Shown: positions 1 to 64,000 of the stretch, piece by piece
How positions within the stretch are numbered: position 1 is the stretch's first letter
How the letters are laid out: every line of letters begins with the position of its first letter
Source: Thermoproteota archaeon
GTDB lineage: Archaea > Korarchaeota > Korarchaeia > Korarchaeales > Korarchaeaceae
Direction: 5' to 3'
NCBI GenBank assembly: GCA_026986575.1
Contig: JALSOH010000006.1
Location: forward strand, 320,001-384,000
Length of the DNA: 64,000 nt
Program-made: the position numbers and the translations under genes
Notes under the pieces: generated by a model
Database searches by the model: none
Seen by the model: only the letters and a program-made list of their open reading frames with translations
Told to the model about the DNA's origin: nothing

Positions 1-251
1 ACTACCTCCCCCTCGGCCAGCTCCAGTCCCTCGACCACGGCCGAGGAGAGCCCCATCTTCCCAGGCCTCACCTTGACCTTGATGGGATACTTGGAGGAGA
101 GCTCTCTTGCTAGGTCGGCCGTCCCGTCTGGGGAGTTATCGTCAACTATCACTATCTCATAATCCACACCGGCCAGTGCCCCATCTATTCGACTCACCAG
201 CTCCTCTAAGTTATCCCTCTCATTGTAGGTGGGGATGATTATGCTGATCAA
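1..251 (-). CDS. GT2 glycosyltransferase, polyprenol/dolichol-phosphate mannose synthase-like (5' part only, runs off window)
   Basis: Manual translation from TTG at 251: MISIIIPTYNERDNLEEL...EIVIVDDNSPDGTADLA...KMGLSSAVVEG, a typical DPM1-like N-terminus. Confidence 0.85.
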   Translation of the reverse strand, partial: MISIIIPTYNERDNLEELVSRIDGALAGVDYEIVIVDDNSPDGTADLARELSSKYPIKVKVRPGKMGLSSAVVEGLELAEGEV

Positions 252-301
252 GGCTGGTGCCTCCTTTGGGGTCAGGAAGGCCTGCGTAAAAAATTTCCTC
301 G

Positions 302-1339
302 TCAGAGAAGGTTCCAGTACTTGGATAATACGCTCTTAGCATCGTCTACGGCCAGTCTGGCTCTTCGAATAATGTAGTCGTCCTCATTCGGAGCCCTGCC
401 TTCGATCTCCTCTGGGTCGAAGTCTATATCTAGGGATGCAAATCCTCTAACTATAGCCAGCCACCCCCAGTTCCTCACATCCTCGTTGTAACCGCTTATG
501 AGAAGTTCCACCCTGTGATCAGCCGGAAGTGAGGACGCCCACCTCCCCAACCTCCAGAGCCCCCTCAAATCCAGTCCCAACTGTGTGAGGGGGTCCAGAA
601 AGTGTGGATCGCTTCCCCCATGGGCTATGAGTAGCTTGGGCGCGAAAGACTCAACGATGGGCTTCACCAGCTCCTCGAAAGCCATCTCATAGGAGGAGGG
701 TCCCGCCCCAGGAGGTAGGGGGATGTTGACCGTATATCCCTCTCCCCTTCCCCTCCCCACCTGTCTCGCGAACCCCACGCCCGGATATATTGTGGTCGGG
801 TCTTGGTGAATGCTCACGTAAAGGACCGTGTCGTCCTCGTAGAATATGTCCATGGTGCCGTTCCCGTGATGGGCATCGTGGTCGAATATCGCCACGGACT
901 CAACACCGTTCCTCCGGGCCCATTTGGCCGCAATAGCGATGTCATTCAGCAAGCAGAAGCCCCCACCATATCTGGCGCTGGCATGATGGGCACCGCCGAA
1001 TCCCGCAGCTCTTCTCTCCCTCAAAGCTAGCCTGACAGTGGACATGGAGGAGTGGACCATGCTGAGCGCAGCCTCCCACATCCCCTTGAATGCTGGCGTA
1101 TCTAGGGAGACCATACCATGCCCGGTCTGACTCCTGACCCTGAGGAAGTTCAGGTACTCGTCGTCGTGAACTGCCCTCAGGTCCTCGATGGTCGGTGGTT
1201 CGCCGATGTACCCCACCAGCTCGAAGGGCTCTCCTCTCTCTTGGAGGAACCTGATGAAGATGGGGAACCTGTCTCCTCTGAATGGATGACCCGGACCGAA
1301 GTCGTATGAGGATATGGAATCGTCGTAGACGAACTTCAT
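302..1339 (-). CDS. Histone deacetylase/AcuC family Zn-dependent deacetylase
   Basis: GHPF, GGAHHA, GGFCLLNDIA, DHDAHHGNGT, SIHQ, DPL motifs. Confidence 0.9.
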   Translation of the reverse strand: MKFVYDDSISSYDFGPGHPFRGDRFPIFIRFLQERGEPFELVGYIGEPPTIEDLRAVHDDEYLNFLRVRSQTGHGMVSLDTPAFKGMWEAALSMVHSSMSTVRLALRERRAAGFGGAHHASARYGGGFCLLNDIAIAAKWARRNGVESVAIFDHDAHHGNGTMDIFYEDDTVLYVSIHQDPTTIYPGVGFARQVGRGRGEGYTVNIPLPPGAGPSSYEMAFEELVKPIVESFAPKLLIAHGGSDPHFLDPLTQLGLDLRGLWRLGRWASSLPADHRVELLISGYNEDVRNWGWLAIVRGFASLDIDFDPEEIEGRAPNEDDYIIRRARLAVDDAKSVLSKYWNLL

Positions 1340-1442
1340 CTGGGAATGGACTTGGGTGAATCCCTTAACCTTAACTTACCTACCTATACTCCCTGTCCCA
1401 GTGCGGCGCGGAAGATATAAAGCGTCGCTACACTTACTCTGG

Positions 1443-2234
1443 ATGAAGGTAGCCAGCTGGAGGGAAATAGCTAAAGCGATGGACAGGGTAAATGTGGTGC
1501 TGGAGGTCGTCGACTCTAGGGATCCTTGGACGACCAGAAGCCGGAAACTCGAGGAGATGGCTAAGAAAAGGGGAAAGAATATCATCGTAGCGATAAACAA
1601 GTCAGACTTGGTTCCTAGGGAGATACTAGAACAGTGGGTGAGGATATTCGATGAGGAGGACTTGAAAGCAGCCTATGTTAGCGCGAGAGAGAGACTGGGC
1701 ACCATGAGGTTGAGGAGGTTCATCAAGAGGGAAGCCCCCGAGCTGCCAGCAAAGGTGCTCATAGCAGGCTTCCCGAAGGTGGGAAAGAGCTCAATAATAA
1801 ATGTCCTTAAGGGGAGGAGCTCCGCCTCAACCAGTCCTGTGCCTGGCAATCCCGGGTACACGCGCCACTTTCAGCTCTACAGGATAGACAGGAACCTGTA
1901 TATACTGGACTCCCCAGGTATCCTCCCAGTGGAGGGCGGTCCGCTTGAAATGGCCATAAGGGGGTATCCTCCCGAGGAACTGAAGAATCCCGTGGAAGTC
2001 GCCGTGTCCCTCTTGGAGAGAGCCCTCAGATCTAATCCCGGGATTGTGAAGAGGACCTATGGTATCGAGGAGACGGATCCCATCGAGATACTGGAGCAGT
2101 TAGCAGAGAAGAGAGGCTGGAGGTTCAAAGATGGGGAACCAAACGTGGAGGAGGCAGCTAGGCAAGTGATCAGGGATTATCATAGGTATAAGCTCATCTT
2201 CTACGTCACTCCCAAGGATCTAGGGCTCATCTAA
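1443..2234 (+). CDS. Circularly permuted ribosome-biogenesis GTPase (RbgA/YlqF family)
   Basis: DSRDP, NKSDL (G4), GFPKVGKSSIIN (G1), PGYT (G2), DSPG (G3) in permuted order; ATG 1443 chosen because a TATA-like GATATAAA lies ~25 nt upstream. Confidence 0.88.
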   Translation: MKVASWREIAKAMDRVNVVLEVVDSRDPWTTRSRKLEEMAKKRGKNIIVAINKSDLVPREILEQWVRIFDEEDLKAAYVSARERLGTMRLRRFIKREAPELPAKVLIAGFPKVGKSSIINVLKGRSSASTSPVPGNPGYTRHFQLYRIDRNLYILDSPGILPVEGGPLEMAIRGYPPEELKNPVEVAVSLLERALRSNPGIVKRTYGIEETDPIEILEQLAEKRGWRFKDGEPNVEEAARQVIRDYHRYKLIFYVTPKDLGLI

Positions 2235-2661
2235 GCCTGTAAAGGGGGTTCCATATCAGGTAGACCCTCCCCCATTCGATCTTTCCCAAGATCTCTAGAG
2301 CCTCTTTGAGGTCCTCACCTAGCAGGTAGAGGTGGGTCTCATCAGCCTTCCTGTCCGAGCAGCCGAATCCCCTAACGACTGGGACACCCACCTCCCCGAG
2401 GATTCTAGATAAGGACCCTTCCTTAGCGTCGGGCAATGCCAAGGCGCATGGAACGTCCATGACCTCTGTCAAGTAGTCCACATGCCACTTAAGGATCTTC
2501 CCTTTCCTGAAGTGCCTCCCTATCCTAGCTCCTAGGCCACCAGGTCCCGCTGCTGAGCCGACGTACGCGAGAACGCCAGCTGGAAACTCGAAGGCCCCCA
2601 ACCTTCCCACTTCAAGGATGGCGCCGGGAGAGATTATCAGGAGGATGTAAGCTCCCTTAAC
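2227..2661 (-). CDS. GIY-YIG nuclease family protein (DUF123/Uri-like)
   Basis: KGAYILLI...AYVGSA..PGGLGARIGRH...WHVDYL...GFGCSD...THL; the conserved N-terminus extends upstream of the ORF-track start (2610) to GTT at 2661. Confidence 0.8.
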   Translation of the reverse strand, partial: VKGAYILLIISPGAILEVGRLGAFEFPAGVLAYVGSAAGPGGLGARIGRHFRKGKILKWHVDYLTEVMDVPCALALPDAKEGSLSRILGEVGVPVVRGFGCSDRKADETHLYLLGEDLKEALEILGKIEWGRVYLIWNPLYRLR

Positions 2662-2666
2662 TCCCC

Positions 2667-3434
2667 TTAGCGGATCAGGTCCATCAAGCTCCTCAAAACG
2701 TACTTGGGTCGAGGTACCACCCCCTCGTACTCCTTCACCACCCCGGTGAGGACCAAAGCTGAATCCATTCCCGCCCTCAAGGCCCCTAGAATGTCTGTCT
2801 CCGGTCTGTCTCCGATCACTAGGGGATGGGACGCCCCTACGCTTCGGGAGGCGAGGAGGAACATGAGGGGATTCGGTTTACCCACTACAACATCCGGTTT
2901 CCTGCCACAAGCCCCGGAGATTGCTGAAACCATGGAGCCAGCTCCAGGAATCGGTCCATCTGATGTGGGAAGGGTGCGATCGTCGTTAGTAGCTAGGAAG
3001 AGCCTCCCTCTCAATATGTTCCTCAAGGCCCTCGTTAGCTTCTGGTAATTGAAGGACCTGTCCATTCCCACGCACACGTCACCATCATCCGAGATGTCCA
3101 CGCCCCTCTCCCTTAACTCCCCCTTTAAGCCCTCCTCCCCGACCACGTAACACCTCCCCACCCCTATCGAGGGGATTATGTCGGCAAGCGTGCTAGCGCT
3201 AGTTACCACGTGCCCTTCTCCAACCCATCCTAAGCCTGCATCCCTCAGAAGGGAGGCTATCACGCGTCTGTGACGGGTGGAGTTGTTGGTTACGAACCTG
3301 ATTTCAATCGTAGAGGAGAGCTCGTTGAGGGCCTCCACGGCGCCTCTTATTGGCTTTCCATCAAGCCAGACGACGCCGTCTATATCCACGAGCAGCAGAT
3401 CATATCTACCAACGTCCGGTCTTTGTCCTGACAT
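2667..3434 (-). CDS. HAD-IIA hydrolase (NagD-like)
   Basis: DIDGV, TNNS, GKPNP, GDRPETDILGA motifs. Confidence 0.9.
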   Translation of the reverse strand: MSGQRPDVGRYDLLLVDIDGVVWLDGKPIRGAVEALNELSSTIEIRFVTNNSTRHRRVIASLLRDAGLGWVGEGHVVTSASTLADIIPSIGVGRCYVVGEEGLKGELRERGVDISDDGDVCVGMDRSFNYQKLTRALRNILRGRLFLATNDDRTLPTSDGPIPGAGSMVSAISGACGRKPDVVVGKPNPLMFLLASRSVGASHPLVIGDRPETDILGALRAGMDSALVLTGVVKEYEGVVPRPKYVLRSLMDLIR

Positions 3435-3972
3435 CGAGAACACCCAGCTTCTCTAGGCACTTGTCACAGGGTCTCCAGTCCTTTCTGTCAACGTCCCATA
3501 CAGAGAGGCTGAAGTTCATGACGCAGCCCGGAGTGGGACAGTGGTCCAAGCCTAGGAGATGACCTAGCTCATGGGAGGCCTCCTTAAGAGTTCTCAGGAG
3601 GAAAAGGGCCCTGTTCTCCCTCTCACCGTAAAACTCCGGCTTGAGTCTGGGGAGGTAGATGGACCCGAACCTTCCCCCAAGCTCAGCCTGACCAAAGATG
3701 AAGTTGGTCCCTTTGGCGTACGCATCTTCATCCACTACAGCAAGTACTTTCTCATCCGATGCCCATCTGTCTATCTGCCACAGGTACTCTAGGAACTTCT
3801 CGCTCCTCAGCTGCTGGGTGTTGTGGTCGTACAACGTCGGGGGAATTTTAATCTCGGTGTAATCGATTTCCACATCAATTGGATAGGCCTGAGGCAGCTT
3901 CTCGGCGAGGAATTCCAGTATCCAATGGTATATGAAGCCAGCTGGAACAACCACGAGCTTCCCTAGCAGCAT
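3406..3972 (-). CDS. amzA: Archaemetzincin Zn metalloprotease
   Basis: HELGHLLGLDHC, CVMNFS, CDKC; NFIFGQA. Confidence 0.9.
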   Translation of the reverse strand: MLLGKLVVVPAGFIYHWILEFLAEKLPQAYPIDVEIDYTEIKIPPTLYDHNTQQLRSEKFLEYLWQIDRWASDEKVLAVVDEDAYAKGTNFIFGQAELGGRFGSIYLPRLKPEFYGERENRALFLLRTLKEASHELGHLLGLDHCPTPGCVMNFSLSVWDVDRKDWRPCDKCLEKLGVLDVRTKTGRW

Positions 3973-4008
3973 GCTTTACCTCCGCTACAGTGCCGCCAGA
4001 CTATATAA

Positions 4009-4302
4009 CTAGAGCATCTCCTGAACCACCTTCAGGAAGTAAGGATCGCTCTCGTGAACGACCCTCCTAACCTTTATCCTCCTCCCCTTCAAGGTTACCT
4101 CGTAATCGACCATGGCGTAAATTCCCCGAGGTGTGATCCAGCTTCCCTTGTGATACGACATGGGGGCCTTGATCTCCACGTGGTAGCCCTCCTCTGAATA
4201 GAACTGCTCTGGCCACCTCTGCTCGTCCCTTAGATGAACCAGTCTCAACCCGGGTTCCCACCTAACGTCGTTAACTCTTTTTACCTCTCTGACCTTGAAC
4301 AT
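4009..4302 (-). CDS. Hypothetical protein (97 aa)
   Basis: Fills the gap between co-directional genes with typical composition; no family recognised. Confidence 0.6.
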   Translation of the reverse strand: MFKVREVKRVNDVRWEPGLRLVHLRDEQRWPEQFYSEEGYHVEIKAPMSYHKGSWITPRGIYAMVDYEVTLKGRRIKVRRVVHESDPYFLKVVQEML

Positions 4303-4376
4303 CCACCCGACCCGGGTGGTCGTTCACCTAAACTCTTAAAATGGGGTGCTGATGCCTGTTATTTCTCCTTATTACC

Positions 4377-5033
4377 TCAGTAATAGAGGTCATAGCTGAT
4401 GGTGTAGGCGGGCCTGAACCTCCTGCCCAGACCCCATATCAATCCCACGACGAAGCCGCCAGCATGGGCCAGCACATCCACATTGGCTGAGAAACCACCG
4501 AAGATCACGAAGAGCGCTATGAATATGGTGGAGGAACTAAGCTTCCCAGTCACCCTATATTCCATGGCCACCATGTATCCTAAGAGGCCCATTATAGCTC
4601 CCGAGGCTCCCACTCCCACCGTGCGGGGATCGAGGAAGGCTGATAGGAGGTTCCCAACCACGCCCGAGATGAAGTACATGAGGAGGTACTTGACCTTACC
4701 TAAGGATAGCTCAACCACTTTACCTAGTATGTAAAGGGCGTACATGTTCAGCCCTAGATGGAGGATGTTGGCGTGGAGGAACATCGACGTGATGAGTGTG
4801 TAGTACCTACCGTGCATCAAGTAGAGGCCCGAACTGCCGAAGTAGAGGAGCACATATCTGTTCGCCTCGAGGAGTTCGGGAGATGTCATGGCGTAGAGCC
4901 CGAGATTGATCGAGATCAGGGCCGAGGTCACCTCAGGAATGCTGGAATACATTTTAAAGAGGATGAACGAGAAGAGGGTGACGCCAATGCCCAGAAGGAT
5001 CTCAGTCAGGAGTTCCATCATCTTTTCGATCAC
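4377..5033 (-). CDS. Rhomboid intramembrane serine protease
   Basis: SMFLHANILHL..NM, GASGA (catalytic Ser), AHAGG (catalytic His); multiple TM segments. Confidence 0.92.
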   Translation of the reverse strand: MIEKMMELLTEILLGIGVTLFSFILFKMYSSIPEVTSALISINLGLYAMTSPELLEANRYVLLYFGSSGLYLMHGRYYTLITSMFLHANILHLGLNMYALYILGKVVELSLGKVKYLLMYFISGVVGNLLSAFLDPRTVGVGASGAIMGLLGYMVAMEYRVTGKLSSSTIFIALFVIFGGFSANVDVLAHAGGFVVGLIWGLGRRFRPAYTISYDLYY

Positions 5034-6148
5034 CGTAGCATGTACTTCAGTGCCTCGGCGAGGGCCGACGCAGCTGATCCTATATTCAGGGAAGCTAATT
5101 TAAGAATTTTAGGTAAACGACTGATTTTGAGTGGTGCTGACTGCCTGTCCACGTGAAAGTCCTTTTCCACGAGGCCCTCCTCACGAACTAGGGTGAAGAG
5201 CGTGTCAATCTGTCGGTCATTCAGGTATTCCAGATACTTCCTCACGGCCCATCCCAAGGAGATCTCACGCCTATTGTGCTCCCACCACCTCGACTCGTAG
5301 CACCTCAGTGCCCTCTTCAAGTCGTCCAAGTCCTCGAGACAGCTGGCCAGATTCTTGGCTCCCCTAACAGCTAAGAGGACTCCCCCCCTACTAACAGGCT
5401 TTATTTGGCCGGCTGCATCTCCCACCAGCGCCACATTATCTACCCAGAATCTCTTTCTCGGACCTACCGGGATCACCCCTCCCTCGTACCCGATCGCCGG
5501 ATCTCCCGAAGTCTCTTGGATCCATGTGAGCAGAGGGTCCTCGACCCTTCCCAGTGCCCCCACTTTCCTCCCTCCCTTCCAAGGCTGGATCCAGCTGAAT
5601 CTGCTACCCTTCCTCACTTTCACATGGTAACCATCCATCTCCCCACCCTCCACTATCTTGTGAACCCCTACCTCAAACCCCATGGGTGGAAAGCCGAGCT
5701 CATCGGCAACAGAGGAGAGGGCCCCATCCGCCCCCACCAGCAGGTTGTACTCGATGACCATATCGCCTACAAGAGCCTCGTTCCTCGATCTTAGTCCCTT
5801 GAATCCTGCCGAGAGGAAACCCCTAGCTCCCTCTGAGAGCGCCGCCTCCCAAGTCTCCCTGTCCATCCGGGCTCTGTCGACGACCGTGGCTAGGTGCCTC
5901 CGCACCTCTATTTCATTACCTCCGGGGGATACGAAGGTCGCCCAGTTTACTTCCCCGATGACCCATTCCTCGGAGAATAGTATGAGCTCGCTTACGGCGT
6001 CTGGACCCAGTATACCTGAGCAGTGGTGCGGATGCCCTATAACTCTTCTTCTCTCAACCACGACAACGGAGAAGCCCTTTTTCGACAGTAGATATGCGAG
6101 TGTAGAGCCAGAGATGCCTCCTCCAACTATGAGCACCTCGGTACGCAT
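5030..6148 (-). CDS. Geranylgeranyl reductase family FAD oxidoreductase
   Basis: GGGISG, CSG, GADG, LVGDAAGQIKP..GGV motifs. Confidence 0.8.
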   Translation of the reverse strand: MRTEVLIVGGGISGSTLAYLLSKKGFSVVVVERRRVIGHPHHCSGILGPDAVSELILFSEEWVIGEVNWATFVSPGGNEIEVRRHLATVVDRARMDRETWEAALSEGARGFLSAGFKGLRSRNEALVGDMVIEYNLLVGADGALSSVADELGFPPMGFEVGVHKIVEGGEMDGYHVKVRKGSRFSWIQPWKGGRKVGALGRVEDPLLTWIQETSGDPAIGYEGGVIPVGPRKRFWVDNVALVGDAAGQIKPVSRGGVLLAVRGAKNLASCLEDLDDLKRALRCYESRWWEHNRREISLGWAVRKYLEYLNDRQIDTLFTLVREEGLVEKDFHVDRQSAPLKISRLPKILKLASLNIGSAASALAEALKYMLR

Positions 6149-6408
6149 CAGGAGACCTCTGGAAGCTCTATCCTCCCCTCAGAGATCAGTTTTCCCTCGA
6201 CTATGACGGCCGGGACCTTTCTTATACCTAGTTCCAGTATGTAACTCTGCCCCTCCGGCTCCAAGGCAGAGACCTCTCTGATCTTCAGGCCCCTGCGACG
6301 GGCCCACTCCTTCAGTTGGCGGGCAGCATCCAAGGAGGATTCACATATAGGTGACACCAGAACAATTATTTCCCTTTCTTCCTTTGCTCTATCAACTTCT
6401 TCCTCCAA
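6148..6408 (-). CDS. Small thioredoxin/glutaredoxin-fold protein (CxxS)
   Basis: SPICESS, GIRKVPAVIVEGK. Confidence 0.7.
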   Translation of the reverse strand: MEEEVDRAKEEREIIVLVSPICESSLDAARQLKEWARRRGLKIREVSALEPEGQSYILELGIRKVPAVIVEGKLISEGRIELPEVS

Positions 6409-7160
6409 TTCCTATCCCTCAGGACGTACTTGTATGGCTTCCCGTTGCCTACCCTCTCCACAAGCTCCTCCTTTTCCAAGTCCTTTATGTACCTCCTCAC
6501 GGTCACTTCGGCCAGCCCGAGCTCCGAAGCTATGGCTATGGTCCTCATGGGTTTGGCTGCCTTCTCGAGGACCTCGAGCACCCTATATCTCCCCGTAGCT
6601 CTAGGCATCATCACATTCTTGAGCGATTCGACCTCCTCCCTGCAGAGATCCTTCTCCGCCTTAGCCAGCGCAAGCTGGTACATGAGGGTAGCGAACAGGC
6701 CCAATGTTCTCTCGGCAACACCGTTACCGGCGGAGGGACCCAGCGCCTTGGGGGCCCACTTGAGATAATCGTTCAGCACCTTACTCATCGCATCTATCAG
6801 TGAGGAGAACATGGCCTCCATGGAGTCCCTGGCGGCCTGTGTGAGCAACCTCACCTCAGCTTCGTCCAACTCCCTAATATCCCCAGCCTTTATGAGAAAT
6901 TCGACGTCCTGCTGGAACTGATTGGCGAATCTATCCCTATTCATCCTGAAATGATCGGTCAATTTGTCGGTAAGGAGGCTGGGAATGTGATTCACCGCCT
7001 CCAAGCTCTTCTTAAAGGATGAGATGAGTTCGTAGAGGGGGCCCTCGTTTAGGGGGAACGTTTTGTTTAGTCGGTCCAAGTGATTGATGACTCTGGTCCT
7101 CATTTCCGGCGAGAGACTGTTTAAAAGATCCTTGAAGTCGTCTCGTAAATTCCCGGCCAA
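6366..7160 (-). CDS. Helical protein with C-terminal winged-HTH domain (putative regulator)
   Basis: C-terminal IASELGLAEVTVRRYIKDLEKEELVER HTH preceded by a helical/coiled region. Confidence 0.65.
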   Translation of the reverse strand: MAGNLRDDFKDLLNSLSPEMRTRVINHLDRLNKTFPLNEGPLYELISSFKKSLEAVNHIPSLLTDKLTDHFRMNRDRFANQFQQDVEFLIKAGDIRELDEAEVRLLTQAARDSMEAMFSSLIDAMSKVLNDYLKWAPKALGPSAGNGVAERTLGLFATLMYQLALAKAEKDLCREEVESLKNVMMPRATGRYRVLEVLEKAAKPMRTIAIASELGLAEVTVRRYIKDLEKEELVERVGNGKPYKYVLRDRNWRKKLIEQRKKGK

Positions 7161-7215
7161 TTTGGAATCCCCTCTATCGATGCTGGGGTTGAACTAAAAA
7201 CCTAATTTTCATACT

Positions 7216-8028
7216 TCACTCTACATTTAAAGGTCTCACTAAAAAATCCACACGTATTTTGTACACTCTAGGAGCATAGCTGGAGACAATGCGGTGACCT
7301 ACGGAGGTGGCCTCTAAACCTAGGGAAGTAGCCTCCTTCCTGAACATCTCTTCGGCCTCCGAGAGGGCCTCATCTCCCCCCCAGTAGTAAAAGTGAACGA
7401 CACCTCTCCCTCCCCTGAGCGCCCGGAGGGCGTGACCGATGAAGGCGTAAGCTCCCTTAGGCAGGGGCATGACCACCCTGTTGAATTTGCCGTACATGGC
7501 GGGCGTGACGTAAGCCACATCCCCCTCAACGGGGAAGACGAGGTGCCCTACCCTGTTGAGGATAACATTCTCTTGGAAGTACTTGACAGCTGTCGGGTTC
7601 AACTCGATCCCGACCACTTGGGCCCTCCTGCGCTTGGCGATGGCGATCGCGTAGGGGCCGGCTCCCGCAAACATCACCAGCACCAGCTCCCCATCCCTCA
7701 CGCTTTCCGCCACCAGCTGCCTCTCGGTCGATTCCCTGGGGGAGAAGTACACCCTACGGGGATCAAGCTTTATCCTGTATCCGTGTTCCTTGTGGATGAC
7801 CTCAGTCTCCTCGCTGCCGGCCAAGAGCTTCAGGGGCCTCACCCTGAACTCACCCTCTCTAGCCCCCGCTTTCAACAAAACGGACTTGACGTGGGGATGG
7901 CGACTCATCACCTCCTTAGCTGCCTCCTTCGGGTCCATGTCGTCGGGTACTTCTACGATGGCCACGGCTCCCGTTTCCCTAGAGCCTATGAGATCGTAAG
8001 GTATCCTAAGTCCCTTTTTCTTATCCAA
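7216..8028 (-). CDS. Trm5/TYW2-family tRNA methyltransferase, Trm5a (Taw21/Taw22)-like, lacking D1 domain
   Basis: YDLIG, HKEHG, VYFSPR..TER, MFAGAGPY, ELNP, VVMPLP motifs. Confidence 0.8.
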   Translation of the reverse strand: MDKKKGLRIPYDLIGSRETGAVAIVEVPDDMDPKEAAKEVMSRHPHVKSVLLKAGAREGEFRVRPLKLLAGSEETEVIHKEHGYRIKLDPRRVYFSPRESTERQLVAESVRDGELVLVMFAGAGPYAIAIAKRRRAQVVGIELNPTAVKYFQENVILNRVGHLVFPVEGDVAYVTPAMYGKFNRVVMPLPKGAYAFIGHALRALRGGRGVVHFYYWGGDEALSEAEEMFRKEATSLGLEATSVGHRIVSSYAPRVYKIRVDFLVRPLNVE

Positions 8029-8782
8029 GACCGTACACCTTCATGGCGTTTCCGGTTGTTATCTCTGCCAAATCCTCTACATCAACCCCCTTCATTTCGG
8101 CCACGAACTTTGCTGAGATCCTGATGTTCGCAGGTTCGTTCCTCTCCTTGGGGTTGGGAGCGAGCACAGGTGAGTCGGACTCCAGCACCATGTGATCCAC
8201 TGGAGTGGCCCTAGCCACCTTCTGAACGTTGTTGGATCTTACCACGTTGGTGGGGACACTGATAATCCATCCCCTCTCCACCGCAAACCTGACATCCTCC
8301 GGGGTCCCTCCAAACGCATGTAGGATGATCCTCTCAGCCCCTTCCTCATCTAACACTCTTAGAACGGGTCTTTGGGCCCACAGGCTGTGAATTACCAATG
8401 GTTTGTCCAGTTCTTTGGCGAGCCTTATGAAGAGCCTAAACACCTCCTTCTGCTTCTCTTTCGGGGGACCACCGGACCTTAGAATTCTGTAATCCAGTCC
8501 CACCTCTCCTACCGCAACTATCTCATTGGCGTGGGCCCTTATCAGGTCCATGGTAATCTCCACCTCCTCCTCGTCCCCGTACTCAGCGACATCTAATCCA
8601 ATAGACACCTTCACCAGCTGATGTCCCCTGAACAATCTTAGAGCCTTCTCCGCATCTTCTGGGTAAATGGGAGAGGTCACTATGCCCACTAGTCCAGCTT
8701 CTCTCGCCCTCTCAATCACTTCATCTCTATCCCCGTCGAAGGCCTCCTCCTCGAGGTGACAGTGGGCGTCAAATAACCTCAT
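8021..8782 (-). CDS. tatD: TatD family metal-dependent hydrolase/DNase
   Basis: DAHCH, GEVGLDY, IHS, LHAF, ESDSP, RNEP; ATG at 8782 overlaps the upstream stop. Confidence 0.9.
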   Translation of the reverse strand: MRLFDAHCHLEEEAFDGDRDEVIERAREAGLVGIVTSPIYPEDAEKALRLFRGHQLVKVSIGLDVAEYGDEEEVEITMDLIRAHANEIVAVGEVGLDYRILRSGGPPKEKQKEVFRLFIRLAKELDKPLVIHSLWAQRPVLRVLDEEGAERIILHAFGGTPEDVRFAVERGWIISVPTNVVRSNNVQKVARATPVDHMVLESDSPVLAPNPKERNEPANIRISAKFVAEMKGVDVEDLAEITTGNAMKVYGLG

Positions 8783-9666
8783 CACACTACCTCCCTCTCG
8801 AGCCTCTCCTTCAGCCTGCAGAAGGCGCAAACCCTGCCCGATGTCGGGTAACCGCACTTCTCGCACAAATTAATCTTGCGTGGTGGGGGTTCAGCCATCT
8901 TCGCAAGCTCCCTCAAACTGCTCACGAAATTGACTAGGGATGAGGGCCACTTCTTCCTGACCTGATTAAGTAGGGGTTTGATTTCGGCCTGCTTATCCCT
9001 TCCCTCGTAAGGACACTTGGTGACGCAGGTTGGAAGACCCTTCATCTTCACGTAGTTCAAGGCGTCGGAATCACTGACCCAGAAGAGGGGCTTTACCTTT
9101 CCAGCCATCTTGTACTCAGGCATAGGCTTGGTGACGGAATCGTACTGGTAGAAGAGGTAATCTAGGGAATGAGTGATGAGGTTGTTGAACCCGAAGTAGG
9201 CCATGTCATCCAAGTTATGGCCTGTAGCGACGTAATCGTACCCCCTCTCCACAGCGTACCTATTCAACAGGTACCTGTTGACCACCCCGCAGACGAAACA
9301 GGCGGCCCTAGGATCAGGAGGGACCTTTATCCCCCATTCTCTCAAATCTATGACAACCCCTTCCATCCTCAGCTCCTCGGTTAGAGATTTGAAGACCTCG
9401 AGGCAATCGGGGGCCAAGCCAGTGTACACTATCGCAGCCCCCAGCTTGAGCCGGTACTTGGGTGCGACTAGGCTGGATGCATGCAGGGCTGCCACGGAAT
9501 CCTTTCCGCCTGACACCCCGAACAGGAGGGAACTACCTTTCCCGACCCTCCTCAACACGCGGTCAACTCTTTTCAGGAAATACCTTTCGAAGTGCTCCTC
9601 GCAAACCCAATCACCTAAATTCTCCACGAATATGGTACCTTCACGCTGGCAGTAGTGGCATTTCAT
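8782..9666 (-). CDS. ttuA: tRNA 2-thiouridine synthase, TtuA/Ncs6 family
   Basis: N-terminal CxxC..CxxH Zn finger, SGGKDS PP-loop, CFVC, TGHNLDD, CPY, C-terminal CxxC..CxxC. Confidence 0.85.
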   Translation of the reverse strand: MKCHYCQREGTIFVENLGDWVCEEHFERYFLKRVDRVLRRVGKGSSLLFGVSGGKDSVAALHASSLVAPKYRLKLGAAIVYTGLAPDCLEVFKSLTEELRMEGVVIDLREWGIKVPPDPRAACFVCGVVNRYLLNRYAVERGYDYVATGHNLDDMAYFGFNNLITHSLDYLFYQYDSVTKPMPEYKMAGKVKPLFWVSDSDALNYVKMKGLPTCVTKCPYEGRDKQAEIKPLLNQVRKKWPSSLVNFVSSLRELAKMAEPPPRKINLCEKCGYPTSGRVCAFCRLKERLEREVV

Positions 9667-9725
9667 CGCTAACACCGGACAAACTATTTATATAACTTCC
9701 TCGATTTAAAGGGAGGAGGATCTGG

Positions 9726-9860
9726 GGGGCCGTGGCCCAGCCTGGCTCTCCCCCCATGATTGGGGGAACGCCCTGGAAAGGTAGGGCGGCGGGCTCCAGT
9801 CATTGGAGCACTGAGGGGGAGACCCGTAGGACGTGGGTTCAAGTCCCACCGGCCCCACCA
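9726..9860 (+). tRNA. trnW: tRNA-Trp(CCA) with two introns (about 9743-9778 in the D-loop; 9800-9821 at 37/38) and encoded CCA end
   Basis: Acceptor GGGGCCG/CGGCCCC+ACCA, D-stem GCCC/GGGC, anticodon stem GCGGG/CCCGT with CT-CCA-G, T-arm GTGGG-TTCAAGT-CCCAC; BHB-like motifs at both insertions; removing 36+22 nt leaves a 77-nt cloverleaf. Confidence 0.92.
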
Positions 9861-9879
9861 CCTCCGTTCTACAGGGGGC

Positions 9880-11331
9880 GTGGTCCCGACGAACATTGCG
9901 GCTGTTAGATCCTTGGACAGGGATGTGAGGGATGCGGTCAAACACACCTTGAACTCACTGGGCCTATTCTGGGAGGAGGTGGATGAACCAGATCCCCTGA
10001 AGCACTCCGTGGCCATATTCCCCGAGGCCACCGAATTCGTCCCCGTAACTATCCCCTCGATATTCGTGGGCGAGACGGCTCTCTCCTACTACGGGGGAGA
10101 TAAGACGGAAGTGAAGAAATCCCCACCTGAGCCTGCAGGCTTCATGGTAGTGGACAGGATAAAGATACCCTACTTCGGAGCCAAGTATGATCTAGAAGGC
10201 GAGAGATTGCTCAGACAGGCCCCTCTCTACTCCAAGGATTCGCACCTCCTCTTGGGATACGACCTCTTCAGGAATGTGAGCTACTTCCTAAAGGGGGCCG
10301 AGTCCTCCTTGGGCATGAAGAGGATAAGGACCAGCGACAGGCGCTTCAACCCCAAGGTCCTGGAGGACCTTAGAGGGGTCCCCGTATCCACCCCTATAGT
10401 TGATATGCATGCTAAGTTCCTCCTCTTCTCCATCCTCCTCCTCCACAAAAGGGAGAGACTCCCTCTCATAATGAAACAAATCCCCCCTTCTGGCTATAAG
10501 GGGGGAATGTCCGTCTCCATTCCCATATACAGGACGGGGCGTTCCGGCCTGAAGTTCGACCTGAGAAGGGTGCTTCGAAGAACGGAATCTTGGATAGAGA
10601 GGTTGATTAAGGGAACCGAGGACCTCACGTTCTTCGTGGGAAGGGGAGAGGACTACACTCCGACTAAGATCAGGGACCTGCTCGTATCGATGGAGGAGAG
10701 CGGTCATGAGGTGGGCCTCTTGGCCTCAGTCAGGGCCTCCATAGATCACATGTCGATGGCCGAGGAGTACGAGGAGGTGGCCACCCTCATAAAGAGGGGG
10801 GGCATAGGGATCAGGTTCAAGGGTATAGCCTCTACTCTAATGGACGCTTGGAAGTCGGCGGTGTACGTCGAGGCGGGATACGTACTTGCAGGCGAGATCG
10901 CTGGGGTATTCGGGTTCCCAATAGGCATCGGATGCCCATTCAAGCCTAACGGCCTTGTCTGGAACATCCCACTCGTGGGGAGGGTCTCTGATAGAGGGTC
11001 AGCTTCGAGAGCAGCGGAGTTTGTGGCCAATTGGGGATGTATGGTGGCAGTCGATGCTATTGACGAGTTATCCATCCTCTCTCTCCTCAGAAACGCTCGC
11101 GAGAGAGGAATATGGGTCGCCCCGCCCAGCACCCTAGTTGAGAGGTTCAGGGCGGTGAGCGACGTGAAGGGGACCTTCAGGTACGATAGGAAGTACTTGG
11201 AGGGTAAGATAGTGCCCTATGGTAATGTGAAAGACCTTCAACTCAGGGTGATAAATCCCGAGGGCAAGGACTCCGTCATGAGGATTGATCTGGAGGCTGG
11301 GAAATCGCACGAGATCAGAATCCCCGTATAG
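9880..11331 (+). CDS. Degenerate polysaccharide deacetylase (NodB-like) fold protein
   Basis: YDLF..VSYFL, PIVD, TFFV, GHEVGL, GF.IG.G.PF.P resemble deacetylase-like families; GTG 9880 chosen because the ORF-track start lies inside the tRNA. Confidence 0.55.
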   Translation: MVPTNIAAVRSLDRDVRDAVKHTLNSLGLFWEEVDEPDPLKHSVAIFPEATEFVPVTIPSIFVGETALSYYGGDKTEVKKSPPEPAGFMVVDRIKIPYFGAKYDLEGERLLRQAPLYSKDSHLLLGYDLFRNVSYFLKGAESSLGMKRIRTSDRRFNPKVLEDLRGVPVSTPIVDMHAKFLLFSILLLHKRERLPLIMKQIPPSGYKGGMSVSIPIYRTGRSGLKFDLRRVLRRTESWIERLIKGTEDLTFFVGRGEDYTPTKIRDLLVSMEESGHEVGLLASVRASIDHMSMAEEYEEVATLIKRGGIGIRFKGIASTLMDAWKSAVYVEAGYVLAGEIAGVFGFPIGIGCPFKPNGLVWNIPLVGRVSDRGSASRAAEFVANWGCMVAVDAIDELSILSLLRNARERGIWVAPPSTLVERFRAVSDVKGTFRYDRKYLEGKIVPYGNVKDLQLRVINPEGKDSVMRIDLEAGKSHEIRIPV

Positions 11332-12181
11332 CCTCTTTAGAAAGCCTGTGGGCTAGTATGAGGGGTAGGGGCTGCTTTCCTTCCCTCCAGAACTTCTTGG
11401 ATATTTCTATACTGCTCTCCAAGTCTATTAGGTGACCCGGGGAGACGAATGCTCTCCCCACAACGGCACCGACCACCCTGCCTTGGAGGAGGACGCGGTC
11501 CCCCTCCAATCTCCCCACCAGCTTAGACTTCGCAACTCCGATGGAGGACTTTCCCAGAAGCAACCCTAGATGTGAAGCCTCCCCTAGCATCCTCGGATGG
11601 GAAAGACCGTGTCCATCCACAAATATCACATCAAAATCACATTTGAGGGCGGAGGGGAGCATACCCCTCAACTCCCTGAAGGCTAGGTAGGTTGGCACAT
11701 AAGGTATTTGGGGTATGAATCTCTCGTAAGCCACCCCGACGATCTCCAATTTGGAATCAACCGAGACACAGGTTGCGACAGCCTCCTCGCTCCCATAACT
11801 GACATCGACACCGGCAGCCACTTCCACTTCTTTCAGGGATCTTAGATCCAGCCTCGAGGAGAGCATTAGCTGAGCCTCCGCCATCAGCCGGAAGACGGGC
11901 CAGGCCCTAATATCGTGGAAGAACTTCCTCTCCCTGAGACGTTCGAGTCCTCCCTCCTCCCTGATTCTCTTCAAGGCTCCTGGAAGTGGTTTACCGTCTG
12001 AGGACACAGCCCTCCACCAGGGAACATGAGGTGCGAGGTTAGACAACCTCAGGCACTCATTTCTCACAGCGAGAGCGGCCCTGACATCCCCAAGGGCTGA
12101 GGCTATGTCACCGAATGAAGATACCCTACCCGGGGGGATGCTCTGCAAGGCCTCAGCAAGTATCTCTTGGAAGCGCGTCAG
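11315..12181 (-). CDS. nfi: Alkyltransferase-like (ATL/AGT DNA-binding) domain fused to endonuclease V
   Basis: N-term TRFQ...IPPGRVSSFGDIA...PWWRAV; C-term GVDVSY, PYVPTYLAFRE, VDGHG..HPR..G.ASHLG, GVAKS, SPGH, AH; probable CTG start at 12181. Confidence 0.88.
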   Translation of the reverse strand: MTRFQEILAEALQSIPPGRVSSFGDIASALGDVRAALAVRNECLRLSNLAPHVPWWRAVSSDGKPLPGALKRIREEGGLERLRERKFFHDIRAWPVFRLMAEAQLMLSSRLDLRSLKEVEVAAGVDVSYGSEEAVATCVSVDSKLEIVGVAYERFIPQIPYVPTYLAFRELRGMLPSALKCDFDVIFVDGHGLSHPRMLGEASHLGLLLGKSSIGVAKSKLVGRLEGDRVLLQGRVVGAVVGRAFVSPGHLIDLESSIEISKKFWREGKQPLPLILAHRLSKEAIRGF

Positions 12182-12228
12182 CCTGATCCCTCACCACCGT
12201 TTTAAATAACGAACCCAAAGTTAAAGGG

Positions 12229-14139
12229 ATGATCACAGACCCACTCGGCTCCATGAAATCAGCTCTAGCTGGTGAAGTGAATAAAGCCCTCTCAGAGATG
12301 GAGGTGGAGGAGTCCTTCTCCTCCCTCCAAGTGGCTCGATCCCCTAAGGATACCGATGTCTATGGACTACCGGTCGGATTTAAAATAGCTAGATACTTGA
12401 AGAGGAAGCCGGAGGAAGCGGCGCTTTTAGTGGCTGAGAGGATAGATGCCTCCAGCATACCGTATACTGAGGAAGTGAGGGTTGAAAATGGATACCTTAA
12501 CGTGAGGATTTCTCGTGAGGTCCTCTTCAAGGATGTCCTCTACCTGGCGTCTAGGGAGGAGCTGGGCAGGGGGGAGAGGAAGGGAGAGAGGCTCATGGTG
12601 GAGCACACCAGCGTAAACCCAGTGCATCCCCTACACGTAGGCAGCGGGAGGAACGCTATAATAGGCGACTCCTTCGCCCGAATATTGGACTTCCTAGGCT
12701 GGGATGTTAGGAGGCACTATCTAGTGAACGATTGTAACCTGCAAGTCGCGATACTAGCAGCTGGCAGGTCCAAGATGAGGCATCTCAAACCGAAGGGGAA
12801 GCTGGATCACTGGTTCGGTCTAATATACGCCATGGCTAATGCGGTACTGGAGATAAACAGGATCAAGAGAGGTGAATCCGAGGAGGGGAATCTGAAGGAG
12901 TGGGAGGAGACCATAGAAAGGGTTAGAGCCCAAGATCCTGAGATAGCCGGGGGACTAGCCGAGCTTGACGACCGCTACGTCATGGATCTCCTGAAGAGGT
13001 ATCAGTCCGGGGACCCCGATGCGAGGGAGGTCTTCAGGGAAGTTGCGGAGTCGGTCCTTAGAGGTTTTCTCCAGACCTTGGGCAGGATGGGCATAGCCTA
13101 CGATCAGTTCGACTGGGAGAGCGAGCTCATATGGAAGAGTTGGGTGAGGAAATCCCTAGAGAAGCTAGAATCCTCCGGTTATCTGGGTAGGGACGGTGAA
13201 GCGATATACGTTGATCTCGGGAGGGCGATCAGGGAGAGAGAGGATGTCAGGAGGATATTCGGGCTGACGGAAGACGAGATAAGGAAATTAGAGGAGGAAG
13301 GCAGGCTGGAGGAGGTGGTTCCTGTGAGGTTCTACCTCACCAGATCGGACGGTACGTGGCTGTATACGGGAACGGATGTAGCTTACTCTCTCTTTAAGGT
13401 GGAGGCTACCGATGTCAGGAGGTGCTATAACGTGATCGCCACTGAGCAGACCTTAGAGCAGAAGGAGGTGAGGGCGAGCCTCGCCCTGATGGGCTACGAT
13501 CCGGACTTCCTTGTACACTTCGCTTACGAGATGGTCAACTTGGTCGGGGTGAGGATGTCTGGAAGGAAGGCCCTCTATATAACGTTAGACGATCTCTTGA
13601 ACGAGGCGAAGGCCAAGGTGATGAAGATACTTGAGGAGAGGGGGATGAGCAGGGATCCGGAGATAGAGGAGATAGCAGAGAGAGTAGCTGTAGGCGCCCT
13701 GAAGTATGCCTTGATCAATGTCTCCCCGACCAAGGTGGTCCAGTTTAGATGGGAGAGGGTCCTAGACTTCGAGACGAACAGTGGGCCCTTCGTCCAGTAC
13801 TCCTACACTAGGGCCCATAACATCCTGAAAAAGGCAGGAGAGATCCCTGAATCCTTCGATCCGTCCGAATTATCGTCCGATCTGGAGGTATCCCTAGTTT
13901 ACATGCTGGCAGAGTTCCCGGAGAAGGTGAGGAGTGCTTACCAGCTTCTAAGACCGGATCTGATCTCCCAATACGCTAATGAGCTGGCCTCGAACTTCAA
14001 TAAGTTCTACGAGACCCATCCGGTTATCAACGCTCCTAAGGGAACGAGGGAAGCTAGGATGTGGCTCGTCATGGGAGTGAGAGGTGTCCTAGGGAAGGCG
14101 CTAGACCTCATTGGCGTGCCAAGGCTGGAGAGGATGTAA
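12229..14139 (+). CDS. argS: Arginine--tRNA ligase
   Basis: VEHTSVNPVHPLHVGSGRN, RSDGT.LY, MSGRK, GPFVQYSYTRA, DALR-type C-terminus. Confidence 0.95.
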   Translation: MITDPLGSMKSALAGEVNKALSEMEVEESFSSLQVARSPKDTDVYGLPVGFKIARYLKRKPEEAALLVAERIDASSIPYTEEVRVENGYLNVRISREVLFKDVLYLASREELGRGERKGERLMVEHTSVNPVHPLHVGSGRNAIIGDSFARILDFLGWDVRRHYLVNDCNLQVAILAAGRSKMRHLKPKGKLDHWFGLIYAMANAVLEINRIKRGESEEGNLKEWEETIERVRAQDPEIAGGLAELDDRYVMDLLKRYQSGDPDAREVFREVAESVLRGFLQTLGRMGIAYDQFDWESELIWKSWVRKSLEKLESSGYLGRDGEAIYVDLGRAIREREDVRRIFGLTEDEIRKLEEEGRLEEVVPVRFYLTRSDGTWLYTGTDVAYSLFKVEATDVRRCYNVIATEQTLEQKEVRASLALMGYDPDFLVHFAYEMVNLVGVRMSGRKALYITLDDLLNEAKAKVMKILEERGMSRDPEIEEIAERVAVGALKYALINVSPTKVVQFRWERVLDFETNSGPFVQYSYTRAHNILKKAGEIPESFDPSELSSDLEVSLVYMLAEFPEKVRSAYQLLRPDLISQYANELASNFNKFYETHPVINAPKGTREARMWLVMGVRGVLGKALDLIGVPRLERM

Positions 14140-14146
14140 AACACCC

Positions 14147-14839
14147 TCATCCCCTAGTTCTCTTCATCTCATTGGTCTTGGCGTACTCGCACACGTCCCT
14201 GAGGGGGCACTCCTCGCACTTAGGGTTCTTCGGACGGCAGTACACCCTTCCCAACTTTATCAGGAGGAGATGCGCCCTCAAGTAATCTTCTGGATCGAAC
14301 AACCTCATCAGCGACCCTCTTATCTCCTCGTAATCGTCACTATTTGCTAGACCCAGTCTGACTGCCACCCTAGTGATGTGTCTGTCCACCGCCATGGTGG
14401 GTTTCCTCCCAGTTACGCTGAGTAACACATCAGCGGTCTTGGGTCCGACACCAGGAAGGCTGATCAGCTCCCTCCTAGCCTCCTCAAGATCCTTCTCCAG
14501 TATTCTCTCTAGTCTGCCACCGCTTAGGAGGGAGGCAACCCTTTTGATGACCCTCGCTTTCTGTCTATAAAGGCCCGCTGGTCTCAGGGCATCCTCCAGC
14601 TCCCTCAAGCTGAGTTTCTCTATCCTCTCAGGATCTATCCTACCAAGAATCTCCTTCAATCTCTTCATGGCCTTCGCAGTGTTCTTATCGTTGGTGTTCT
14701 GGGAGACTATGGTCGTTACCAGCACCTCAAATGGGTTTCTGGACTTGCTGGCCATAAGGGAGACGAACTCCTCCTCTCTGAAGTCTAAAGCTTCCTCCAG
14801 CCTTCTCAGGATCGCCTTCCCATCCACACGCTCGATCAA
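14147..14839 (-). CDS. nth: Endonuclease III (HhH-GPD glycosylase/AP lyase, 4Fe-4S)
   Basis: SQNTND, LPGVGPKTA, VDRH, C-X6-C-X2-C-X5-C. Confidence 0.93.
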   Translation of the reverse strand: MIERVDGKAILRRLEEALDFREEEFVSLMASKSRNPFEVLVTTIVSQNTNDKNTAKAMKRLKEILGRIDPERIEKLSLRELEDALRPAGLYRQKARVIKRVASLLSGGRLERILEKDLEEARRELISLPGVGPKTADVLLSVTGRKPTMAVDRHITRVAVRLGLANSDDYEEIRGSLMRLFDPEDYLRAHLLLIKLGRVYCRPKNPKCEECPLRDVCEYAKTNEMKRTRG

Positions 14840-15219
14840 CTCAACTCCTCCTTCAGCTTGGAAGCGAACCTCTTCTCATTAACTATGAAGCGGTGATGCT
14901 CTCCCTCACCTATGAGCTTCCCCTTCCAGTAGACTTCGACCCTGAAGACCAGCTTCCTCTCATCTACGTCAACGAGGATCGCCTTCACCTTGACCTCACC
15001 ACCGACTGGAGCAGGAGCCCTGTGGAACACGCACACGTACGTGCCCACGGTGGTGTAACCTTTCTCCAAGTAAGGCTCCACGGTTCTGTGGCACGAGATC
15101 TCCATAAGAGCTATCATGCTGGGGGTGGAGAGGACCCCGATCCCTAAATGGCCCGCGGCCATGTTCTCCTCAACTAGGTAAGTGAACTCGCCAGTAAGGC
15201 CGGGCCTCACACCTGACAT
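14836..15219 (-). CDS. Hot-dog thioesterase (FlK-like)
   Basis: VLSTPSMIALME, TVGT.V.V.H.APAPVG, IGEGEH.RFIV. Confidence 0.85.
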   Translation of the reverse strand: MSGVRPGLTGEFTYLVEENMAAGHLGIGVLSTPSMIALMEISCHRTVEPYLEKGYTTVGTYVCVFHRAPAPVGGEVKVKAILVDVDERKLVFRVEVYWKGKLIGEGEHHRFIVNEKRFASKLKEELS

Positions 15220-15223
15220 CGCT

Positions 15224-16648
15224 TCACCTCCTCAGGAGCGGAATCATCATTATGAGGGTGGACACCAAGAGGATGAACAGGGTAGGCGGGAGCCCGAATA
15301 TAGGTGTAATCAAAGACTTCCTCGCACCGTGCAGCAGGGCCCAGTACAGACCTATCAGGAATCCGGAGGCGAGAGATGCTGCCGCGGCGTAGCCCATTAC
15401 CCTGCTCCTCCTACCGTAGAACCATCCGATCAGGGTGACTGGGGCTAGAGGAAGTAGCAGCGCCGATGCAAGCACGGATAGATCTACTATGAAGCCTATC
15501 TTCAGGTAGGCCACGTAGCTCAGGACGAGCAGCAGGGCGAGGATGGAGATCCTACCTAAATTTACCGCTGTCCTGTCCTCTCCTCCTAGGTAATGCTGGT
15601 ATACGTCCCTTGAGGCGGTGGAGGAGAGGGCTAGGACTATCGCATCCATGGTGGTTATCGCGGCGGCCACGATGGAGGTGAAGACGAAGACGGCAAGGGG
15701 GAGGGGGGCGTAGCCGAGAAGCGAGGGAGTGACCTGATCGCCCACCTTGATGACGGGGAGGCGCCCGACTTCGGTCAGGGCTCTGCTTGCGATCCCAATT
15801 ACCGTTACTATGACCGTGTATGAGAGGCCGAATAGGGTGAAAAGGGTGATGAGTCTCCTCAGGGCCCTCTCGTCCTTGGGTGTGTACAGCTTCTGGACCA
15901 CTTGGGGGTTGGTCACTGCAAAGAAAGCCCAAGGAATAGAGTAGGACACGAAGACTAGGGGAGACCATTTCATACCTAGGAGACCCTTCTCAGCCATTCT
16001 GGCTGTGCCGCTCGCTATGTCCGATCCACCCCACAGGAAGAGCCATACCACGAATCCGATGGCGGCAAGTATCATCCACAGGCCTTGGTACAGGTCGGTA
16101 GAAGCAAGGCTCCACATCCCAGACAGCCCCGTCCATATCAGAGCTGCAACCACTCCCAACAGGATACCGAGCCAGTAGAGACCGGGGGCCATTCCCTCAA
16201 CCATTCTGCCGACGGCTATGAGCTGGGCCGAGGCGTAGGGTATTAGGGCTAGGAGGTACATGGCTGCCACGATGAGAGAGAGTGGCTTCAGGCCGTACAG
16301 GTCTGAGATCATCTCAGCTGGGCTCACCCAGTTCCTTTCCTTGGCTAACTTCCAGACCTTGGGTGCGACGTAGCTTAGGAGGAACATGGTGGATAGGAGG
16401 TAGGTTATCTCGAACCCGAAAGCTCCCACTCCTGTCGCGTATGTGAGCCCGACCAGTCCCACCATCATGAAAGCTGAGTAGGTGGTCGCTGCGTAGGATA
16501 TAGCAGCTAGTATGCCGCCCAGCCTATGGCCCGCCACGTAGTAATCGCTCGTGGTCTTTATTCCCACCCTCCTAGATAGGAGGGCTATAATCGTCCCCAC
16601 CAGCAGGTAGAGGGTCAGGGTGATCACCGCTGCGGCCAGCTCCTCCAT
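15224..16648 (-). CDS. Sodium:solute symporter family protein
   Basis: DYYVAGH, ATTYSAF..VG..G, TD..QG, AAAITTMD; ~13 TM segments. Confidence 0.9.
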   Translation of the reverse strand: MEELAAAVITLTLYLLVGTIIALLSRRVGIKTTSDYYVAGHRLGGILAAISYAATTYSAFMMVGLVGLTYATGVGAFGFEITYLLSTMFLLSYVAPKVWKLAKERNWVSPAEMISDLYGLKPLSLIVAAMYLLALIPYASAQLIAVGRMVEGMAPGLYWLGILLGVVAALIWTGLSGMWSLASTDLYQGLWMILAAIGFVVWLFLWGGSDIASGTARMAEKGLLGMKWSPLVFVSYSIPWAFFAVTNPQVVQKLYTPKDERALRRLITLFTLFGLSYTVIVTVIGIASRALTEVGRLPVIKVGDQVTPSLLGYAPLPLAVFVFTSIVAAAITTMDAIVLALSSTASRDVYQHYLGGEDRTAVNLGRISILALLLVLSYVAYLKIGFIVDLSVLASALLLPLAPVTLIGWFYGRRSRVMGYAAAASLASGFLIGLYWALLHGARKSLITPIFGLPPTLFILLVSTLIMMIPLLRR

Positions 16649-16818
16649 GAGACATCCCCCCTAAGGTAGATCAAGGTGACTGCGAAGTGAACCAGCGTGA
16701 GAGCCAGCCAGAACGCGTACAGCGAGAGATCCCTGCATTCCCTGAGTACGAGGTAAGGCACCATGTAGGATAAGGTTAAGACAAGCAAGCTCCACGCCAG
16801 ATAGGCCTTGTCCCTCAT
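16624..16818 (-). CDS. Small 2-TM membrane protein, typical accessory of solute:sodium symporters
   Basis: Two hydrophobic segments; lies directly upstream of and overlaps the symporter gene. Confidence 0.65.
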   Translation of the reverse strand: MRDKAYLAWSLLVLTLSYMVPYLVLRECRDLSLYAFWLALTLVHFAVTLIYLRGDVSWRSWPQR

Positions 16819-17072
16819 ACCAACTCCCTCAGGTACTCATAAAACCTAAGCAAACCCTCCCTACCCACCGGTTCGTAGTCGACGTTCTCTATCACCCTTA
16901 CATGGTTGATACATGGTTGAAGGATACCTTAAACTCTTCCAGCACCCTCGCATGGATCTCGGCCATCCTGTTCAATTCATCGCATCCACAGCTCCTGAGT
17001 AGCCTGTTCACGATCAGAGCCCTGACCTTTATGCCCATCCCCACCCTTTCCCCAGAAGCTGACGAGCCTCAT
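16815..17072 (-). pseudogene. Internally deleted, frameshifted ArsA/GET3-family ATPase remnant
   Basis: ATG 17072 gives MRLVSFWGKGG (P-loop start), joined out of frame to MGIKVRALIVNRLL..CGC..RMAEIHARVLEEF..VRVIE..DYEPVG and GLLRFYEYLRELV*; 11-nt tandem duplication at 16899-16920. Confidence 0.7.
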
Positions 17073-17124
17073 CTGGAATGAGGGTGCCTTACAAGATTTA
17101 ACAGATAATAATAAAAATTAGGAT

Positions 17125-17838
17125 TTAGAGACCCAGATAGGCCTTCTTTATCCTCTCACTACCCTCCAACTCTTCCTTAGGACCCGACAGGACTATTCTC
17201 CCCTGCTCTATCACGTAGCCATAGTCCGCTATCTCTAGGGACATGTGCACATTCTGCTCAACTAGAAAGACGGTGAGCTTCTCGTCGTCCCTTAGCTTCC
17301 TGACCACATTCATTATCTCGCCAACCAGCTTGGGTGCTAGCCCTAAGGAGGGCTCGTCCATGAGCAGAATCTTCGGATCCGCCATGAGGGCCCTCCCGAT
17401 GGCGAGCATCTGCTGCTCTCCGCCACTCAGAGTACCGGCCAGCTGGTCTCTCCTCTCCCTCAACCTCGGAAACAGGCTGTACACCAAATCCAAGCTACTG
17501 TTGAACTTATCCCTCGCTCTCTTGGTGTAAGCGCCCAGCTCAAGGTTCTCGAAGACCGTGAGCTCGGGCCAGAGCCTCCTGCCCTCAGGAACCATCACTA
17601 TCCCCAACTCGACCCTCTTGTGTGCCGGGAGCTTGGTCACATCCTCGCCCCCCAGCAGGATCTGGCCCTTCCAGGGCGGAAGAATGCCACTGGTGACCCT
17701 GAGCGTGGTGGTTTTCCCTGCACCGTTGCTCCCTAGCATGACTGTTATGATACCCTCGTCGGCCTGCAGGTTTATGTCCCAGAGGACTTGAGTCTCACCA
17801 TATCCAGCATCTATGTCCTTTAACTCAAGAAGAGCCAT
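17125..17838 (-). CDS. livF: Branched-chain amino acid ABC transporter ATPase
   Basis: GSNGAGKTT, VPEGRR, LSGGEQQMLAIGRALM, DEPSLGLAP, VEQN. Confidence 0.93.
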   Translation of the reverse strand: MALLELKDIDAGYGETQVLWDINLQADEGIITVMLGSNGAGKTTTLRVTSGILPPWKGQILLGGEDVTKLPAHKRVELGIVMVPEGRRLWPELTVFENLELGAYTKRARDKFNSSLDLVYSLFPRLRERRDQLAGTLSGGEQQMLAIGRALMADPKILLMDEPSLGLAPKLVGEIMNVVRKLRDDEKLTVFLVEQNVHMSLEIADYGYVIEQGRIVLSGPKEELEGSERIKKAYLGL

Positions 17839-18610
17839 CTCCCTCGCCCCCTTTCCTCCTAACAAACCTCAACGCGTATCTAGGATCCCCTAGGTAGGCG
17901 GTTATCACCTCCGGGTTGTTGGCAACCTCCTCAGGGGTACCTTCGGCAATCTTCCAGCCGAAATGCAGTACCACTATCCTATCTGCGATGTTCATCACTG
18001 CATGCATCACATGCTCTATCATTATGATGCTCAGGTCCCTCTCCTCCTTTACCTTCTTTATGATCTCAAGGGCCTCCTCTACCTCCTTAGGGTTCAGACC
18101 AGCCAGCACCTCGTCGAGCAGAAGCAGCTCCGGTTCAGCGGAGAGGGCCCTAGCCAGCTCCAGCATCTTCTTCTGCCTGAGCGTCAGCTTCACGGCGAAC
18201 TCCTCGGCCTTCTCTGCTAAACCTACCAGCTCCAAGGACTGATAAGCGATTTCCTTAGCCTCTCCTATGGTTATCTGGTGGGCTCTCTTCCCGAAGAGCG
18301 CCCCTACCATGGCGTTTTCCAGTACTGTCATGTCATTGAACGGCTTCACTATCTGGTGGGTCTTAGCTATCCCCTTCCTGGTGATGACGTGGGGTGGCTT
18401 GCCCGTTATGTCCTCCCCCTTGAATATGACTCTACCCTCGTCTGGCTTGTAGACACCGGTTATGACGTTGAAGAGCGTGGTCTTCCCGGCTCCGTTAGGA
18501 CCTATGAGTCCTAAGATCTCCCCCCTCTTCATAGAGAAGGTGACCTTGCTGTTGGCGACTAATCCACCGAACCTCTTCGTGACATTCTCAACAACCAAAA
18601 TATCCTCCAT
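17825..18610 (-). CDS. livG: Branched-chain amino acid ABC transporter ATPase
   Basis: GPNGAGKTT, LLLDE.LAGLN, IEH.M, IAEGTPEEV..NPEV..AYLG. Confidence 0.93.
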   Translation of the reverse strand: MEDILVVENVTKRFGGLVANSKVTFSMKRGEILGLIGPNGAGKTTLFNVITGVYKPDEGRVIFKGEDITGKPPHVITRKGIAKTHQIVKPFNDMTVLENAMVGALFGKRAHQITIGEAKEIAYQSLELVGLAEKAEEFAVKLTLRQKKMLELARALSAEPELLLLDEVLAGLNPKEVEEALEIIKKVKEERDLSIIMIEHVMHAVMNIADRIVVLHFGWKIAEGTPEEVANNPEVITAYLGDPRYALRFVRRKGGEGDGSS

Positions 18611-18624
18611 TCCATCCCCTCCTC

Positions 18625-19638
18625 CTACTCCAGAAGGTCTCTCAACCTCACTCCCTTCACTTTATACTTCCTAAGGAGCCCTATGAGTCCCTCAGGGAAG
18701 AATAGGACCACTATAGCCACTATGATTCCCAAGATGATCAGGTTCACGCCCGGGTAGTGCACTAATAGGAGGTCGTAGAGCTCGAAGTATATCAATGAAC
18801 CCACAACGGGTCCCAATACAGTTCCCAGCCCCCCTATAACTATCATGACTATCATGTCTATGCTGTGTCCCAAGTTGAAAAGGGTCTCGTCCACGCCTCC
18901 ACCATTGAGCGAGAATAGAGCACCCACCATTCCCGCGAAGAACCCAGCTAGGGTGAAGGCTATTATCTTGAACATAGTGGTGGGAACTCCCAATACCTCG
19001 GCAGCATCTTCATCCTCCTTTATAGCCGTCAGTCCCACGCCGAAAGGCGACTTCCTGATGTAGTAGTTCACGGCCAGCAGGATGATCAGGGTCAGGAACA
19101 TGGCGTTGAACACCACATCCTTCTCCACTATCTTGTCAGCTGGCAGGATTATCTGGGCTCCGAAGAACTGCTCCGGATTAAGCTCAGGCACTATGGCCTT
19201 CATCAGATAGAGGGCTGTGAAGTCCAATCCTATGGTAGCGATGGCGAAGAAGGCGCCTCTGAGCCTTAGCACCGCAGCTCCAACACTGGCAGCTATGACA
19301 GCTGCGAAGAGGCCAGCGAGCACGGCGACCAAGAATGCTCCGAGACCGAAGCCCATATTCTGGAGTTGGGCTAAGGGTTTGACGAAGTACACTAAGAGCA
19401 CGTAGGCGTAGCCTCCCAGTCCCAAGAACACAGCATGTCCGAAGCTCACGTAGCCAGCGAATCCCATGATTATGTTTAGCGAAAGAGCGATACCCATGAA
19501 GTACATGATGGTCATCAACGTGTCTAGGGTACTCATTCCCAGTATCCTTGCGATGAGTATCCCGAGCACCACGAACACGATCACTATGAGTGTGGGGCTC
19601 TTGAGGTAGTGGGATAGAGTGCTCTCCTTACCGGTCAT
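18625..19638 (-). CDS. livM: Branched-chain amino acid ABC transporter permease
   Basis: G.AGYVSFGHA, LRLRGAFFAIAT, AIKEDEDAAEVLG, IGGLGT..GP. Confidence 0.9.
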   Translation of the reverse strand: MTGKESTLSHYLKSPTLIVIVFVVLGILIARILGMSTLDTLMTIMYFMGIALSLNIIMGFAGYVSFGHAVFLGLGGYAYVLLVYFVKPLAQLQNMGFGLGAFLVAVLAGLFAAVIAASVGAAVLRLRGAFFAIATIGLDFTALYLMKAIVPELNPEQFFGAQIILPADKIVEKDVVFNAMFLTLIILLAVNYYIRKSPFGVGLTAIKEDEDAAEVLGVPTTMFKIIAFTLAGFFAGMVGALFSLNGGGVDETLFNLGHSIDMIVMIVIGGLGTVLGPVVGSLIYFELYDLLLVHYPGVNLIILGIIVAIVVLFFPEGLIGLLRKYKVKGVRLRDLLE

Positions 19639-19639
19639 C

Positions 19640-20566
19640 TCACCTCTTCCTCCCGAATATTCCCTCGGGCTTGAACAGCAGGATCAGTATGAGGACTATG
19701 AAAGCTGTGGACAGGGCTACCGGGTCACTGATCCTCGGATTGAATATGGATACCACGACTTTAGACAGGCCATAAATTATTCCTATTATGATGCCGGCGA
19801 CCAAAGATCCAACCACGCTACCGAGTCCTCCGAGTACCACGACTACGAAGCCGAGAGGAGCGTATTTGTACGCTATCTCCGGGGTCACTGATGCCTCGAA
19901 TAGGAGGACCATGAACCCTGAGAAGACAGTTAAACCTATCCCCAAGACTGTGGTAAGCAGCTTTATCTTCACGGGATTGATCCCGACTAGAGAGGCTGCT
20001 TGAGCGTCCTGCATGACCGCCCTTATGGACTTGCCAAGTATTGTCCTGTCTAAAAAGAGGTAGACGATTGTAACGCTTATCAGAGCGAGAGCATCTGCAA
20101 GCAGGATGTTTGTTCTGATAGTCGTTCCCAGAACCCTTATGAAGGGAAGGCCTATGCTCCAGAGACCGAAACCCCTAGGTTCGCTCCCGAAGATGTAATA
20201 ATAGAAATTGAGTAAGGCTATGCTCAACGCGAACATGGCCAGCAGGGTAGACATCTCTATCTTCAGCGTTATCTTCTCTACCTTGCCCACCAGCTTGTGG
20301 AGAAGCGCCCAATAAATCAGGAATCCGGCGGCTAGTCCCACTAGTAAGGCCACTAAACCGCCTATCAAGGGGCTTATGCCGTATTGCGAGAACAGGACTA
20401 TCGCCACATAAGATCCCATCAGTATTGCCTCTCCCTGAGCCAAGTTCACTACTTTCATGACCCCCCACAGTAGGGTGAGTCCCACGGCAGCGAATCCTAG
20501 GATTATGCCCCACAGGAAACCGTTAACCAGGTTAATCGCAAGGATCGACACATCCATAACGACCAC
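19640..20566 (-). CDS. livH: Branched-chain amino acid ABC transporter permease
   Basis: GLTLLWGVMKVVNLAQG, RAV.QD..AA.L.GIN, VVVLGGLGS, KPEGIFG. Confidence 0.9.
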   Translation of the reverse strand: MVVMDVSILAINLVNGFLWGIILGFAAVGLTLLWGVMKVVNLAQGEAILMGSYVAIVLFSQYGISPLIGGLVALLVGLAAGFLIYWALLHKLVGKVEKITLKIEMSTLLAMFALSIALLNFYYYIFGSEPRGFGLWSIGLPFIRVLGTTIRTNILLADALALISVTIVYLFLDRTILGKSIRAVMQDAQAASLVGINPVKIKLLTTVLGIGLTVFSGFMVLLFEASVTPEIAYKYAPLGFVVVVLGGLGSVVGSLVAGIIIGIIYGLSKVVVSIFNPRISDPVALSTAFIVLILILLFKPEGIFGRKR

Positions 20567-20597
20567 CCAAAAATAAGGGGGAAGAGGGGAAGAAGAC

Positions 20598-21974
20598 TTA
20601 CCTCTTGTACCAGTTCTCGGCTGGGTATATTGGGCTAGCCTGAGCCGCCTCCGGCGGATAAACTATCTTCTTCTCACCGGCCTGCCACTGCACGACCACC
20701 ATCTGGTGGCCCACCTGCAGTCCGGTGGCTGGATCTATCTTGAGCCTTCCGAAGAAGGTCATCATGTCCACTTTGTTGAAGGCCGCCCTGACGGCGTCAG
20801 AGTCTAGGCTCCCAGCGACTTCTATCGCCCTAGCTAGGTGCAGTATGGCGGCAGTAGCCTCAGCAGCATGGTAGTCCGGCATGCCTCCTCCAGAGATCTC
20901 CTTGTACATCTGTATGTACTCCTCATTGGTGGGCCCGAACCACTCTATTCCGAGCTTCTTGGCAGCCTCAGGACTGTACTTGACTCCTATCTCCCACTGG
21001 GCAGGATACATCACGCCATTGGCTGCTTCTTTCAACTGTTCCTTGAATTGAGCTAACGCGGGTGCTACTATGATGCCTATACCCTTCAGCTTCCATCCGA
21101 GCTGCCAGGCCTGCTGCACTAGCGCAGTTCCATCGGCGAAGTGACCACCGCCGAGGAGTACATCAGCGCCAGCGGCCATGGCTTCGTTTATTATGGATCC
21201 GAACTCGGTGGCTCCCTTCTCATAGGGCTTCTCGTAGACTAACTTGAGGCCTTTCTTTTGAATTTCATCCTTAGCTCCCTTGGCTACGGTTGCGGCAAAT
21301 GCAGCATTCTCATATATTAGAGCTATCTTGGCATTCGGATCCTTCTCGGCTATGAGATCGACCACGCTCCTCAGGTAGGTGGTAGCGGGACTCAAGGTCT
21401 GTACCACGTACTTGTAACCCTGTTGGAAGATGGAGTCGCTCGCACCTCCGTGGCTTACCATGACTATCTTGTTCTGCTCTGCAACTGGAGCGGCAGCCTT
21501 AGTCAGACCGGATGAGTACGGGGCTAGCAGGAAGTTCACCTTATCCTCAGTTATCAGCTTACTGTAGAGCTCCGGTACTCTCTGGCTGCTGCTTTCGTCG
21601 TCATAGTACTTCAGTTCAACCTTGTAAACCTTGTCTCCAACCTTTATTCCTCCATGCACCTCGTTCAGCCACTTTATAGCGACCTTAAATCCGTTCAGAG
21701 CGTACTCTCCCTCATGGGCGAATTTGCCCTTCAGGGAGATCGTGGTACCTATGTAGATAGTGCCAGCGAATCCCATTGGTTTCTGAGTGGTGGTTGGGGT
21801 GGTGGCCTGGGCTGCAGGGGTAATTGTCTTGGTGACCGTGACAACCTTGCTTTTGGTGACAGTAGTTGTGACCACCTGTCCGGGTGAAGACATCGCGATT
21901 GCGGCGCCCACGATAAGGCCTATTACTAAGAACGCTATCGCGGTCACATACTTGGAAACTCCATACCTCTTCAT
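20598..21974 (-). CDS. livK: Branched-chain amino acid ABC transporter substrate-binding protein
   Basis: N-terminal membrane anchor, Thr-rich linker, type-1 periplasmic binding motifs (YYDDES, LLAPYSSG); operon context. Confidence 0.88.
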   Translation of the reverse strand: MKRYGVSKYVTAIAFLVIGLIVGAAIAMSSPGQVVTTTVTKSKVVTVTKTITPAAQATTPTTTQKPMGFAGTIYIGTTISLKGKFAHEGEYALNGFKVAIKWLNEVHGGIKVGDKVYKVELKYYDDESSSQRVPELYSKLITEDKVNFLLAPYSSGLTKAAAPVAEQNKIVMVSHGGASDSIFQQGYKYVVQTLSPATTYLRSVVDLIAEKDPNAKIALIYENAAFAATVAKGAKDEIQKKGLKLVYEKPYEKGATEFGSIINEAMAAGADVLLGGGHFADGTALVQQAWQLGWKLKGIGIIVAPALAQFKEQLKEAANGVMYPAQWEIGVKYSPEAAKKLGIEWFGPTNEEYIQMYKEISGGGMPDYHAAEATAAILHLARAIEVAGSLDSDAVRAAFNKVDMMTFFGRLKIDPATGLQVGHQMVVVQWQAGEKKIVYPPEAAQASPIYPAENWYKR

Positions 21975-21995
21975 GGGAAGTACCTCCCTTTTCAC

Positions 21996-22329
21996 ACAAG
22001 ACGTGCGGGAAGGGTGCTATTACGTGCTCTGGAACGCTTACTTATAAATACTGCCTTATCGTGAACATTAATTAAGATGATTAACTCGTTCTTTTGTAAG
22101 AAAAAATAACATTTCTACTCATTCAATTAAAAACTCTTAATTTCCCAGTTGCACAATACCGGTTGTCAAGCCTCACTAAACCTGCCGTCAACCGGCTTAT
22201 TTCCTAGGAGCGAGATGAAGTATTTTACCTCATTGAGACCAGTATAATAGAACACTTTAAAGAATGATCATACGTGATCCCCACCAACGCTTAATAGAAT
22301 CTATACGCATCACGGGCTGGTAGGCTGCC
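21996..22329. promoter_or_regulatory. AT-rich divergent promoter region (liv operon / manC-like)
   Basis: Long AT-rich intergenic tract with TATA-like TTATAAAT (~22042) and inverted repeat CCGGTTG...CAACCGG (~22159-22195). Confidence 0.5.
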
Positions 22330-23697
22330 ATGAAGATAGCTATGATCTTGGCTGGTGGTTTCGGAACTAGACTCTGGCCGCTCAGCCGGAAAGAATATCC
22401 AAAACAGTTTGCTAAGGTTCTAGGTGATCTTTCCACCTATCAGCAGGCCCTCAAACGGGCCACCATCGTGGCCGATGATGTAATGATAGTCACGTCTGAG
22501 ATGTACAAGTATCAAGTGATAGGTCAGGCTAGGGAGATGGACATAGATCTGGACGAGGAGAAGGTCATTTTAGAGCCTGATAGGAAGGATACGGCGCCCG
22601 CTATCTACTACGGACTCATGAGAGCTATGGACCTGTTCGGCTCCTCCATCGATGTGACGGTCTTCCCGTCAGATCACATGATCCTGAATGAGTCGGAGTT
22701 GTTTAGAGCACTCTCTTCGTCCCTCAAGTCCGCGGAGCATGGAAGGATATCCCTCATCTCCGTTCCTCCATCGAAGCCCGAACCCGGGTTCGGTTACATA
22801 AAAGCTGGGAGGGAACTCGATGAGGGAGTTTACGAGGTAGAGAAGTTCGTCGAGAAGCCAGGGGTTGAGCGAGCGAAGGAGATGTTGAAGGAGGGGAACT
22901 GGTTCTGGAGCACCATGATCATGTCTTTCAAAGCCCATATCATGGTGAAGGTCATTGAAGAGAATCTACCTGGGGTTTCGGAGCCCTTCAAAAGATTTGA
23001 TGATCCAAAGGAAGCATACAGGAACGTTCAGAAGGTAGATGTTAGCTCGGGCGCGCTGGCCAAGGTGCCGCACCTGCTATCCATCGTTCCCACTAAGAAT
23101 TTAGGATGGAGCGACCTAGGAAGCTTTGAGTCGATATACGAACTTCTTGATAAGGATGACAAGGGAAACGCCATAAACGGACGTGTGAAGCATGCTAGAT
23201 CTGATGGAAATCTGGTACTGTCGAAGAGATTGGTTGCCTTGGTCGGAGTCCGGGACATGATTGTGGTGGACGACGAGGACGCCATTCTCGTAATGCCCAA
23301 GGGAAGAGGCCAAGAGCTCAGGGAACTCGTCGAAGCCATGCTCAAGGAGAATGTGCCTGAGGTGCTGAGACACAGAGTGACCTACGAGCCATGGGGAACT
23401 AAGACGACTCTCCTCAGGGGGGAGGGTTATGAGGTGAGCAGGCTGAGGATTTATCCGGGGAAGGGGTTCGGACCTAGAAAGCACTATCACAGGAGCATCT
23501 ACTGGCAGGTGCTCACCGGAACTGCCAGAGTCATGGTCAACGGGGAGAAGAGGATAATAACAAGGGGAAAGGGAGCAGAGGTACCTGTGGGGTACTCGTA
23601 CACGCTGGAGAATCCTGGGAAGATCCCCTTAGACATAATAGAGATTGCCACAGGAGAGTACTTGGGGAGCGACGACGTGGACGAATCAGGTTTTTAA
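22330..23697 (+). CDS. manC: Mannose-1-phosphate guanylyltransferase with C-terminal cupin (PMI-like) domain
   Basis: LAGGFGTRLWPLSR..PKQF, EP..KDTAPAI, PSDH, FVEKP, WSDLGS, EPWG. Confidence 0.9.
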   Translation: MKIAMILAGGFGTRLWPLSRKEYPKQFAKVLGDLSTYQQALKRATIVADDVMIVTSEMYKYQVIGQAREMDIDLDEEKVILEPDRKDTAPAIYYGLMRAMDLFGSSIDVTVFPSDHMILNESELFRALSSSLKSAEHGRISLISVPPSKPEPGFGYIKAGRELDEGVYEVEKFVEKPGVERAKEMLKEGNWFWSTMIMSFKAHIMVKVIEENLPGVSEPFKRFDDPKEAYRNVQKVDVSSGALAKVPHLLSIVPTKNLGWSDLGSFESIYELLDKDDKGNAINGRVKHARSDGNLVLSKRLVALVGVRDMIVVDDEDAILVMPKGRGQELRELVEAMLKENVPEVLRHRVTYEPWGTKTTLLRGEGYEVSRLRIYPGKGFGPRKHYHRSIYWQVLTGTARVMVNGEKRIITRGKGAEVPVGYSYTLENPGKIPLDIIEIATGEYLGSDDVDESGF

Positions 23698-23721
23698 CCT
23701 TGACTTTGGGGAAGAGGAGGA

Positions 23722-24924
23722 ATGGCCTCAGAGGATGAGCCAAGGAACGTAAGGGATATCTTGGTAGAGATGAAGGATGCATCTGAGTTCGCCTTGAGCC
23801 TCGCATACGCCTCTCTAATGTACCAAGACAGGGAGTTGGCTGAGGAGGTCTTGGGTCTGGAATCTGAGCTCGATGAACTGAGATATAACCTCTTCAAGAC
23901 GACGATCGTCGCCGGCAGATCTCCTAAGGAGGCTGAGGAGCTCGCTGCCCTGTTGGATATAGGCATAGCTGTGGACGAGATATCGGATGCAATGGCTGAC
24001 CTTGTGAGACTGGTCCTCAAAGGATATCCCGTCCATCCCGCCTTAAGCTGGATGCTCTACACCGCAGAGGAGATCATAGGACTCGTGAGGATCGAGGAAG
24101 CGTCTCCTTTAATATCCATGAGGGGAGAGGACCTGTACGATCCCGCGAACATGGCCGGCTGCGAGGTACTCGCTGTCAAGAAGAAGGGAAGATGGATATT
24201 TGATGTTCCTCCCGACTTGGAGCTTGAAGTAGGGGACCTACTTCTGCTGGAAGGCACAAAGGACAGCATAGAGACGGCTAGGGCTTTGGCTCGGGGAGAG
24301 AACTCCAAGCCTGTGGTACCAGAGAAACCATTGGAGAAGGTCGATGAGGCCTCTAAAGAGATAGCTGAGAGGCTGAACAGTATGAAAAGCCTATCGGAAC
24401 TCGCAATATATCTCGCCTATGCCTCCATCCTCTATAACAATCCGGCTATGGCTTCTGAAGTATCTAGGCTGGAAGACGAGCTCGATGAACTGGAAGACGA
24501 GCTCTTCGCTAAGGTGATCACGGACCTCCTCCCTAGCTCGCGGCCCGAGGAAGTTATACCACTGATAAGGGCAGCATCAGCATCTGAAAGGTTGGGAGAT
24601 GCGGCCTCTAGGATGGCCCTAATAGTGGAGAGAGGAGTTCCAGCTCATCCGGTCTTGGAGATCGTAGTGGAGGAAAGCGAGGATACTGTGGTGAGGGTAG
24701 CACTGAGGGAGGACAGCGAGGCCGTGGGATGGAAGATAGGGGATCTAGACCTAGAGGAGAAGACAGGCATGTGGATACTTGCGATAAAGAGGGGAGTTAG
24801 GTGGATATACGCACCTAAGGACGAGGAGATCCTAAGAGAGGGCGATATCCTAATCCTGACCGGCCCGAAAGAGGGTGTGGAGGACGCAATAAAAGTGTTA
24901 GGAGGGGAACTGCTGGAGGATTGA
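23722..24924 (+). CDS. Tandem PhoU + TrkA-C (RCK_C) domain protein
   Basis: Two repeats of MK..SE.A..LAYAS..Y...LA.EV..LE.ELDEL, each followed by an RCK_C-like segment (LA.K+G.RWI..P). Confidence 0.8.
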   Translation: MASEDEPRNVRDILVEMKDASEFALSLAYASLMYQDRELAEEVLGLESELDELRYNLFKTTIVAGRSPKEAEELAALLDIGIAVDEISDAMADLVRLVLKGYPVHPALSWMLYTAEEIIGLVRIEEASPLISMRGEDLYDPANMAGCEVLAVKKKGRWIFDVPPDLELEVGDLLLLEGTKDSIETARALARGENSKPVVPEKPLEKVDEASKEIAERLNSMKSLSELAIYLAYASILYNNPAMASEVSRLEDELDELEDELFAKVITDLLPSSRPEEVIPLIRAASASERLGDAASRMALIVERGVPAHPVLEIVVEESEDTVVRVALREDSEAVGWKIGDLDLEEKTGMWILAIKRGVRWIYAPKDEEILREGDILILTGPKEGVEDAIKVLGGELLED

Positions 24925-24936
24925 AGATCAGATTCC

Positions 24937-25818
24937 CTAGGAGCCCTTTTTCTTTCTTATCTCCTCTATCAGCCTAGGGACCACCTCATAAAGATCCGCC
25001 ACAACAAAGTAGTCGCTCACCTCTGATATGGGAGCATCAGGATCTGTATTTACCGATATGACCGTTTCTGCGTCTCTGAAACCGACCACATGCTGTATCT
25101 GGCCAGAGATACCCAAAGCTAGGTAGATCCTCGGCTTCACTCTCACACCGGTCATTCCAACGTGCCTCTCCTCCGGCAGCCACTTAAAGTCCGCAGAGAT
25201 GGGCCTGGTGCACGCGATCTCCGCGCCTAGAAGGGATGCTAACTCCCTTATCATCTCTAGATCTTCCTTCTTCTTGAGGCCCCTGCCAACGGACACGATT
25301 ATCTCAGCCTTTGAGAGGTCGACCTCCGCCTCCCTCTCCCTCCTCTCGAGTAAATTGATCCTCGGGGAACAATCTACCTTCAGCTCCTCTACTGCCAAGG
25401 GGTCTCCACCCTCGGAAATAGGCTCAAATGCATCTAGGTCCACAGTGATGACGGCAGGGAGAGGAACCTTCAGCTTCTCAATGCCTCTCCCGCTGAACAC
25501 CATCCTCGATATTACCAACTGACCACTTAGCTCGAGCTCTTGGGCATCTGAAAGGTAAGAAATCCTTTTGCGAGCTGCTACCCTAGCTCCTATCTCCTTG
25601 AAGTCCCTCGTTGAGGGAAGAAGCATCAGGTCGAATTCCCTTTCACTCAAGGCGCTGGTCCAGCAGTCGTTAAGAGTCAGATCAGCAACTACAAGCTTGT
25701 CAACTGGTACAGAGACCCTGTCAGTACTTACAGCCTCAATGACCTCGGGGGACAGGGACTTAGCGGCACTAACCAGCTTGGGCAAATTGGACGGGTCGGA
25801 GGCCACAATTACCTTCAT
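24937..25818 (-). CDS. etfA: Electron transfer flavoprotein alpha subunit
   Basis: AEIIVSVGRG, CTRP, VGMTG..V.P..Y.A.GISGQIQHVVG, NTDPDAPI. Confidence 0.92.
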   Translation of the reverse strand: MKVIVASDPSNLPKLVSAAKSLSPEVIEAVSTDRVSVPVDKLVVADLTLNDCWTSALSEREFDLMLLPSTRDFKEIGARVAARKRISYLSDAQELELSGQLVISRMVFSGRGIEKLKVPLPAVITVDLDAFEPISEGGDPLAVEELKVDCSPRINLLERREREAEVDLSKAEIIVSVGRGLKKKEDLEMIRELASLLGAEIACTRPISADFKWLPEERHVGMTGVRVKPRIYLALGISGQIQHVVGFRDAETVISVNTDPDAPISEVSDYFVVADLYEVVPRLIEEIRKKKGS

Positions 25819-26585
25819 CAGATCACCCCCTTCTCCTCTAGGACTTTCACTATTCTATCTACCACCTCGTCCACGCTTCCCTCGATCTTCTCCTTCTTCC
25901 TCTCCCTCACGTAAGCCTTAATCTCTACCAGCTCGATGGGTGGAAACTTTAGATCAAGTTCGGAGGCATCTACCGAGCTCCTCTCCTTCTTGCTGGCCTT
26001 CATTATCTGGAGGACCGTCGGGATCCTAGGCTCGTTGATCTCCGAAGTTACTGAGATGACCGCAGGGAGCGGAACTTCCGCGACCTCGAAGCCCCCTTCC
26101 AAGTATCTCTCAACAACTAACTTGTTCTCCTTCACCTCTAGCCTCCCCACGAATGTCGCCACCGGAAGGGATAGCATCTCGGCGATCATCGCTGGCAGGG
26201 CACAGCTGTACTGATCGGAGGAGCCTTCCCCGCACACCACGAGGTCGGGTTTGATCCCATCCACCTCCAGAGCTTTTACTATGGCTTGAGCTGTCCTGTA
26301 GGGGTTATGTCCTTTAACGGCATCTCCCTCCACGAGTAGAGCTCTATCTGCCCCCATAGCGAGGGCCTCCTTCAAGATAGCCTCATCGAAGGGCCCTGTA
26401 ACAACAACAGCCAGTGTAACTCTTCCACCAAGCTCCTCCTTTATCTTGACGGCCTCTTCGATCGCGTTCCTGTCTATATCACTTATCTTCACGGGGGCCT
26501 GATCCACTAGGAGGCGATCTCCCTCCGCAGGCATCTGGGTCTCATCGTAAACCAACTTGACGCATGCCACGACCTCCAAGGGCAT
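25818..26585 (-). CDS. etfB: Electron transfer flavoprotein beta subunit
   Basis: CVK.V.D, D.NAIEEA, ALAMGAD, CGEGSSD, INEPRIP. Confidence 0.92.
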   Translation of the reverse strand: MPLEVVACVKLVYDETQMPAEGDRLLVDQAPVKISDIDRNAIEEAVKIKEELGGRVTLAVVVTGPFDEAILKEALAMGADRALLVEGDAVKGHNPYRTAQAIVKALEVDGIKPDLVVCGEGSSDQYSCALPAMIAEMLSLPVATFVGRLEVKENKLVVERYLEGGFEVAEVPLPAVISVTSEINEPRIPTVLQIMKASKKERSSVDASELDLKFPPIELVEIKAYVRERKKEKIEGSVDEVVDRIVKVLEEKGVI

Positions 26586-26602
26586 CCCCGAACTCCAGCT
26601 GG

Positions 26603-26649
26603 GTTTATTTTTTAAACATAAGATAGTTTATTTTTTTAAACATAAGATA
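26603..26649. repeat. Tandem duplication of a 23/24-nt AT-rich unit upstream of etfB
   Basis: GTTTA(T6)AAACATAAGATA followed directly by GTTTA(T7)AAACATAAGATA. Confidence 0.9.
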
Positions 26650-26673
26650 GGGTGAGATCTTTAATCGAATGGT

Positions 26674-27675
26674 TCAGGAGGGAAGGACCCTCCACAACTC
26701 ATCCATCACCGGCTCACTGACATCCTCCACCATACCGTTGGTTCTAACGAGCCTCATCCCTTCCTCTCTCTCCGTTAACCTGCCTATTATGGAGGCCTCT
26801 ACTCCTCCCCTCCTGAGCTCACTGACCAGCTTGTCTGCCTTCTCTTCGCTCACGGATATGAGGAGGCTCCCAGAGCTTATCAACCTCAAAGGATCTACCT
26901 CCAGCGCTTCGCACACAGCGAGCGTTTCTTCCCTCAGGGGTATGCTCTCCTCATATATTACGAACCCGTTTCCTGAGGCCAGAGCCATCTCTTGGACTCC
27001 CCCGATCAGTCCACCCTCTGTAGGATCGTGCATCGCCCTAGCAAAGTTGGCAGCTAACATGGCATCCCTCACAACGCTTATCTCCCTTATGAACCGAGAT
27101 GCTCTGTCTAGAATATGGGAATCCACGCCCTTCTCCTCTAGGAGATCTCTCAGCTCGGTAGCTAGGATGGCGGTCCCTTCCAATGCAGCGGCTTTGGTCA
27201 GGACGAGGGAGTCGCCCTCCTTGGCATCCCTTGTGTTGAGAACAATCCCGCCGGTTCCCATGGCCGTAGTCACCACTATGTTAAATGGAAGCCCGGGGGT
27301 GATTTCTGTATGGCCTCCGATCACCACGGCACCTATCTCCCTAGCCGCTTCCCCTACCTGATCTACTAGCTCAGAGATCTCGCTATCATTCACGCCATCC
27401 CTGAAGAGCAGAACTATGAGCAGCCACTTAGGCCTCAGACCTCTCGTCGCTATGTCGTTGGATGCCACATACACAGAGAGCCAGCCAGCTAGCTTACCGC
27501 CTCCTGTCACAGGATCTGAGTGTACAGCCAGCAGAGGTTCTTTCACCTCAAGTATAGCAGCATCTTCTCCCAAGGAAGGGCCTAGCAGGACCCCGTCACC
27601 TTCGATCGGTAGTTTCCCTACGATGCTTCTGAAAAGGAAGTCTGGGGGGAGTTTTCCCCTATGTTTCACAACCAT
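26674..27675 (-). CDS. AIR synthase-related (PurM/HypE-like) protein
   Basis: GEDAA, HSDP.TG, NDIA..G..P, GGHTE, AMHDPTEGG, DPL..ISSGSLL. Confidence 0.85.
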   Translation of the reverse strand: MVVKHRGKLPPDFLFRSIVGKLPIEGDGVLLGPSLGEDAAILEVKEPLLAVHSDPVTGGGKLAGWLSVYVASNDIATRGLRPKWLLIVLLFRDGVNDSEISELVDQVGEAAREIGAVVIGGHTEITPGLPFNIVVTTAMGTGGIVLNTRDAKEGDSLVLTKAAALEGTAILATELRDLLEEKGVDSHILDRASRFIREISVVRDAMLAANFARAMHDPTEGGLIGGVQEMALASGNGFVIYEESIPLREETLAVCEALEVDPLRLISSGSLLISVSEEKADKLVSELRRGGVEASIIGRLTEREEGMRLVRTNGMVEDVSEPVMDELWRVLPS

Positions 27676-28187
27676 TCCCCTAACGCCCTCCTGATGACGG
27701 GGGCGAGCAGGTAGGAGAAAACTATTCCCGATACTGCTTGGAATGTGTTACCTGGCACCTCCTGAAGGGCTCCTCCCAAGCCGTAGAGGTACCATTCCAC
27801 TACAAAGTAACCAGCTACCATCTCAGCGCCAGCAACTGCTAAGATGAGCAACGAAGTCACCTTGCCCTTCCCCTTGGCAATGCCCGCTAGGAATCCCTCT
27901 ACACCCTTTATCACCAAAGTAAACGGTGCCCAGTGACCGTATCCACTCAACAGGTCCGCTAAGGCCGAGCCTATTCCGCCCGAGAGGGATCCCACCACGG
28001 GTCCGAAAAGGATCCCCGAGAGCATTACGATGGTATCTCCTAGGTTAATGTAACCTTGAGTCGCTGGTGTGGGGACTTGGATCACCATCGTGGCTACTGC
28101 CGCCAGAGCAGCCATGACACCAACGATTGCAACGCCCCTAGATGAAGCGATGCTCGGAGAGACCCTAGCACCGACCTCTTCCCCCAT
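27666..28187 (-). CDS. ECF transporter substrate-specific (S) component
   Basis: P.PAT.GYINLGD, GGIGSALADL..GY..WAPFTLVIKG.EG, PGN.FQ. Confidence 0.88.
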   Translation of the reverse strand: MGEEVGARVSPSIASSRGVAIVGVMAALAAVATMVIQVPTPATQGYINLGDTIVMLSGILFGPVVGSLSGGIGSALADLLSGYGHWAPFTLVIKGVEGFLAGIAKGKGKVTSLLILAVAGAEMVAGYFVVEWYLYGLGGALQEVPGNTFQAVSGIVFSYLLAPVIRRALGEWL

Positions 28188-28287
28188 GGTCAAGTTCTCA
28201 CCCAAAGGGCCCGTTTCATGTTTCAGTTAAACCGGTTATTGAACGTTGTAGTTCTTCGGCACATCCAAATAAATGCTTAAATAATTC

Positions 28288-28316
28288 CTTATATACTGAT
28301 TTACCGGATGGGAAAT
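28288..28316 (+). promoter_or_regulatory. TATA box plus candidate heat-shock repressor operator (leaderless regulator gene)
   Basis: CTTATATA ~25 nt before ATG 28315, followed by TTTACC-N5-GGAAAT. Confidence 0.5.
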
Positions 28317-28830
28317 GAGAGCCGAAGACATAATCGAGGCCCTATCAGGTGAGACTAGGAGGAGAATAGTGTCTATGCTAACAAGGAAACCTCTAACCCT
28401 TAAGGAGATAGCTGATATGCTAGGTATAACCCCACCTGCTGCCTTAAAACACATGAGAGAACTTGAATCCTTGGGTATAGTTGAATCTTACTCGGTCAAC
28501 ATGGGGCCTGGGAGGCCTAGGAAGTACTACAAGATATCACGTTCAATACGCCTAGTCGTGACTTTGACGGAAGACTCCCTCCAGATCAGGGCACTGGAGA
28601 TAGAGCCTACTTCAACCTCTCCATCTAAGGACATAAGGGAGAGATTCGACGAAATCAGATCAAGGCTGGAGAGTTTAGGCAACCTCAACTCCTTTAGCGA
28701 GACGGTGACGAGGACATCTAACTTGATACAAGATATAGATACCCTATTGCTGGAACTTGAGTCTGTAGAGTCTCATCTTCTCTGGATGAGGGAGGAGATC
28801 CTCCGGAATCTGAAGAGATTTTCACGCTGA
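28315..28830 (+). CDS. ArsR-type wHTH heat-shock regulator (HSR1/Phr-like)
   Basis: ALS..TRRRI..ML..KP....EIA..LGITPPA..KH.+ELE..GIV...GRPRKYY; directly upstream of hsp20-cdc48. Confidence 0.78.
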   Translation: MRAEDIIEALSGETRRRIVSMLTRKPLTLKEIADMLGITPPAALKHMRELESLGIVESYSVNMGPGRPRKYYKISRSIRLVVTLTEDSLQIRALEIEPTSTSPSKDIRERFDEIRSRLESLGNLNSFSETVTRTSNLIQDIDTLLLELESVESHLLWMREEILRNLKRFSR

Positions 28831-28836
28831 GTTTGG

Positions 28837-28878
28837 AAAAGTTTTTATATTATTTTAACTCACTGGATAATAGGAGGT
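28837..28878 (+). promoter_or_regulatory. hsp20 promoter: BRE/TATA, candidate operator and Shine-Dalgarno
   Basis: AAAAG-TTTTTATAT, then TTTAAC-N5-GGATAA, then GGAGGT before ATG 28886. Confidence 0.6.
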
Positions 28879-28885
28879 CGAGAGT

Positions 28886-31634
<2,749 letters not shown>

Positions 31635-31681
31635 CCACTCTTTTTTAGGAAACCTTTTTACTTTCCCCTTCAGGAAGCCTT

Positions 31682-32692
31682 ATGCCGATCAGGATCGGGA
31701 TTAATGGATTCGGGAGGATAGGGAGGCAGGTATTCAAGATAGGACAGAGGAACCCGAACTTGGAATTCGTGGCGGTGAACGACATAGCTGATCCCAAGAC
31801 GTTAGCCCACCTGTTAAAGTACGACTCCGTCTTCGGCAGGTATCCCGGGACCGTCGTGGCTGAGGGATCCAGTATACTCGTAAATAGCAAGGAGATCAAG
31901 GTGTTCAGCGTCAGGGACCCGGCGAAGATCCCTTGGGAAGAACTGGGCGTTGATGTGGTGGTAGAGGCCACAGGACTCTTCAGGTCTAGAAGCGATGCAG
32001 CAAAGCATCTTAGGGGCAGCGTCAAGAAGGTGGTGATTACAGCGCCAGCCAAGGGCGAACCTGCAGACTATACAGTTGTTATGGGCGTCAACGAGGACGG
32101 TCTGGATCTGGACAAGCACCATGTGATAAGCAACGCCTCCTGCACTACCAACGCCTTCGCTATGCTGGTCAAAGTGCTGTACGAGAGCTTCGGAATAAGG
32201 AGGGGGTTGATGACCACGGTTCACGCCTACACCAACGATCAGAGGATACTGGACGCGCCCCACAGGGACCTTAGGAGGGCTAGGGCTGCTGCCATGTCCA
32301 TAATACCCACATCCACTGGCGCGGCGAAGGCCATAGAGCTGATATTCCCTGAGCTGAGGGGGAGGCTGGCCGCGATAGCCCTGAGGGTACCCACTCCGGA
32401 TGTGTCCATAGTCGATTTCTCCGCAGAGGTCGAAAGGGAGACCAACATCCATGAGATAAACAGGGCCTTTGAGGAGGCCGCCAGCGGTCCCCTGTCAAGG
32501 TACATAGGAATAGCCCACGATCCCGTAGTATCGGTCGACTTGGTGGGAGATGAGCACAGCGTCATCTTCGATCCCGAGCTTACCCAAGTTGTGGATGGCA
32601 ACTTCGTCAAGGTGTTCGGATGGTACGACAATGAGTGGGGCTATTCGGCTAGAGTGGTCGACCTCCTCGAATATATAGCGAATAAAATGTGA
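31682..32692 (+). CDS. gap: Glyceraldehyde-3-phosphate dehydrogenase, class I (bacterial/eukaryal type)
   Basis: GINGFGRIGR, LLKYDS, SNASCTTN, TTVHAYTNDQ, STGAAKA, RVPT, WYDNEWGYS. Confidence 0.95.
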   Translation: MPIRIGINGFGRIGRQVFKIGQRNPNLEFVAVNDIADPKTLAHLLKYDSVFGRYPGTVVAEGSSILVNSKEIKVFSVRDPAKIPWEELGVDVVVEATGLFRSRSDAAKHLRGSVKKVVITAPAKGEPADYTVVMGVNEDGLDLDKHHVISNASCTTNAFAMLVKVLYESFGIRRGLMTTVHAYTNDQRILDAPHRDLRRARAAAMSIIPTSTGAAKAIELIFPELRGRLAAIALRVPTPDVSIVDFSAEVERETNIHEINRAFEEAASGPLSRYIGIAHDPVVSVDLVGDEHSVIFDPELTQVVDGNFVKVFGWYDNEWGYSARVVDLLEYIANKM

Positions 32693-32707
32693 GATGGGAG
32701 GATCCCC

Positions 32708-35578
32708 TCACTCTATGTAGATGGCTGGTTTCCCGGGTGCGGCCCTCCCGGCCCTCTTTTTAGGATCGTAGGACGGTGAATCCTCGTCCTCGAACACTAT
32801 CTCCAAGCCCAGCTTCTTCTCCAAGAAGGACTTAGCGTCCTTGAGGGCTCCGAGCTCAGCTTCCTTGCTGGGCAGCCACGGCCATCCGCCCGTGGTGAAC
32901 TGTCTGATCAGGTCAACCGCTTGCTTGCTCTTGACCTTGAACCTCTCCTCCTTCATCACCTCAGGTATTATCCTGCGCGGATTGAGTTCATGAACTCTCT
33001 TCAGCTCATCGATCCTCCTAAATAGATCGTACTTCCAGTCTGACGCTAAGTAGAGGTAAAGCCTGCTTCCCTTCACCCCTGAAGAGAGGACGCTCCTCAC
33101 ATCCTCGAGGACATTGGACACGACCTCGTATGAGAGTTCCGCTTCTGGGTATTGGGGCATCTCCTCAGGATCGGGCCACCTAGCGAGGGACACGAAACCC
33201 TCTCCGCCGATTATCTCCCAGATCTCCTCGGCCATGTGGGGCGCGAAGGGGGCGAGTAGTCTGGCCCATATCTTGAGAATAGCCTTGATGATCCCCTCAT
33301 TAGGTCTTTCCTTAGCCTCCAAGTACTCCTCCATCTCGTTGAGGAGCAAGTAGAGTGAGTGCTGTATCGCTTCTCTGCTCCTGCACTCCTCCATGGCCTC
33401 AGTCGTAGCTATTATATGGGTCCTCGTCCTGCTAAGTATCCACTTGTCCCAGAAGTCCTCCGGTTCCTTTCTCTCCTCCGCTCCCGAGAACTGCGTGGCT
33501 ATCTCGTGTATCCTGAACAACCTCTTAAGGGTACTAGCTGCTACCTGAGGAGAGAAGTCAGCATCGGAGAGGAGCTCGGCAGAACCGAGAACGGACAGCC
33601 TGATGGGGTCAGCACCGAACATCTCCACGGCCTCCCTTATCGGTATTATGTTGCCCAATGATTTGGACATCTTCTTTCCTTCCATGGTGACCGAGCCGTT
33701 CACGACTATCTGCCTGGGCCAGAGCTCTTTGGGGAATATGGCTACATGATTGAAGATGAAGAATGTGAGGTGATTCCATATGAGGTCCCTGCCGCTGTGC
33801 CTGGAGTCGAGCGGATACCAGTAGGCGAACTCCTCCTTGAGTCTCTTAAGGACCTCTACATCGATTCCCTTCCTCCTAGCGATGACCTCCGGATCTCCCT
33901 TTCCGAGGAATATGTAGTCGAAGGTCTCGTCGTCCAAGTGGTCAGCGGTAACCAGACCCTCGTTTATGAACTTACTTATCGTGTAGTAGGCCATATAGAT
34001 TGTGGAATCGCTGAGACTCTCTATTATCCAATCGGGATCGAACGGAAGCTTGGTTCCGAGACCGCTCTTTCTAGCACAGGCCTTCTCTCTCATCCAATCT
34101 ATTGCCTCCTCGAACTCCCTCCTGACCTCCTTCGGAACTATCCTCATGTTGTTTAGGGCCTCGTGGGCCAACCTTTTCCATTCAGGTTTAGAGTAGTCGA
34201 TGAACCACTGGTCCTCCACTATGTTCACGACTATCTTAGCTCCGCATCTGCAGTACACGGGAGCATTGGCTATCTCGTAGAACACATAAGCCTTCCCCGC
34301 GGCTATCAGATCTTCCTTAACCCTCTCCTTGGCTTCGCTGACTGGTAAGCCCGCATACTTCCCGGTATTAGATTTCATCCTGCCGGAGTGATATTCCTTA
34401 GAGTAGACGAGCTCGGTGGCCTCCTCAGCCTTCTCGTCCCTTTGGTCTCTGACCCCAAGGGATTCCACGGCGTCCTTGGCCGGGAACTCGCCGAACCCCT
34501 CCACCTCGATTATCGATATCGGCTTAAGGCCATTGAGTACCTCCGAAGGGAGACCGTACCTTTTGAGAGCATCCGGCTTCCTCTTGAGATCCAAGAGAGC
34601 GAGATAATCGTAAGGAGCGTGCCCGGGGACGGACATCACTATGCCAGTCCCGTAATCCGGATCAACGAACTCAGCTGGGAGTATCACGACCTCTTCCCCA
34701 GTCATGGGATTTCTCACTTTCTTCCCCAGCAGATCTCTGCCCCAGATCTCACCGATCTCCCCCTTCACGGGGAACTTCTGGAACTTGAGCTTTATCAGGG
34801 CCTCTTCAGAGACCACCCACTTCTCCCCGTCCACCTCGATGATCTTGTACTTCACCTCCGGATTTATCCAAATATTGGTGACGCCGAGAATGGTCTCAGG
34901 TCTGAAGGTAACGACCGGGATGATAAATTCGTTCTCGAACTTTATCAGAGTGGTCTCAGCGATCTCCGGTTCCACATCACCTATTGTGTCATGCTGACCT
35001 ACCGCATTATTGCACCTCGGGCACCAACCGACAGGATGTCTACCCTTGGTGAGGAGACCTTTCTCGTGGAGCTTGTGGAACTGCCATGTTATGAAGTTAT
35101 TGTAGGGCGGGTCTATGGTAGTGAACTCCCTCCTCCAGTCTATGGAGTACCCCATGAGCTTCATCCCCGACTTGATCTCCTCGTGGAAGTAGCGAGCCAT
35201 CTTGAGCGGGTCCTCCAGCTCCTTTAGCTTCTCCTTGGGTATGTGGAATATCTTTGTGAATATGCGTATGAGTTCCTTGTCACCCTCCCTGAGCCTCTTT
35301 GCCATAGCGAGGATCGGAGTTCCGGTGTAGTGAAAGGCCATGGGGAAGAGCACATTGTAACCCTGCATCCTCTTGAAACGGGCATATGCATCTGTGAGTC
35401 CGTAGGTCCTCCCGTGACCCACGTGTTGCGGGCTGTTGGGATAGGGATAGGCCACGGTAAGGTAAAATTTCTCTCTGCCGTCTGGATCTGCTTCGAATAT
35501 TTTAGCTTCCTCCCACTTGGCCTGCCATTTCCTCTCTATCCGCCTGAGCTTACTGACGAGGTTGGCCTCCGCCTCCAA
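32708..35578 (-). CDS. leuS: Leucine--tRNA ligase (archaeal type)
   Basis: YPYPN..HVGH, DWRREFTT, CP1 GTGIVMSVPGHAPYD, IESLSDSTIY, KMSKS. Confidence 0.97.
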   Translation of the reverse strand: MEAEANLVSKLRRIERKWQAKWEEAKIFEADPDGREKFYLTVAYPYPNSPQHVGHGRTYGLTDAYARFKRMQGYNVLFPMAFHYTGTPILAMAKRLREGDKELIRIFTKIFHIPKEKLKELEDPLKMARYFHEEIKSGMKLMGYSIDWRREFTTIDPPYNNFITWQFHKLHEKGLLTKGRHPVGWCPRCNNAVGQHDTIGDVEPEIAETTLIKFENEFIIPVVTFRPETILGVTNIWINPEVKYKIIEVDGEKWVVSEEALIKLKFQKFPVKGEIGEIWGRDLLGKKVRNPMTGEEVVILPAEFVDPDYGTGIVMSVPGHAPYDYLALLDLKRKPDALKRYGLPSEVLNGLKPISIIEVEGFGEFPAKDAVESLGVRDQRDEKAEEATELVYSKEYHSGRMKSNTGKYAGLPVSEAKERVKEDLIAAGKAYVFYEIANAPVYCRCGAKIVVNIVEDQWFIDYSKPEWKRLAHEALNNMRIVPKEVRREFEEAIDWMREKACARKSGLGTKLPFDPDWIIESLSDSTIYMAYYTISKFINEGLVTADHLDDETFDYIFLGKGDPEVIARRKGIDVEVLKRLKEEFAYWYPLDSRHSGRDLIWNHLTFFIFNHVAIFPKELWPRQIVVNGSVTMEGKKMSKSLGNIIPIREAVEMFGADPIRLSVLGSAELLSDADFSPQVAASTLKRLFRIHEIATQFSGAEERKEPEDFWDKWILSRTRTHIIATTEAMEECRSREAIQHSLYLLLNEMEEYLEAKERPNEGIIKAILKIWARLLAPFAPHMAEEIWEIIGGEGFVSLARWPDPEEMPQYPEAELSYEVVSNVLEDVRSVLSSGVKGSRLYLYLASDWKYDLFRRIDELKRVHELNPRRIIPEVMKEERFKVKSKQAVDLIRQFTTGGWPWLPSKEAELGALKDAKSFLEKKLGLEIVFEDEDSPSYDPKKRAGRAAPGKPAIYIE

Positions 35579-35675
35579 ATATCACCACCTTCTCCACCGG
35601 AATCGCTCAAATGGGACAGTGCCAATGAAAAAGTTACCCTCAGCCTAGTATATGAATGAAAGAAAGAGGGTTCGG

Positions 35676-35909
35676 TCAGTCGTTCTGTCCGCCGCTCCCA
35701 CCATTATCGAGACTGAACACATTGCTTATGAGACCGTCCACCCACTCGACAAAGCTGTTCCAGTTTTCCCAAGCGTTCTGAGGCATTTCCCAGACGAACT
35801 TGGCTGCATTCGCCATGGGAGTGACAACTATCCCCAAGAAGAATGCTAGGGTCACGGCTATGAGGAGAGCCTGCTCCAGCGTGCCGGTAACTCCCTTCCT
35901 CCTCCGCAT
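35676..35909 (-). CDS. Small protein with class III (type IV pilin-like) signal peptide
   Basis: MRRRKG|VTGTLEQALLIAVTLAFFLGIVV: basic leader, KG cleavage site, hydrophobic helix. Confidence 0.6.
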   Translation of the reverse strand: MRRRKGVTGTLEQALLIAVTLAFFLGIVVTPMANAAKFVWEMPQNAWENWNSFVEWVDGLISNVFSLDNGGSGGQND

Positions 35910-35981
35910 GACGTCACCAATTTTTAATTAGGGAGCACGGCATATATGGAACCGACATTACGAGTGAAATGGGAAAGTGTG

Positions 35982-36197
35982 ATGGAAGTGGGCAGGTCAA
36001 AGAAGACGATCAAGATAACTGTGTGTCCCGTTTGTGGGAGCACTAATATAAGGAAGGTCTCCCCCTTCTCTGGCTGGCTACTGCCAGAGGAATATGTCTG
36101 TCTGGACTGTGGTTATAGAGGCCCCATCGTGGCCGAGATAGAGGTGGATGAGGATGAGGCTAAGGGGGATAGAGGATCCAGCGGAAACCATATCTAG
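35982..36197 (+). CDS. Small Zn-ribbon (CPxCG) protein
   Basis: CPVCGS...SGWL.P..YVCLDCGYRGP. Confidence 0.75.
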   Translation: MEVGRSKKTIKITVCPVCGSTNIRKVSPFSGWLLPEEYVCLDCGYRGPIVAEIEVDEDEAKGDRGSSGNHI

Positions 36198-36594
36198 GGT
36201 GATCAGTGACTTGGGACTTGAGGAGTTCACCCGAGTCTCCAGAATGGGAAGGATGATAAGGATCGAGATAATTTACGATCCTCTGGGTCAGGAAAGGCAG
36301 AATTTGATCTCGTTCAAGCACAGGCTGAAGAGACTGGGAGACTCCAGCGATTCAGTCGGTAAACACTTGGTTCAGCAGATAGAATACTTCTTAGAGAGGC
36401 TGGACCGCATAACTCTGGAGAGGGTTCTGGTTGCCGTGTCTTCGTCAGATGGCATACAAAAGTTAGAGAAACAACTAGCCTCCCTCCAGAGAGAAATGGA
36501 AGAGAGGCGAAAAAAGGCGAGGGAAATGAAGAGACTGGTAAGATCCCTGTCATCCTACATAAGAGAATACTTGAGGAATGTGGAAGGAGCCTAA
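36148..36594 (+). CDS. Hypothetical protein with C-terminal coiled coil
   Basis: 148-aa ORF, charged helical C-terminus, overlaps the Zn-ribbon gene. Confidence 0.6.
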   Translation: MRMRLRGIEDPAETISRVISDLGLEEFTRVSRMGRMIRIEIIYDPLGQERQNLISFKHRLKRLGDSSDSVGKHLVQQIEYFLERLDRITLERVLVAVSSSDGIQKLEKQLASLQREMEERRKKAREMKRLVRSLSSYIREYLRNVEGA

Positions 36595-36811
36595 TTTTCA
36601 TCCCCTCGATAAGATTACTTAATGATCACATTATGTTCAAATAAGTCGTTCATCGAAGTAGTAAGGATCCCTAATTATCCTCTCCAGAGAACGTTGGTAA
36701 AATTTGTGGCTTTACTATTGTTATTACATCCTTATACAGCATGAATTTAGCCTAGAGTCGGTAAACATTTATTAAGAATACCGGTGCTAGAGTGAATGAG
36801 GAGGTGGTCAA

Positions 36812-37060
36812 GTGGTATTACTGAAGTCCCATATTCGGATCCTAAAGGAGCTGGTAAAACGCGGCGACAAGGGCATGACTGCCAGTAAGTTAATTGCCAA
36901 GAGGGAGTACCGAGTTAAGGTCATCAAGTACTTGGAGAGTGAGGGCCTGGTGAGGGTCACTTACAGCGGCGGCGGAATGAGAGTCTACGCCACTGAAAGG
37001 GCAAAGAAACTCCTTGAAAGGCTGGAAAAGGAGAAACCCGAGCTCTTGGTCAATACTTGA
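36812..37060 (+). CDS. Small winged-helix DNA-binding protein
   Basis: KYLESEGLVRV...YATERAKKLL wing motif; SD GGAGGTGG and TATA-like TTTATTAA upstream. Confidence 0.65.
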   Translation: MVLLKSHIRILKELVKRGDKGMTASKLIAKREYRVKVIKYLESEGLVRVTYSGGGMRVYATERAKKLLERLEKEKPELLVNT

Positions 37061-37643
37061 ATATTTCCCTGAGGTCTCGCACATAGAGACCCGCACCTTC
37101 TATCTTCCCTCCAACGCATATGGTGAGGCACCCTATCTCCTTCCCGGACCTTACATCCCATTCCATGTCCCCTAGAAATACGCAATCTCCTCCTTTAACA
37201 CCCAATTTTTTCAGGGCATAAACTAACTGTTCTCTCCTGTCCAGAGAGTACTCTCTAGTGACGATCACGTCGAACAGATCGGCTAGATTCATATTCCTCA
37301 GGACTAAAACGGCCGACCTGCTAGCTTGCATTGTTACAAGTCCTATTTGGAGGCCTTCTTTCCTTAAGGAAACGAGGAATTTTCTCAGTTCTTCGTCCTG
37401 TCGGGCCCTCGATGCTGCTTTCAATTCCTCCTCCTCTACTATCTCAAATGCCCGTTTAACCTCATCCTCGTTCCTAGCAGCTATAGGTATGCTCCTCCCC
37501 AAGGGTCTCAGGGGATGATCCCATCCCATCGCCCGCCTAACCCTCTCCCTGAGGGAATCCCAATCTATGCGGAGATCGACTAGGGTTCCATCCAGATCGG
37601 TTATCAGTGCTTTCTTACTCTGAAGAAGTTCACGGATCCGCAC
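37050..37643 (-). CDS. HAD-IA family hydrolase/phosphatase
   Basis: DLDGTLVD, LVT, FLGDMEWD..SG; start uncertain (GTG 37643 or upstream). Confidence 0.8.
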   Translation of the reverse strand: MRIRELLQSKKALITDLDGTLVDLRIDWDSLRERVRRAMGWDHPLRPLGRSIPIAARNEDEVKRAFEIVEEEELKAASRARQDEELRKFLVSLRKEGLQIGLVTMQASRSAVLVLRNMNLADLFDVIVTREYSLDRREQLVYALKKLGVKGGDCVFLGDMEWDVRSGKEIGCLTICVGGKIEGAGLYVRDLREIFKY

Positions 37644-39763
37644 TCCCTGCACTGGAGGTATACTCCATATTTCCCCTTCTTCGGGACCATCACCCCGCCG
37701 CATTTGGCGCACCTCACCGGGCTCTCCTCACAATTACCCAAGCACCTGATGTACTTGAGGGTCTTCTTACTCTTAGTTCTGATCCTTCCCTCCACCAGTG
37801 GGAGACCACACTTGCACTCCTCCCTCAGTATGCGCTCCCCCGGCAGGAGGTTGAACTTTACATCGCAGTCGTCAGGATAGCCAGAGCATATGACGAAGTA
37901 TCCGTACTTGCTCTTCTTGAGGAGGAGATCTCTCCCGCACTTCGGGCATTTCCCTATGATGTTCTGGGATAACCTGTATTCCTGAACAGCCTTGGCCAGC
38001 TTCTCCGAGATTAGCCCTTCCTTACTCTTGAAGTCCCTCATTATCTGCTCCAGTTTCAGTAACGCATCGCTGAGGAAGGAGCTGTGGTCTAACTCCCCTC
38101 TTTCAATCTTTGTCATGGCTTCTTCAAGCTTAGCCGTGAGCTCCGGGCTTGTAAGGTCTGGAACGTACTCCTCAAGCACCTCCGCGACCGCCTCTCCCAG
38201 TGGAGTAGGCTTGAAACTCTTACCTTCTATGTACCCCCTTTCCTTGAGTATGTCCAGTATCTGGACCCTAGTGTTCTTTGTTCCCAGACCCAACCTCTCC
38301 ATCTCCTTGATTATGGAGACCGGGGTGTACCTCTTTGGTGGCTGGGTCTCCTTCTCCTCTATCTTTACGTCGATGCACTTGACTTCCTCTCCATTGTCGA
38401 CCGGAGGCATCGAGTAATCTTTTTTGGCGTATGGATAGACCCTGAGCCATCCCTTCTCTAGCAGAGCGGCGCCGCTAGCCTTAAACCTGTACCCCTCCAC
38501 CACGATCTCCACATTCACCCTCTTGATGAGGGCGTCCGGTGCTAGGGTGGCCAGATTCCTCCTGGCTATTATCTCGTAGACTCTCCTGTGATTTCTACTC
38601 TGGAATTCTTCCTCAGGAGAACCGACTACATGGATGGTCGGGTGGGCTGGATCGTCCTTCTTCCCCTCCACGGGCCTGTCCCTCATGTTCTCTAACACGT
38701 AGGAAGCGTCCTCCTTGAGAGGGGAATAACTTCCTATGAGCTCGACCATCCCGACGAAGTCCTCCTTAGTCCAGTTTTTCGGGTACTTCTGGCTTTCCGT
38801 TCCGATGTAGCTGATGAGACCCGCTTCGTACAATTGCTGGGCGATTCCGGTCGATCGGTCTGCTATTTGCTTCGGGGTCAGCCCCGTTATCCTGCTCACC
38901 TCTATTTGCATGGAGGTACCATCAAAGGGAGGAGGAGGAGCGAGCGAGACCTTCTTAGACCTGACCTTGGCCTTGACCATCCTTCCCCTAATGGCCTCAG
39001 CCGCTCTCTCCGCATACTCCCTACTCCATACCTTCTCCTCACCCTTGGGAGGCGCCAGCTTGACCTCGAATGTCCCCTCTCCACTCTCCATCAGTGCTGT
39101 CACGACGTAATACTTCTTGGGAACGAAGTTCCTGATCTCCCGCTCCCTCTTCACTATGAGGGAGAGGGTAGGTCCTTGAACCCTGCCTGAACTGAGCACC
39201 CTCACCCAGCTCCTCTTCCTTGTGCTCAGGGTGAGCCCCCTCGAGACGTTGGCGCCCCACTGCAGGTCCAACACCCTCCTAGCGAATCCTGCATTAGCTC
39301 TGGGATAGTCAAAGGATTTGAGATTGTGGAAAGCTTCCTTTATCTCCTGAGCGTTCAGGGACGAGAACTCCATCCTGTAGATCTCCTTATTTTCCTCCCA
39401 TCCCAAGGCTCTCATTATCTCGAGGGCTATGGAACTCCCCTCGGCGTCCAAGTCCGTGGCAATGATTATCCTATCAGCCTTCCTCCCCAGCCTCTCTATC
39501 ACCCTTAGAAACTGGCTCTTCCCATCTATCTCCCTTAAGACAAGCTCCTCTGGGGGCAGGATTATCGGATAGACCCACTTACCCTCGGGATAGTCTAGCT
39601 CCAGCAGGTGTCCAGCTGCTGGCACTACCACGTACTCCTCACCACCGAGATCGAAAGTGTAGTAGGTTAATCTGCCGATCTTCTTCTGCTGAGGTTTCTT
39701 CGAGAGGATAGAAGCTATCCTCTTGGCGACCCTTGGCTTCTCTGTGAGTATTAGGGTGGTCAT
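37604..39763 (-). CDS. topA: Type IA DNA topoisomerase with C-terminal Zn ribbons
   Basis: EKP TOPRIM, GHL, ATDLDAEG, SGRVQ.PTL, AQQLYE.GLISY, AHP, GLGT..TR, three Cys-rich C-terminal motifs. Confidence 0.93.
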   Translation of the reverse strand: MTTLILTEKPRVAKRIASILSKKPQQKKIGRLTYYTFDLGGEEYVVVPAAGHLLELDYPEGKWVYPIILPPEELVLREIDGKSQFLRVIERLGRKADRIIIATDLDAEGSSIALEIMRALGWEENKEIYRMEFSSLNAQEIKEAFHNLKSFDYPRANAGFARRVLDLQWGANVSRGLTLSTRKRSWVRVLSSGRVQGPTLSLIVKREREIRNFVPKKYYVVTALMESGEGTFEVKLAPPKGEEKVWSREYAERAAEAIRGRMVKAKVRSKKVSLAPPPPFDGTSMQIEVSRITGLTPKQIADRSTGIAQQLYEAGLISYIGTESQKYPKNWTKEDFVGMVELIGSYSPLKEDASYVLENMRDRPVEGKKDDPAHPTIHVVGSPEEEFQSRNHRRVYEIIARRNLATLAPDALIKRVNVEIVVEGYRFKASGAALLEKGWLRVYPYAKKDYSMPPVDNGEEVKCIDVKIEEKETQPPKRYTPVSIIKEMERLGLGTKNTRVQILDILKERGYIEGKSFKPTPLGEAVAEVLEEYVPDLTSPELTAKLEEAMTKIERGELDHSSFLSDALLKLEQIMRDFKSKEGLISEKLAKAVQEYRLSQNIIGKCPKCGRDLLLKKSKYGYFVICSGYPDDCDVKFNLLPGERILREECKCGLPLVEGRIRTKSKKTLKYIRCLGNCEESPVRCAKCGGVMVPKKGKYGVYLQCRECGSVNFFRVRKH

Positions 39764-39849
39764 ATTCGGGCACCTAGTTCCTCATAGCCGGAGATTAACG
39801 ACGCATTACATGCGCCCTCTCCCCAATATATGGCTGTTTCGGTACCTCC

Positions 39850-42800
39850 ATGCGAGGCCTCATGAAGGTAAAATTCGGGCTGCTGTTGATACTTCTACTC
39901 CTCCTACCAGCTTACGGCGTGAAGGCGACCACTCCGAGAACCCTAGTGGTCCATACTGGGACGGCTTGTATCTCCGGCGACCTGTACTTCGATCTACCTA
40001 GCGAAGCCCTGTCTTCAGCCTCCCCTAGTGATACGATACTCGTGTGTCCCGGAACCTATAGGGATAATGTGAAGATTGTAGTGAGCGATATCTCGTTCAG
40101 AGGTGTGGGTGACCCATCACAGGTCAGGATAGAGGCCCTAAATACCACCCAGAATGTCATAGAGCTGTGGAACGTGAGGAATGTGACGGTGGAGAATTTC
40201 ACCGTGGTAGGTGCTATCGGCTCCCAGATGGCGGGAATACACGTCCAGCTCTCTAGTGAGAGTCTCATCAGGAACATCGTCGCCACGGGTAATTACTTCG
40301 GGATCAACGTAGTATCGAGCTCAAACATCACTCTCAGCGGGATCGACGCGAGCAATAACACTAACGTGGGGATCAACGTGAAGGGGACAGTGATATCAGC
40401 GATCCGCGAATCCTCGGCCGAGGGGAACAGGGTAGGCCTGCTCCTCCTGTTCACATCCGATACCCTAGTAGAAAAGGTGAACACCACCGGAAACTCAGAA
40501 GGAGGGGTGCTGCTGGAGTACTCGGCCAACAACACATTCTCAAACCTGTTCTCCGGTAGGAACGGATGGTACGGGATCTACTTGGAAGATTCTGACGATA
40601 ATTCATTCTCTGATATCGTGACGGTGAACAACACGGCTTCTGGAAGCGACGGTTACGGTATCTACATCTACTTGAGGTCCGAGGACAACGAGTTCACCAA
40701 GATGAGTACTGAGGGAAACATCTACGGGGTTGCCGTGGTGTCACAATCCAACAGGAATTCCCTGACGAATTCCACGATGGAGAACAACACGATAGCTGGA
40801 GTTTACGTGGAGGCGAGCGAGGGTAACGAGATAGATGCGGAGATCTCGGGTAGCATGTACGGAGTGTGGATCCAAGACGGAAACGGTAACGAGATCAGAG
40901 GGGAGATAAGTGAATGCAGGTGGGGTGTGCTACTCTCCGGCCTCTCCGGATCGTCGGGCAATGTGATCAACGGCACATCTATACACGACAATTCGTATAC
41001 GGGCGTAATAGTGGAAGGTAACTCATCCCGAGGTAACGTAATTACTAGGATCTCTTCCTACAACAACACTCTATTGGGCATAGACTTGGGTGGAGACTTC
41101 GTGACGCTCAACGACGGTTCGCTGTCCACGGGTCCCAACGACCTAGTGGATTATCCCGTCTTCTCTTGGGCCGCTGTCTACGGGAGCAGGCTCATAGTGA
41201 GGGGTTACATAAATGTAGAGGGATCGAACAGCGCCAATTCCAATTTCGATAATGCAACCGTGGAGATCTACCAGTCTGACGGGGATCCCAGCGGATACGG
41301 TGAGGGTCTGAGGTACTTGGGCACTCTGATGGCGGAAAATGGTGAATTCATGGGATGGATAGATCTACCTCCCGAGCTGACCTCCAAGCCCATAAATCTG
41401 ACCGCTCTGACTACACTGCTCCCACACGGGACTTCCGAGTTCGGTCCGGTATACGAGGCGCCCGCTGTGGCGACGAACCTGACCATCTCCAAGTCCATCA
41501 ACCCTTCCACGGTGACGCCCAATTCCACAGCAGAAGTTTTACTCCTGATCAGGAATTACGGCAACGGAACCGCGTACAACGTCACGGTAACTGATGTACT
41601 CCCGGAGGGCATGGAATACATTAACGGAACCGCGAGGGTCGATGGAGACATTGTGGAGCCGGAAATCGAGGGCAGGAATCTGAGCTGGTTGCTGGATGTG
41701 CCAGCCTACTCCGAGGTCGTCATAAGGTTCAACGTCTCGATCAACGCACCAGCCGGCACGACCTTGGAGAACTTGGTGGTCTTCGATGGAGATTACGGGG
41801 ATGGGAACGACACCGATGAGGTCGATGTGATAAACCCGGCCATATTAGAGGTCACCAAGGAGGCCCAGCCCGACCTAGTGGATGTGAATGAGACAGTCAA
41901 CTACACGGTGATCCTCGCCAACTCTGGCGGAATGTCCGCCCTCCTGATGGTGGAGGACCTACTTCCATCTGGGATGAATTACGTGAATGGATCCTTCTCA
42001 TCCAACCAGACCGTGGACGGTCCGGTGATTGAGGGCGGACATATGAGGTACAACATCACCTTGAATCCAGGCCAAGCAGCTAGGGTGACGTATTCCCTCA
42101 TGGCAACAACATACGGCACTAAGGAGAACAAAGTATATGTCAACAACTCCTTCATGGCATCTGCCTCCGTGCTCGTGAGAGACCCGCCGCCTCCACCGCC
42201 TCCCGACAGTGGTGGTAACACCGGAGGGTCTAACCGCAGGAGAACCCCACCACCGTGCGGTTGGATACCCCCGAACAATGACATAGAGGATCAAGCCCCC
42301 CAGAATAATGGGGAAGAAACTCATAACTACAGGCTGACCAGTCCCCCGATAGTCTTGGTGTCATTGGGATCCCAAGGAATCTTCTCCTCTCATGGAGGGC
42401 AGGGTAGCTCCGGAACGGGATCAGGATCCAGCGGGAGCATCTCCACTTCGCAGAACGGGAGCGAAAACGGCATATCTGGAGTGGCTGGAGTAACCAGTCC
42501 TCCCTTGGTGGTGGTCGAGCTGATGGCCACACCGACTTCAGCTGAGACCGGGACGCCCATCACGTTCGTGGTCAGGGTGAGCAACATAGGGGATGGTCCA
42601 TCCAAGGATCTCTCCCTCACGGTGGACCTCACAAGCGGCTTGGACTATGTGAAAGGCACCTCCATGGTCGGAGGTCTCCGAAGGGAGCCAGATAACGAGA
42701 ATAACAGGCTAGAGTGGGAGATTGGGGACTTGGACCCAGGTAAAGCCGTCGAGGTCAGCTTCAGGGCTGAATTGCTGGCCACATCCGGCAGCTTCAACGT

Positions 42801-43743
42801 GGTAGCCAAGGCCGACTCCTCATCTGATAGCGTACTGATATCGGTTAAGCCCAAGTCCAAACCCGCCCCACCGAAACCGCCGGCCCCGCCACCCGAGGTG
42901 GTCGACCTCAGGGCATCTGCTAGCAACTCTGGAGGTAACAGCCGCATAAGGGTGACTATATCAAGCCCGACCGGGGCGAGATCCGTCAAGATACTGGTGA
43001 ACTTGGACCCGTCGCTCAGATACGTTCAGGGAAGCTCTAGAATAGGGGGAATAGCCTCACCCCCCAAGGTGAGCGGGAACGTGCTGGAATGGCATGTCTC
43101 TATTTCAAAGGGAGGCACGGCCACCATAACGTTCGAAGTAGCGCCAGCTGATGAGGAGTCTACTGGTGGTAGCGTGCTGGTCTCCCTGCCCAAGTACGGG
43201 AAGAGCGTCAAGGTGGAGGTGGAGTTCAGTCCCGCCCAGAGAGGGGTTGCTCCACCACCAACCTTCAGCATAGAACTGCCGTCCCTTCCGTCAATCCCGT
43301 GGTGGGTGATACTAATTCCCTTGGCACTGATCCCCTTCCTGCTGGCGGTGAGAAGGAGGGAAAGGGTCAAGAGGATAGTGATGGATTACGAGGCGCTGAA
43401 GTGGGCGGTGAGGAGAGGGGTCCTAGAGGACCTAGTCCAAGACCACGAGATACTGATACCCATGGAGACCTTCAACAAGCTGAGCAGGGACCGGGCTCTC
43501 ATGTCCTCCATAGAGAAGCTCATAGTTGACAGGGCTATAAAGGTCGAGAAAGCCCCGAAGAGGAAGATCGTCGTGAAGGGGGCTGACGAGGAGCTTTCAG
43601 CCGCTCTGGGTCTGGCGGACAGGGAGGGCATACCGATATACACCGGCAGGGAGGAACTGCTCAAGGAGCTCAAAAGGAGGGGCTTCGATGCGAGGTTGAT
43701 AAGGGAGGCCCCCCCGCCGGTGCTGAAGAGGGAGCTCCCCTAA
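39850..43743 (+). CDS. Large membrane-anchored surface protein: signal peptide, parallel beta-helix (NosD/PbH1), DUF11-like repeats, Pro/Ser linkers, TM helix, C-terminal PIN-like domain
   Basis: Repeated N..GI.L..S..N units; ISKS...N.G...A.NVTVTDVLP.G..Y..G repeats; WWVILIPLALIPFLLAVRRR anchor; tail RIVMDYEAL...ILIP...LGLA...IYTG. Confidence 0.8.
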   Translation: MRGLMKVKFGLLLILLLLLPAYGVKATTPRTLVVHTGTACISGDLYFDLPSEALSSASPSDTILVCPGTYRDNVKIVVSDISFRGVGDPSQVRIEALNTTQNVIELWNVRNVTVENFTVVGAIGSQMAGIHVQLSSESLIRNIVATGNYFGINVVSSSNITLSGIDASNNTNVGINVKGTVISAIRESSAEGNRVGLLLLFTSDTLVEKVNTTGNSEGGVLLEYSANNTFSNLFSGRNGWYGIYLEDSDDNSFSDIVTVNNTASGSDGYGIYIYLRSEDNEFTKMSTEGNIYGVAVVSQSNRNSLTNSTMENNTIAGVYVEASEGNEIDAEISGSMYGVWIQDGNGNEIRGEISECRWGVLLSGLSGSSGNVINGTSIHDNSYTGVIVEGNSSRGNVITRISSYNNTLLGIDLGGDFVTLNDGSLSTGPNDLVDYPVFSWAAVYGSRLIVRGYINVEGSNSANSNFDNATVEIYQSDGDPSGYGEGLRYLGTLMAENGEFMGWIDLPPELTSKPINLTALTTLLPHGTSEFGPVYEAPAVATNLTISKSINPSTVTPNSTAEVLLLIRNYGNGTAYNVTVTDVLPEGMEYINGTARVDGDIVEPEIEGRNLSWLLDVPAYSEVVIRFNVSINAPAGTTLENLVVFDGDYGDGNDTDEVDVINPAILEVTKEAQPDLVDVNETVNYTVILANSGGMSALLMVEDLLPSGMNYVNGSFSSNQTVDGPVIEGGHMRYNITLNPGQAARVTYSLMATTYGTKENKVYVNNSFMASASVLVRDPPPPPPPDSGGNTGGSNRRRTPPPCGWIPPNNDIEDQAPQNNGEETHNYRLTSPPIVLVSLGSQGIFSSHGGQGSSGTGSGSSGSISTSQNGSENGISGVAGVTSPPLVVVELMATPTSAETGTPITFVVRVSNIGDGPSKDLSLTVDLTSGLDYVKGTSMVGGLRREPDNENNRLEWEIGDLDPGKAVEVSFRAELLATSGSFNVVAKADSSSDSVLISVKPKSKPAPPKPPAPPPEVVDLRASASNSGGNSRIRVTISSPTGARSVKILVNLDPSLRYVQGSSRIGGIASPPKVSGNVLEWHVSISKGGTATITFEVAPADEESTGGSVLVSLPKYGKSVKVEVEFSPAQRGVAPPPTFSIELPSLPSIPWWVILIPLALIPFLLAVRRRERVKRIVMDYEALKWAVRRGVLEDLVQDHEILIPMETFNKLSRDRALMSSIEKLIVDRAIKVEKAPKRKIVVKGADEELSAALGLADREGIPIYTGREELLKELKRRGFDARLIREAPPPVLKRELP

Positions 43744-43753
43744 CCTTATCCAC

Positions 43754-45388
43754 TCATCCCCTCTTTATTTCGTCTTTCAGCCCCATCTTACCCTCCCTGA
43801 ATATCCTCGGATCCATCTCTCTGAGATCGTCTGCTATTACCGGCTTGAACTCCATCTTGGATAGCAAATCCCTATCTAGGTCAACGCCCGGCGCTATCTC
43901 CTCGAGCACCAGCCCTCCATCGGTCAGCCTGAACACCGCTCTCTCCGTTATGTAGAGCACCTCCTTACCCTCCTCCAGAGCGACCTTCCCGTTGAAGACT
44001 ATCTTGTAAACGTTCTTGACGAATTTGATCACATTCCCGTCCATCTCTATGCGAAGCTTTCCATCTCCAACCTTCAGCTTCTTCTTACCGGCCGTGAATC
44101 CTCCACCGAAGAAAACCCTCGGGGATCCGGCGGCTATAACCGGAAAACCACCCGGACCAGGCATCCTGTTTGGGAGCATGGACGGGTTGACGTTTCCCTC
44201 CTTGTCTATCTGCATGAATCCCAGAGAGGCAGCATCTATTATCCCGCCCTCGTAGTTGGTGAACATGTCAGGCATCGGTATAATGGCGAAGGGACCTATG
44301 GATACGCCGAAGTCCTCCCCCATCAGGGCCAGCCCGCCCCACGGTCCGGACTCTATGGTAGTCACGATGTAATCTGAGATCCCCTCCTCGGCAGCGACGT
44401 TGGTGACCATGGCCGGGATTCCTATACCTAGGTTCACGAGGATCGGGCCACCCTTCTTGTTCACGAGCTTCACCATCTCCAAGGCTATCCTCCTCGCGAC
44501 GACCTTCCTCTCGTTCAGCTCCATCTTTGGAAGCAGATTGGGAGTTATCGGTGGAATGATAGTACCGCTTATTCGGGGGTCGTACATGATGGTCCCGCTC
44601 TGCCAGTGGTACTGGGGAGGAGCCACGACCAAGAAGTCCACCAAGGGCCCGGGCACGTGAACATCCTTCGGGTTCAGGGAGCCAAATCTCGCCTCCCTCT
44701 CCACCTGAGCGATCACTATCCCTGGGTTCGGCTGGGCCTTCGCAGCTTGAGCGATGGCCAGCACGGTCCCAAATATGCCCTCCTTCTCCATGGTTATGTT
44801 TCCCATCTCATCAGCAGTGGTTCCCCTGATCATGGAAACGTTAGGCTTTGGAGCTTCGTAGAACAGGTACTCCTCACCATCTATCTCTATGAGGGAAACC
44901 CGGCAGGTCCTTCTCTCCCGAGCCAGATCGTTCATCGCACCACCATCCTGCCTGGGGTCGAGGAAGGTCCCCCTGCCTATGGATGTCAAGAGGCCCGGTC
45001 TCCCCGAGGCCACCTCCCTGAACCAGTAGGCAGCCATCCCTATGGACCAAGAATAGAGCTCTATCCTGTTCTCCATGGCCAATTTCTGAACGTACGGTGC
45101 CCATCCGGTGAACGGTAGGAGCATCCCCCTGATGAACTCCTGGCCCTCCTCCTCGTACACCCTCCTGGCCACGAAGTCGAGGGCCCTGTTGGGGGTAGCC
45201 GGGAGCGTGTCCGATATTATGAAGAGATCCTTGGGATGGCCCGTGTCCCTATATCTCTCCCACAGCTTCATTATCAGGTATTCCGGAGTTGTGGCCATGT
45301 TGAAACCGGATATGGCCACCACTGATCCATCCGGGACATGGGAGAGGGCCTCCTCAACGCTGACGAACTTGTTATAGGGTAGCGACAT
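43754..45388 (-). CDS. Family I acyl-CoA:acetate/3-ketoacid CoA-transferase (YdiF/propionate CoA-transferase-like)
   Basis: GTFLDPR..GG, RGTTADE.GN, VNLGIGIP, TIESG, YITERAVF, EIAPGVD. Confidence 0.9.
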   Translation of the reverse strand: MSLPYNKFVSVEEALSHVPDGSVVAISGFNMATTPEYLIMKLWERYRDTGHPKDLFIISDTLPATPNRALDFVARRVYEEEGQEFIRGMLLPFTGWAPYVQKLAMENRIELYSWSIGMAAYWFREVASGRPGLLTSIGRGTFLDPRQDGGAMNDLARERRTCRVSLIEIDGEEYLFYEAPKPNVSMIRGTTADEMGNITMEKEGIFGTVLAIAQAAKAQPNPGIVIAQVEREARFGSLNPKDVHVPGPLVDFLVVAPPQYHWQSGTIMYDPRISGTIIPPITPNLLPKMELNERKVVARRIALEMVKLVNKKGGPILVNLGIGIPAMVTNVAAEEGISDYIVTTIESGPWGGLALMGEDFGVSIGPFAIIPMPDMFTNYEGGIIDAASLGFMQIDKEGNVNPSMLPNRMPGPGGFPVIAAGSPRVFFGGGFTAGKKKLKVGDGKLRIEMDGNVIKFVKNVYKIVFNGKVALEEGKEVLYITERAVFRLTDGGLVLEEIAPGVDLDRDLLSKMEFKPVIADDLREMDPRIFREGKMGLKDEIKRG

Positions 45389-45483
45389 CTAAACACCATT
45401 GTAATATTGTATGTTCAAAGATTAAATTGCTACCGGAAGGGGAACTGGGATAAGTGAGACGACCTTAAAATCAGGGGTCTTCC

Positions 45484-46449
45484 ATGCTCCTCCTGCGACC
45501 TAGCGATGTGAGGGAAGCTATAGAGAGCGATATCAGGGGTTTTCTGGATGCTCTCAAGAGTGCTCTAATCGAGAAATCCTCGGGCAAGGGATGGTATCCC
45601 TCTAGGCCGTCCACCAATCTTCCTAGGGGATGGATAGGCTTCATGCCAGCGTACTCTGAGGAGCTGGGTGCGGTGGCGGTGAAGATAGTCGGCGTCTTCC
45701 CCGAGAATCCGAGCAAGGGGTTACCCACAGTGCCAGCCTCCGTTCTGCTGATGGATGCGGAGACGGGAATCCCCCTCTCCCTTATGGATGGAACAGTGAT
45801 CACGGAGTACAGGACCGGAGGTGCCAGCGCCCTCTCCGCCGAGGTAATGGCGAGGGTGGATTCAGAGTCGCTCCTGATCATCGGAGCTGGGACGCAGGGC
45901 AGGTCCCACTCACGCCTCATACCGGAGGTGAGGCCTATCAAAAGGGTGTTCGTGAGGGATATCGACAGGGCGAGAGCCGAGTCCCTCGCAAACTGGTTGA
46001 GAAAGAGAGGGCTCGACGCGGAGGTTGTCACCGAGAATAGAAATGCGGATATAATAGTGACGGTTACCACATCGAAGAAACCGGTATTGTTCGGTAGGGA
46101 CTTGGCTAGGGGCACCCATGTATGCGCAGTCGGTGCGTACACGTCTGACGCTAGGGAGCTTGACGATACGGCGATAACTTCCTTCGATAGGATCGTCGTC
46201 GATACGGCTGACGCACTCCAGGCCGGCGACCTCAAGATCCCCTTGGAAGAGGGGCTTATCTCGAGGGACAGGGTGGTCGGAGAACTAGGTGAGGTGCTGG
46301 CCGGCTTGAAGATCGGGAGGATCTCACTCGAGGAGATAACCCTGTACAAATCTGTTGGGACCTCGGCACTGGATGTAGCGGCCGCGTTCTTCGTGTACAA
46401 GAGGGCTGAGGAGTTGGGGCTGGGCAGGGAAGTGGACCTCTCCCCTTAA
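45484..46449 (+). CDS. Ornithine cyclodeaminase/mu-crystallin family (archaeal alanine dehydrogenase-like)
   Basis: MPAY, VK.V...PEN..GLPT, T..RTG, IGAG.Q, AVGA, YKSVG...DVA. Confidence 0.88.
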   Translation: MLLLRPSDVREAIESDIRGFLDALKSALIEKSSGKGWYPSRPSTNLPRGWIGFMPAYSEELGAVAVKIVGVFPENPSKGLPTVPASVLLMDAETGIPLSLMDGTVITEYRTGGASALSAEVMARVDSESLLIIGAGTQGRSHSRLIPEVRPIKRVFVRDIDRARAESLANWLRKRGLDAEVVTENRNADIIVTVTTSKKPVLFGRDLARGTHVCAVGAYTSDARELDDTAITSFDRIVVDTADALQAGDLKIPLEEGLISRDRVVGELGEVLAGLKIGRISLEEITLYKSVGTSALDVAAAFFVYKRAEELGLGREVDLSP

Positions 46450-46482
46450 CCATTTATTAGCATCAAACCCCTAATAAGATGG

Positions 46483-47283
46483 GTGGCCAGACTGAGCTGG
46501 GTACAGAGGGTCTTCGTGGAGAGAGCTGATCTCTACATCGAGGTTATGAATGGGACTTGGTCTGAAGGAGAGCAGATAGCTAAGTCTATAGTTAGGATCC
46601 TCAGGGGGAACGGTCTGGACTCCGGAAAGGTCTTGGACGCTTTCTGCGGTAACGGAAGGGTGGCCATCCCCCTAGCCATGGAGGGATACGAGGTCGTAGG
46701 AGTTGATATCTCCCTTCCCTTCATAGAGGACGCTAAGCAGAAGGCGGAGAAATACAGGGTCTCCGAGAGGACTAGGTTCGTCGTTTCCGATGCTAGAATG
46801 ATCGATGAGGTGCTGAAGGGCGAGGAGTTCGATGCCGTCATAATAGTTTCCACTTCGCTGGGCTACTATGATGGCACCACCGACGAGGAGATACTGAGGA
46901 AGCTCCGATCTCTGGCGAAGGATGGAGCCGTCCTGATAATAGCGAACACCCTTCACAGGGAGACCCCTGATTGGAGGTACTGTAACAGGACGTTCCAGAG
47001 GTATGGATCCCTCGTCCTCATGGAGGAGAGGAAGTTCGACCCACTGTGGTCGAGATTGACATCCAAGTGGATAATCCTGAGGGACGACGGGGAGGGCAAC
47101 CTGAACAAGGAGCTAGAAGTGAATACGGAGATGAGGGTCTACACACCCACGGAGCTGGCTGAGATACTTAAGAGGGCTGGTTGGGGAGTCGACTCGATAT
47201 ACGGGGATATAAGGAGGATGGAGAAGTTCATTCCCCCATGTACTCACCTAAGCCTGGTCGCTAAGGCCATTCAGACAGGTTAG
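46483..47283 (+). CDS. Class I SAM-dependent methyltransferase
   Basis: VLDAFCGNGR, GVDIS, DAR, FDAV..TSLGYY, R.YT..EL..L..AG. Confidence 0.85.
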   Translation: MARLSWVQRVFVERADLYIEVMNGTWSEGEQIAKSIVRILRGNGLDSGKVLDAFCGNGRVAIPLAMEGYEVVGVDISLPFIEDAKQKAEKYRVSERTRFVVSDARMIDEVLKGEEFDAVIIVSTSLGYYDGTTDEEILRKLRSLAKDGAVLIIANTLHRETPDWRYCNRTFQRYGSLVLMEERKFDPLWSRLTSKWIILRDDGEGNLNKELEVNTEMRVYTPTELAEILKRAGWGVDSIYGDIRRMEKFIPPCTHLSLVAKAIQTG

Positions 47284-49446
47284 AAGGTTCCTAATCAGCT
47301 CCCTGAACAGCTCGTAGGGATCCACCTTCAAGCCGAACCTCGATTTGACCATCTCCCATCCTTTCCCCTGAAGTACCTTGGCGATGAGTACTGAATCCTC
47401 CAACGGGGTCAGGCATTCTTTTCCGAGCCAGAAGTAGTATTTTGCCACCTCGTATACTGCATCAGACGCCAACTCGTAGATGTAAGTCCCCTTCACGAAG
47501 CCTATAAGCCTGCTCCTCTGGGACTGGCTGAGCTTCAACTTCCCGGATCTTATGGGGGTTTTGAGGAGGTGCCTCGCGACTAGCGGATTGAGGGGGAAGT
47601 AAACATCATGGAGGCTGTTGAGCAGGCGCCTCTTAAACTCCTTAACCACCTCTCCAAGCAAGTTCTTCGCCTTCCCGCTCAGGGGCTTCACCACCAGTAC
47701 GCTGTACTCCCCTGTGACTGGGTTCCTTCTCGGGCTTATGTGGACGGGCATGTATCCGTTCCTCACCCAGAACCTCAGCAGATCATTAGTAGCTCCGAAG
47801 CCAGCCCCCACCCAGTCAATTCCTTTGACTTCGGCCTCAGATTCCACTTCCTCTAAGGCCCGGGTCCCGAATCCCATCCCTTGGAGGTCCGGATGGGTGG
47901 CTATCCTGACGATCCTCCAGCCCCTCAACTTGCCGAAGGACTTGAAGTCGTAGTGAAGCACCACCCTAGATGGGATCATGTGGCCCGGTATGTCCCTCTG
48001 ACCCCTCATCATCTCCTCCAAGACGCTATTGGGCAGACCACCCTCCTCCGCTATGTGCAAGCTGACGACGGGTTCCCCTTCAAGCTTGAGGACCCGGGCG
48101 AAGTGATGAGGAGCGTCCAAGAGTGTCGCGAGATCGTTGGGCCTGTTCCTGTAGTGGGCCAACACGTAGATCCCGTAGAACTTCCGGAGGAAATCCTCTT
48201 TCACCTTAGACAGGTCCAATCCCTCGTAAATGGCGTTCTCAGGGGAACCACTCGGAGGGTCGCCCGGCTCAGCGTTAAGGAGGAGGAAGTCATACAGCCA
48301 CGTTTCGACCGGATCGCCAGGTGGGTACCTTATGGGCTCCTCCATCCTCTCCTCCATGTACGGCAGATTAGAGCCTCTCACCCTCTTAAGGAACCTCAGG
48401 GTAAAGCCCCTCCCTGCCCCCTCGTAACCATGCACCGTGCTCGAGAAGATTGCGAACCTGCTGGTGTGGAGGATCCTGAAGAGGGTGGAGATAGGAATGG
48501 CAGCGGCCTCGTCCACCACCTTCAGTTTGACCGAGACCTCAGCAGCGCTGTCAGGGGTTAGGAAGAAGACGTTCCGTCCCCTGAACTTTACATCTATGAT
48601 ATGCCCGTTCCTGATCAAGGGCTCGTACTTGACCCCCAAGCTGTCCAAACCCCTCATTAAGAACTCGAAGAGCGTCTGAATTCCCTCTAGATTCGGGGAA
48701 GTCACCACCGCCCTCTTGACTTTCGTTTTAGTGAGTATGTGAGCAAGAGCGAGCCCTATAACTGCGGACTTACCTCTCCCCCTGTTGGCTGTCAGTATAA
48801 ACGCCCTCTTCTTCTCATTAACGGCCTGTATCAAGGTAGAAAGGACTCTCTGCTGGTCTAGGGTAGCACAAAGATCCATTATGGGGTCGCCCGTCTTCTC
48901 CGGAGGTTTCCTGTCCCGAGAGACCTTGCCGACGAGCTGCCCCCGCACCTCCTCACCTAACAGGAAGGTACCAGGTCTTCCCAGAAAGGAGAGGAACCTC
49001 GCCTTGAAGAACTGCCTCACACCTCTCTCCTCGAAAGGAGGAACTATGAACCTCTTCTGGAACTCCGTTAGAGTGGAGAGCCATTCCTCAGCCGAAGGGA
49101 TGGAGAACAGCACGAGCCCTCCTCCCCTGACAACCTCCACCAGTCTTCCCAAGTCGTTGGCCCGAAACTGCTTGGAGAAATCGGCTATCAGAACATCCCA
49201 AGTCCCTCCCAAGATGTCGCCCGTCTGATCGAAATCTATGGAGGTGAGGCTCCCCTCATCCAGATCAACCCTCTCGGTACCGATGCCTCTGTGGGTGGCC
49301 AGGAGGACCCTCCCCCCACCATGCTTGGAGAGCCACTCTTTAGCTATCTCTGAGGCCCTCTCCAAGGAATCCTCCCCAGAGATCGTTATCAGTCTCCTCT
49401 CACTACTAGTGATTGCTTCCTCAACTATACTCGCGGGATCGATCAC
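47248..49446 (-). CDS. tmcA: tRNA/rRNA cytidine acetyltransferase (TmcA/Nat10)
   Basis: TANRGRGKSA, DEAAAIP, STVHGYEGAGRGF, PIRY..GDPVE, AHYRNRPND, RIATHP..QG.G.G. Confidence 0.95.
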   Translation of the reverse strand: MIDPASIVEEAITSSERRLITISGEDSLERASEIAKEWLSKHGGGRVLLATHRGIGTERVDLDEGSLTSIDFDQTGDILGGTWDVLIADFSKQFRANDLGRLVEVVRGGGLVLFSIPSAEEWLSTLTEFQKRFIVPPFEERGVRQFFKARFLSFLGRPGTFLLGEEVRGQLVGKVSRDRKPPEKTGDPIMDLCATLDQQRVLSTLIQAVNEKKRAFILTANRGRGKSAVIGLALAHILTKTKVKRAVVTSPNLEGIQTLFEFLMRGLDSLGVKYEPLIRNGHIIDVKFRGRNVFFLTPDSAAEVSVKLKVVDEAAAIPISTLFRILHTSRFAIFSSTVHGYEGAGRGFTLRFLKRVRGSNLPYMEERMEEPIRYPPGDPVETWLYDFLLLNAEPGDPPSGSPENAIYEGLDLSKVKEDFLRKFYGIYVLAHYRNRPNDLATLLDAPHHFARVLKLEGEPVVSLHIAEEGGLPNSVLEEMMRGQRDIPGHMIPSRVVLHYDFKSFGKLRGWRIVRIATHPDLQGMGFGTRALEEVESEAEVKGIDWVGAGFGATNDLLRFWVRNGYMPVHISPRRNPVTGEYSVLVVKPLSGKAKNLLGEVVKEFKRRLLNSLHDVYFPLNPLVARHLLKTPIRSGKLKLSQSQRSRLIGFVKGTYIYELASDAVYEVAKYYFWLGKECLTPLEDSVLIAKVLQGKGWEMVKSRFGLKVDPYELFRELIRNLLTCLNGLSDQA

Positions 49447-49450
49447 ATGC

Positions 49451-50302
49451 CTACCTCCCGTACAGCTCCCTTCTCATAGCCTCCAGCAATTCGTTCCTCC
49501 TGCCCGAGGCCTCCGCTGCCGTCTTAAACATGTTGGATATCGACGGCACTCTTTCCCTGAACCCAAGTTCCCTGCAGAAGTGGTGATCGAGCACCAGTAG
49601 CTCCAAGGAAGGGAGGTCTAGTATCCTCCTCAAGTTCTCCTCCGAAGCTCTGAGGCTCTCCTTAGAGTATCTGAAACCGAGCATGTAGGTCATCGGCCCA
49701 TCGATCACGGCGACATGGGGATCTACCTCCTCTATGAACCTCACCTGCTCATCCAAGGAGGGGCCCTCCACATCTGAGGAGAAGAGGAACCTCTCACCCT
49801 CGCTCTCCACTAGGACCTCTATAACGTATCCCAACTTGGTGTTAGTCCCGTGGGGAACCGCCTCGGAGAACCGTACGGATGTGGATCCGAACCTGAACTT
49901 CCTCCCGTCAGCGAACTCTATCTTTTTGGGGAGCCCCTCTATGCTCTTGAGGAAGAGGGGAGCTCTCTCCACCCGCTGGCTCCTGTTGATGTTTTCTCTG
50001 GGATGTTTGATCAGCACAACCTTCCCCTCATACACCTTCAGGGAAACCTTGCGACCCAGATCGAAGTGGTCGTAGTGGTAGTGAGTAATGATGATGACAT
50101 CAGAATCCAGCGCCTCTTCCTCGATGACCTTAGCTAACTCATACATCCTTTCCACTTCCTTGTCGTGAGGAGGTAGGCCGAACCTCCTAGGGGCGAGGGC
50201 CACGCTGGGGTCTACGAAGATCTTCACATCCTTGGTATCCACGACCGTGGCCATGCTCCTGACTCCCATACTGTCGAATGCAATCAATCTGAAGCTCAGC
50301 AA
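49451..50302 (-). CDS. MBL-fold metallohydrolase (UPF0282-like)
   Basis: SMGVRSMAT, DP.VAL.P.RFGLPPH, THYHYDH, PHG, SDVEGP, DHH. Confidence 0.85.
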   Translation of the reverse strand: MLSFRLIAFDSMGVRSMATVVDTKDVKIFVDPSVALAPRRFGLPPHDKEVERMYELAKVIEEEALDSDVIIITHYHYDHFDLGRKVSLKVYEGKVVLIKHPRENINRSQRVERAPLFLKSIEGLPKKIEFADGRKFRFGSTSVRFSEAVPHGTNTKLGYVIEVLVESEGERFLFSSDVEGPSLDEQVRFIEEVDPHVAVIDGPMTYMLGFRYSKESLRASEENLRRILDLPSLELLVLDHHFCRELGFRERVPSISNMFKTAAEASGRRNELLEAMRRELYGR

Positions 50303-51210
50303 TCGCGTCCCCTCCCAATGAGCTCCCTGACTGTCATCCCCTTCCTGCTGAGGTATGACAAAAGGCCCTCACTTATCTCACTGAAGACCTCCAGCCCTTT
50401 AGTCATCACGGCGGTACCCACTCCCACGGCCTTCGCACCCGCCAGCAACATTTCGGCAGCATCCCTCCAGGTTTCAACCCCTCCAGTACCTATCACATCT
50501 CCTAAATGAGATATCTCGTACACGGCTCGGACCGCGATGGGCCTTATCGCTGGCCCGCTCAGGCCTCCCACCCTGTTGGAGAGCACCGGAGACATGGCCT
50601 CCACATCTATGTACATGGCCCTCACGGTATTGATGGCTGTGAGCCCATCGGCCCCGGCATCGATGGCCGCCTTAGCGAGGGAAGCTATGTCCGGAACCAT
50701 GGGGGTGAGCTTCACTAGAAGGGGAATCTTCACACTCCTCCTGACTTCCCTCACTAGCTCTTCAATGAGCTCTGGAGAGGAACCAATTTCCAATCCATGC
50801 TCTCTAACGTGAGGGCAAGAGGCGTTTATCTCTATCGCATCAGCCCCGGCATCTTGGAGCCTCCCAGCGACGTGAGCTACCTCCTCGGGACTCCCTCCGC
50901 CAGCGCTCGCGATGACGGGAATGGTCATGTGGGACTTGGCCTCCCTCAGCTCTCTCTCGAACTCGTCGACTCCAGGATTTGGAAGTCCCATCGCGTTAAT
51001 CAACCCGAAAGGGAGCTCGACGACCACAGGATTATTGTAACCCTTCGTAGGCTCTGGCAGGATGGTCTTGGTCGTCACGGCACCAGCACCTGCCTCTTCT
51101 GCCCTCCTGAGCAGCGAAGCTGCATTTCCCAACACGCCAGATGCGAGGACTAGAGGATTCCTCAGCTTGAGGCCGACCACCTCAGTCTCCAGCAGCCCGC
51201 TTACCTCCAC
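50296..51210 (-). CDS. pyrD: Dihydroorotate dehydrogenase, family 1
   Basis: NP.VLASG, NAMGL.NPG, EINASCPH, VKLTP, INT, GGLSG.AIRP. Confidence 0.93.
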   Translation of the reverse strand: MEVSGLLETEVVGLKLRNPLVLASGVLGNAASLLRRAEEAGAGAVTTKTILPEPTKGYNNPVVVELPFGLINAMGLPNPGVDEFERELREAKSHMTIPVIASAGGGSPEEVAHVAGRLQDAGADAIEINASCPHVREHGLEIGSSPELIEELVREVRRSVKIPLLVKLTPMVPDIASLAKAAIDAGADGLTAINTVRAMYIDVEAMSPVLSNRVGGLSGPAIRPIAVRAVYEISHLGDVIGTGGVETWRDAAEMLLAGAKAVGVGTAVMTKGLEVFSEISEGLLSYLSRKGMTVRELIGRGRDC

Positions 51211-51685
51211 CTTTATCCGACCTCTCCAGCCTGAAGAGGAGGGAGAACTTTTTAGTAGTGCGGTAAGTCCTCTTTCTGCCTTCCTTGATTTCTCTTATTA
51301 GGCCCAGCTGGATGAGCCTTCTCAAGTGGTCCCTGGCATTTCTCCCCCTGACGCGCACCACCTCGCTCAGGCTCACCGGTTCGTTGGCAGCTATCAGTGC
51401 CAGAGTCCTCATTTCAGATTTGGAGAGCAGTTTCTGTGGGAAGAGATGAGCCACGTGCTCCTCGTATTCCCTCTTGAGGACCATGATCCAACCCCCCTCG
51501 ACCCTCTCCACCCAGAACGGGTGATCCTTCAGTTCCTCGTTGATCTCCGCGATAGCCTTCTCCACGGCCGGTCCGGATAGGCCTGTCAGCCTCTTTATCT
51601 CGCCCTCCGTCATCACGTCCCCTGACGCGAAGAGAGCCGCCTCCAGTAACCTCTTCGCCCTCTCCCACGATTCAGGCCCTTTCAT
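51182..51685 (-). CDS. scpB: Segregation and condensation protein B (kite)
   Basis: LEAALFASG, LSKSEMRTLALIA..EP.S..E...VRG, YRTTKKF; follows scpA. Confidence 0.9.
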   Translation of the reverse strand: MKGPESWERAKRLLEAALFASGDVMTEGEIKRLTGLSGPAVEKAIAEINEELKDHPFWVERVEGGWIMVLKREYEEHVAHLFPQKLLSKSEMRTLALIAANEPVSLSEVVRVRGRNARDHLRRLIQLGLIREIKEGRKRTYRTTKKFSLLFRLERSDKGGGKRAAGD

Positions 51686-52196
51686 TTGACAGCACCACGT
51701 AGATCTCGTCGAAGGGCCTCTCCTGAACGAGCTCCACTTCCCCGTCCTTCTCCATGAAGAGCAACGATATGAGTGTCGGAACCAGCTCCTCTGAGGAGTT
51801 AACGAGCTCCCTTAGGGGGACCATCCTCTTACCCCTTCTCCTCAGGGAGATTATCTTCTCCTTCAACTTTTTGATTTCGCTAACCAAATCCCACTTCGTG
51901 ATCAGGGAGAGGCTAAGGGAACTGGCCATGCTTCTGATCTTTCTCTCGACCCACCTGAAGGCATCGAGTATTTCTCCCTTGATGGGATACCTCTTGGGAG
52001 TCCTCCAAGTCCTCGGCACGATCACCCCTCTCTCCAACCTTCTCGACCTGTAAATCCTCGCGGCGCTTTCCTCTGGTGGCCTGAGGTAATTCATCACATC
52101 TTCTCTGAGCTCTCTAGCAAGACGGAAGATCCTCCTGCCCGCTCTAGCTATGTCCCTTGTCTCTAGAAACTCCTTCCAGACTTCTTCTGGCCTCAT
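51672..52196 (-). CDS. scpA: Short kleisin ScpA
   Basis: C-terminal TLISLLFM.K.G.VEL.QERPFDEIYV winged helix; N-terminal DIARAGR.I..LA..LR helix; lies between smc and scpB. Confidence 0.8.
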   Translation of the reverse strand: MRPEEVWKEFLETRDIARAGRRIFRLARELREDVMNYLRPPEESAARIYRSRRLERGVIVPRTWRTPKRYPIKGEILDAFRWVERKIRSMASSLSLSLITKWDLVSEIKKLKEKIISLRRRGKRMVPLRELVNSSEELVPTLISLLFMEKDGEVELVQERPFDEIYVVLSNERA

Positions 52197-54499
52197 GAAG
52201 CAGCCTCCTTCGATACAGCCACGATCTTCGACTCACCGTTCCTCATGGTCACCCCTATCAGGTGATCGGCCTCCTCCAGCGTCTCCTTCTTCAGGGAGAT
52301 TGCTATGACTTGGGCCCTTTTCGATAGGTCCTTGAGGGCCCTAGCGTACCTCTTACAGTTCACACCGTCCAGCATGGCGTCAGCCTCATCGAACACGTAG
52401 AGGGAGGAAGGTCTGAGCTTTTGAGCCGCGAGAATGAATGCCAAGGCACTGAGAGATTTCTCTCCACCGGAAAGGGAATCTATGGTGACCGGCTTCTTGT
52501 TGGGAAGACTTACCCTCATCTCAAGTCCCTTCTCTGTGAGCTTGAGCTCCCCCCCACCTCCCTCAAAGAGCAGCTTTATCTGCTCATCGAACGCCACCGA
52601 CAGCCTCCGAAGCGTCTCTTCTATGATCCCTTCTCTTTCCCTGTCAAGTCTCTCTATGAGCTCCTCTATTTCTCTCTTCCTCTCGGCGAACTCTTGATAC
52701 TTCCCCCTGATTTCATTGAAGGCCTTCTTTCGAATCTCGTATTCCTCTTGAGCCTTGGGATTCACTGGTCCCATGAGCCTCAGCCTAGTTTGTATGGAAG
52801 CCACTTCGGAGAACGGGTCAGGGACGGAGAGCGGTTCAACCTGCGCTAACTTCATCAACTCGGATTCAAGTACCTTCATCTTCTCCTTGAGCCTCCCCTT
52901 CTCCTCGCTTATCTCCTCCAGCTTGGAGAGGTACATCTGTCTCCTGTTGAGAGCTTCTTGGTAGGCCCTCCTGAGTGTTGACACCTCCCTCCTGAGAGCC
53001 TCTAGGGCCTCCAGATTAGGATCCTCCTTAGGCAGACCCCCCAGCTCCTCCTTCTTATTAGCAGCATACTTTTTGAGGCTCTTCAACTCCTCTTCGATCT
53101 TCTTCACCTCCTCTCTCAGTTTGTTGACCCTCTCGATGTCCCTCTCCGGCTTCCCAGCTAGGAGGCTTCCCTCCCTCTCCACGATCTCCCCCTTCAGCGT
53201 CACGAATTTCGCCCTGCCAATGAGATCTCTAGTGATGGCGTCCAAGTCGTCCACGAGGATCGCGTTGAAGACCAATTTAGCGATGACCTCGAACTCCTCA
53301 TCGTATCGGAGGAAGCGGTAAAGGGGGCCCAAGGTGCCCTCTACCTCAGGTAGGTCCCTTACCCTGATGACATCCAAGGGGATTATCCTGAAACGGCCCT
53401 TGACGTTCCTCAATGCCTTAGCTATCCTCTTAGCCCCCTCCAAGTCTTTGACGACGATGTCGCCCAACCTGCCTCCCCCAACAGCCAGATAGGGGATTTC
53501 ATAGCCTTCCATGGGAGTTACCAGCTGAGACACAACGCCGAGAAAGGAGGGGTCGCTTCTGACGACCTCCGGTACATCTCTCACCCTAGCTAGAGCGTTT
53601 AAGGCGTCTCTCTGGGCCTCTAAAGCCCTCTCCAGGGTCTCTATTTGGTGAGACAGGGCCCTCAATTCCGCCTCTATCTGCTTCCTTCTCCTGACCGGGG
53701 AGTCCTTCACTAGACCTTCGATCCGCCTAAGTTCCTTCTCCCTCTCCTCGAGTTGAGTCCTCAAGGAATCTATGTCTGAGAAATCCTCCTCCATGTATGC
53801 CTTATCTAGAGATTCCAGTTTCTCTTTGACCTCTTCGAGTTGAACCATCAGCAGGTACTTCTTTACCCTTCTTAGCCTCTCCTCCAACTCGTTTCTCTCC
53901 TGAAGGGCCTTTACCTCCTTCTCGGCTCTCCTCAACTCCTTTTCCCTCTCCTTCATCAGCACCTCCATCTCTCTCAGGGACTGGTCGACCTCTCTCAGCT
54001 CTTCTAGGGCTTTTCCCTTCTTCTCATCGTACTCAGCCACTCCGCTTATCTCCTCCAGCAGCTTAGCCCTCTCCTTGGGGGACATCTCGACTATTGAAGT
54101 GATGTCCCCTTGGGTCACGAACGTGTACCTGTCGACGACGAAACCCATGTCCGCGAGCAGATCCATGACCTCCGCGGCGCTTTTCCTTCTTCCGTTCACC
54201 TTGTAGACGCTTTCCCCGTTGGGTCTAATCTCTCTACTCAAGCTTATCCTCTCGGAGGAATTCCTTATGAGGAGGCTGACCTGAGCCGCGTTAGACCCCT
54301 TCCTGACTAGGTTCTCTATCTTGGAAGCTCTTAGCCTCCTAGCTCTCCATCCCATGACGAAGGCTATGGCGTCCAATATGTTGCTTTTACCCGAGCCATT
54401 GGGACCCGTGATGGCAACTAGACCAGTGGGTAGAGGTATCGTAGCCCTTCGAAACGACTTGAAGTTGACCATGTGGATGCCGTCGACAGCTGCTTTCAT
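52193..54499 (-). CDS. smc: SMC ATPase with shortened coiled-coil arms (768 aa)
   Basis: NFKSF, GPNGSGKSN, Q-loop TQGD, hinge G-X6-G-X3-AG, LSGGEKS, FDEADA.LD. Confidence 0.92.
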   Translation of the reverse strand: MKAAVDGIHMVNFKSFRRATIPLPTGLVAITGPNGSGKSNILDAIAFVMGWRARRLRASKIENLVRKGSNAAQVSLLIRNSSERISLSREIRPNGESVYKVNGRRKSAAEVMDLLADMGFVVDRYTFVTQGDITSIVEMSPKERAKLLEEISGVAEYDEKKGKALEELREVDQSLREMEVLMKEREKELRRAEKEVKALQERNELEERLRRVKKYLLMVQLEEVKEKLESLDKAYMEEDFSDIDSLRTQLEEREKELRRIEGLVKDSPVRRRKQIEAELRALSHQIETLERALEAQRDALNALARVRDVPEVVRSDPSFLGVVSQLVTPMEGYEIPYLAVGGGRLGDIVVKDLEGAKRIAKALRNVKGRFRIIPLDVIRVRDLPEVEGTLGPLYRFLRYDEEFEVIAKLVFNAILVDDLDAITRDLIGRAKFVTLKGEIVEREGSLLAGKPERDIERVNKLREEVKKIEEELKSLKKYAANKKEELGGLPKEDPNLEALEALRREVSTLRRAYQEALNRRQMYLSKLEEISEEKGRLKEKMKVLESELMKLAQVEPLSVPDPFSEVASIQTRLRLMGPVNPKAQEEYEIRKKAFNEIRGKYQEFAERKREIEELIERLDREREGIIEETLRRLSVAFDEQIKLLFEGGGGELKLTEKGLEMRVSLPNKKPVTIDSLSGGEKSLSALAFILAAQKLRPSSLYVFDEADAMLDGVNCKRYARALKDLSKRAQVIAISLKKETLEEADHLIGVTMRNGESKIVAVSKEAAS

Positions 54500-54519
54500 T
54501 CATCAGCGTCTTATAGGCT

Positions 54520-54534
54520 AGGAATTTAACCTTT
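54520..54534 (-). promoter_or_regulatory. Candidate BRE/TATA for a leaderless smc transcript
   Basis: Minus strand AAAGGTTAAAT ~25-30 nt upstream of the smc ATG. Confidence 0.45.
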
Positions 54535-55474
54535 ACGGGGGAATCAGTGCGTATGCGACTGAGAAGGCAGAAAGGTAGGCAACTCCCGACTCAATGGAGG
54601 ATCCCAAGGGCTTGGCGGAGATTAGTGTGGAGATCAGCCCAGCTAATAGGAGGGTCAGGGGTAGTTCCGCGGGGATCTGCAACGGGTACAGCAGGGGGGA
54701 GGTGACGACCTTCATCAGGACCACGTTAGACAGACCGATGGAAGATGAGATAACTAAGGACATCGCTTTTATGGACCTCATGCGAGCTCTCCATGCCGAT
54801 GTTATGCGCTTGAACTCCCTCAACATGGTAGAGGTCCTCCTCATCACCTTAGCTAAGGTCCTCCTATCGGACATCACCCGCAGGACATTCGCCCAAGGAG
54901 GGAGCTCCAAATCATTGAGATCGATGTCCAATACGAGGGGTTCATAGAGACCGAGATGCCTCAGAGCGTAAATCCTACCACCGCCCTTCTCTAGGGTCGA
55001 TGCTATGTAGTCCGCCGCTGCCGGGTCGTCAGATATACATCCTAGGGAAAGCCCTGGGATCAATGGGTACACCAAGGCTAGGGGGATGAGGTGAAAGGGC
55101 TCTATCCTCATCCCTCCCAGGGAGAGGGCTACTGCTATCCCCACTGAGAGGGCCATCCCCAAGGTCAAGGAGAGGTACATCCATCTCTCTCGCGCTTGAG
55201 CATCTGCTTCCAAGAGCTGGGAAATGAGAGTGAGTGAGGACTTGAGCGATTCATCTTTATCCCCACCCTCCTCAATCCCAGACAGTAGAGATCCAGCCTC
55301 GCCCATTTTCTTAGCTAGCGCACTACCGGCCCTCTCGCCTTCTACGGCTACCTCCTCATAGGCCGAGATGGCCCTAAGTCCTAGGGCGGGAGAGGCGCTC
55401 CAACCTAAGACCAGCCTCTGTACTAGGTCAGCTCTCCTCAAGTAGTCCCTTAATCCTCCTATAGACCTCTTCAT
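54533..55474 (-). CDS. Polytopic membrane protein, putative divergent TadC/PilC-like platform
   Basis: Two soluble helical regions each followed by TM clusters; directly downstream of and overlapping the ATPase gene. Confidence 0.5.
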   Translation of the reverse strand: MKRSIGGLRDYLRRADLVQRLVLGWSASPALGLRAISAYEEVAVEGERAGSALAKKMGEAGSLLSGIEEGGDKDESLKSSLTLISQLLEADAQARERWMYLSLTLGMALSVGIAVALSLGGMRIEPFHLIPLALVYPLIPGLSLGCISDDPAAADYIASTLEKGGGRIYALRHLGLYEPLVLDIDLNDLELPPWANVLRVMSDRRTLAKVMRRTSTMLREFKRITSAWRARMRSIKAMSLVISSSIGLSNVVLMKVVTSPLLYPLQIPAELPLTLLLAGLISTLISAKPLGSSIESGVAYLSAFSVAYALIPP

Positions 55475-56801
55475 TGGTCTCGGCGCCCTCCAGCCTCTTC
55501 ACATGCATTAACCAATCAGTCGATGGGCTCCCTGGATCATCCCACCCTCCATCTACCCAGCGCCTCATCTCAACTACCTTCTTTTCCTCCATCCTCACCG
55601 CCAAGGTCCCCTCAGGAAGGTTCACCCCCCAAGAGGTCCATTTCTGGATAAGACCCCGATAATCCTTGGCGTGGGTGGTCGCCATCACCTTCAATCCACT
55701 GAAGGAAGTGAGATCTAGGGCTTCAGCATGCTCCCTTCCCAAAATTTCTCCCAGAAACACCAAGTCCGGATTCCTGTGGAGAAGGAACTTGATGAAATCC
55801 AGCTTGCCCGATGTTATCTCATATGGGGTGTGGTGCATCCCGTACCTAGTGAGGTCCTCTATCTCCCTCACCTCCTCGACGCTCACTATCCTCCAGTGCC
55901 TGGGAAGGCTCGCGAGCAGGGCGTTGGATAGCGTAGTCTTACCGACCCCCGTCCTGCCGAAGATCAATACCGGATCGCCTCTGCCCAGCGAGTCCAACAT
56001 GAGGGCCGCTTCATACCCGGTCAGGGATCCTAGTGAAATGAGACGGGGTAAGCTCAGCCGCGACATGGCGCTCAGATTCCTCACATCCACAGCCCCCATC
56101 GATGCTGGAGGGAAGTCTAAGGCCATCCTGAAGTGGTACTCGCCCAACGAGAGATCGACTTCGTTGAGAGGAGAGCTGAAGTCCACACCGGCGTTCACAT
56201 CAGCCTCCACGAATGTCATCAGCCTGCTTACCTCTCCTTGGTCCATCAGGTAGTTCTCCACTACTATCCTACCCAGTTCTACGTGGTCCAGATAAAGAGG
56301 ACCATTGAAGTGAGCGTATGCCTCAGTAACATCTGGCGCCATGGCTATGGCCAGAAATGGCCAAAGCTTCGTGGATCTAACTGAAGACTCCAGTGCTAAT
56401 TCCTCATCTTCCAAATCCAATTCCCTTAAGATCTCATTAGCTCTGTCCACTCTGAGCTGGAGGGACTTCCATATCAGGTCCCCTTGGGATCTGTAGTCGT
56501 GGGAGTATATTCCCTTAACCATCATGGAAAGGATTATGGAAGCCACTTGCCTACCGGTACGTGATGTTAGCGGATGAGCCACGGCTTTCTTGCCCCTAAT
56601 CTCGAGCGATCCTCCAAGGAAAGGTATATCCCAAGATATGAGCTGTCCTACGACTTCAATAGGTCTGCATTTCCTCCTGAATATCCTCTGGCGGAAACCC
56701 AGTTTCATACCGAGGGATGCTTTTAGGGCGTGCTTGCCGCACCTAGCTATGAGGATAGAGGCCAGCTCCAGTGAACGCTCCTCTCCCACTCCCGATAGCA
56801 T
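55428..56801 (-). CDS. VirB11/TadA/PilB-family secretion or pilus assembly ATPase
   Basis: Walker A GRTGVGKTT, Asp box SVEEVREI, RNPDLVFLGEI Walker B, TTHA His box. Confidence 0.88.
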   Translation of the reverse strand: MLSGVGEERSLELASILIARCGKHALKASLGMKLGFRQRIFRRKCRPIEVVGQLISWDIPFLGGSLEIRGKKAVAHPLTSRTGRQVASIILSMMVKGIYSHDYRSQGDLIWKSLQLRVDRANEILRELDLEDEELALESSVRSTKLWPFLAIAMAPDVTEAYAHFNGPLYLDHVELGRIVVENYLMDQGEVSRLMTFVEADVNAGVDFSSPLNEVDLSLGEYHFRMALDFPPASMGAVDVRNLSAMSRLSLPRLISLGSLTGYEAALMLDSLGRGDPVLIFGRTGVGKTTLSNALLASLPRHWRIVSVEEVREIEDLTRYGMHHTPYEITSGKLDFIKFLLHRNPDLVFLGEILGREHAEALDLTSFSGLKVMATTHAKDYRGLIQKWTSWGVNLPEGTLAVRMEEKKVVEMRRWVDGGWDDPGSPSTDWLMHVKRLEGAETNEEVYRRIKGLLEES

Positions 56802-57429
56802 AGGAATACCTCCTCACGAGGAGAGCTGCTAGAATGAGTCCAATCGATATGGAAAGGGAGTAAACGTTGATGTCGTGGTCTGCGAGCACACGCACCCTTA
56901 GGGGCTCTTGGGATGGGTTGTAGAGGATCAAATATGTTCTATCGCTGACGCTGTCGCACGCGACCCTTATAGGGCCATCGCTCCTGACCAGGTCTCCTCC
57001 AACTTCATCATAACCCTCTATCTCGTACAGCGTAATTTGCCCATCGGAGGATGCTGAAAGGTTCCATTCACCCCTTTCCACTGGTATTAAGGACCCGCCG
57101 TCAGAGAAGTAGTAACCCCTACTCCATACTGCGTCATAATTACTCACTATCAGCTCAAGGCTGCTCCCCCTCACTTCCAGCAATGGAAATGAGACCAACT
57201 CGTTAATGGAGCTTCCTCTCGATACCTCCCTCAATCTCATATCCCTAAGATCCACGCATAAGCTCCCATTGGCTTGAAGGATCATCGTGCTCTGGCATTT
57301 GACTATCTCATAGGTCCCGTTCTCCAACACTAGGTTCCCCACTATGCTCTCACTGGGTATTAGACTGTAGACTAGAAGAACAGCACCCAAAATCAACAAG
57401 AGGAGAGGGGGAAGTGCAACAAATCTCAA
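56743..57429 (-). CDS. Membrane protein with N- and C-terminal TM helices and a beta-rich external domain
   Basis: TTG 57429 overlaps the upstream stop (TTGA), with SD AGGAGG; hydrophobic termini. Confidence 0.65.
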   Translation of the reverse strand: MRFVALPPLLLLILGAVLLVYSLIPSESIVGNLVLENGTYEIVKCQSTMILQANGSLCVDLRDMRLREVSRGSSINELVSFPLLEVRGSSLELIVSNYDAVWSRGYYFSDGGSLIPVERGEWNLSASSDGQITLYEIEGYDEVGGDLVRSDGPIRVACDSVSDRTYLILYNPSQEPLRVRVLADHDINVYSLSISIGLILAALLVRRYSYAIGSGRGAFTGAGLYPHS

Positions 57430-60005
57430 GATATCCTCCTCCTGATTACCAGAATCCCAATTAGAGAGACAGCCATTATCGCGACCACCATCTCTACATC
57501 CCAAGATCTCGGGCGATCCCTCCTCAAAACACGACATGAAGGTCTGAAGAGTTTTATCTCGCCCCTGTTACTTCCAACATTCCCGATTACTACGTTAGAT
57601 ACGTTTCTGTGGGACGTAAGTTTAAGATGTGTACTAGTTTGATTAAACAAGCTTCCTTCCCTAGGAGCCGTGACGTTTAACTCTATCTGGCCGAACAAGG
57701 TCCCTCCTCCAGTCAAATAAGCCCATCGAACATGCCAGATGCCTTCCTCATGAACGACGAAGTGAAAGGTAGTTTTATTTCTGACTGGGACCTCCCTGAT
57801 AGTGGTGCCACTTGGATCCACGACCCATACACTCCCCCTGGCTCCGTAGGGAGTCGCGGTAACGCTCACATCGTCTCCCACCTCTGGATTGCTCGGCACA
57901 ACCGTAACGGAGAACCTCTCTTTTTGGCTCGTGGTATTTGATGTATTGTTTTCCGGTCCTGAGTTTCCCGTGTCAGTGTGAAGTTGAGATGCTTCAGGCA
58001 ATTCCTCGTGAGCTGATTCTTGGTATTTCTCGGTCCTAAATTCAACATTAGGCTTGGTATGGTCCTCAGATCGATCCTTGACGTCCTCCCCTTCTTGAAC
58101 ATCGTTAACGTCCTCCCTATTATTCCCAGAGTCCTCCTCATAGCTGCTCCCTGTTGTGGTATTCAGGGAATCGTTTGATCCATCGCCTGATCCGTTATCA
58201 TCCTCATGAGATCCACTGCCTTCATCTTGGCCCACATTCCTGACCACCAAAACCGCAGAGTCCCTAGCCACCGCCCCATCCATATCCACTGCCTCAATGG
58301 AGATCTCAATAGAATCCTTCCCCTCAGGCACTGTGAACTCGACATCCTCAGCCGAACTTGACCCGGGCAATTGAATGGCCCTCCCATCGATGTAAAGGGT
58401 CGTTCTGAGTCCCGGAGCATCATCCGAGTAAATCGCGCTAACGATTACGGTCTCCCCGGGAGATGCTTCGCTTGGATTTACGCTGACATCCACTGTGGGA
58501 GGTCTGTTCTCCAGCACCACATCCCATCTCTCGGAGGCCTCCCCAAAAGGACTAGCCACGTACGCAGATACCACATAGTCGCCAGACCTCACATCTCTTG
58601 GGACAACTACCCTGTAATCCCCGGCCCCACTTATTGAGATCCTCTCCCCCATGAAGTCCAGATAACCATTGACATCATCTCCTTGGACATATATGGTATA
58701 CTCCTCACCCCTGTGAATCGTACGGGGAATTTCCCCCGATATCGAGGGAGGTACTCCCACGGTGATACTTTCCGTTGAGGATGAAGATGCACCGTCCCTA
58801 TCGACCGCATTGGCGGTGAAAGCGAGCTCTCCAGAGAATCCTTCAGGGATCCTAAACTCGAGGGAACCTCCATTCTCATCCATATTGAACTCGTTCCTGA
58901 GCCCCTCTCCCGTCACTGTCAAACGAACGTCCGTGCCCGGAGAATCATCCTCCACCGAGACTTGAACGTTTACGGTGTCTCCGGGAATCGCCACATTCTT
59001 GTCCAATGATATCTCAACCTGAGGGGGTATATTCAAGATCTCTAAGGTCCAACTAGCGGAGTTGCTTCCATCCACATCCTCCACGGTAACCTCCATCGGG
59101 TGCTGGCCAGCGTCGATGTCCCTAGGAACCTCTATTAGGTTCTCTCCCCTTTCCAGCGCGTACTCCCTCCTGAAGGCGGTTAAGACGCCCGTCAAGGTAT
59201 CTCCGTCATTCTCGGAAACAATTACCCTGAGCACGTCCCCTCTGTAGACTTGTGTTGGTGGGGTGAAGCTTACGGAGGGTGGCTCACCTAGCACCCTCAC
59301 CGCGGAGTCCTTCCTAGACACGGCAGTGACTCCGCTATAGGATTTGGTGACGGTGAAGGTGATCTCCCTGGTACCTGAGGGCGAGTCCACAAAGTTAACA
59401 CCCACCTTCGACCTGTAGAGCCCCCTAGATACCCTTCTGAGCCTGTAGGTAGACGATCCCAGCTTGGCAGTGACGGATAACTCGCCCACACCATCGTCCA
59501 CATCGTTCAGTCCGTCCACCTCTAGGGTGATCTCGTCCCTCTTGCTGATCTCCCTAGGAGTTATGGATGGGGACCATGAGGGAGGTATGTACACGATGTA
59601 AGAGCTCCCCATATCCTTGCTGTCAGCGTCGGTGGCTCCATTAACCCTGCAGGTCACCTTTATAGCGAGGCTAGCCCGCTCTCCGGCCTTCGTGTGCACG
59701 TAAATCCTGACGCTTCCGCTCCTTGTACTCATAGAAATCGTCTTGGAAAGAACATCTATGTTGCTTCCAGAGGCCTCAACGCTTAGTTGAGTGTTCTGAG
59801 GATCGCTCGTCGTCAGATCAAACCAGAATTTTACGATGATCTCGCCCGGCTTGGTCGCTTGGGGGAGTCTACTCGGAGAGGTTCTAGTTATCTCTATACT
59901 ACAATCATCCAAAGCGAGCGCCCTTCTCTGAATCGAAACGGAGAAGACTATTAACATGAGGAGGAACGGAATCCAATTATGTCGGTTATATTGGAGCCTC
60001 ATCAC
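57426..60005 (-). CDS. Secreted Ig-like/PKD-repeat surface protein with acidic linker and C-terminal TM anchor
   Basis: Signal peptide; repeated PP.V.I....V.RG/PG...V...D.DG units; D/E/S/N-rich linker; VVAIMAVSLIGILVIRRR. Confidence 0.75.
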   Translation of the reverse strand: MMRLQYNRHNWIPFLLMLIVFSVSIQRRALALDDCSIEITRTSPSRLPQATKPGEIIVKFWFDLTTSDPQNTQLSVEASGSNIDVLSKTISMSTRSGSVRIYVHTKAGERASLAIKVTCRVNGATDADSKDMGSSYIVYIPPSWSPSITPREISKRDEITLEVDGLNDVDDGVGELSVTAKLGSSTYRLRRVSRGLYRSKVGVNFVDSPSGTREITFTVTKSYSGVTAVSRKDSAVRVLGEPPSVSFTPPTQVYRGDVLRVIVSENDGDTLTGVLTAFRREYALERGENLIEVPRDIDAGQHPMEVTVEDVDGSNSASWTLEILNIPPQVEISLDKNVAIPGDTVNVQVSVEDDSPGTDVRLTVTGEGLRNEFNMDENGGSLEFRIPEGFSGELAFTANAVDRDGASSSSTESITVGVPPSISGEIPRTIHRGEEYTIYVQGDDVNGYLDFMGERISISGAGDYRVVVPRDVRSGDYVVSAYVASPFGEASERWDVVLENRPPTVDVSVNPSEASPGETVIVSAIYSDDAPGLRTTLYIDGRAIQLPGSSSAEDVEFTVPEGKDSIEISIEAVDMDGAVARDSAVLVVRNVGQDEGSGSHEDDNGSGDGSNDSLNTTTGSSYEEDSGNNREDVNDVQEGEDVKDRSEDHTKPNVEFRTEKYQESAHEELPEASQLHTDTGNSGPENNTSNTTSQKERFSVTVVPSNPEVGDDVSVTATPYGARGSVWVVDPSGTTIREVPVRNKTTFHFVVHEEGIWHVRWAYLTGGGTLFGQIELNVTAPREGSLFNQTSTHLKLTSHRNVSNVVIGNVGSNRGEIKLFRPSCRVLRRDRPRSWDVEMVVAIMAVSLIGILVIRRRIS

Positions 60006-60062
60006 CCTAGAAGGAGCTATCTCGTAAAGGAGGGTAACAGGATCAATTGAAAGGGAAAAGTA

Positions 60063-60497
60063 TCACCAAACTGCGAGCACCACCATGCTGAGGGTCCCGC
60101 TGACCCCTTCCATACCCCTGATCCTTTCGATCGTCTGGTTGAGGCTGACGGTATCGGGACTAGCTATCTCCACGACTATATCATACTCCCCGGTTACTTC
60201 GCATGCCTTGACGACGTCTCTTAGATCGGATATGGTCTTAGCGATCTCAGGGATGTTGTGTCCAGGCCTCACTTTCACGAGTACTATTGCCTTCATTCCA
60301 GATTCGCCGATTTCGATTGTGAACCTCTTTATCACACCGCTCTTAATCAACTTGCTGACTCTCTTCCTGATAGTTGCCTCGCTAACGTTCAATTTCTTCG
60401 CAATTTCAGTGTAGGGAGTTCTTGCATCCCTAATTAACATCTCCAGTATCTTCCGGTCCATCTCATCCAGCAATAGGCTCCCCGGGAATAGAGTCAT
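60063..60497 (-). CDS. Lrp/AsnC family transcriptional regulator
   Basis: LDEMDRKIL..L..DAR.PY.EIA..L.VSEATIRKR, EVTGEYD. Confidence 0.93.
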   Translation of the reverse strand: MTLFPGSLLLDEMDRKILEMLIRDARTPYTEIAKKLNVSEATIRKRVSKLIKSGVIKRFTIEIGESGMKAIVLVKVRPGHNIPEIAKTISDLRDVVKACEVTGEYDIVVEIASPDTVSLNQTIERIRGMEGVSGTLSMVVLAVW

Positions 60498-61018
60498 GAT
60501 AAGTAATTAATTTGCCTTGATTGATCAGCTTCTCGTGACTGATGGATACGATAATCGCACCTTACCACAGTGGCTAATAGTTTGAGAAGCCTGTAGGACA
60601 TGCCCCAGACAACGTAACCGCAACAAGAGATGGCCCTGACTAGGATATCCCTCCTAGGGATGAACGCGAAACCCTCCCTCATATCCCTGAGATCCATCCA
60701 GAAGAGGTCCTCGACTTCTTCCCCCACCTCCGGGCTAACCTCACCCACCCTGAAGACGAAGGGTACGACCCGCATCCTCTTGCTCAAAGGGGATATCACG
60801 GGCATCCTCGCCGTCAGGGATTTGGGATCCAGTGAGAGGTTGACTTCCTCCCTCACCTCCCTAATGGCTGTATCCAGGCAGCTCTCATCCCCTGGCTCTA
60901 CACTCCCTCCCGGAAAGCTGACATTCCATGAGAACGGATCCCTAGGATCTGGTTTCCTCCTAATCATCAGGACCTTGCAGCCTTTGAGGAGTATCCCCAC
61001 CGCTGCATCGCATTCCAT
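60494..61018 (-). CDS. Nudix hydrolase, CoA pyrophosphatase-like
   Basis: SFPGG..EPGD....TAIREVREEV Nudix box; VWGMSY. Confidence 0.85.
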   Translation of the reverse strand: MECDAAVGILLKGCKVLMIRRKPDPRDPFSWNVSFPGGSVEPGDESCLDTAIREVREEVNLSLDPKSLTARMPVISPLSKRMRVVPFVFRVGEVSPEVGEEVEDLFWMDLRDMREGFAFIPRRDILVRAISCCGYVVWGMSYRLLKLLATVVRCDYRIHQSREADQSRQINYLS

Positions 61019-61066
61019 ACAACCATCAATAGTTTAAATTCCAGAGAGTAATAAAGGGTTGAGAAG

Positions 61067-61867
61067 GTGCCTCGATTGGGGCTGCTGGACCTACTCTATA
61101 GACTGGCAAGCCTGCTGGAGATGCCCCTCTACAAGAGATACTTGGAGTCAAAAGTGAGAGAAGGGGAAATTCCCAAGCATGTAGCCCTCATACTTGATGG
61201 AAATAGGAGATTCGCTCAGAAACTCGGACTCGATTACCTGAACGCCTACAGGATGGGGGCGAGCAGAACTGAGGAGCTGCTCGACTGGTTACTTGAGCTG
61301 GGAGTTGACCACGTCACACTCTACGCCTTCTCAACAGAGAACTTCTCTAGACCCAAGGAACAAGTGGAGGCCGTTTTTAAGGTGATAGAGGAGAAGCTGA
61401 GGGACCTTATGGAGAAAAAGGAGAAATTGCGGAGGAATAGGGTGAGGTTCAGGATAGTTGGGAAGAAGGAACTTCTCCCCGATCGCATCAGGGAACTAGC
61501 AGAGGAGCTGGAGGCCATGACCAAGGACTTCGGAAATAAGACCCTGAATCTAGCGGTGGCCTACGGTGGTAGAGCGGAGATAGTGGATGCCGTCAGGAAA
61601 ATAGCCAGAGAAGTGGCGGAGGGTAAGCTTGGACCGGAGGAGATAGATGAGAATGTCATAAGGTCCCATCTCTACGCCCCAGACCTTCCCGACCCAGACC
61701 TCATAATCAGGACATCGGGAGAGGAGAGGCTGAGCAACTTCCTGCTGTGGCAATCCGCCTACTCGGAGCTGTACTTTTGCGAGGTTTATCTCCCGGAGTT
61801 GAGGAAGGTAGATATCTTAAGAGCGATAAGAGACTATCAAAGGAGGAAGAGGAGATTTGGAGGCTAG
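61067..61867 (+). CDS. uppS: cis-prenyltransferase (polyprenyl diphosphate synthase)
   Basis: HVA.ILDGNRR, YAFSTENF.R, YGGRAEI, IRTSGEERLSNFLLWQ, RRFG. Confidence 0.95.
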   Translation: MPRLGLLDLLYRLASLLEMPLYKRYLESKVREGEIPKHVALILDGNRRFAQKLGLDYLNAYRMGASRTEELLDWLLELGVDHVTLYAFSTENFSRPKEQVEAVFKVIEEKLRDLMEKKEKLRRNRVRFRIVGKKELLPDRIRELAEELEAMTKDFGNKTLNLAVAYGGRAEIVDAVRKIAREVAEGKLGPEEIDENVIRSHLYAPDLPDPDLIIRTSGEERLSNFLLWQSAYSELYFCEVYLPELRKVDILRAIRDYQRRKRRFGG

Positions 61868-62747
61868 AGAACCCAAGATAGATATTGGAGGGGCTATACT
61901 GGACTTGAACGTGCTCAGGGATGAGTATGGTATAAGGACGGACCTAACACATCAGGTGAAGGTTGAGGGGCTGGATGGACGACTCACTAGGCTCATGAAA
62001 GTGATGATCCCTGACTTCAACGTGTACCTGCTGGAGACCCCCCACATCCTGAGGTACATATCCCATCCGCACATAGCGGGGGAATCACTCGAGGTCCTCC
62101 TCTCGGAGAACTCCTCCCTCCTCAGGAGGATAGTGGACAGGTTCACCCTCCAGAGGTTCGGCAAGATAGTGGCCGCTGAGAGTCTGGTAAGGAAGATGGG
62201 ACTGGACATACCCTTTTTAAACGAGCTCAGGGACCTTGCCGATGTCGTCGCAATAGTGCCCACTCCTATCAGCAAGGAGTGGGTGGAGGCCTTTGAATCC
62301 AGCATCAGGGAGAGAGGAGGGAGGCTGAGGGTCATCCTCTTTCTAGGGCCCCTGAGTAGGGAGGATGTGAACATCTTGGGGGACGAGGCCAACTCCCTTG
62401 GCGTGGATTCGATATTCCTAGCTCCCGCTTTGCTCGGGAGCAGGGACAGCAGGGGGGCTCTTGTCGCCTACGGTATGGATATAGGTCTGCTTAGGCACGG
62501 TAAGGTGGTCGAGCTGGGATCGGTGGTGGACGAAATAACTCTCTGTAGGCTGCTCAGAGATTACCCTCCGGGCATAGATGTGTCCGGTCTGAGGGAGAGG
62601 ATCCAACCAGATCTGAATTACCTCAGATCGATCTTGGATGACATACTTTTTCTCCTAGAGCAACCGGTCTTCGATCCTTGGCAGATAGAGATCCTGATGA
62701 GGGAGGCCAAGAACCTGAGGAGGCAGCTGATGAGGTATGGCGGGTGA
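61857..62747 (+). CDS. Hypothetical protein (possibly degenerate PRTase-like fold)
   Basis: 296-aa ORF overlapping both neighbours; fold guess is weak. Confidence 0.55.
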   Translation: MEAREPKIDIGGAILDLNVLRDEYGIRTDLTHQVKVEGLDGRLTRLMKVMIPDFNVYLLETPHILRYISHPHIAGESLEVLLSENSSLLRRIVDRFTLQRFGKIVAAESLVRKMGLDIPFLNELRDLADVVAIVPTPISKEWVEAFESSIRERGGRLRVILFLGPLSREDVNILGDEANSLGVDSIFLAPALLGSRDSRGALVAYGMDIGLLRHGKVVELGSVVDEITLCRLLRDYPPGIDVSGLRERIQPDLNYLRSILDDILFLLEQPVFDPWQIEILMREAKNLRRQLMRYGG

Positions 62748-63462
62748 CCCCCCCGAGATCTTCCTCGTAGGAGTGGATGAAAGTCTGGGGAAGCTGGGGG
62801 ATTATGTTCTATCCAAGGGCCCCCTCACCGATAAGAGGTGGGGCGTCTCCGTAACTGGTCCCACAGAACTCCTCCTGAGGAATATGGGGCTGAGGGCCCT
62901 AGCTAGGTTATCGGTGTGGGAGAGGGATGCACTCAAGAGAATCCACGAAAAGGCCCTAGATAGCGTCCTAAGCTTCATCAGATCCTTGAATCCTGTTCCA
63001 GACTTCGTGCTAGTGGCAGATGACTGTGCCTCCTATGAGGGGCCTCTCCTACCTAGGTGGTACATTGAGGAACTTTATCTGAGCTCACACGAGCTCCTAG
63101 CCGAGGAGATAAGGTCTGTTGGCGCTGCAGCCTTCTTGCACGCGGACGGTAACTACGGGTCCTACTTCAGGGAGATTGGGAGAATATGGGACCTCGTGCA
63201 CCCGCTTGACATACATCCTAGGGGCGACCTCACGGACTATATGAGTTGGTTGAAGGCAGCAGCTAAGATCAGATCGAAAATAGGTAGCACGATCGCCACT
63301 GGAATAGCTTTCGAGCTAGGCAGTGAGGAATTAATCGTTAGAGCCGTGAAGGAACTCCTCAAACGGGACGTAGGGGATATAGTGCTCTCTAACTTCCATC
63401 CACCTATGACCAGATTGGATGTGAGGATGTTAGTGGGGATGATCAGGGATGCCCTGTCCTGA
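62737..63462 (+). CDS. Uroporphyrinogen decarboxylase/methylcobamide methyltransferase-like TIM-barrel fragment
   Basis: VADD.A...GPLL, FLHADGN, VHPLD motifs. Confidence 0.6.
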   Translation: MAGDPPEIFLVGVDESLGKLGDYVLSKGPLTDKRWGVSVTGPTELLLRNMGLRALARLSVWERDALKRIHEKALDSVLSFIRSLNPVPDFVLVADDCASYEGPLLPRWYIEELYLSSHELLAEEIRSVGAAAFLHADGNYGSYFREIGRIWDLVHPLDIHPRGDLTDYMSWLKAAAKIRSKIGSTIATGIAFELGSEELIVRAVKELLKRDVGDIVLSNFHPPMTRLDVRMLVGMIRDALS

Positions 63463-64000
63463 CCCGGAGCAGGTCGCCGAAGAGCTCCTCAAATCCATCA
63501 GGACGGGATGCGAAGCTTTTTGGAGCCAACTCAATGCGTTAACAGCGGACTGCAGGACTCCCACGAGGGGGATCGTTCCAAGATACGTGCTAATCTCGCT
63601 CGGAGACGCCATAGGTAAGAGAGCCCGCGTGGAGGACATCAGTCCGATGAAGGAGTGTTGGTGTGAGTCGGACGACGAGGTTAGAACGGTTCTAGCTGTT
63701 GTATTGAGTAGGTTGGCCATGATCTGTCCGGAAGAAGTGTTCTCTTCGCTGAGAGGGCTTGACTGCGGGGGCAGAATGCTTCTAGCGAGGTGGGTCTATC
63801 CTGTGCTAGGGCTGTGGAGCACATCCTACTTAGATTCCTTGGAGCGGCGAGATCTCTTCCTCTTGAGCTGGGCGTGGTACGCTAGGTACGTGCCAGAAGA
63901 CCTCGAGCTGTCCTTGGACAAGGTGCTCAGCAAATCGGATGTCATCGATAAATACTTGGTAATGGCGCTAAAGGAGCTCCGAAAGGTGAATCCCTCCAAG
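63449..64000 (+). CDS. Hypothetical helical-repeat protein (runs off window)
   Basis: Open from ATG 63449 (MPCPDPEQVAEELL...) to the window end; overlaps the upstream stop. Confidence 0.55.
   Translation, partial: MPCPDPEQVAEELLKSIRTGCEAFWSQLNALTADCRTPTRGIVPRYVLISLGDAIGKRARVEDISPMKECWCESDDEVRTVLAVVLSRLAMICPEEVFSSLRGLDCGGRMLLARWVYPVLGLWSTSYLDSLERRDLFLLSWAWYARYVPEDLELSLDKVLSKSDVIDKYLVMALKELRKVNPSK

Follow-up and report, generated by a model that had tools for sequence, protein, structure and literature searches.

Two introns of an archaeal tRNA-Trp gene as a candidate split kink-turn guide for Cm34

The intron-guided Cm34 of tRNA-Trp is a textbook example of a functional tRNA intron. In the window, by which we mean the whole 64,000-nucleotide stretch of DNA that was analysed, the tRNA-Trp(CCA) gene carries two introns, one in the D loop and one at position 37/38. 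Can two introns act together as a single guide for the C34 of the tRNA which contains them, as a sequence-only reading of this DNA had proposed? Our analysis of the sequence indicates that they probably do, as a split kink-turn half-mer guide for Cm34 which would act on the unspliced precursor. The evidence is computational: the sequence elements are there and conserved, the stem between the introns covaries, the guide and box D are identical with those of canonical introns, and the protein genes are present.

Both introns noted earlier were recovered, with borders set at 9743-9778 and 9800-9821 (Table 1), and each has the 4-bp helix and the two 3-nt bulges holding the splice sites that define a bulge-helix-bulge motif. 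In intron 1 the central helix pairs 9737-9740 with 9773-9776 and the inner helix pairs 9744-9746 with 9770-9772; the bulge-helix-bulge scan gave the splice-site bulges CC/U and AA/A (stroke at the splice site), and removal of the intron leaves a mature D loop of AGCC-AGGUA. The central helix of intron 2 is formed by CUCC (9794-9797) with GGGG (9816-9819). In the alignment of orthologues described below, the central helix of intron 1 is 100% paired, with one compensatory pair, and that of intron 2 is 96% paired. This gene is the sole tRNA-Trp found in the genome. It was missed by ARAGORN, whose genome listing contains 42 intron-less tRNAs and 0 Trp, and by Rfam, where the E-value matches were T-arm look-alikes only. 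Running ARAGORN with forced introns produced spurious calls, including a 'tRNA-Trp' which is actually tRNA-Gly(GCC).

Table 1 Features of the tRNA-Trp(CCA) gene and of the proposed split guide, in window positions.
Feature	Position	Strand	Basis or remark
tRNA-Trp(CCA) gene	9726-9860	+	manual reading; intron borders from bulge-helix-bulge scan
tRNA-Trp exon 1	9726-9742	+	
Intron 1, D loop, 36 nt	9743-9778	+	bulge-helix-bulge scan
b strand UCUCCCCC, 5' strand of proposed kink-turn C-stem	9747-9754	+	pairs with 9815-9822
Kink-turn bulge CAU, 3 bases	9755-9757	+	
Box C-like AUGAUUG	9756-9762	+	G9758 and A9759 opposite A9814 and G9813 as putative sheared pairs
3' strand of intron 1's own hairpin	9762-9767	+	rival partner of b strand
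tRNA-Trp exon 2	9779-9799	+	
Target strand GCUCCAG, G31 to G37	9793-9799	+	C34 = 9796; invariant in alignment
Intron 2, position 37/38, 22 nt	9800-9821	+	manual reading and bulge-helix-bulge scan
Guide UUGGAGC	9803-9809	+	G9806 opposite C34
Spacer A9810 and box D CUGA (9811-9814)	9810-9814	+	
n strand GGGGGAGA, 3' strand of proposed C-stem	9815-9822	+	
tRNA-Trp exon 3	9822-9860	+	CCA encoded at 9858-9860

A base-by-base check agreed with the box D CTGA, the guide and the N+5 pairing that had been read in intron 2. The guide forms 6 Watson-Crick pairs and a G9799-U9803 pair with the target strand, and the fifth base upstream of CTGA, G9806, pairs with C9796, which is C34 of the anticodon C9796-C9797-A9798. 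We compared the gene with an orthologue set of 33 tRNA-Trp genes from four genera of family f1, representing 28 distinct sequences and, for the shuffles reported below, 14 haplotypes. All 33 genes contain both introns, RUGAU or RUGAC, a 3-nt spacer and GGAGC-N-NNGA, and in all of them the b and n strands pair over 5-8 bp without a break. The alignment of guide and box D spacing, which had been put forward as a check on the idea, found C34 at the fifth position upstream of box D in 33/33 orthologues, and the GGAGC of the guide is likewise invariant (33/33). Box D occurs as CTGA (n = 20), ATGA (n = 8), TCGA (n = 3), TTGA (n = 1) and TAGA (n = 1), with GA in all 33 genes, and the one-base spacer before it is A (n = 31) or T (n = 2). 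Contiguous pairing between guide and target extends over 7 bp in 21 genes, 6 bp in 6, 5 bp in 2 and 8-10 bp in 4. It should be noted that archaeal C/D guides are usually 10-12 nt long (PMC7994747), and the duplexes of 5-10 bp found here are short by that standard, which counts against reading this element as a guide.

The guide hairpin is present in the minimum-energy fold of 25/28 distinct sequences at 37 C. The tRNA-Met(CAU) of the same genome also has an anticodon-to-intron hairpin, without any box, and because of this the hairpin alone proves nothing. We also considered whether the UGA of box D is conserved through pairing with the first three bases of the intron; this was rejected, as there is no covariation and those bases vary freely.

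The box C-like ATGATTG was found at the position previously given for it in intron 1, and the 8-bp stem between the introns and the 3-nt CAU bulge before the tandem G-A were likewise as described: TCTCCCCC (9747-9754) is complementary along its full length to the n strand, and the bulge C9755-A9756-U9757 precedes G9758-A9759, which face G9813-A9814. L7Ae requires a terminal stem, two sheared G-A pairs and a box C uridine (PMC7994747). The sequence requirements of a kink-turn (C-stem, 3-nt bulge, tandem G-A and closing C-G) are present and conserved at this locus, the G-A pairs being outside nearest-neighbour folding. The bulge reads TAT, GAT, CAT, TGT, AAT or AGT in the orthologues, with U third and a purine second in 33/33. 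Box C in the D-loop intron is RUGAU in 32 genes and RUGAC in 1 (AUGAU at 9756-9760 in the window), and its U-G-A are the only three adjacent invariant columns within the intron interior of the alignment. The full consensus RUGAUGA is absent, since positions 6-7 are UG, AU, AA or AG. The box had been called degenerate, but it is not unusually so: RUGAUUN is the common form of the C' box in the tRNA-Trp introns of many lineages and also occurs in sRNA candidates of this genome. Both the departure at positions 6-7 and the 4b-4n pair, which is Watson-Crick in only about 8/33 genes, count against the split-guide reading.

No C'/D' boxes accompany these elements, in agreement with the earlier caveat: by eye, no RUGA/CUGA pair was seen at 9763-9802, and no RUGA lies 3' of box D in 33/33 genes. 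Having only one kink-turn and no C'/D' motif counts against the split-guide reading; single-site C/D RNPs showed activity in vitro but lacked specificity (PMC1635284). There is also no position-39 guide, as no complement of the 36-43 region was seen by eye in either intron. Other partners for box C (GA at 9766-9767, GA at 9776-9777 and the D'-like UGGA at 9774-9777) were examined by eye and rejected, none having a stem beside the G-A pairs. Box C (intron 1) and box D (intron 2) are separated by exon 2 and so do not lie in one contiguous RNA, which is the novel feature of this locus.

The n strand shares bases with the 9816-9819 strand of the splicing helix, and its last base is the exon base A38 (9822). 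The stem had been said to compete with both bulge-helix-bulge motifs. This stands for intron 2, whose central helix it overlaps; in intron 1 it affects the apical hairpin only and not the core. That hairpin, previously raised as a caveat, does exist (9749-9754 with 9762-9767) and competes with 9815-9822 for the b strand.

Across the 33 orthologues the flanking bases vary, with little or no change in U-G-A, the GA of box D, GGAGC or the one-base spacer. Covariation of the inter-intron stem, the other check put forward with the idea, was found. In alignment A1 the inner five pairs hold in every sequence, and 4/8 pairs are altered on both sides (C-G/G-C, U-A/G-C, C-G/U-G/U-A and C-G/U-A). Taking stem and guide helix together, 89% of cells are paired, vs 43-60% after a shift of the partner by 1-3 columns, and none of 20000 shuffles of the n strand among the 14 haplotypes attained the observed contiguous pairing. 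In genus g3 the n strand is GGAGGA and sits in the middle of the intron, away from the splicing helix, which is at the 3' end; the b strand has changed to UCCUCC and so still matches it. Against the stem, G002, g2 and some members of g5 have no pairing at its outer positions (-6 to -8). The hairpin of intron 1 also covaries, and for the change which G050 shows at b(-6) the compensating change is in the hairpin and not in the n strand. It should also be noted that the f1 counts (n = 33) are not independent, as all derive from one event in one family.

A bare pattern of RTGAT, 20-80 nt, TGA and an adjacent stem of at least 8 bp occurs 5 times in the 1.91-Mb genome and 0-7 times in each of five Markov-1 simulated genomes, or at about 1e-4 per given 100-nt locus. 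As the bare pattern is not rare genome-wide, the weight of the case rests on conservation in 33/33 orthologues. A metagenome scan with a 16-base exon word returned at least 119 stretches; among the matches listed, 2 were tRNA-Trp genes, one resembling the window (L069) and one a one-intron relative (L146). Our patterns found no tRNA-Trp in G023 (genus g4), G048, G018, two f3 genomes, G030 and G031, which are to be read as gaps and not as absences, and a further search for the missing orthologues gave only coding-like matches at control level.

We compared this arrangement with the tRNA-Trp introns of other archaea. The canonical guide, in the 37/38 intron of the Haloferax and Pyrococcus type, is sR50, which directs Cm34 and Um39 (PMC7994747), and Cm34 has been found in the tRNA-Trp of S. 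acidocaldarius, H. volcanii and T. kodakarensis (PMC7668247). In the window, the guide with its D box is the same element that serves as D guide and D box in canonical introns of the euryarchaeal type, and G139 contains an identical 12-mer. Both systems share the tRNA, the 37/38 position of the guide, YUGGAGC-N-CUGA with C34 at N+5, and an n strand after box D, with the splicing helix and the 3' splice site coming next. In both, the guide fold and the splicing fold are mutually exclusive (PMC2584109). The canonical type differs in having box C, a position-39 guide, D' and C' all in one intron, with a terminal stem of 3-4 bp; in the window the 5' part is missing, intron 2 is only 22 nt, box C and one strand of the stem, here of 5-8 bp, are in the D-loop intron, and both a C'/D' motif and a position-39 guide are lacking.

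A short one-intron form is found in many small-genome archaeal families, in the order anticodon, loop, guide, D', hairpin and C'. We found no description of this form in the literature searched; Additional file 4 of PMC2584109, which lists 29 archaeal tRNA-Trp introns, may show some layouts. It resembles the window in its cis anticodon-guide hairpin (loops of 3-20 nt), its one-base spacer before CUGA, AUGA or UUGA, its single kink-turn beside the C34 guide and its RUGAUUN-type C' box. However, its partner box follows D', and its C-stem is a local hairpin or K-loop in the same intron, whereas in the window the partner is about 50 nt upstream in the other intron and the kink-turn closes a loop containing exon 2. 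These comparisons suggest that archaeal tRNA-Trp introns carry one guide plus kink-turn module in at least three layouts.

Among the genes fetched from other families, all 28 which carry this guide and box (22/22 of the short type and 6/6 of the canonical type, each with kink-turn geometry) have a C/C' box in the same intron, vs 0/33 genes in f1. A D-loop intron was found in 0/31 non-f1 tRNA-Trp genes of our sample. Family f1 is thus the only one with a D-loop intron and the only one without a C/C' box in the 37/38 intron, which supports reading the two introns as a split C/D motif, and the sequence-level predictions tested for a divided guide (invariant elements, a covarying stem, and a canonical guide and D box) were borne out. 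The sister family f2 keeps a guide-like sequence with no clear D box after it.

Two further known systems are comparable in part. The permuted C/D box sRNA24 of Nanoarchaeum equitans attains the correct box order only upon circularisation (PMC3491384), and resembles the window in having boxes out of standard linear order and in that RNA processing topology decides whether the motif forms; unlike the proposed split motif, whose halves lie in two introns of one precursor and are lost by processing, it is a stand-alone sRNA made functional by circularisation (PMC3491384). The multiple-intron pre-tRNAs of Thermoproteales and Korarchaeum also have a non-canonical D-loop intron with a regular bulge-helix-bulge beside a canonical 37/38 intron, but no function is assigned to the extra introns in the texts consulted (PMC4033280), whereas that of the window carries a conserved box C-like motif. 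No prior description of a C/D guide split over two introns was found in the full-text literature searched, with subscription journals mostly uncovered.

Folding energies favour the fold with the inter-intron stem (K-stem) and guide hairpin over the double splicing-competent fold in the window sequence, at -69.6 vs -58.3 kcal/mol at 37 C and -23.0 vs -17.3 kcal/mol at 80 C, and this fold is the unconstrained optimum at 80 C. The K-stem is part of the minimum-energy fold in 2/28 distinct sequences at 37 C and 16/28 at 80 C, and never in genera g2 and g3.

The lack of the K-stem from most 37 C folds is one of the observations in favour of a different explanation, under which these are structural leftovers only: the hairpin and the G run would be alternative helices aiding or accompanying the bulge-helix-bulge motifs, CUGA a relic of a complete C/D intron in an ancestor, and the loop with RUGAU of unrelated function or none, with L7Ae, Nop5 and fibrillarin not recruited. 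The intron 2 splicing helix needs the G run and the intron 1 hairpin needs the b strand, each of which covaries by itself; the box-less hairpin of tRNA-Met, the chance occurrence of the bare pattern (about 5 per genome) and the guide-like sequence of f2 point the same way. We nevertheless consider this explanation unlikely. Invariance of U-G-A and G-A over four genera amid varying neighbours would not persist in a relic, and the UGA of box D is unexplained by pairing with the freely varying first bases of the intron. The b strand remains complementary to the n strand although the hairpin alone permits any sequence, and does so even in g3, where the n strand is outside the splicing helix. In addition, the same guide and D box are attached to a kink-turn in every other lineage sampled.

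The genome encodes the proteins which a C/D guide would need, with adjacent fibrillarin and Nop5 genes and two L7Ae-family genes. In its C/D sRNA candidates, terminal stems of 5-8 bp lie directly against the boxes, which include AUGA and GUGAUUA variants. A search of the genome for a stand-alone C34 guide found none, there being no candidate with a C or C' box upstream. This last result bears on a second alternative, in which the split kink-turn binds L7Ae and serves as a splicing chaperone or timing switch instead of a methylation guide, holding the precursor endonuclease-resistant while Cm34 is absent or produced by another route. Such a role would fit the fact that K-stem and guide hairpin each exclude the central splicing helix of intron 2, and a single kink-turn with a short duplex is poor for a classical C/D RNP (PMC1635284). 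We regard it as decidedly improbable, given that the one-base spacer which positions C34 is fixed in 33/33 genes and identical in canonical guides, that homologous introns have Cm34 as their known product (PMC2584109, PMC7668247) and that no other C34 guide was found here.

From the split-guide reading we infer kink-turn formation, protein binding, methylation and their order. In unspliced pre-tRNA-Trp, the pyrimidine run of the D-loop intron would pair with the G run of the 37/38 intron, setting AUGAU (box C) against CUGA (box D) in a predicted C/D-type kink-turn. Its parts would be the C-stem, a bulge of 3 nt whose last base is U, the tandem G-A/A-G pairs and one U-U pair. L7Ae would bind this kink-turn first and Nop5 and fibrillarin next. 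The guide upstream of box D would pair in cis with the anticodon loop, so that C34 would face the fifth base from box D and become Cm34 by 2'-O-methylation. Since this fold occupies the strand needed for the intron 2 splicing helix, methylation would precede refolding and the endonuclease cut. Tentatively, the bipartite kink-turn of both introns may even be a conformational switch which builds 'methylate first, splice second' into the RNA. While the b strand held the 3' end of intron 2, the precursor would be a methylation substrate with 37/38 splicing blocked; release of the RNP would let both splicing motifs form, and the excised introns might remain annealed as a two-piece guide RNP.

A trans guide which arises only after splicing is highly improbable. 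On this view the 7-bp b/n stem would keep the excised introns together in a two-piece C/D RNP, which would methylate C34 of other tRNA-Trp molecules (precursor or mature). In its favour, the stem is nearly all intronic (9747-9753 with 9816-9822, minus the exon base 9822), the H. volcanii intron guide works in trans in vitro, and the introns excised from tRNA-Trp form stable circles (PMC2584109, PMC3326292). Against it, only 6-7 bp are possible with the anticodon loop. Circularisation is also usual for archaeal introns, and stem and guide would both be strained in a circle of 22 nt. In addition, no local fold is more stable than the cis hairpin.

Whether the tRNA-Trp intron guide acts in cis or in trans was still an open question in 2008 (PMC2584109). 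With box C and box D in different introns, the split guide would form covalently only in the fully unspliced precursor, and this restriction opens to direct test both whether the guide acts in cis and in which order methylation and splicing take place. If the reading is true, this would be the first function assigned to a non-canonical (D-loop) tRNA intron, kink-turn partners would be relocatable within a transcript during evolution and C/D RNP assembly from non-contiguous RNA segments would be possible in vivo. It would also mean that a non-canonical tRNA intron can be retained for a function, and what related archaea do with a single tRNA-Trp intron would here need two.

A tRNA-Trp(CCA) gene with two introns was read from the sequence by hand; neither ARAGORN nor Rfam detected it at this position. 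It was the sole tRNA-Trp found in this 1.91-Mb genome (G000), in which ARAGORN called 42 intron-less tRNAs and none for Trp. Intron 2 lies at the canonical 37/38 position, with a splicing helix of CUCC (9794-9797) and GGGG (9816-9819) between bulges AG|U and AG|A. For the intron 1 borders every splice-site pair was enumerated and matched against bulge-helix-bulge geometry, giving a central helix of 9737-9740 with 9773-9776, an inner helix of 9744-9746 with 9770-9772 and bulges CC|U and AA|A. Its removal leaves an ordinary mature D loop, AGCC-AGGUA, and the central helix was paired in 100% of the orthologue alignment, with one compensatory pair. By eye, this gene may have an archaeal TATA box in TTTATATA (9687-9694), 32 nt upstream of position 1.

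Features of the tRNA-Trp gene in the window and candidate C/D sRNAs elsewhere in the same genome (G000; C4 and C6 are its contigs)
Feature	Location	Strand	Basis
tRNA-Trp(CCA) gene	9726-9860	+	manual reading of sequence
Acceptor stem	9726-9732 paired with 9850-9856	+	manual reading
Intron 1, D loop	9743-9778	+	scan for bulge-helix-bulge geometry
Anticodon stem	9789-9793 paired with 9823-9827	+	manual reading
Anticodon	C9796, C9797, A9798	+	manual reading
Intron 2, 22 nt, 37/38	9800-9821	+	bulge-helix-bulge geometry
T arm	9833-9849	+	manual reading
Discriminator	A9857; CCA encoded in gene	+	manual reading
Candidate canonical C/D sRNAs	C4 near 133079, 134386, 545528	+	pattern candidates
Candidate canonical C/D sRNAs	offsets from contig 3' end: C4 87014, 582988; C6 394557	reverse complement	

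The sequence-only reading had proposed that the two introns together form a kink-turn guide for 2'-O-methylation of C34 (Cm34), and the elements it named were all present. Intron 2 carries a box D (CUGA, 9811-9814) and a guide, UUGGAGC (9803-9809), which pairs with GCUCCAG (9793-9799) with G9806 facing C34, while intron 1 carries a box C-like AUGAUUG (9756-9762). The introns could be joined by an 8-bp stem of UCUCCCCC (9747-9754, the b strand) and GGGGGAGA (9815-9822, the n strand), next to a 3-nt CAU bulge (9755-9757), and a competing intron 1 hairpin of 9749-9754 with 9762-9767 was also found. As single-sequence evidence this is weak: given a stem of at least 8 bp, the pattern by itself occurred 5 times in the genome and 0-7 times in simulated genomes. 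In the fold with the inter-intron stem, exon 2 (UAGGGCG) is predicted to pair within 9769-9788 with CGCCCUG from the end of intron 1, a pairing that would mimic a D arm and fill the site of the C'/D' motif in a normal sRNA; GCCCUGGAAAGG in this region was strongly conserved in the alignment.

We compared tRNA-Trp genes across the window's family (f1), in a collection with 40 genomes of its class and 43 of its phylum. Genes were obtained from 33 genomes: the window's own, 19 others of its genus (g1), 5 of g2, 4 of g5 and 4 of g3. Pattern searches found no tRNA-Trp in G018, G023 (genus g4) and G048. Both introns were found in 33/33 genes, which trace to one evolutionary event. The guide core GGAGC did not vary and was always followed by a one-base spacer (A in 31, T in 2), and therefore C34 pairs with the fifth base upstream of box D (N+5) in all 33. 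Box D was CTGA in 20 genes, ATGA in 8, TCGA in 3, TTGA in 1 and TAGA in 1, with GA invariant. The box C core was ATGAT in 27, GTGAT in 5 and ATGAC in 1, and its U-G-A was the only run of three adjacent invariant columns in the interior of intron 1. Within the kink-turn bulge, base 3 was always U and base 2 always a purine, with base 1 variable. Pairing with the first intron bases does not account for the box D UGA, as those bases vary freely. In two g2 genomes (L049 from G042, L050 from G043) the gene diverges from other tRNA-Trp directly after GGGTTCAAA or GGGTTCGAATCC, which suggests that a third intron may lie in the T arm or loop.

Contiguous pairing between the b and n strands, counted outward from the kink-turn, reached 8 bp in 11 of the 33 genes, 7 in 9, 6 in 4 and 5 in 9. 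Covariation was counted on the 28 distinct sequences, in which the five inner pairs never failed and 4/8 pairs changed on both sides: -7 (C-G/G-C), -6 (U-A/G-C), -4 (C-G/U-G/U-A) and -3 (C-G/U-A). For stem and guide helix together, 89% of cells were paired, against 43-60% when the partner was slid by 1-3 columns. When n strands were shuffled among the 14 haplotypes, 0/20000 shuffles reached the observed contiguous pairing, although the haplotypes are related and this is not a clean probability. The most telling case is genus g3, where intron 2 measures 34-47 nt and has the strand for its splicing helix (GGAG or AGAG) at the extreme 3' end; here GGAGGA follows box D directly as the n strand, with a matching change of the b strand to UCCUCC. 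Against the stem, it should be noted that the b strand has a second partner within intron 1, the 3' strand of a hairpin which likewise covaries, that a b(-6) change in G050 is compensated in this hairpin and not in the n strand, and that G002, g2 and part of g5 lack pairing at positions -6 to -8.

In the window's pre-tRNA, the fold with inter-intron stem and guide hairpin had -69.6 kcal/mol at 37 °C and -23.0 at 80 °C, versus -58.3 and -17.3 with both splicing motifs formed, and the unconstrained optimum at 80 °C contained both stem and guide hairpin. Among the 28 distinct orthologues, the optimum contained the guide hairpin in 25 cases at 37 °C and in 23 at 80 °C. It contained the inter-intron stem in 2 cases at 37 °C and in 16 at 80 °C (0 in g2 and g3), and the stem is therefore near balance with the intron 1 hairpin; G-A pairs and L7Ae, both ignored by the folding model, would have to tip this balance. 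The suggestion that the stem competes with both bulge-helix-bulge motifs held for intron 2, whose central splicing helix is directly excluded, but not for the core of intron 1, which loses only its apical hairpin.

A pattern scan over 401 genomes found YUGGAGC-N-NUGA widely distributed downstream of the Trp anticodon, and in each of the 28 genes fetched for inspection it was tied to a kink-turn within the same intron. Six were of the canonical type, running from the 5' splice site through b strand (3-4 nt), box C, position-39 guide, D', C', C34 guide, CUGA, n strand (3-4 nt) and splicing helix to the 3' splice site; one of this type (G139) contains a 12-mer identical to window 9803-9814. The other 22, from 11 other archaeal families (L183-L202, L209, L210), were shorter: anticodon, 3-20 nt loop, guide YUGGAGC, one base, D' (CUGA, AUGA or UUGA), n strand, loop, b strand, one base and C'. 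These form a hairpin-closed kink-turn with a stem of at least 2 bp (18/22) or a K-loop (4/22), and their C' boxes are mostly RUGAUUN, the same type as the window's box C. No description of this short layout was found in the literature searched. In f1, RUGA followed box D within intron 2 in 0/33 genes and was present in the D-loop intron in 33/33, so that intron 2 resembles the 3' portion of a canonical C/D intron without its 5' part, the lost box C and stem strand apparently being provided by the D-loop intron. A D-loop intron was found in 0/31 tRNA-Trp genes outside f1 (L185 judged by eye).

Two genes of the sister family f2, of the same order (L046, L047), and one on a metagenome contig (L146) have no D-loop intron and a single intron of 51-61 nt, with D' (CUGA, CCGA or UUGA), a loop or hairpin, GAUGAAGA and a C34 guide, C-GCUCUGGAGC. 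In L146 the guide is followed by GUGA, with C34 at N+5; f2 lacks a clear D box there, and all that follows is UGGA or CGGA, in overlap with the splicing helix. A tRNA-Trp of family f4, of the same phylum (G029:C9:222783-222870), has a 61-nt 37/38 intron containing GCGAUGA, GGGAUGAUUAG and UCGA, in which we found no clear anticodon complement ahead of a D box.

In the window's genome the Nop5 and fibrillarin genes are neighbours on contig C4, and the L7Ae family is represented by two genes. The candidate C/D sRNAs of this genome have unusually long terminal stems (5-8 bp, GC-rich, directly abutting the boxes) and degenerate internal boxes, including AUGA, which serves as D', and CGGA, with GUGAUUA, GUGAGAA or GUGAAGA as C'. 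The split motif shares these stem and box habits and is therefore in the local house style. No stand-alone C34 guide with an upstream C or C' box was found in this genome. An anticodon-intron hairpin without boxes also occurs in its tRNA-Met(CAU) (C4, complement 294617-294728), where the 34-nt 37/38 intron pairs its 5' UGAGUC with GACUCA of the anticodon arm and its 3' UGGG in the splicing helix. The choice of partners is thus like that in tRNA-Trp, but with no C or D box. A further intron-containing tRNA (C4, complement 126481-126591; anticodon loop CUUAUAU) is tRNA-Ile(UAU)-like; such a rare tRNA has been reported for Korarchaeum and Nanoarchaeum (PMC8450103). With the small size of the phylum, this gene hints at a possible korarchaeal lineage.

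The tRNA-Trp guide is already known in one-intron form, the only form described in the accessible text of PMC4090602, PMC11408192, PMC2584109 and PMC7994747, one of which calls it 'always intronic'. A Trp intron of 65 nt that is stable but lacks consensus boxes has been reported from S. solfataricus (PMC3326292), and a permuted C/D sRNA from Nanoarchaeum (PMC3491384). A full-text search, key older papers and supplements excepted, turned up no C/D guide divided over two introns. The split motif has one kink-turn only, and single-site RNPs are reported to lose site specificity in vitro (PMC1635284). Its guide duplex is 5-10 bp, against a usual guide length of 10-12 nt, and the short one-intron forms elsewhere have cis hairpins just as short.

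We have established the elements, their conservation, the covariation of the stem and the homology of guide and D box. L7Ae binding requires the box C uridine, two sheared G-A pairs and a stem that brings C and D together, and the methylated base pairs with the fifth guide nucleotide before box D (PMC7994747). Cm34 has been found in tRNA-Trp of two euryarchaea and one crenarchaeon, and its supposed role is to prevent misreading of UGA (PMC7668247). In f1, we infer that the unspliced precursor would form the split kink-turn, which would recruit L7Ae, Nop5 and fibrillarin; C34 would then be methylated in cis, after which the precursor would refold into two bulge-helix-bulge motifs and be spliced.

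Follow-up and report, generated by a model that had tools for sequence, protein, structure and literature searches.

A korarchaeal surface protein with a PIN-like, predicted cytoplasmic tail that is probably non-canonical or inactive

PIN domains are found in soluble toxins and in RNA-processing enzymes. In IRE1, a sensing domain is connected across the membrane, through one transmembrane (TM) helix, to a cytosolic RNase of the kinase/KEN fold. In the cited parts of the 2017 PIN classification (Matelska et al. 2017, PMC5499597), the sole membrane-tethered group is COG4956, almost all of it bacterial, in which four TM helices at the N-terminus go together with a TRAM domain and a large ectodomain is absent; the same parts present Utp23 as an apparently inactive nuclease that has a general function in binding RNA. 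As far as the cited parts of Zhang et al. (2012, PMC3482391) go, PIN domains are apparently unused in polymorphic toxins, and such systems are rare in archaea. Korarchaeum appears only in unrelated contexts in PMC4460559 and PMC5898192. Searches of the literature outside subscription journals found no description of a PIN-like cytoplasmic tail on a giant surface protein.

Such an architecture is proposed here for an open reading frame (ORF) in the window, i.e. the whole 64,000-nucleotide stretch of DNA that was analysed (GCA_026986575.1, JALSOH010000006.1:320001-384000). Its features are as follows.

39850..43743, + strand: whole ORF, 1297 aa, stop codon included and without internal stop
39850..39927, + strand: signal peptide, residues 1-26 (hydropathy peak at residues 1-29)
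39928..41169, + strand: right-handed beta-helix of the NosD/Beta_helix type, residues ~27-440 (Pfam; NCBIfam para_beta_helix repeats)
41170..41469, + strand: post-helix domain without a Pfam name, residues ~441-540, common to a 3251-aa paralogue
41470..42189, + strand: DUF11/DUF7927 beta-sandwich repeats 1-2, residues ~541-780 (PF01345, PF25549, TIGR01451)
42190..42498, + strand: Pro/Gly/Ser-rich low-complexity linker, residues ~781-883, the fastest-evolving segment (from the sequence)
42499..42849, + strand: DUF11/CARDB repeat 3, residues ~884-1000 (PF01345, best stretch 889-993; PF07705)
42850..43293, + strand: Pro/Lys linker, domain-sized segment and pre-anchor stretch, residues 1001-1148 (from the sequence)
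43294..43350, + strand: single TM helix, residues 1149-1167, IPWWVILIPLALIPFLLAV (hydropathy maximum 2.38)
43351..43374, + strand: basic stop-transfer cluster RRRERVKR, residues 1168-1175 (K/R count)
43369..43701, + strand: predicted PIN-like alpha/beta domain, residues ~1174-1284 (AlphaFold2, Foldseek, VIA-align, profile links)
43702..43740, + strand: Pro-rich C-terminal end, residues 1285-1297, modelled as disordered (pLDDT <50 at tail residues 122-128)

The ORF shows the pattern of archaeal beta-helix/DUF11 surface proteins, with a signal peptide, a parallel beta-helix, DUF11-type beta-sandwich repeats and a C-terminal anchor. The Pfam matches include Beta_helix (PF13229, 2e-24), NosD (PF05048, 5e-19) and three stretches of DUF11 (2.9e-28); DUF7927 and CARDB were matched too. 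One orthologue was deposited, in one source, as 'DUF11 domain-containing protein [Candidatus Korarchaeum cryptofilum]'. The consensus of 12 orthologues suggests that the true start may be M5. Residues 1001-1148 have no match to any family, and their conservation of 57% is at the level of a folded domain.

[quoted passage not shown] Lysine and arginine make up 7 of the 20 residues after the TM helix, versus 1 of the 20 before it, and the basic cluster is kept in all 19 orthologous tails. The ectodomain contains 30 N-x-S/T sequons (17.2 +/- 3.6 in shuffles) and the tail none; moreover, the tail is rich in K, R and E. By the positive-inside rule, the sequon distribution and the composition, the protein would be oriented N-out/C-in, with a cytoplasmic tail. 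The earlier note, written from the DNA alone, had proposed a signal peptide, beta-helix, DUF11-like repeats and a TM helix at about 43300-43350, with the tail on the cytoplasmic side. Pfam and hydropathy bear out these parts and place the helix at 43294-43350, and the same three lines of evidence support the topology. Its remark that such surface proteins normally end at the anchor also holds roughly: a crude hydropathy scan of the source genome gave 51 ORFs of >=300 aa with a single hydrophobic segment at either terminus, and 39 of them have <=25 residues beyond the anchor.

The tail (residues 1168-1297, ~125 aa) agrees in sequence with the segment quoted in that note. A single-sequence AlphaFold model (pLDDT 68.5; weak Foldseek matches, E about 0.1) was replaced by an AlphaFold2 model from a 20-row alignment, with pLDDT 81.6 and pTM 0.73. 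The PIN superfamily has a three-layer alpha/beta/alpha fold around a parallel sheet of some five strands, and the predicted order of elements is exactly that of PIN domains, strand-helix-helix-strand-helix-helix-strand-helix-strand-helix-strand, with the modelled strands at tail residues 5-9, 30-35, 61-64, 94-96 and 112-114 and helices between them. The best Foldseek match was 2mdt (E 4e-4), followed by 3ix7, 1o4w and 1v8o (TM 0.53-0.67, probability 1.00). In VIA-align, ranks 1-38 had Z 8.0-12.6 and were by title almost all PIN/VapC/Nob1/Utp24/Utp23/SMG/HARP/Rrp44 structures; unrelated folds had Z <=5.5. The predicted tail thus belongs to the PIN-like superfamily at the level of the fold.

Sequence searches with the tail itself returned little. 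Pfam and NCBIfam gave no match, with no PIN family even at E up to 10, and the tail was not among the matches when PF01850 was searched in the source genome and PF18477 (PIN_9) in the class. Against PDB sequences, neither phmmer with the tail nor hmmsearch with its profile gave a significant match; the best weak PIN match was 1o4w (E 0.11), close to that of eS25 (0.13). The nearest ESM Atlas clusters were archaeal PIN_9 families at 0.84-0.88, under the 0.9 threshold for a lead, and serve as leads only. A two-copy complex prediction of the tail, made without controls, scored 0.00, which has no bearing either way on dimerisation.

Besides the source genome, the genus is covered by 20 genomes, and 17 of these contain a match to the tail. 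All 19 orthologous tails, from 18 genomes including the source genome, continue the reading frame beyond a TM helix and basic cluster, and the frame of 1258-1320 aa is unbroken in 17 of the 19 loci. Independently deposited orthologues of 1252-1302 aa have the same architecture. Mean identity is 64% for the tail, 57-70% for the folded parts of the ectodomain and 44% for the low-complexity linker; 24 of 128 tail positions are conserved at >=90%. The fusion of the tail to the surface protein is therefore real, and the worry raised earlier, that a separate ORF had been joined by a sequencing error, is answered by its presence in 19 of 19 orthologous tails. One exception in frame length, of 533 aa (L005), stops on the 5' side of the gene, consistent with a contig end.

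The ORF is flanked by a divergent topoisomerase gene upstream and a convergent CoA-transferase gene, which lies 10 bp from the stop and recurs at 17 of 18 loci. No antitoxin-like gene adjoins the ORF, in agreement with the earlier note. A VapBC module consists of a small free-standing toxin with an adjoining antitoxin gene, mostly upstream of it and overlapping; here the domain ends a 1297-aa ORF.

Among 1.84 billion representatives, the tail gave three matches, all of the same family. Searches for other architectures carrying it returned Korarchaeota beta-helix/DUF11 proteins only; giant proteins were absent from these results because the lengths covered end at 2000-2270 aa. A hydropathy scan, however, revealed a second surface protein of 3251 aa in the source genome, missed by sequence search with the tail or the whole ORF, whose tail is homologous (hhalign against the tail profile 92.5%, E 4.7e-7). 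By BLASTP this paralogue matches the ORF over residues 372-588 (E 4e-17, 35% identity, 260 columns). A set of giant tails gave 97.4-97.6% (E 1e-11 to 4e-12) against the tail profile, and the merged profile A3 matched tails in 30 of 43 genomes of the phylum and 6 of 10 genera, with its strong matches at the ends of frames of 862-3328 aa. Two weak matches to the tail in genus g5 (L021 and L024) were judged spurious; their translations look like the C-terminal part of GatE. The search for other ectodomains suggested in the earlier note thus found giant surface proteins with related tails across the phylum; the tail is recurrent and not a one-off, which that note had missed.

Profile comparisons also suggest where the tail came from. 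A3 matched five PIN+DUF3368 proteins at 95.5% (E 1.5e-8) and 21 VapC-type PINs of the source genome at 87.2% (E 3.9e-6); the giant tails matched PIN+DUF3368 at 94.1% (E 1.3e-7) and showed no relation to PIN_9 by hhalign (0.6%). Reversed-template controls (n=11) gave P 0.0017 or weaker. With the orthologue-only profile A2, the link to PIN families is weak (30.6% with P 5e-4 and 43.1% with P 2.5e-4), and the score against PIN+DUF3368 is 3.1% (E 0.014); one reversed control reached P 0.0017. The link at sequence level therefore rests on a transitive chain through the giant tails. The PADLOC family PDC-S70 is matched by giant tails of genus g5 (6.9e-8 and 1.3e-4) and by the PIN+DUF3368 protein of the source genome (6.7e-41). 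The ORF's own tail, which ends Pro-rich after strand 5, matches neither PF11848 (DUF3368) nor PDC-S70.

Three profile alignments place the canonical D-E-D-D on D1179, K1210, L1249 and R1267. Only the first Asp of the tetrad is in register; the Glu position (tail position 41) is Lys in 19 of 19 orthologous tails, and the conserved E1248 and E1268 sit one residue off positions 3 and 4. By these alignments, the acidic D, E, D, D that active nucleases carry on the sheet's C-terminal edge is incomplete in the tail. The PIN/VapC pattern recognised in the earlier note is borne out by the fold model, its reading of a kept first Asp and substituted acids agrees with the alignments, and the substitutions fit the pseudo-nuclease that it had offered as one option. 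Canonical catalysis has presumably been lost, as judged from the alignments and not from model coordinates. At the edge of the canonical pocket, D1179, T1207, K1210, E1248, G1266 and E1268 vary little or not at all among orthologues, even at identities as low as 35-40%, and all of these except G1266 recur in 18-19 of the 19-20 sequences having a residue there. This resembles a functional site more than a pseudo-site that drifts, and a non-canonical nuclease is therefore possible. Over 22 family members, D10 only is invariant, and T38 and D45 nearly so. Four of the 13 giant tails that make up part of A3, all four belonging to genera g2 and g3, have an acid at or beside three or four canonical positions; paralogous tails of ~100-105 residues, without strands 4-5, also persist.

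The explanation that we favour, at about even confidence, is that the gene encodes a korarchaeal surface glycoprotein with an exapted, non-VapC-like PIN tail in the cytoplasm, probably a membrane-proximal binding module. The product would be a type-I (N-out, C-in) cell-surface glycoprotein with a stalk of beta-helix and DUF11 beta-sandwiches, and the compact PIN-like domain would form its cytoplasmic end directly behind the anchor and basic cluster. Part of the same explanation, under the same even confidence, is that the tail family is restricted to the phylum and descends from PIN+DUF3368 proteins (COG2405-like, PADLOC 'PDC-S70'). The metal-binding tetrad appears remodelled in the orthologue group, with D1179 kept, an invariant K1210 in place of Glu, and E1248/E1268 off register; the tail is therefore read as an exapted toxin-type domain that would no longer be a VapC-like RNase. 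It is probably a PIN module of non-canonical or inactive kind. Its role would be that of a binding module or adaptor: always present on the surface protein, the tail probably binds RNA or a partner protein where the membrane faces the cytoplasm.

A one-component transmembrane sensor, the model of the earlier note, is a weaker candidate, which we regard as possible but rather doubtful. Binding or mechanical load on the ectodomain (glycan, cell or virus) would shift the oligomeric state of the tail and switch on an RNase, as a response to contact or infection. The PIN-like fold on the cytoplasmic side, the conserved polar residues D1179, T1207, K1210, E1248 and E1268, the near-canonical acids of the g2/g3 giant tails and the ancestry in proteins of a PADLOC phage-defence candidate (PDC-S70) are in its favour. 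However, an invariant Lys stands in place of the canonical Glu, and acids 3 and 4 are out of register; the paralogous tails without strands 4-5 cannot be nucleases, yet they persist; and neighbouring genes for an inhibitor, an antitoxin or a regulator are absent from the locus. A broader proposal, which we consider unlikely, is a Korarchaeota family of single-pass receptors with giant adhesin-like ectodomains wired to a surface-triggered cytoplasmic PIN RNase. The near-canonical g2/g3 forms would be active and the form in this ORF would use a remodelled D/K/E/E site, the triggers being virus docking, cell contact or envelope damage. If true, these archaea would have an IRE1-like or abortive-infection-like pathway leading from the cell exterior straight to RNA.

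It is quite improbable that the tail is a relic, left when a PIN toxin gene was fused to a surface-protein gene and now decaying without function. Truncated versions in paralogues, eroded catalytic residues and the lack of any partner found are consistent with decay; but conservation of the tail equals that of the folded ectodomain parts and exceeds that of the linker, and the in-frame tails and near-fixed positions counted above argue against it. A polymorphic or contact-dependent toxin, i.e. a deliverable C-terminal nuclease on a filamentous stalk, is very hard to credit. The large beta-helix/repeat stalk with a C-terminal nuclease-type fold recalls such toxins, which have a variable tail and a downstream immunity gene; yet a stop-transfer TM helix and basic cluster separate stalk and domain, the tail co-diverges with the rest, the 10-bp gap leaves no room for an immunity gene, and the apparent absence of PIN domains from such toxins and their rarity in archaea noted above (PMC3482391, in part) point the same way. 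Two genes joined by an assembly or annotation error can practically be dismissed: nothing was found in favour except the G025 MAG, whose orthologous frame of only 411-475 aa possibly reflects a local frameshift, against the long frame in 17 of 19 loci and the independent deposits.

The favoured reading would mean that giant surface proteins exported by Sec acquired a toxin-type PIN domain as their cytoplasmic end, and that it was retained across a phylum. An inactive tail would clearly exemplify the exaptation of a toxin-antitoxin domain to the architecture of the cell envelope, and would give a handle on what the inner end of an archaeal surface protein contacts; if it is active, it would offer a new way of coupling cell-surface events to RNA cleavage.

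Comparison with known systems showed similarities in parts only. The PIN+DUF3368 proteins, such as the 167-aa frame G000:C1:28931-29431 of the source genome, have a PIN core homologous to the tail family at profile level, and the giant tails of genus g5 have a similar C-terminal helical extension, as in PIN+DUF3368/PDC-S70 proteins. However, these proteins are small, soluble and stand-alone with DUF3368, and their catalytic positions 2-4 are still E, E and D (five sequences), whereas the tail lies behind a TM anchor without DUF3368 and has K, L and R. The VapC-type toxins share the first Asp after strand 1 and, by the model, the fold (VIA Z 9.4-10.9 to VapC21, VapC15, VapC2 and others); the tail differs from VapC-type PINs (PF01850, with 54 matches in the source genome) in having no PF01850 match, adjacent antitoxin, free-standing form or tetrad. 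The inactive binding-module PINs Utp23, SMG5 and Nmd4 are similar in predicted fold (VIA Z 8.1-9.3) and also have an incomplete acidic tetrad; these are eukaryotic, soluble and part of RNA-processing machines, and the likeness is one of fold only. IRE1 would share the logic of the sensor model in the earlier note; its RNase fold is unrelated to PIN. The membrane PIN-TRAM proteins of PIN.COG4956 (YacL-like) also hold a PIN domain at the membrane, and their representative 3ix7 is similar to the tail model (Foldseek E 9.4e-4, TM 0.64; VIA Z 9.4). Unlike these proteins, the ORF has two hydrophobic segments only, and its PIN-like domain follows a single C-terminal anchor after a Sec-exported ectodomain of >1100 aa, without a TRAM match.

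The surface protein is encoded by one open frame. Only two hydrophobic segments were found in it by a 19-residue hydropathy scan, at the N-terminus and at the TM helix:

Window 39850-43743, + strand: surface-protein ORF, one open frame, 1297 aa
Window 43294-43350, + strand: TM helix (residues 1149-1167), by hydropathy scan

Pfam and NCBIfam assigned a NosD-type right-handed β-helix (PF13229, 2e-24; PF05048, 5e-19), three stretches of DUF11 (PF01345, 2.9e-28; TIGR01451, 4.5e-21), and also DUF7927 and CARDB. The organism is a korarchaeon: orthologues appear in one database as 'NosD domain-containing protein [Candidatus Korarchaeota archaeon]' and in a second as 'DUF11 domain-containing protein [Candidatus Korarchaeum cryptofilum]', and by such names of matching proteins the genus of the window (g1) would be Korarchaeum. 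There are seven K/R in the 20 residues after the TM helix versus one in the 20 before it. The ectodomain is rich in N, S, T and G, with 2% Lys, and contains 30 N-x-S/T sequons (17.2 ± 3.6 in shuffles); the tail contains none, and is composed of 22% K+R and 18% D+E. Since the reading-frame, domain, hydropathy, charge, sequon and composition data agree, the features described in the earlier note are all present where it placed them. The tail is predicted to lie on the cytoplasmic side.

Of the genus's 20 other genomes, 17 have a match to the tail query (residues 1170-1297), and those lacking one are 86%, 70% and 63% complete. With the genome of the window (G000) counted in, 19 orthologous tails from 18 genomes were compared. 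In all of them the tail is preceded, in the same frame, by a hydrophobic helix and clustered basic residues, and the fusion that had been noted thus holds, with no separate ORF for the tail. The frame is 1258-1320 aa long at 17 of the 19 loci. Another frame has 533 aa, at a locus that ends early toward the 5' part of the gene, consistent with a contig end; the last one has 411-475 aa (G025:C92, locus L013, in an 80%-complete MAG) and may reflect a frameshift or an assembly break. When 17 full-length orthologues were each compared with the window protein, the mean identity was 64% in the tail, 57-70% in the folded parts of the ectodomain and 44% in the Pro/Gly/Ser linker, which argues that the tail evolves as a folded domain under selection. 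A hypervariable cassette is ruled out by an identity within the folded-ectodomain range, as is a drifting appendix by the same comparison with ectodomain and linker. Two copies of the tail locus are present in G019 (L005 and L023, at 96% and 92% identity to the query) and may come from two strains within one MAG.

The tail has no Pfam or NCBIfam match at E up to 10. AlphaFold gave a mediocre model from the tail alone (single sequence, pLDDT 68.5); with the 20-row orthologue alignment A2, the pLDDT was 81.6 and the pTM 0.73. The order of elements in this model is strand-helix-helix-strand-helix-helix-strand-helix-strand-helix-strand. A Foldseek search of the PDB returned PIN domains almost exclusively; the best matches (TM 0.53-0.67) were SSO1118 (2mdt, E 4e-4), an archaeal RuvB-like helicase (its PIN end), 3ix7, 1y82, 1o4w, PAE2754, VapC4, HARP and Utp24. 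In VIA-align against 48,161 representative chains, ranks 1-38 (Z 8.0-12.6) are by title nearly all PIN, VapC, Nob1, Utp24, Utp23, SMG5, EST1A, Rrp44 or HARP; the few entries whose titles leave the chain unnamed are presumably PIN proteins too. Below rank 38 there are three intermediate rows (Z 7.4, 7.0 and 6.1), and unrelated Rossmann-like folds follow from 5.5. Both searches support the PIN-like fold that the tail had been suggested to adopt.

In a crude hydropathy scan of G000, 51 ORFs of at least 300 aa had a single hydrophobic segment at each terminus; in 39 of these, 25 residues or fewer follow the anchor. The exceptions include a much larger paralogue with a tail homologous to that of the window protein:

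G000:C9:86923-96675 (= L085:1424-11176), - strand, outside the window: 3251-aa surface ORF with signal peptide, Beta_helix, DUF11, many domains without family assignment and one C-terminal TM

This tail has roughly 100 residues and ends before strands 4-5. It starts AMLIDYSALRDLIGRG..., with a visible likeness to IVMDYEALKWAVRRG... of the window protein, and matches A2 in hhalign at 92.5% (E 4.7e-7). The similarity of the two proteins also takes in the β-helix end, the post-helix domain and DUF11, with 35% identity over 260 columns (E 4e-17); about 2000 extra N-terminal residues are the paralogue's own. A search of the class with the paralogue's tail gave matches in 13 of 40 genomes and 4 of 7 genera, all at the ends of 862-3328-aa frames, one of which is an orthologue of the window protein. 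Thirteen further tails were compared; each again has a hydrophobic helix and clustered basic residues ahead of it, and their alignment matches A2 at 97.4-97.6% (E 1e-11 to 4e-12, 111-114 columns). The merged 22-row profile including these giant tails (A3) matches 30 of the 43 genomes of the phylum and 6 of its 10 genera, including a 2670-aa frame in another family (f4). Giant frames of a third type (about 2546 aa in a complete 1.59-Mb genome) have a tail of roughly 105 residues, of which only the first ~54 match the family profile (E 2.7e-5):

G011:C1:277971-278132 (locus L116), + strand: tail match of the third giant kind, also found in G015, G028, G012, G025 and G029

No member outside Korarchaeota was found in large protein collections, two of which cover proteins of up to 2000 aa. 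The tail is not a one-off but one member of a family of surface-protein tails that spans the phylum.

Other membrane proteins of G000, outside the window, also carry a predicted cytoplasmic tail. Two of them, 382 and 355 aa long (G000:C4:222602-223747 and G000:C4:176714-177778, both - strand), combine a hydrophobic N-terminal segment and a further TM helix with a tail in which a winged-helix-like motif was recognised by eye (ELPELTGFSK.K.SR.LK.L); they look like membrane-anchored transcription regulators with the tail in the cytoplasm. A 968-aa ORF (G000:C4:450333-453236, + strand) encodes a signal peptide, a single TM helix (residues 702-720) and, after it, a very acidic tail of 248 residues, Glu/Pro-rich and then helical-looking. 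It resembles the window protein as a surface protein with a long predicted cytoplasmic end, but the sequences are unrelated.

The weaker matches of A3 are small frames of 134-235 aa, and four of them are PIN+DUF3368 proteins. The one in G000 matches PF11848 (8.3e-13), PF20698 (1.3e-6) and the PADLOC phage-defence candidate model PDC-S70:

G000:C1:28931-29431 (= L107:232-732), - strand: PIN+DUF3368 frame, 167 aa (PDC-S70, 6.7e-41)

DUF3368 was found in only 6 of the 40 genomes of the class, and within genus g1 only in G000. In hhalign, A3 matches five PIN+DUF3368 proteins at 95.5% (E 1.5e-8, 113 columns) and 21 VapC-type PINs of G000 at 87.2% (E 3.9e-6); the giant tails alone match the five proteins at 94.1% (E 1.3e-7). 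The reversed-template controls (n=11) gave P 0.0017 to 0.64. Two giant tails of genus g5 match PDC-S70 directly (HMMER, 6.9e-8 and 1.3e-4). These comparisons show the tail family to derive from toxin-type PIN+DUF3368 proteins. A2 alone is much weaker (30.6% against VapC, 43.1% against PIN_9 and 3.1% against PIN+DUF3368, barely beyond the controls), so that the sequence link of the window protein's own tail to the PIN families is transitive through its paralogues; the match of the predicted fold offers independent backing. The 1.9-Mb G000 genome contains 54 PF01850 (PIN) matches at E ≤0.001, four with internal stop codons, which is a large VapC-type expansion.

The active-site positions were mapped by three profile alignments (VapC, PIN_9 and PIN+DUF3368 sets), which agreed. 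As the earlier note had read, the first Asp is kept in register (D1179) and the other acids are substituted: the Glu corresponds to K1210, the third acid to L1249 and the fourth to R1267. All 19 full-length tails of the orthologues have D1179, T1207, K1210 and D1214. Position 1267 is variable (R 7, E 4, N 4, D 4, K 1; n=20); position 1248 is E or D in 20/20, and E1268 is E in 18/20. Among 22 family members, D1179 alone is invariant, T1207 and D1214 being nearly so; these three are placed at helix starts in the model and could be helix caps. The tails of genera g2 and g3 keep acidic residues at or beside three or four canonical positions; the Asp of their 'LSD' motif aligns with the E1268 column (MAFFT alignment A3), and the placement of the last two acids is therefore uncertain by one residue. 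Several giant tails of g1 end after about 100-105 residues, without strands 4-5, and cannot act as PIN nucleases. In the orthologue group of the window protein, we read the canonical VapC-type site as gone; the strict conservation of polar residues around the old pocket is compatible with a remodelled one.

The gene stands alone on the + strand, between a divergent type IA topoisomerase gene upstream and a convergent CoA-transferase gene 10 bp past its stop; the latter is kept at 17 of 18 orthologous loci. Further out lie genes for a protein of the ornithine cyclodeaminase family, a methyltransferase and a HAD hydrolase. The locus has no space for an antitoxin or immunity gene, in agreement with what had been noted of the antitoxin, and shows no operon partner. 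The HAD-hydrolase ORF (37050-37712, - strand) and the topoisomerase ORF (37604-39763, - strand) share about 109 bases when each is taken from its first start codon, and the true start of the HAD gene probably lies further downstream. An 82-aa winged-helix-like ORF at window 36812-37060 (+ strand) matches the Pfam family MC2 of ABC-3C systems below threshold (24.0 bits; cut-off 26.9).

The model and the conservation of the tail support a folded PIN-like domain joined to a surface glycoprotein at its inner end, and the substituted site suggests that it no longer works as a canonical PIN RNase. For its role, we give about an even chance to exaptation: a toxin-type PIN domain would have been recruited onto the inner end of a surface protein, and would serve there as a membrane-proximal module binding RNA or a protein partner. 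A sensor with the tail as an active RNase, as first proposed, is rather unlikely; activity of the g2/g3 tails, or of the window protein's D/K/E/E site, would raise its odds. A functionless relic is improbable, as the tail is conserved at the level of the folded ectodomain. A polymorphic toxin is very improbable, because the tail is not a hypervariable cassette and PIN domains are apparently not used in such systems according to Zhang et al. 2012 (PMC3482391). An assembly artefact can practically be dismissed with all 19 tails in frame and near-uniform frames at 17 loci.

A full-text search of main texts, mainly in freely available journals, brought up no account of archaeal surface proteins with PIN-like tails. 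The tail family presents a known fold in a recurrent architectural context not described in these texts. The preferred role as a binding module resembles that of inactive PINs such as Utp23, which act as binding modules in other settings according to PMC5499597. The nearest catalogued membrane PIN is PIN.COG4956, which that source describes as almost all bacterial and of unknown function; its architecture differs from that of the window protein, with four N-terminal TM helices followed by PIN and TRAM domains.
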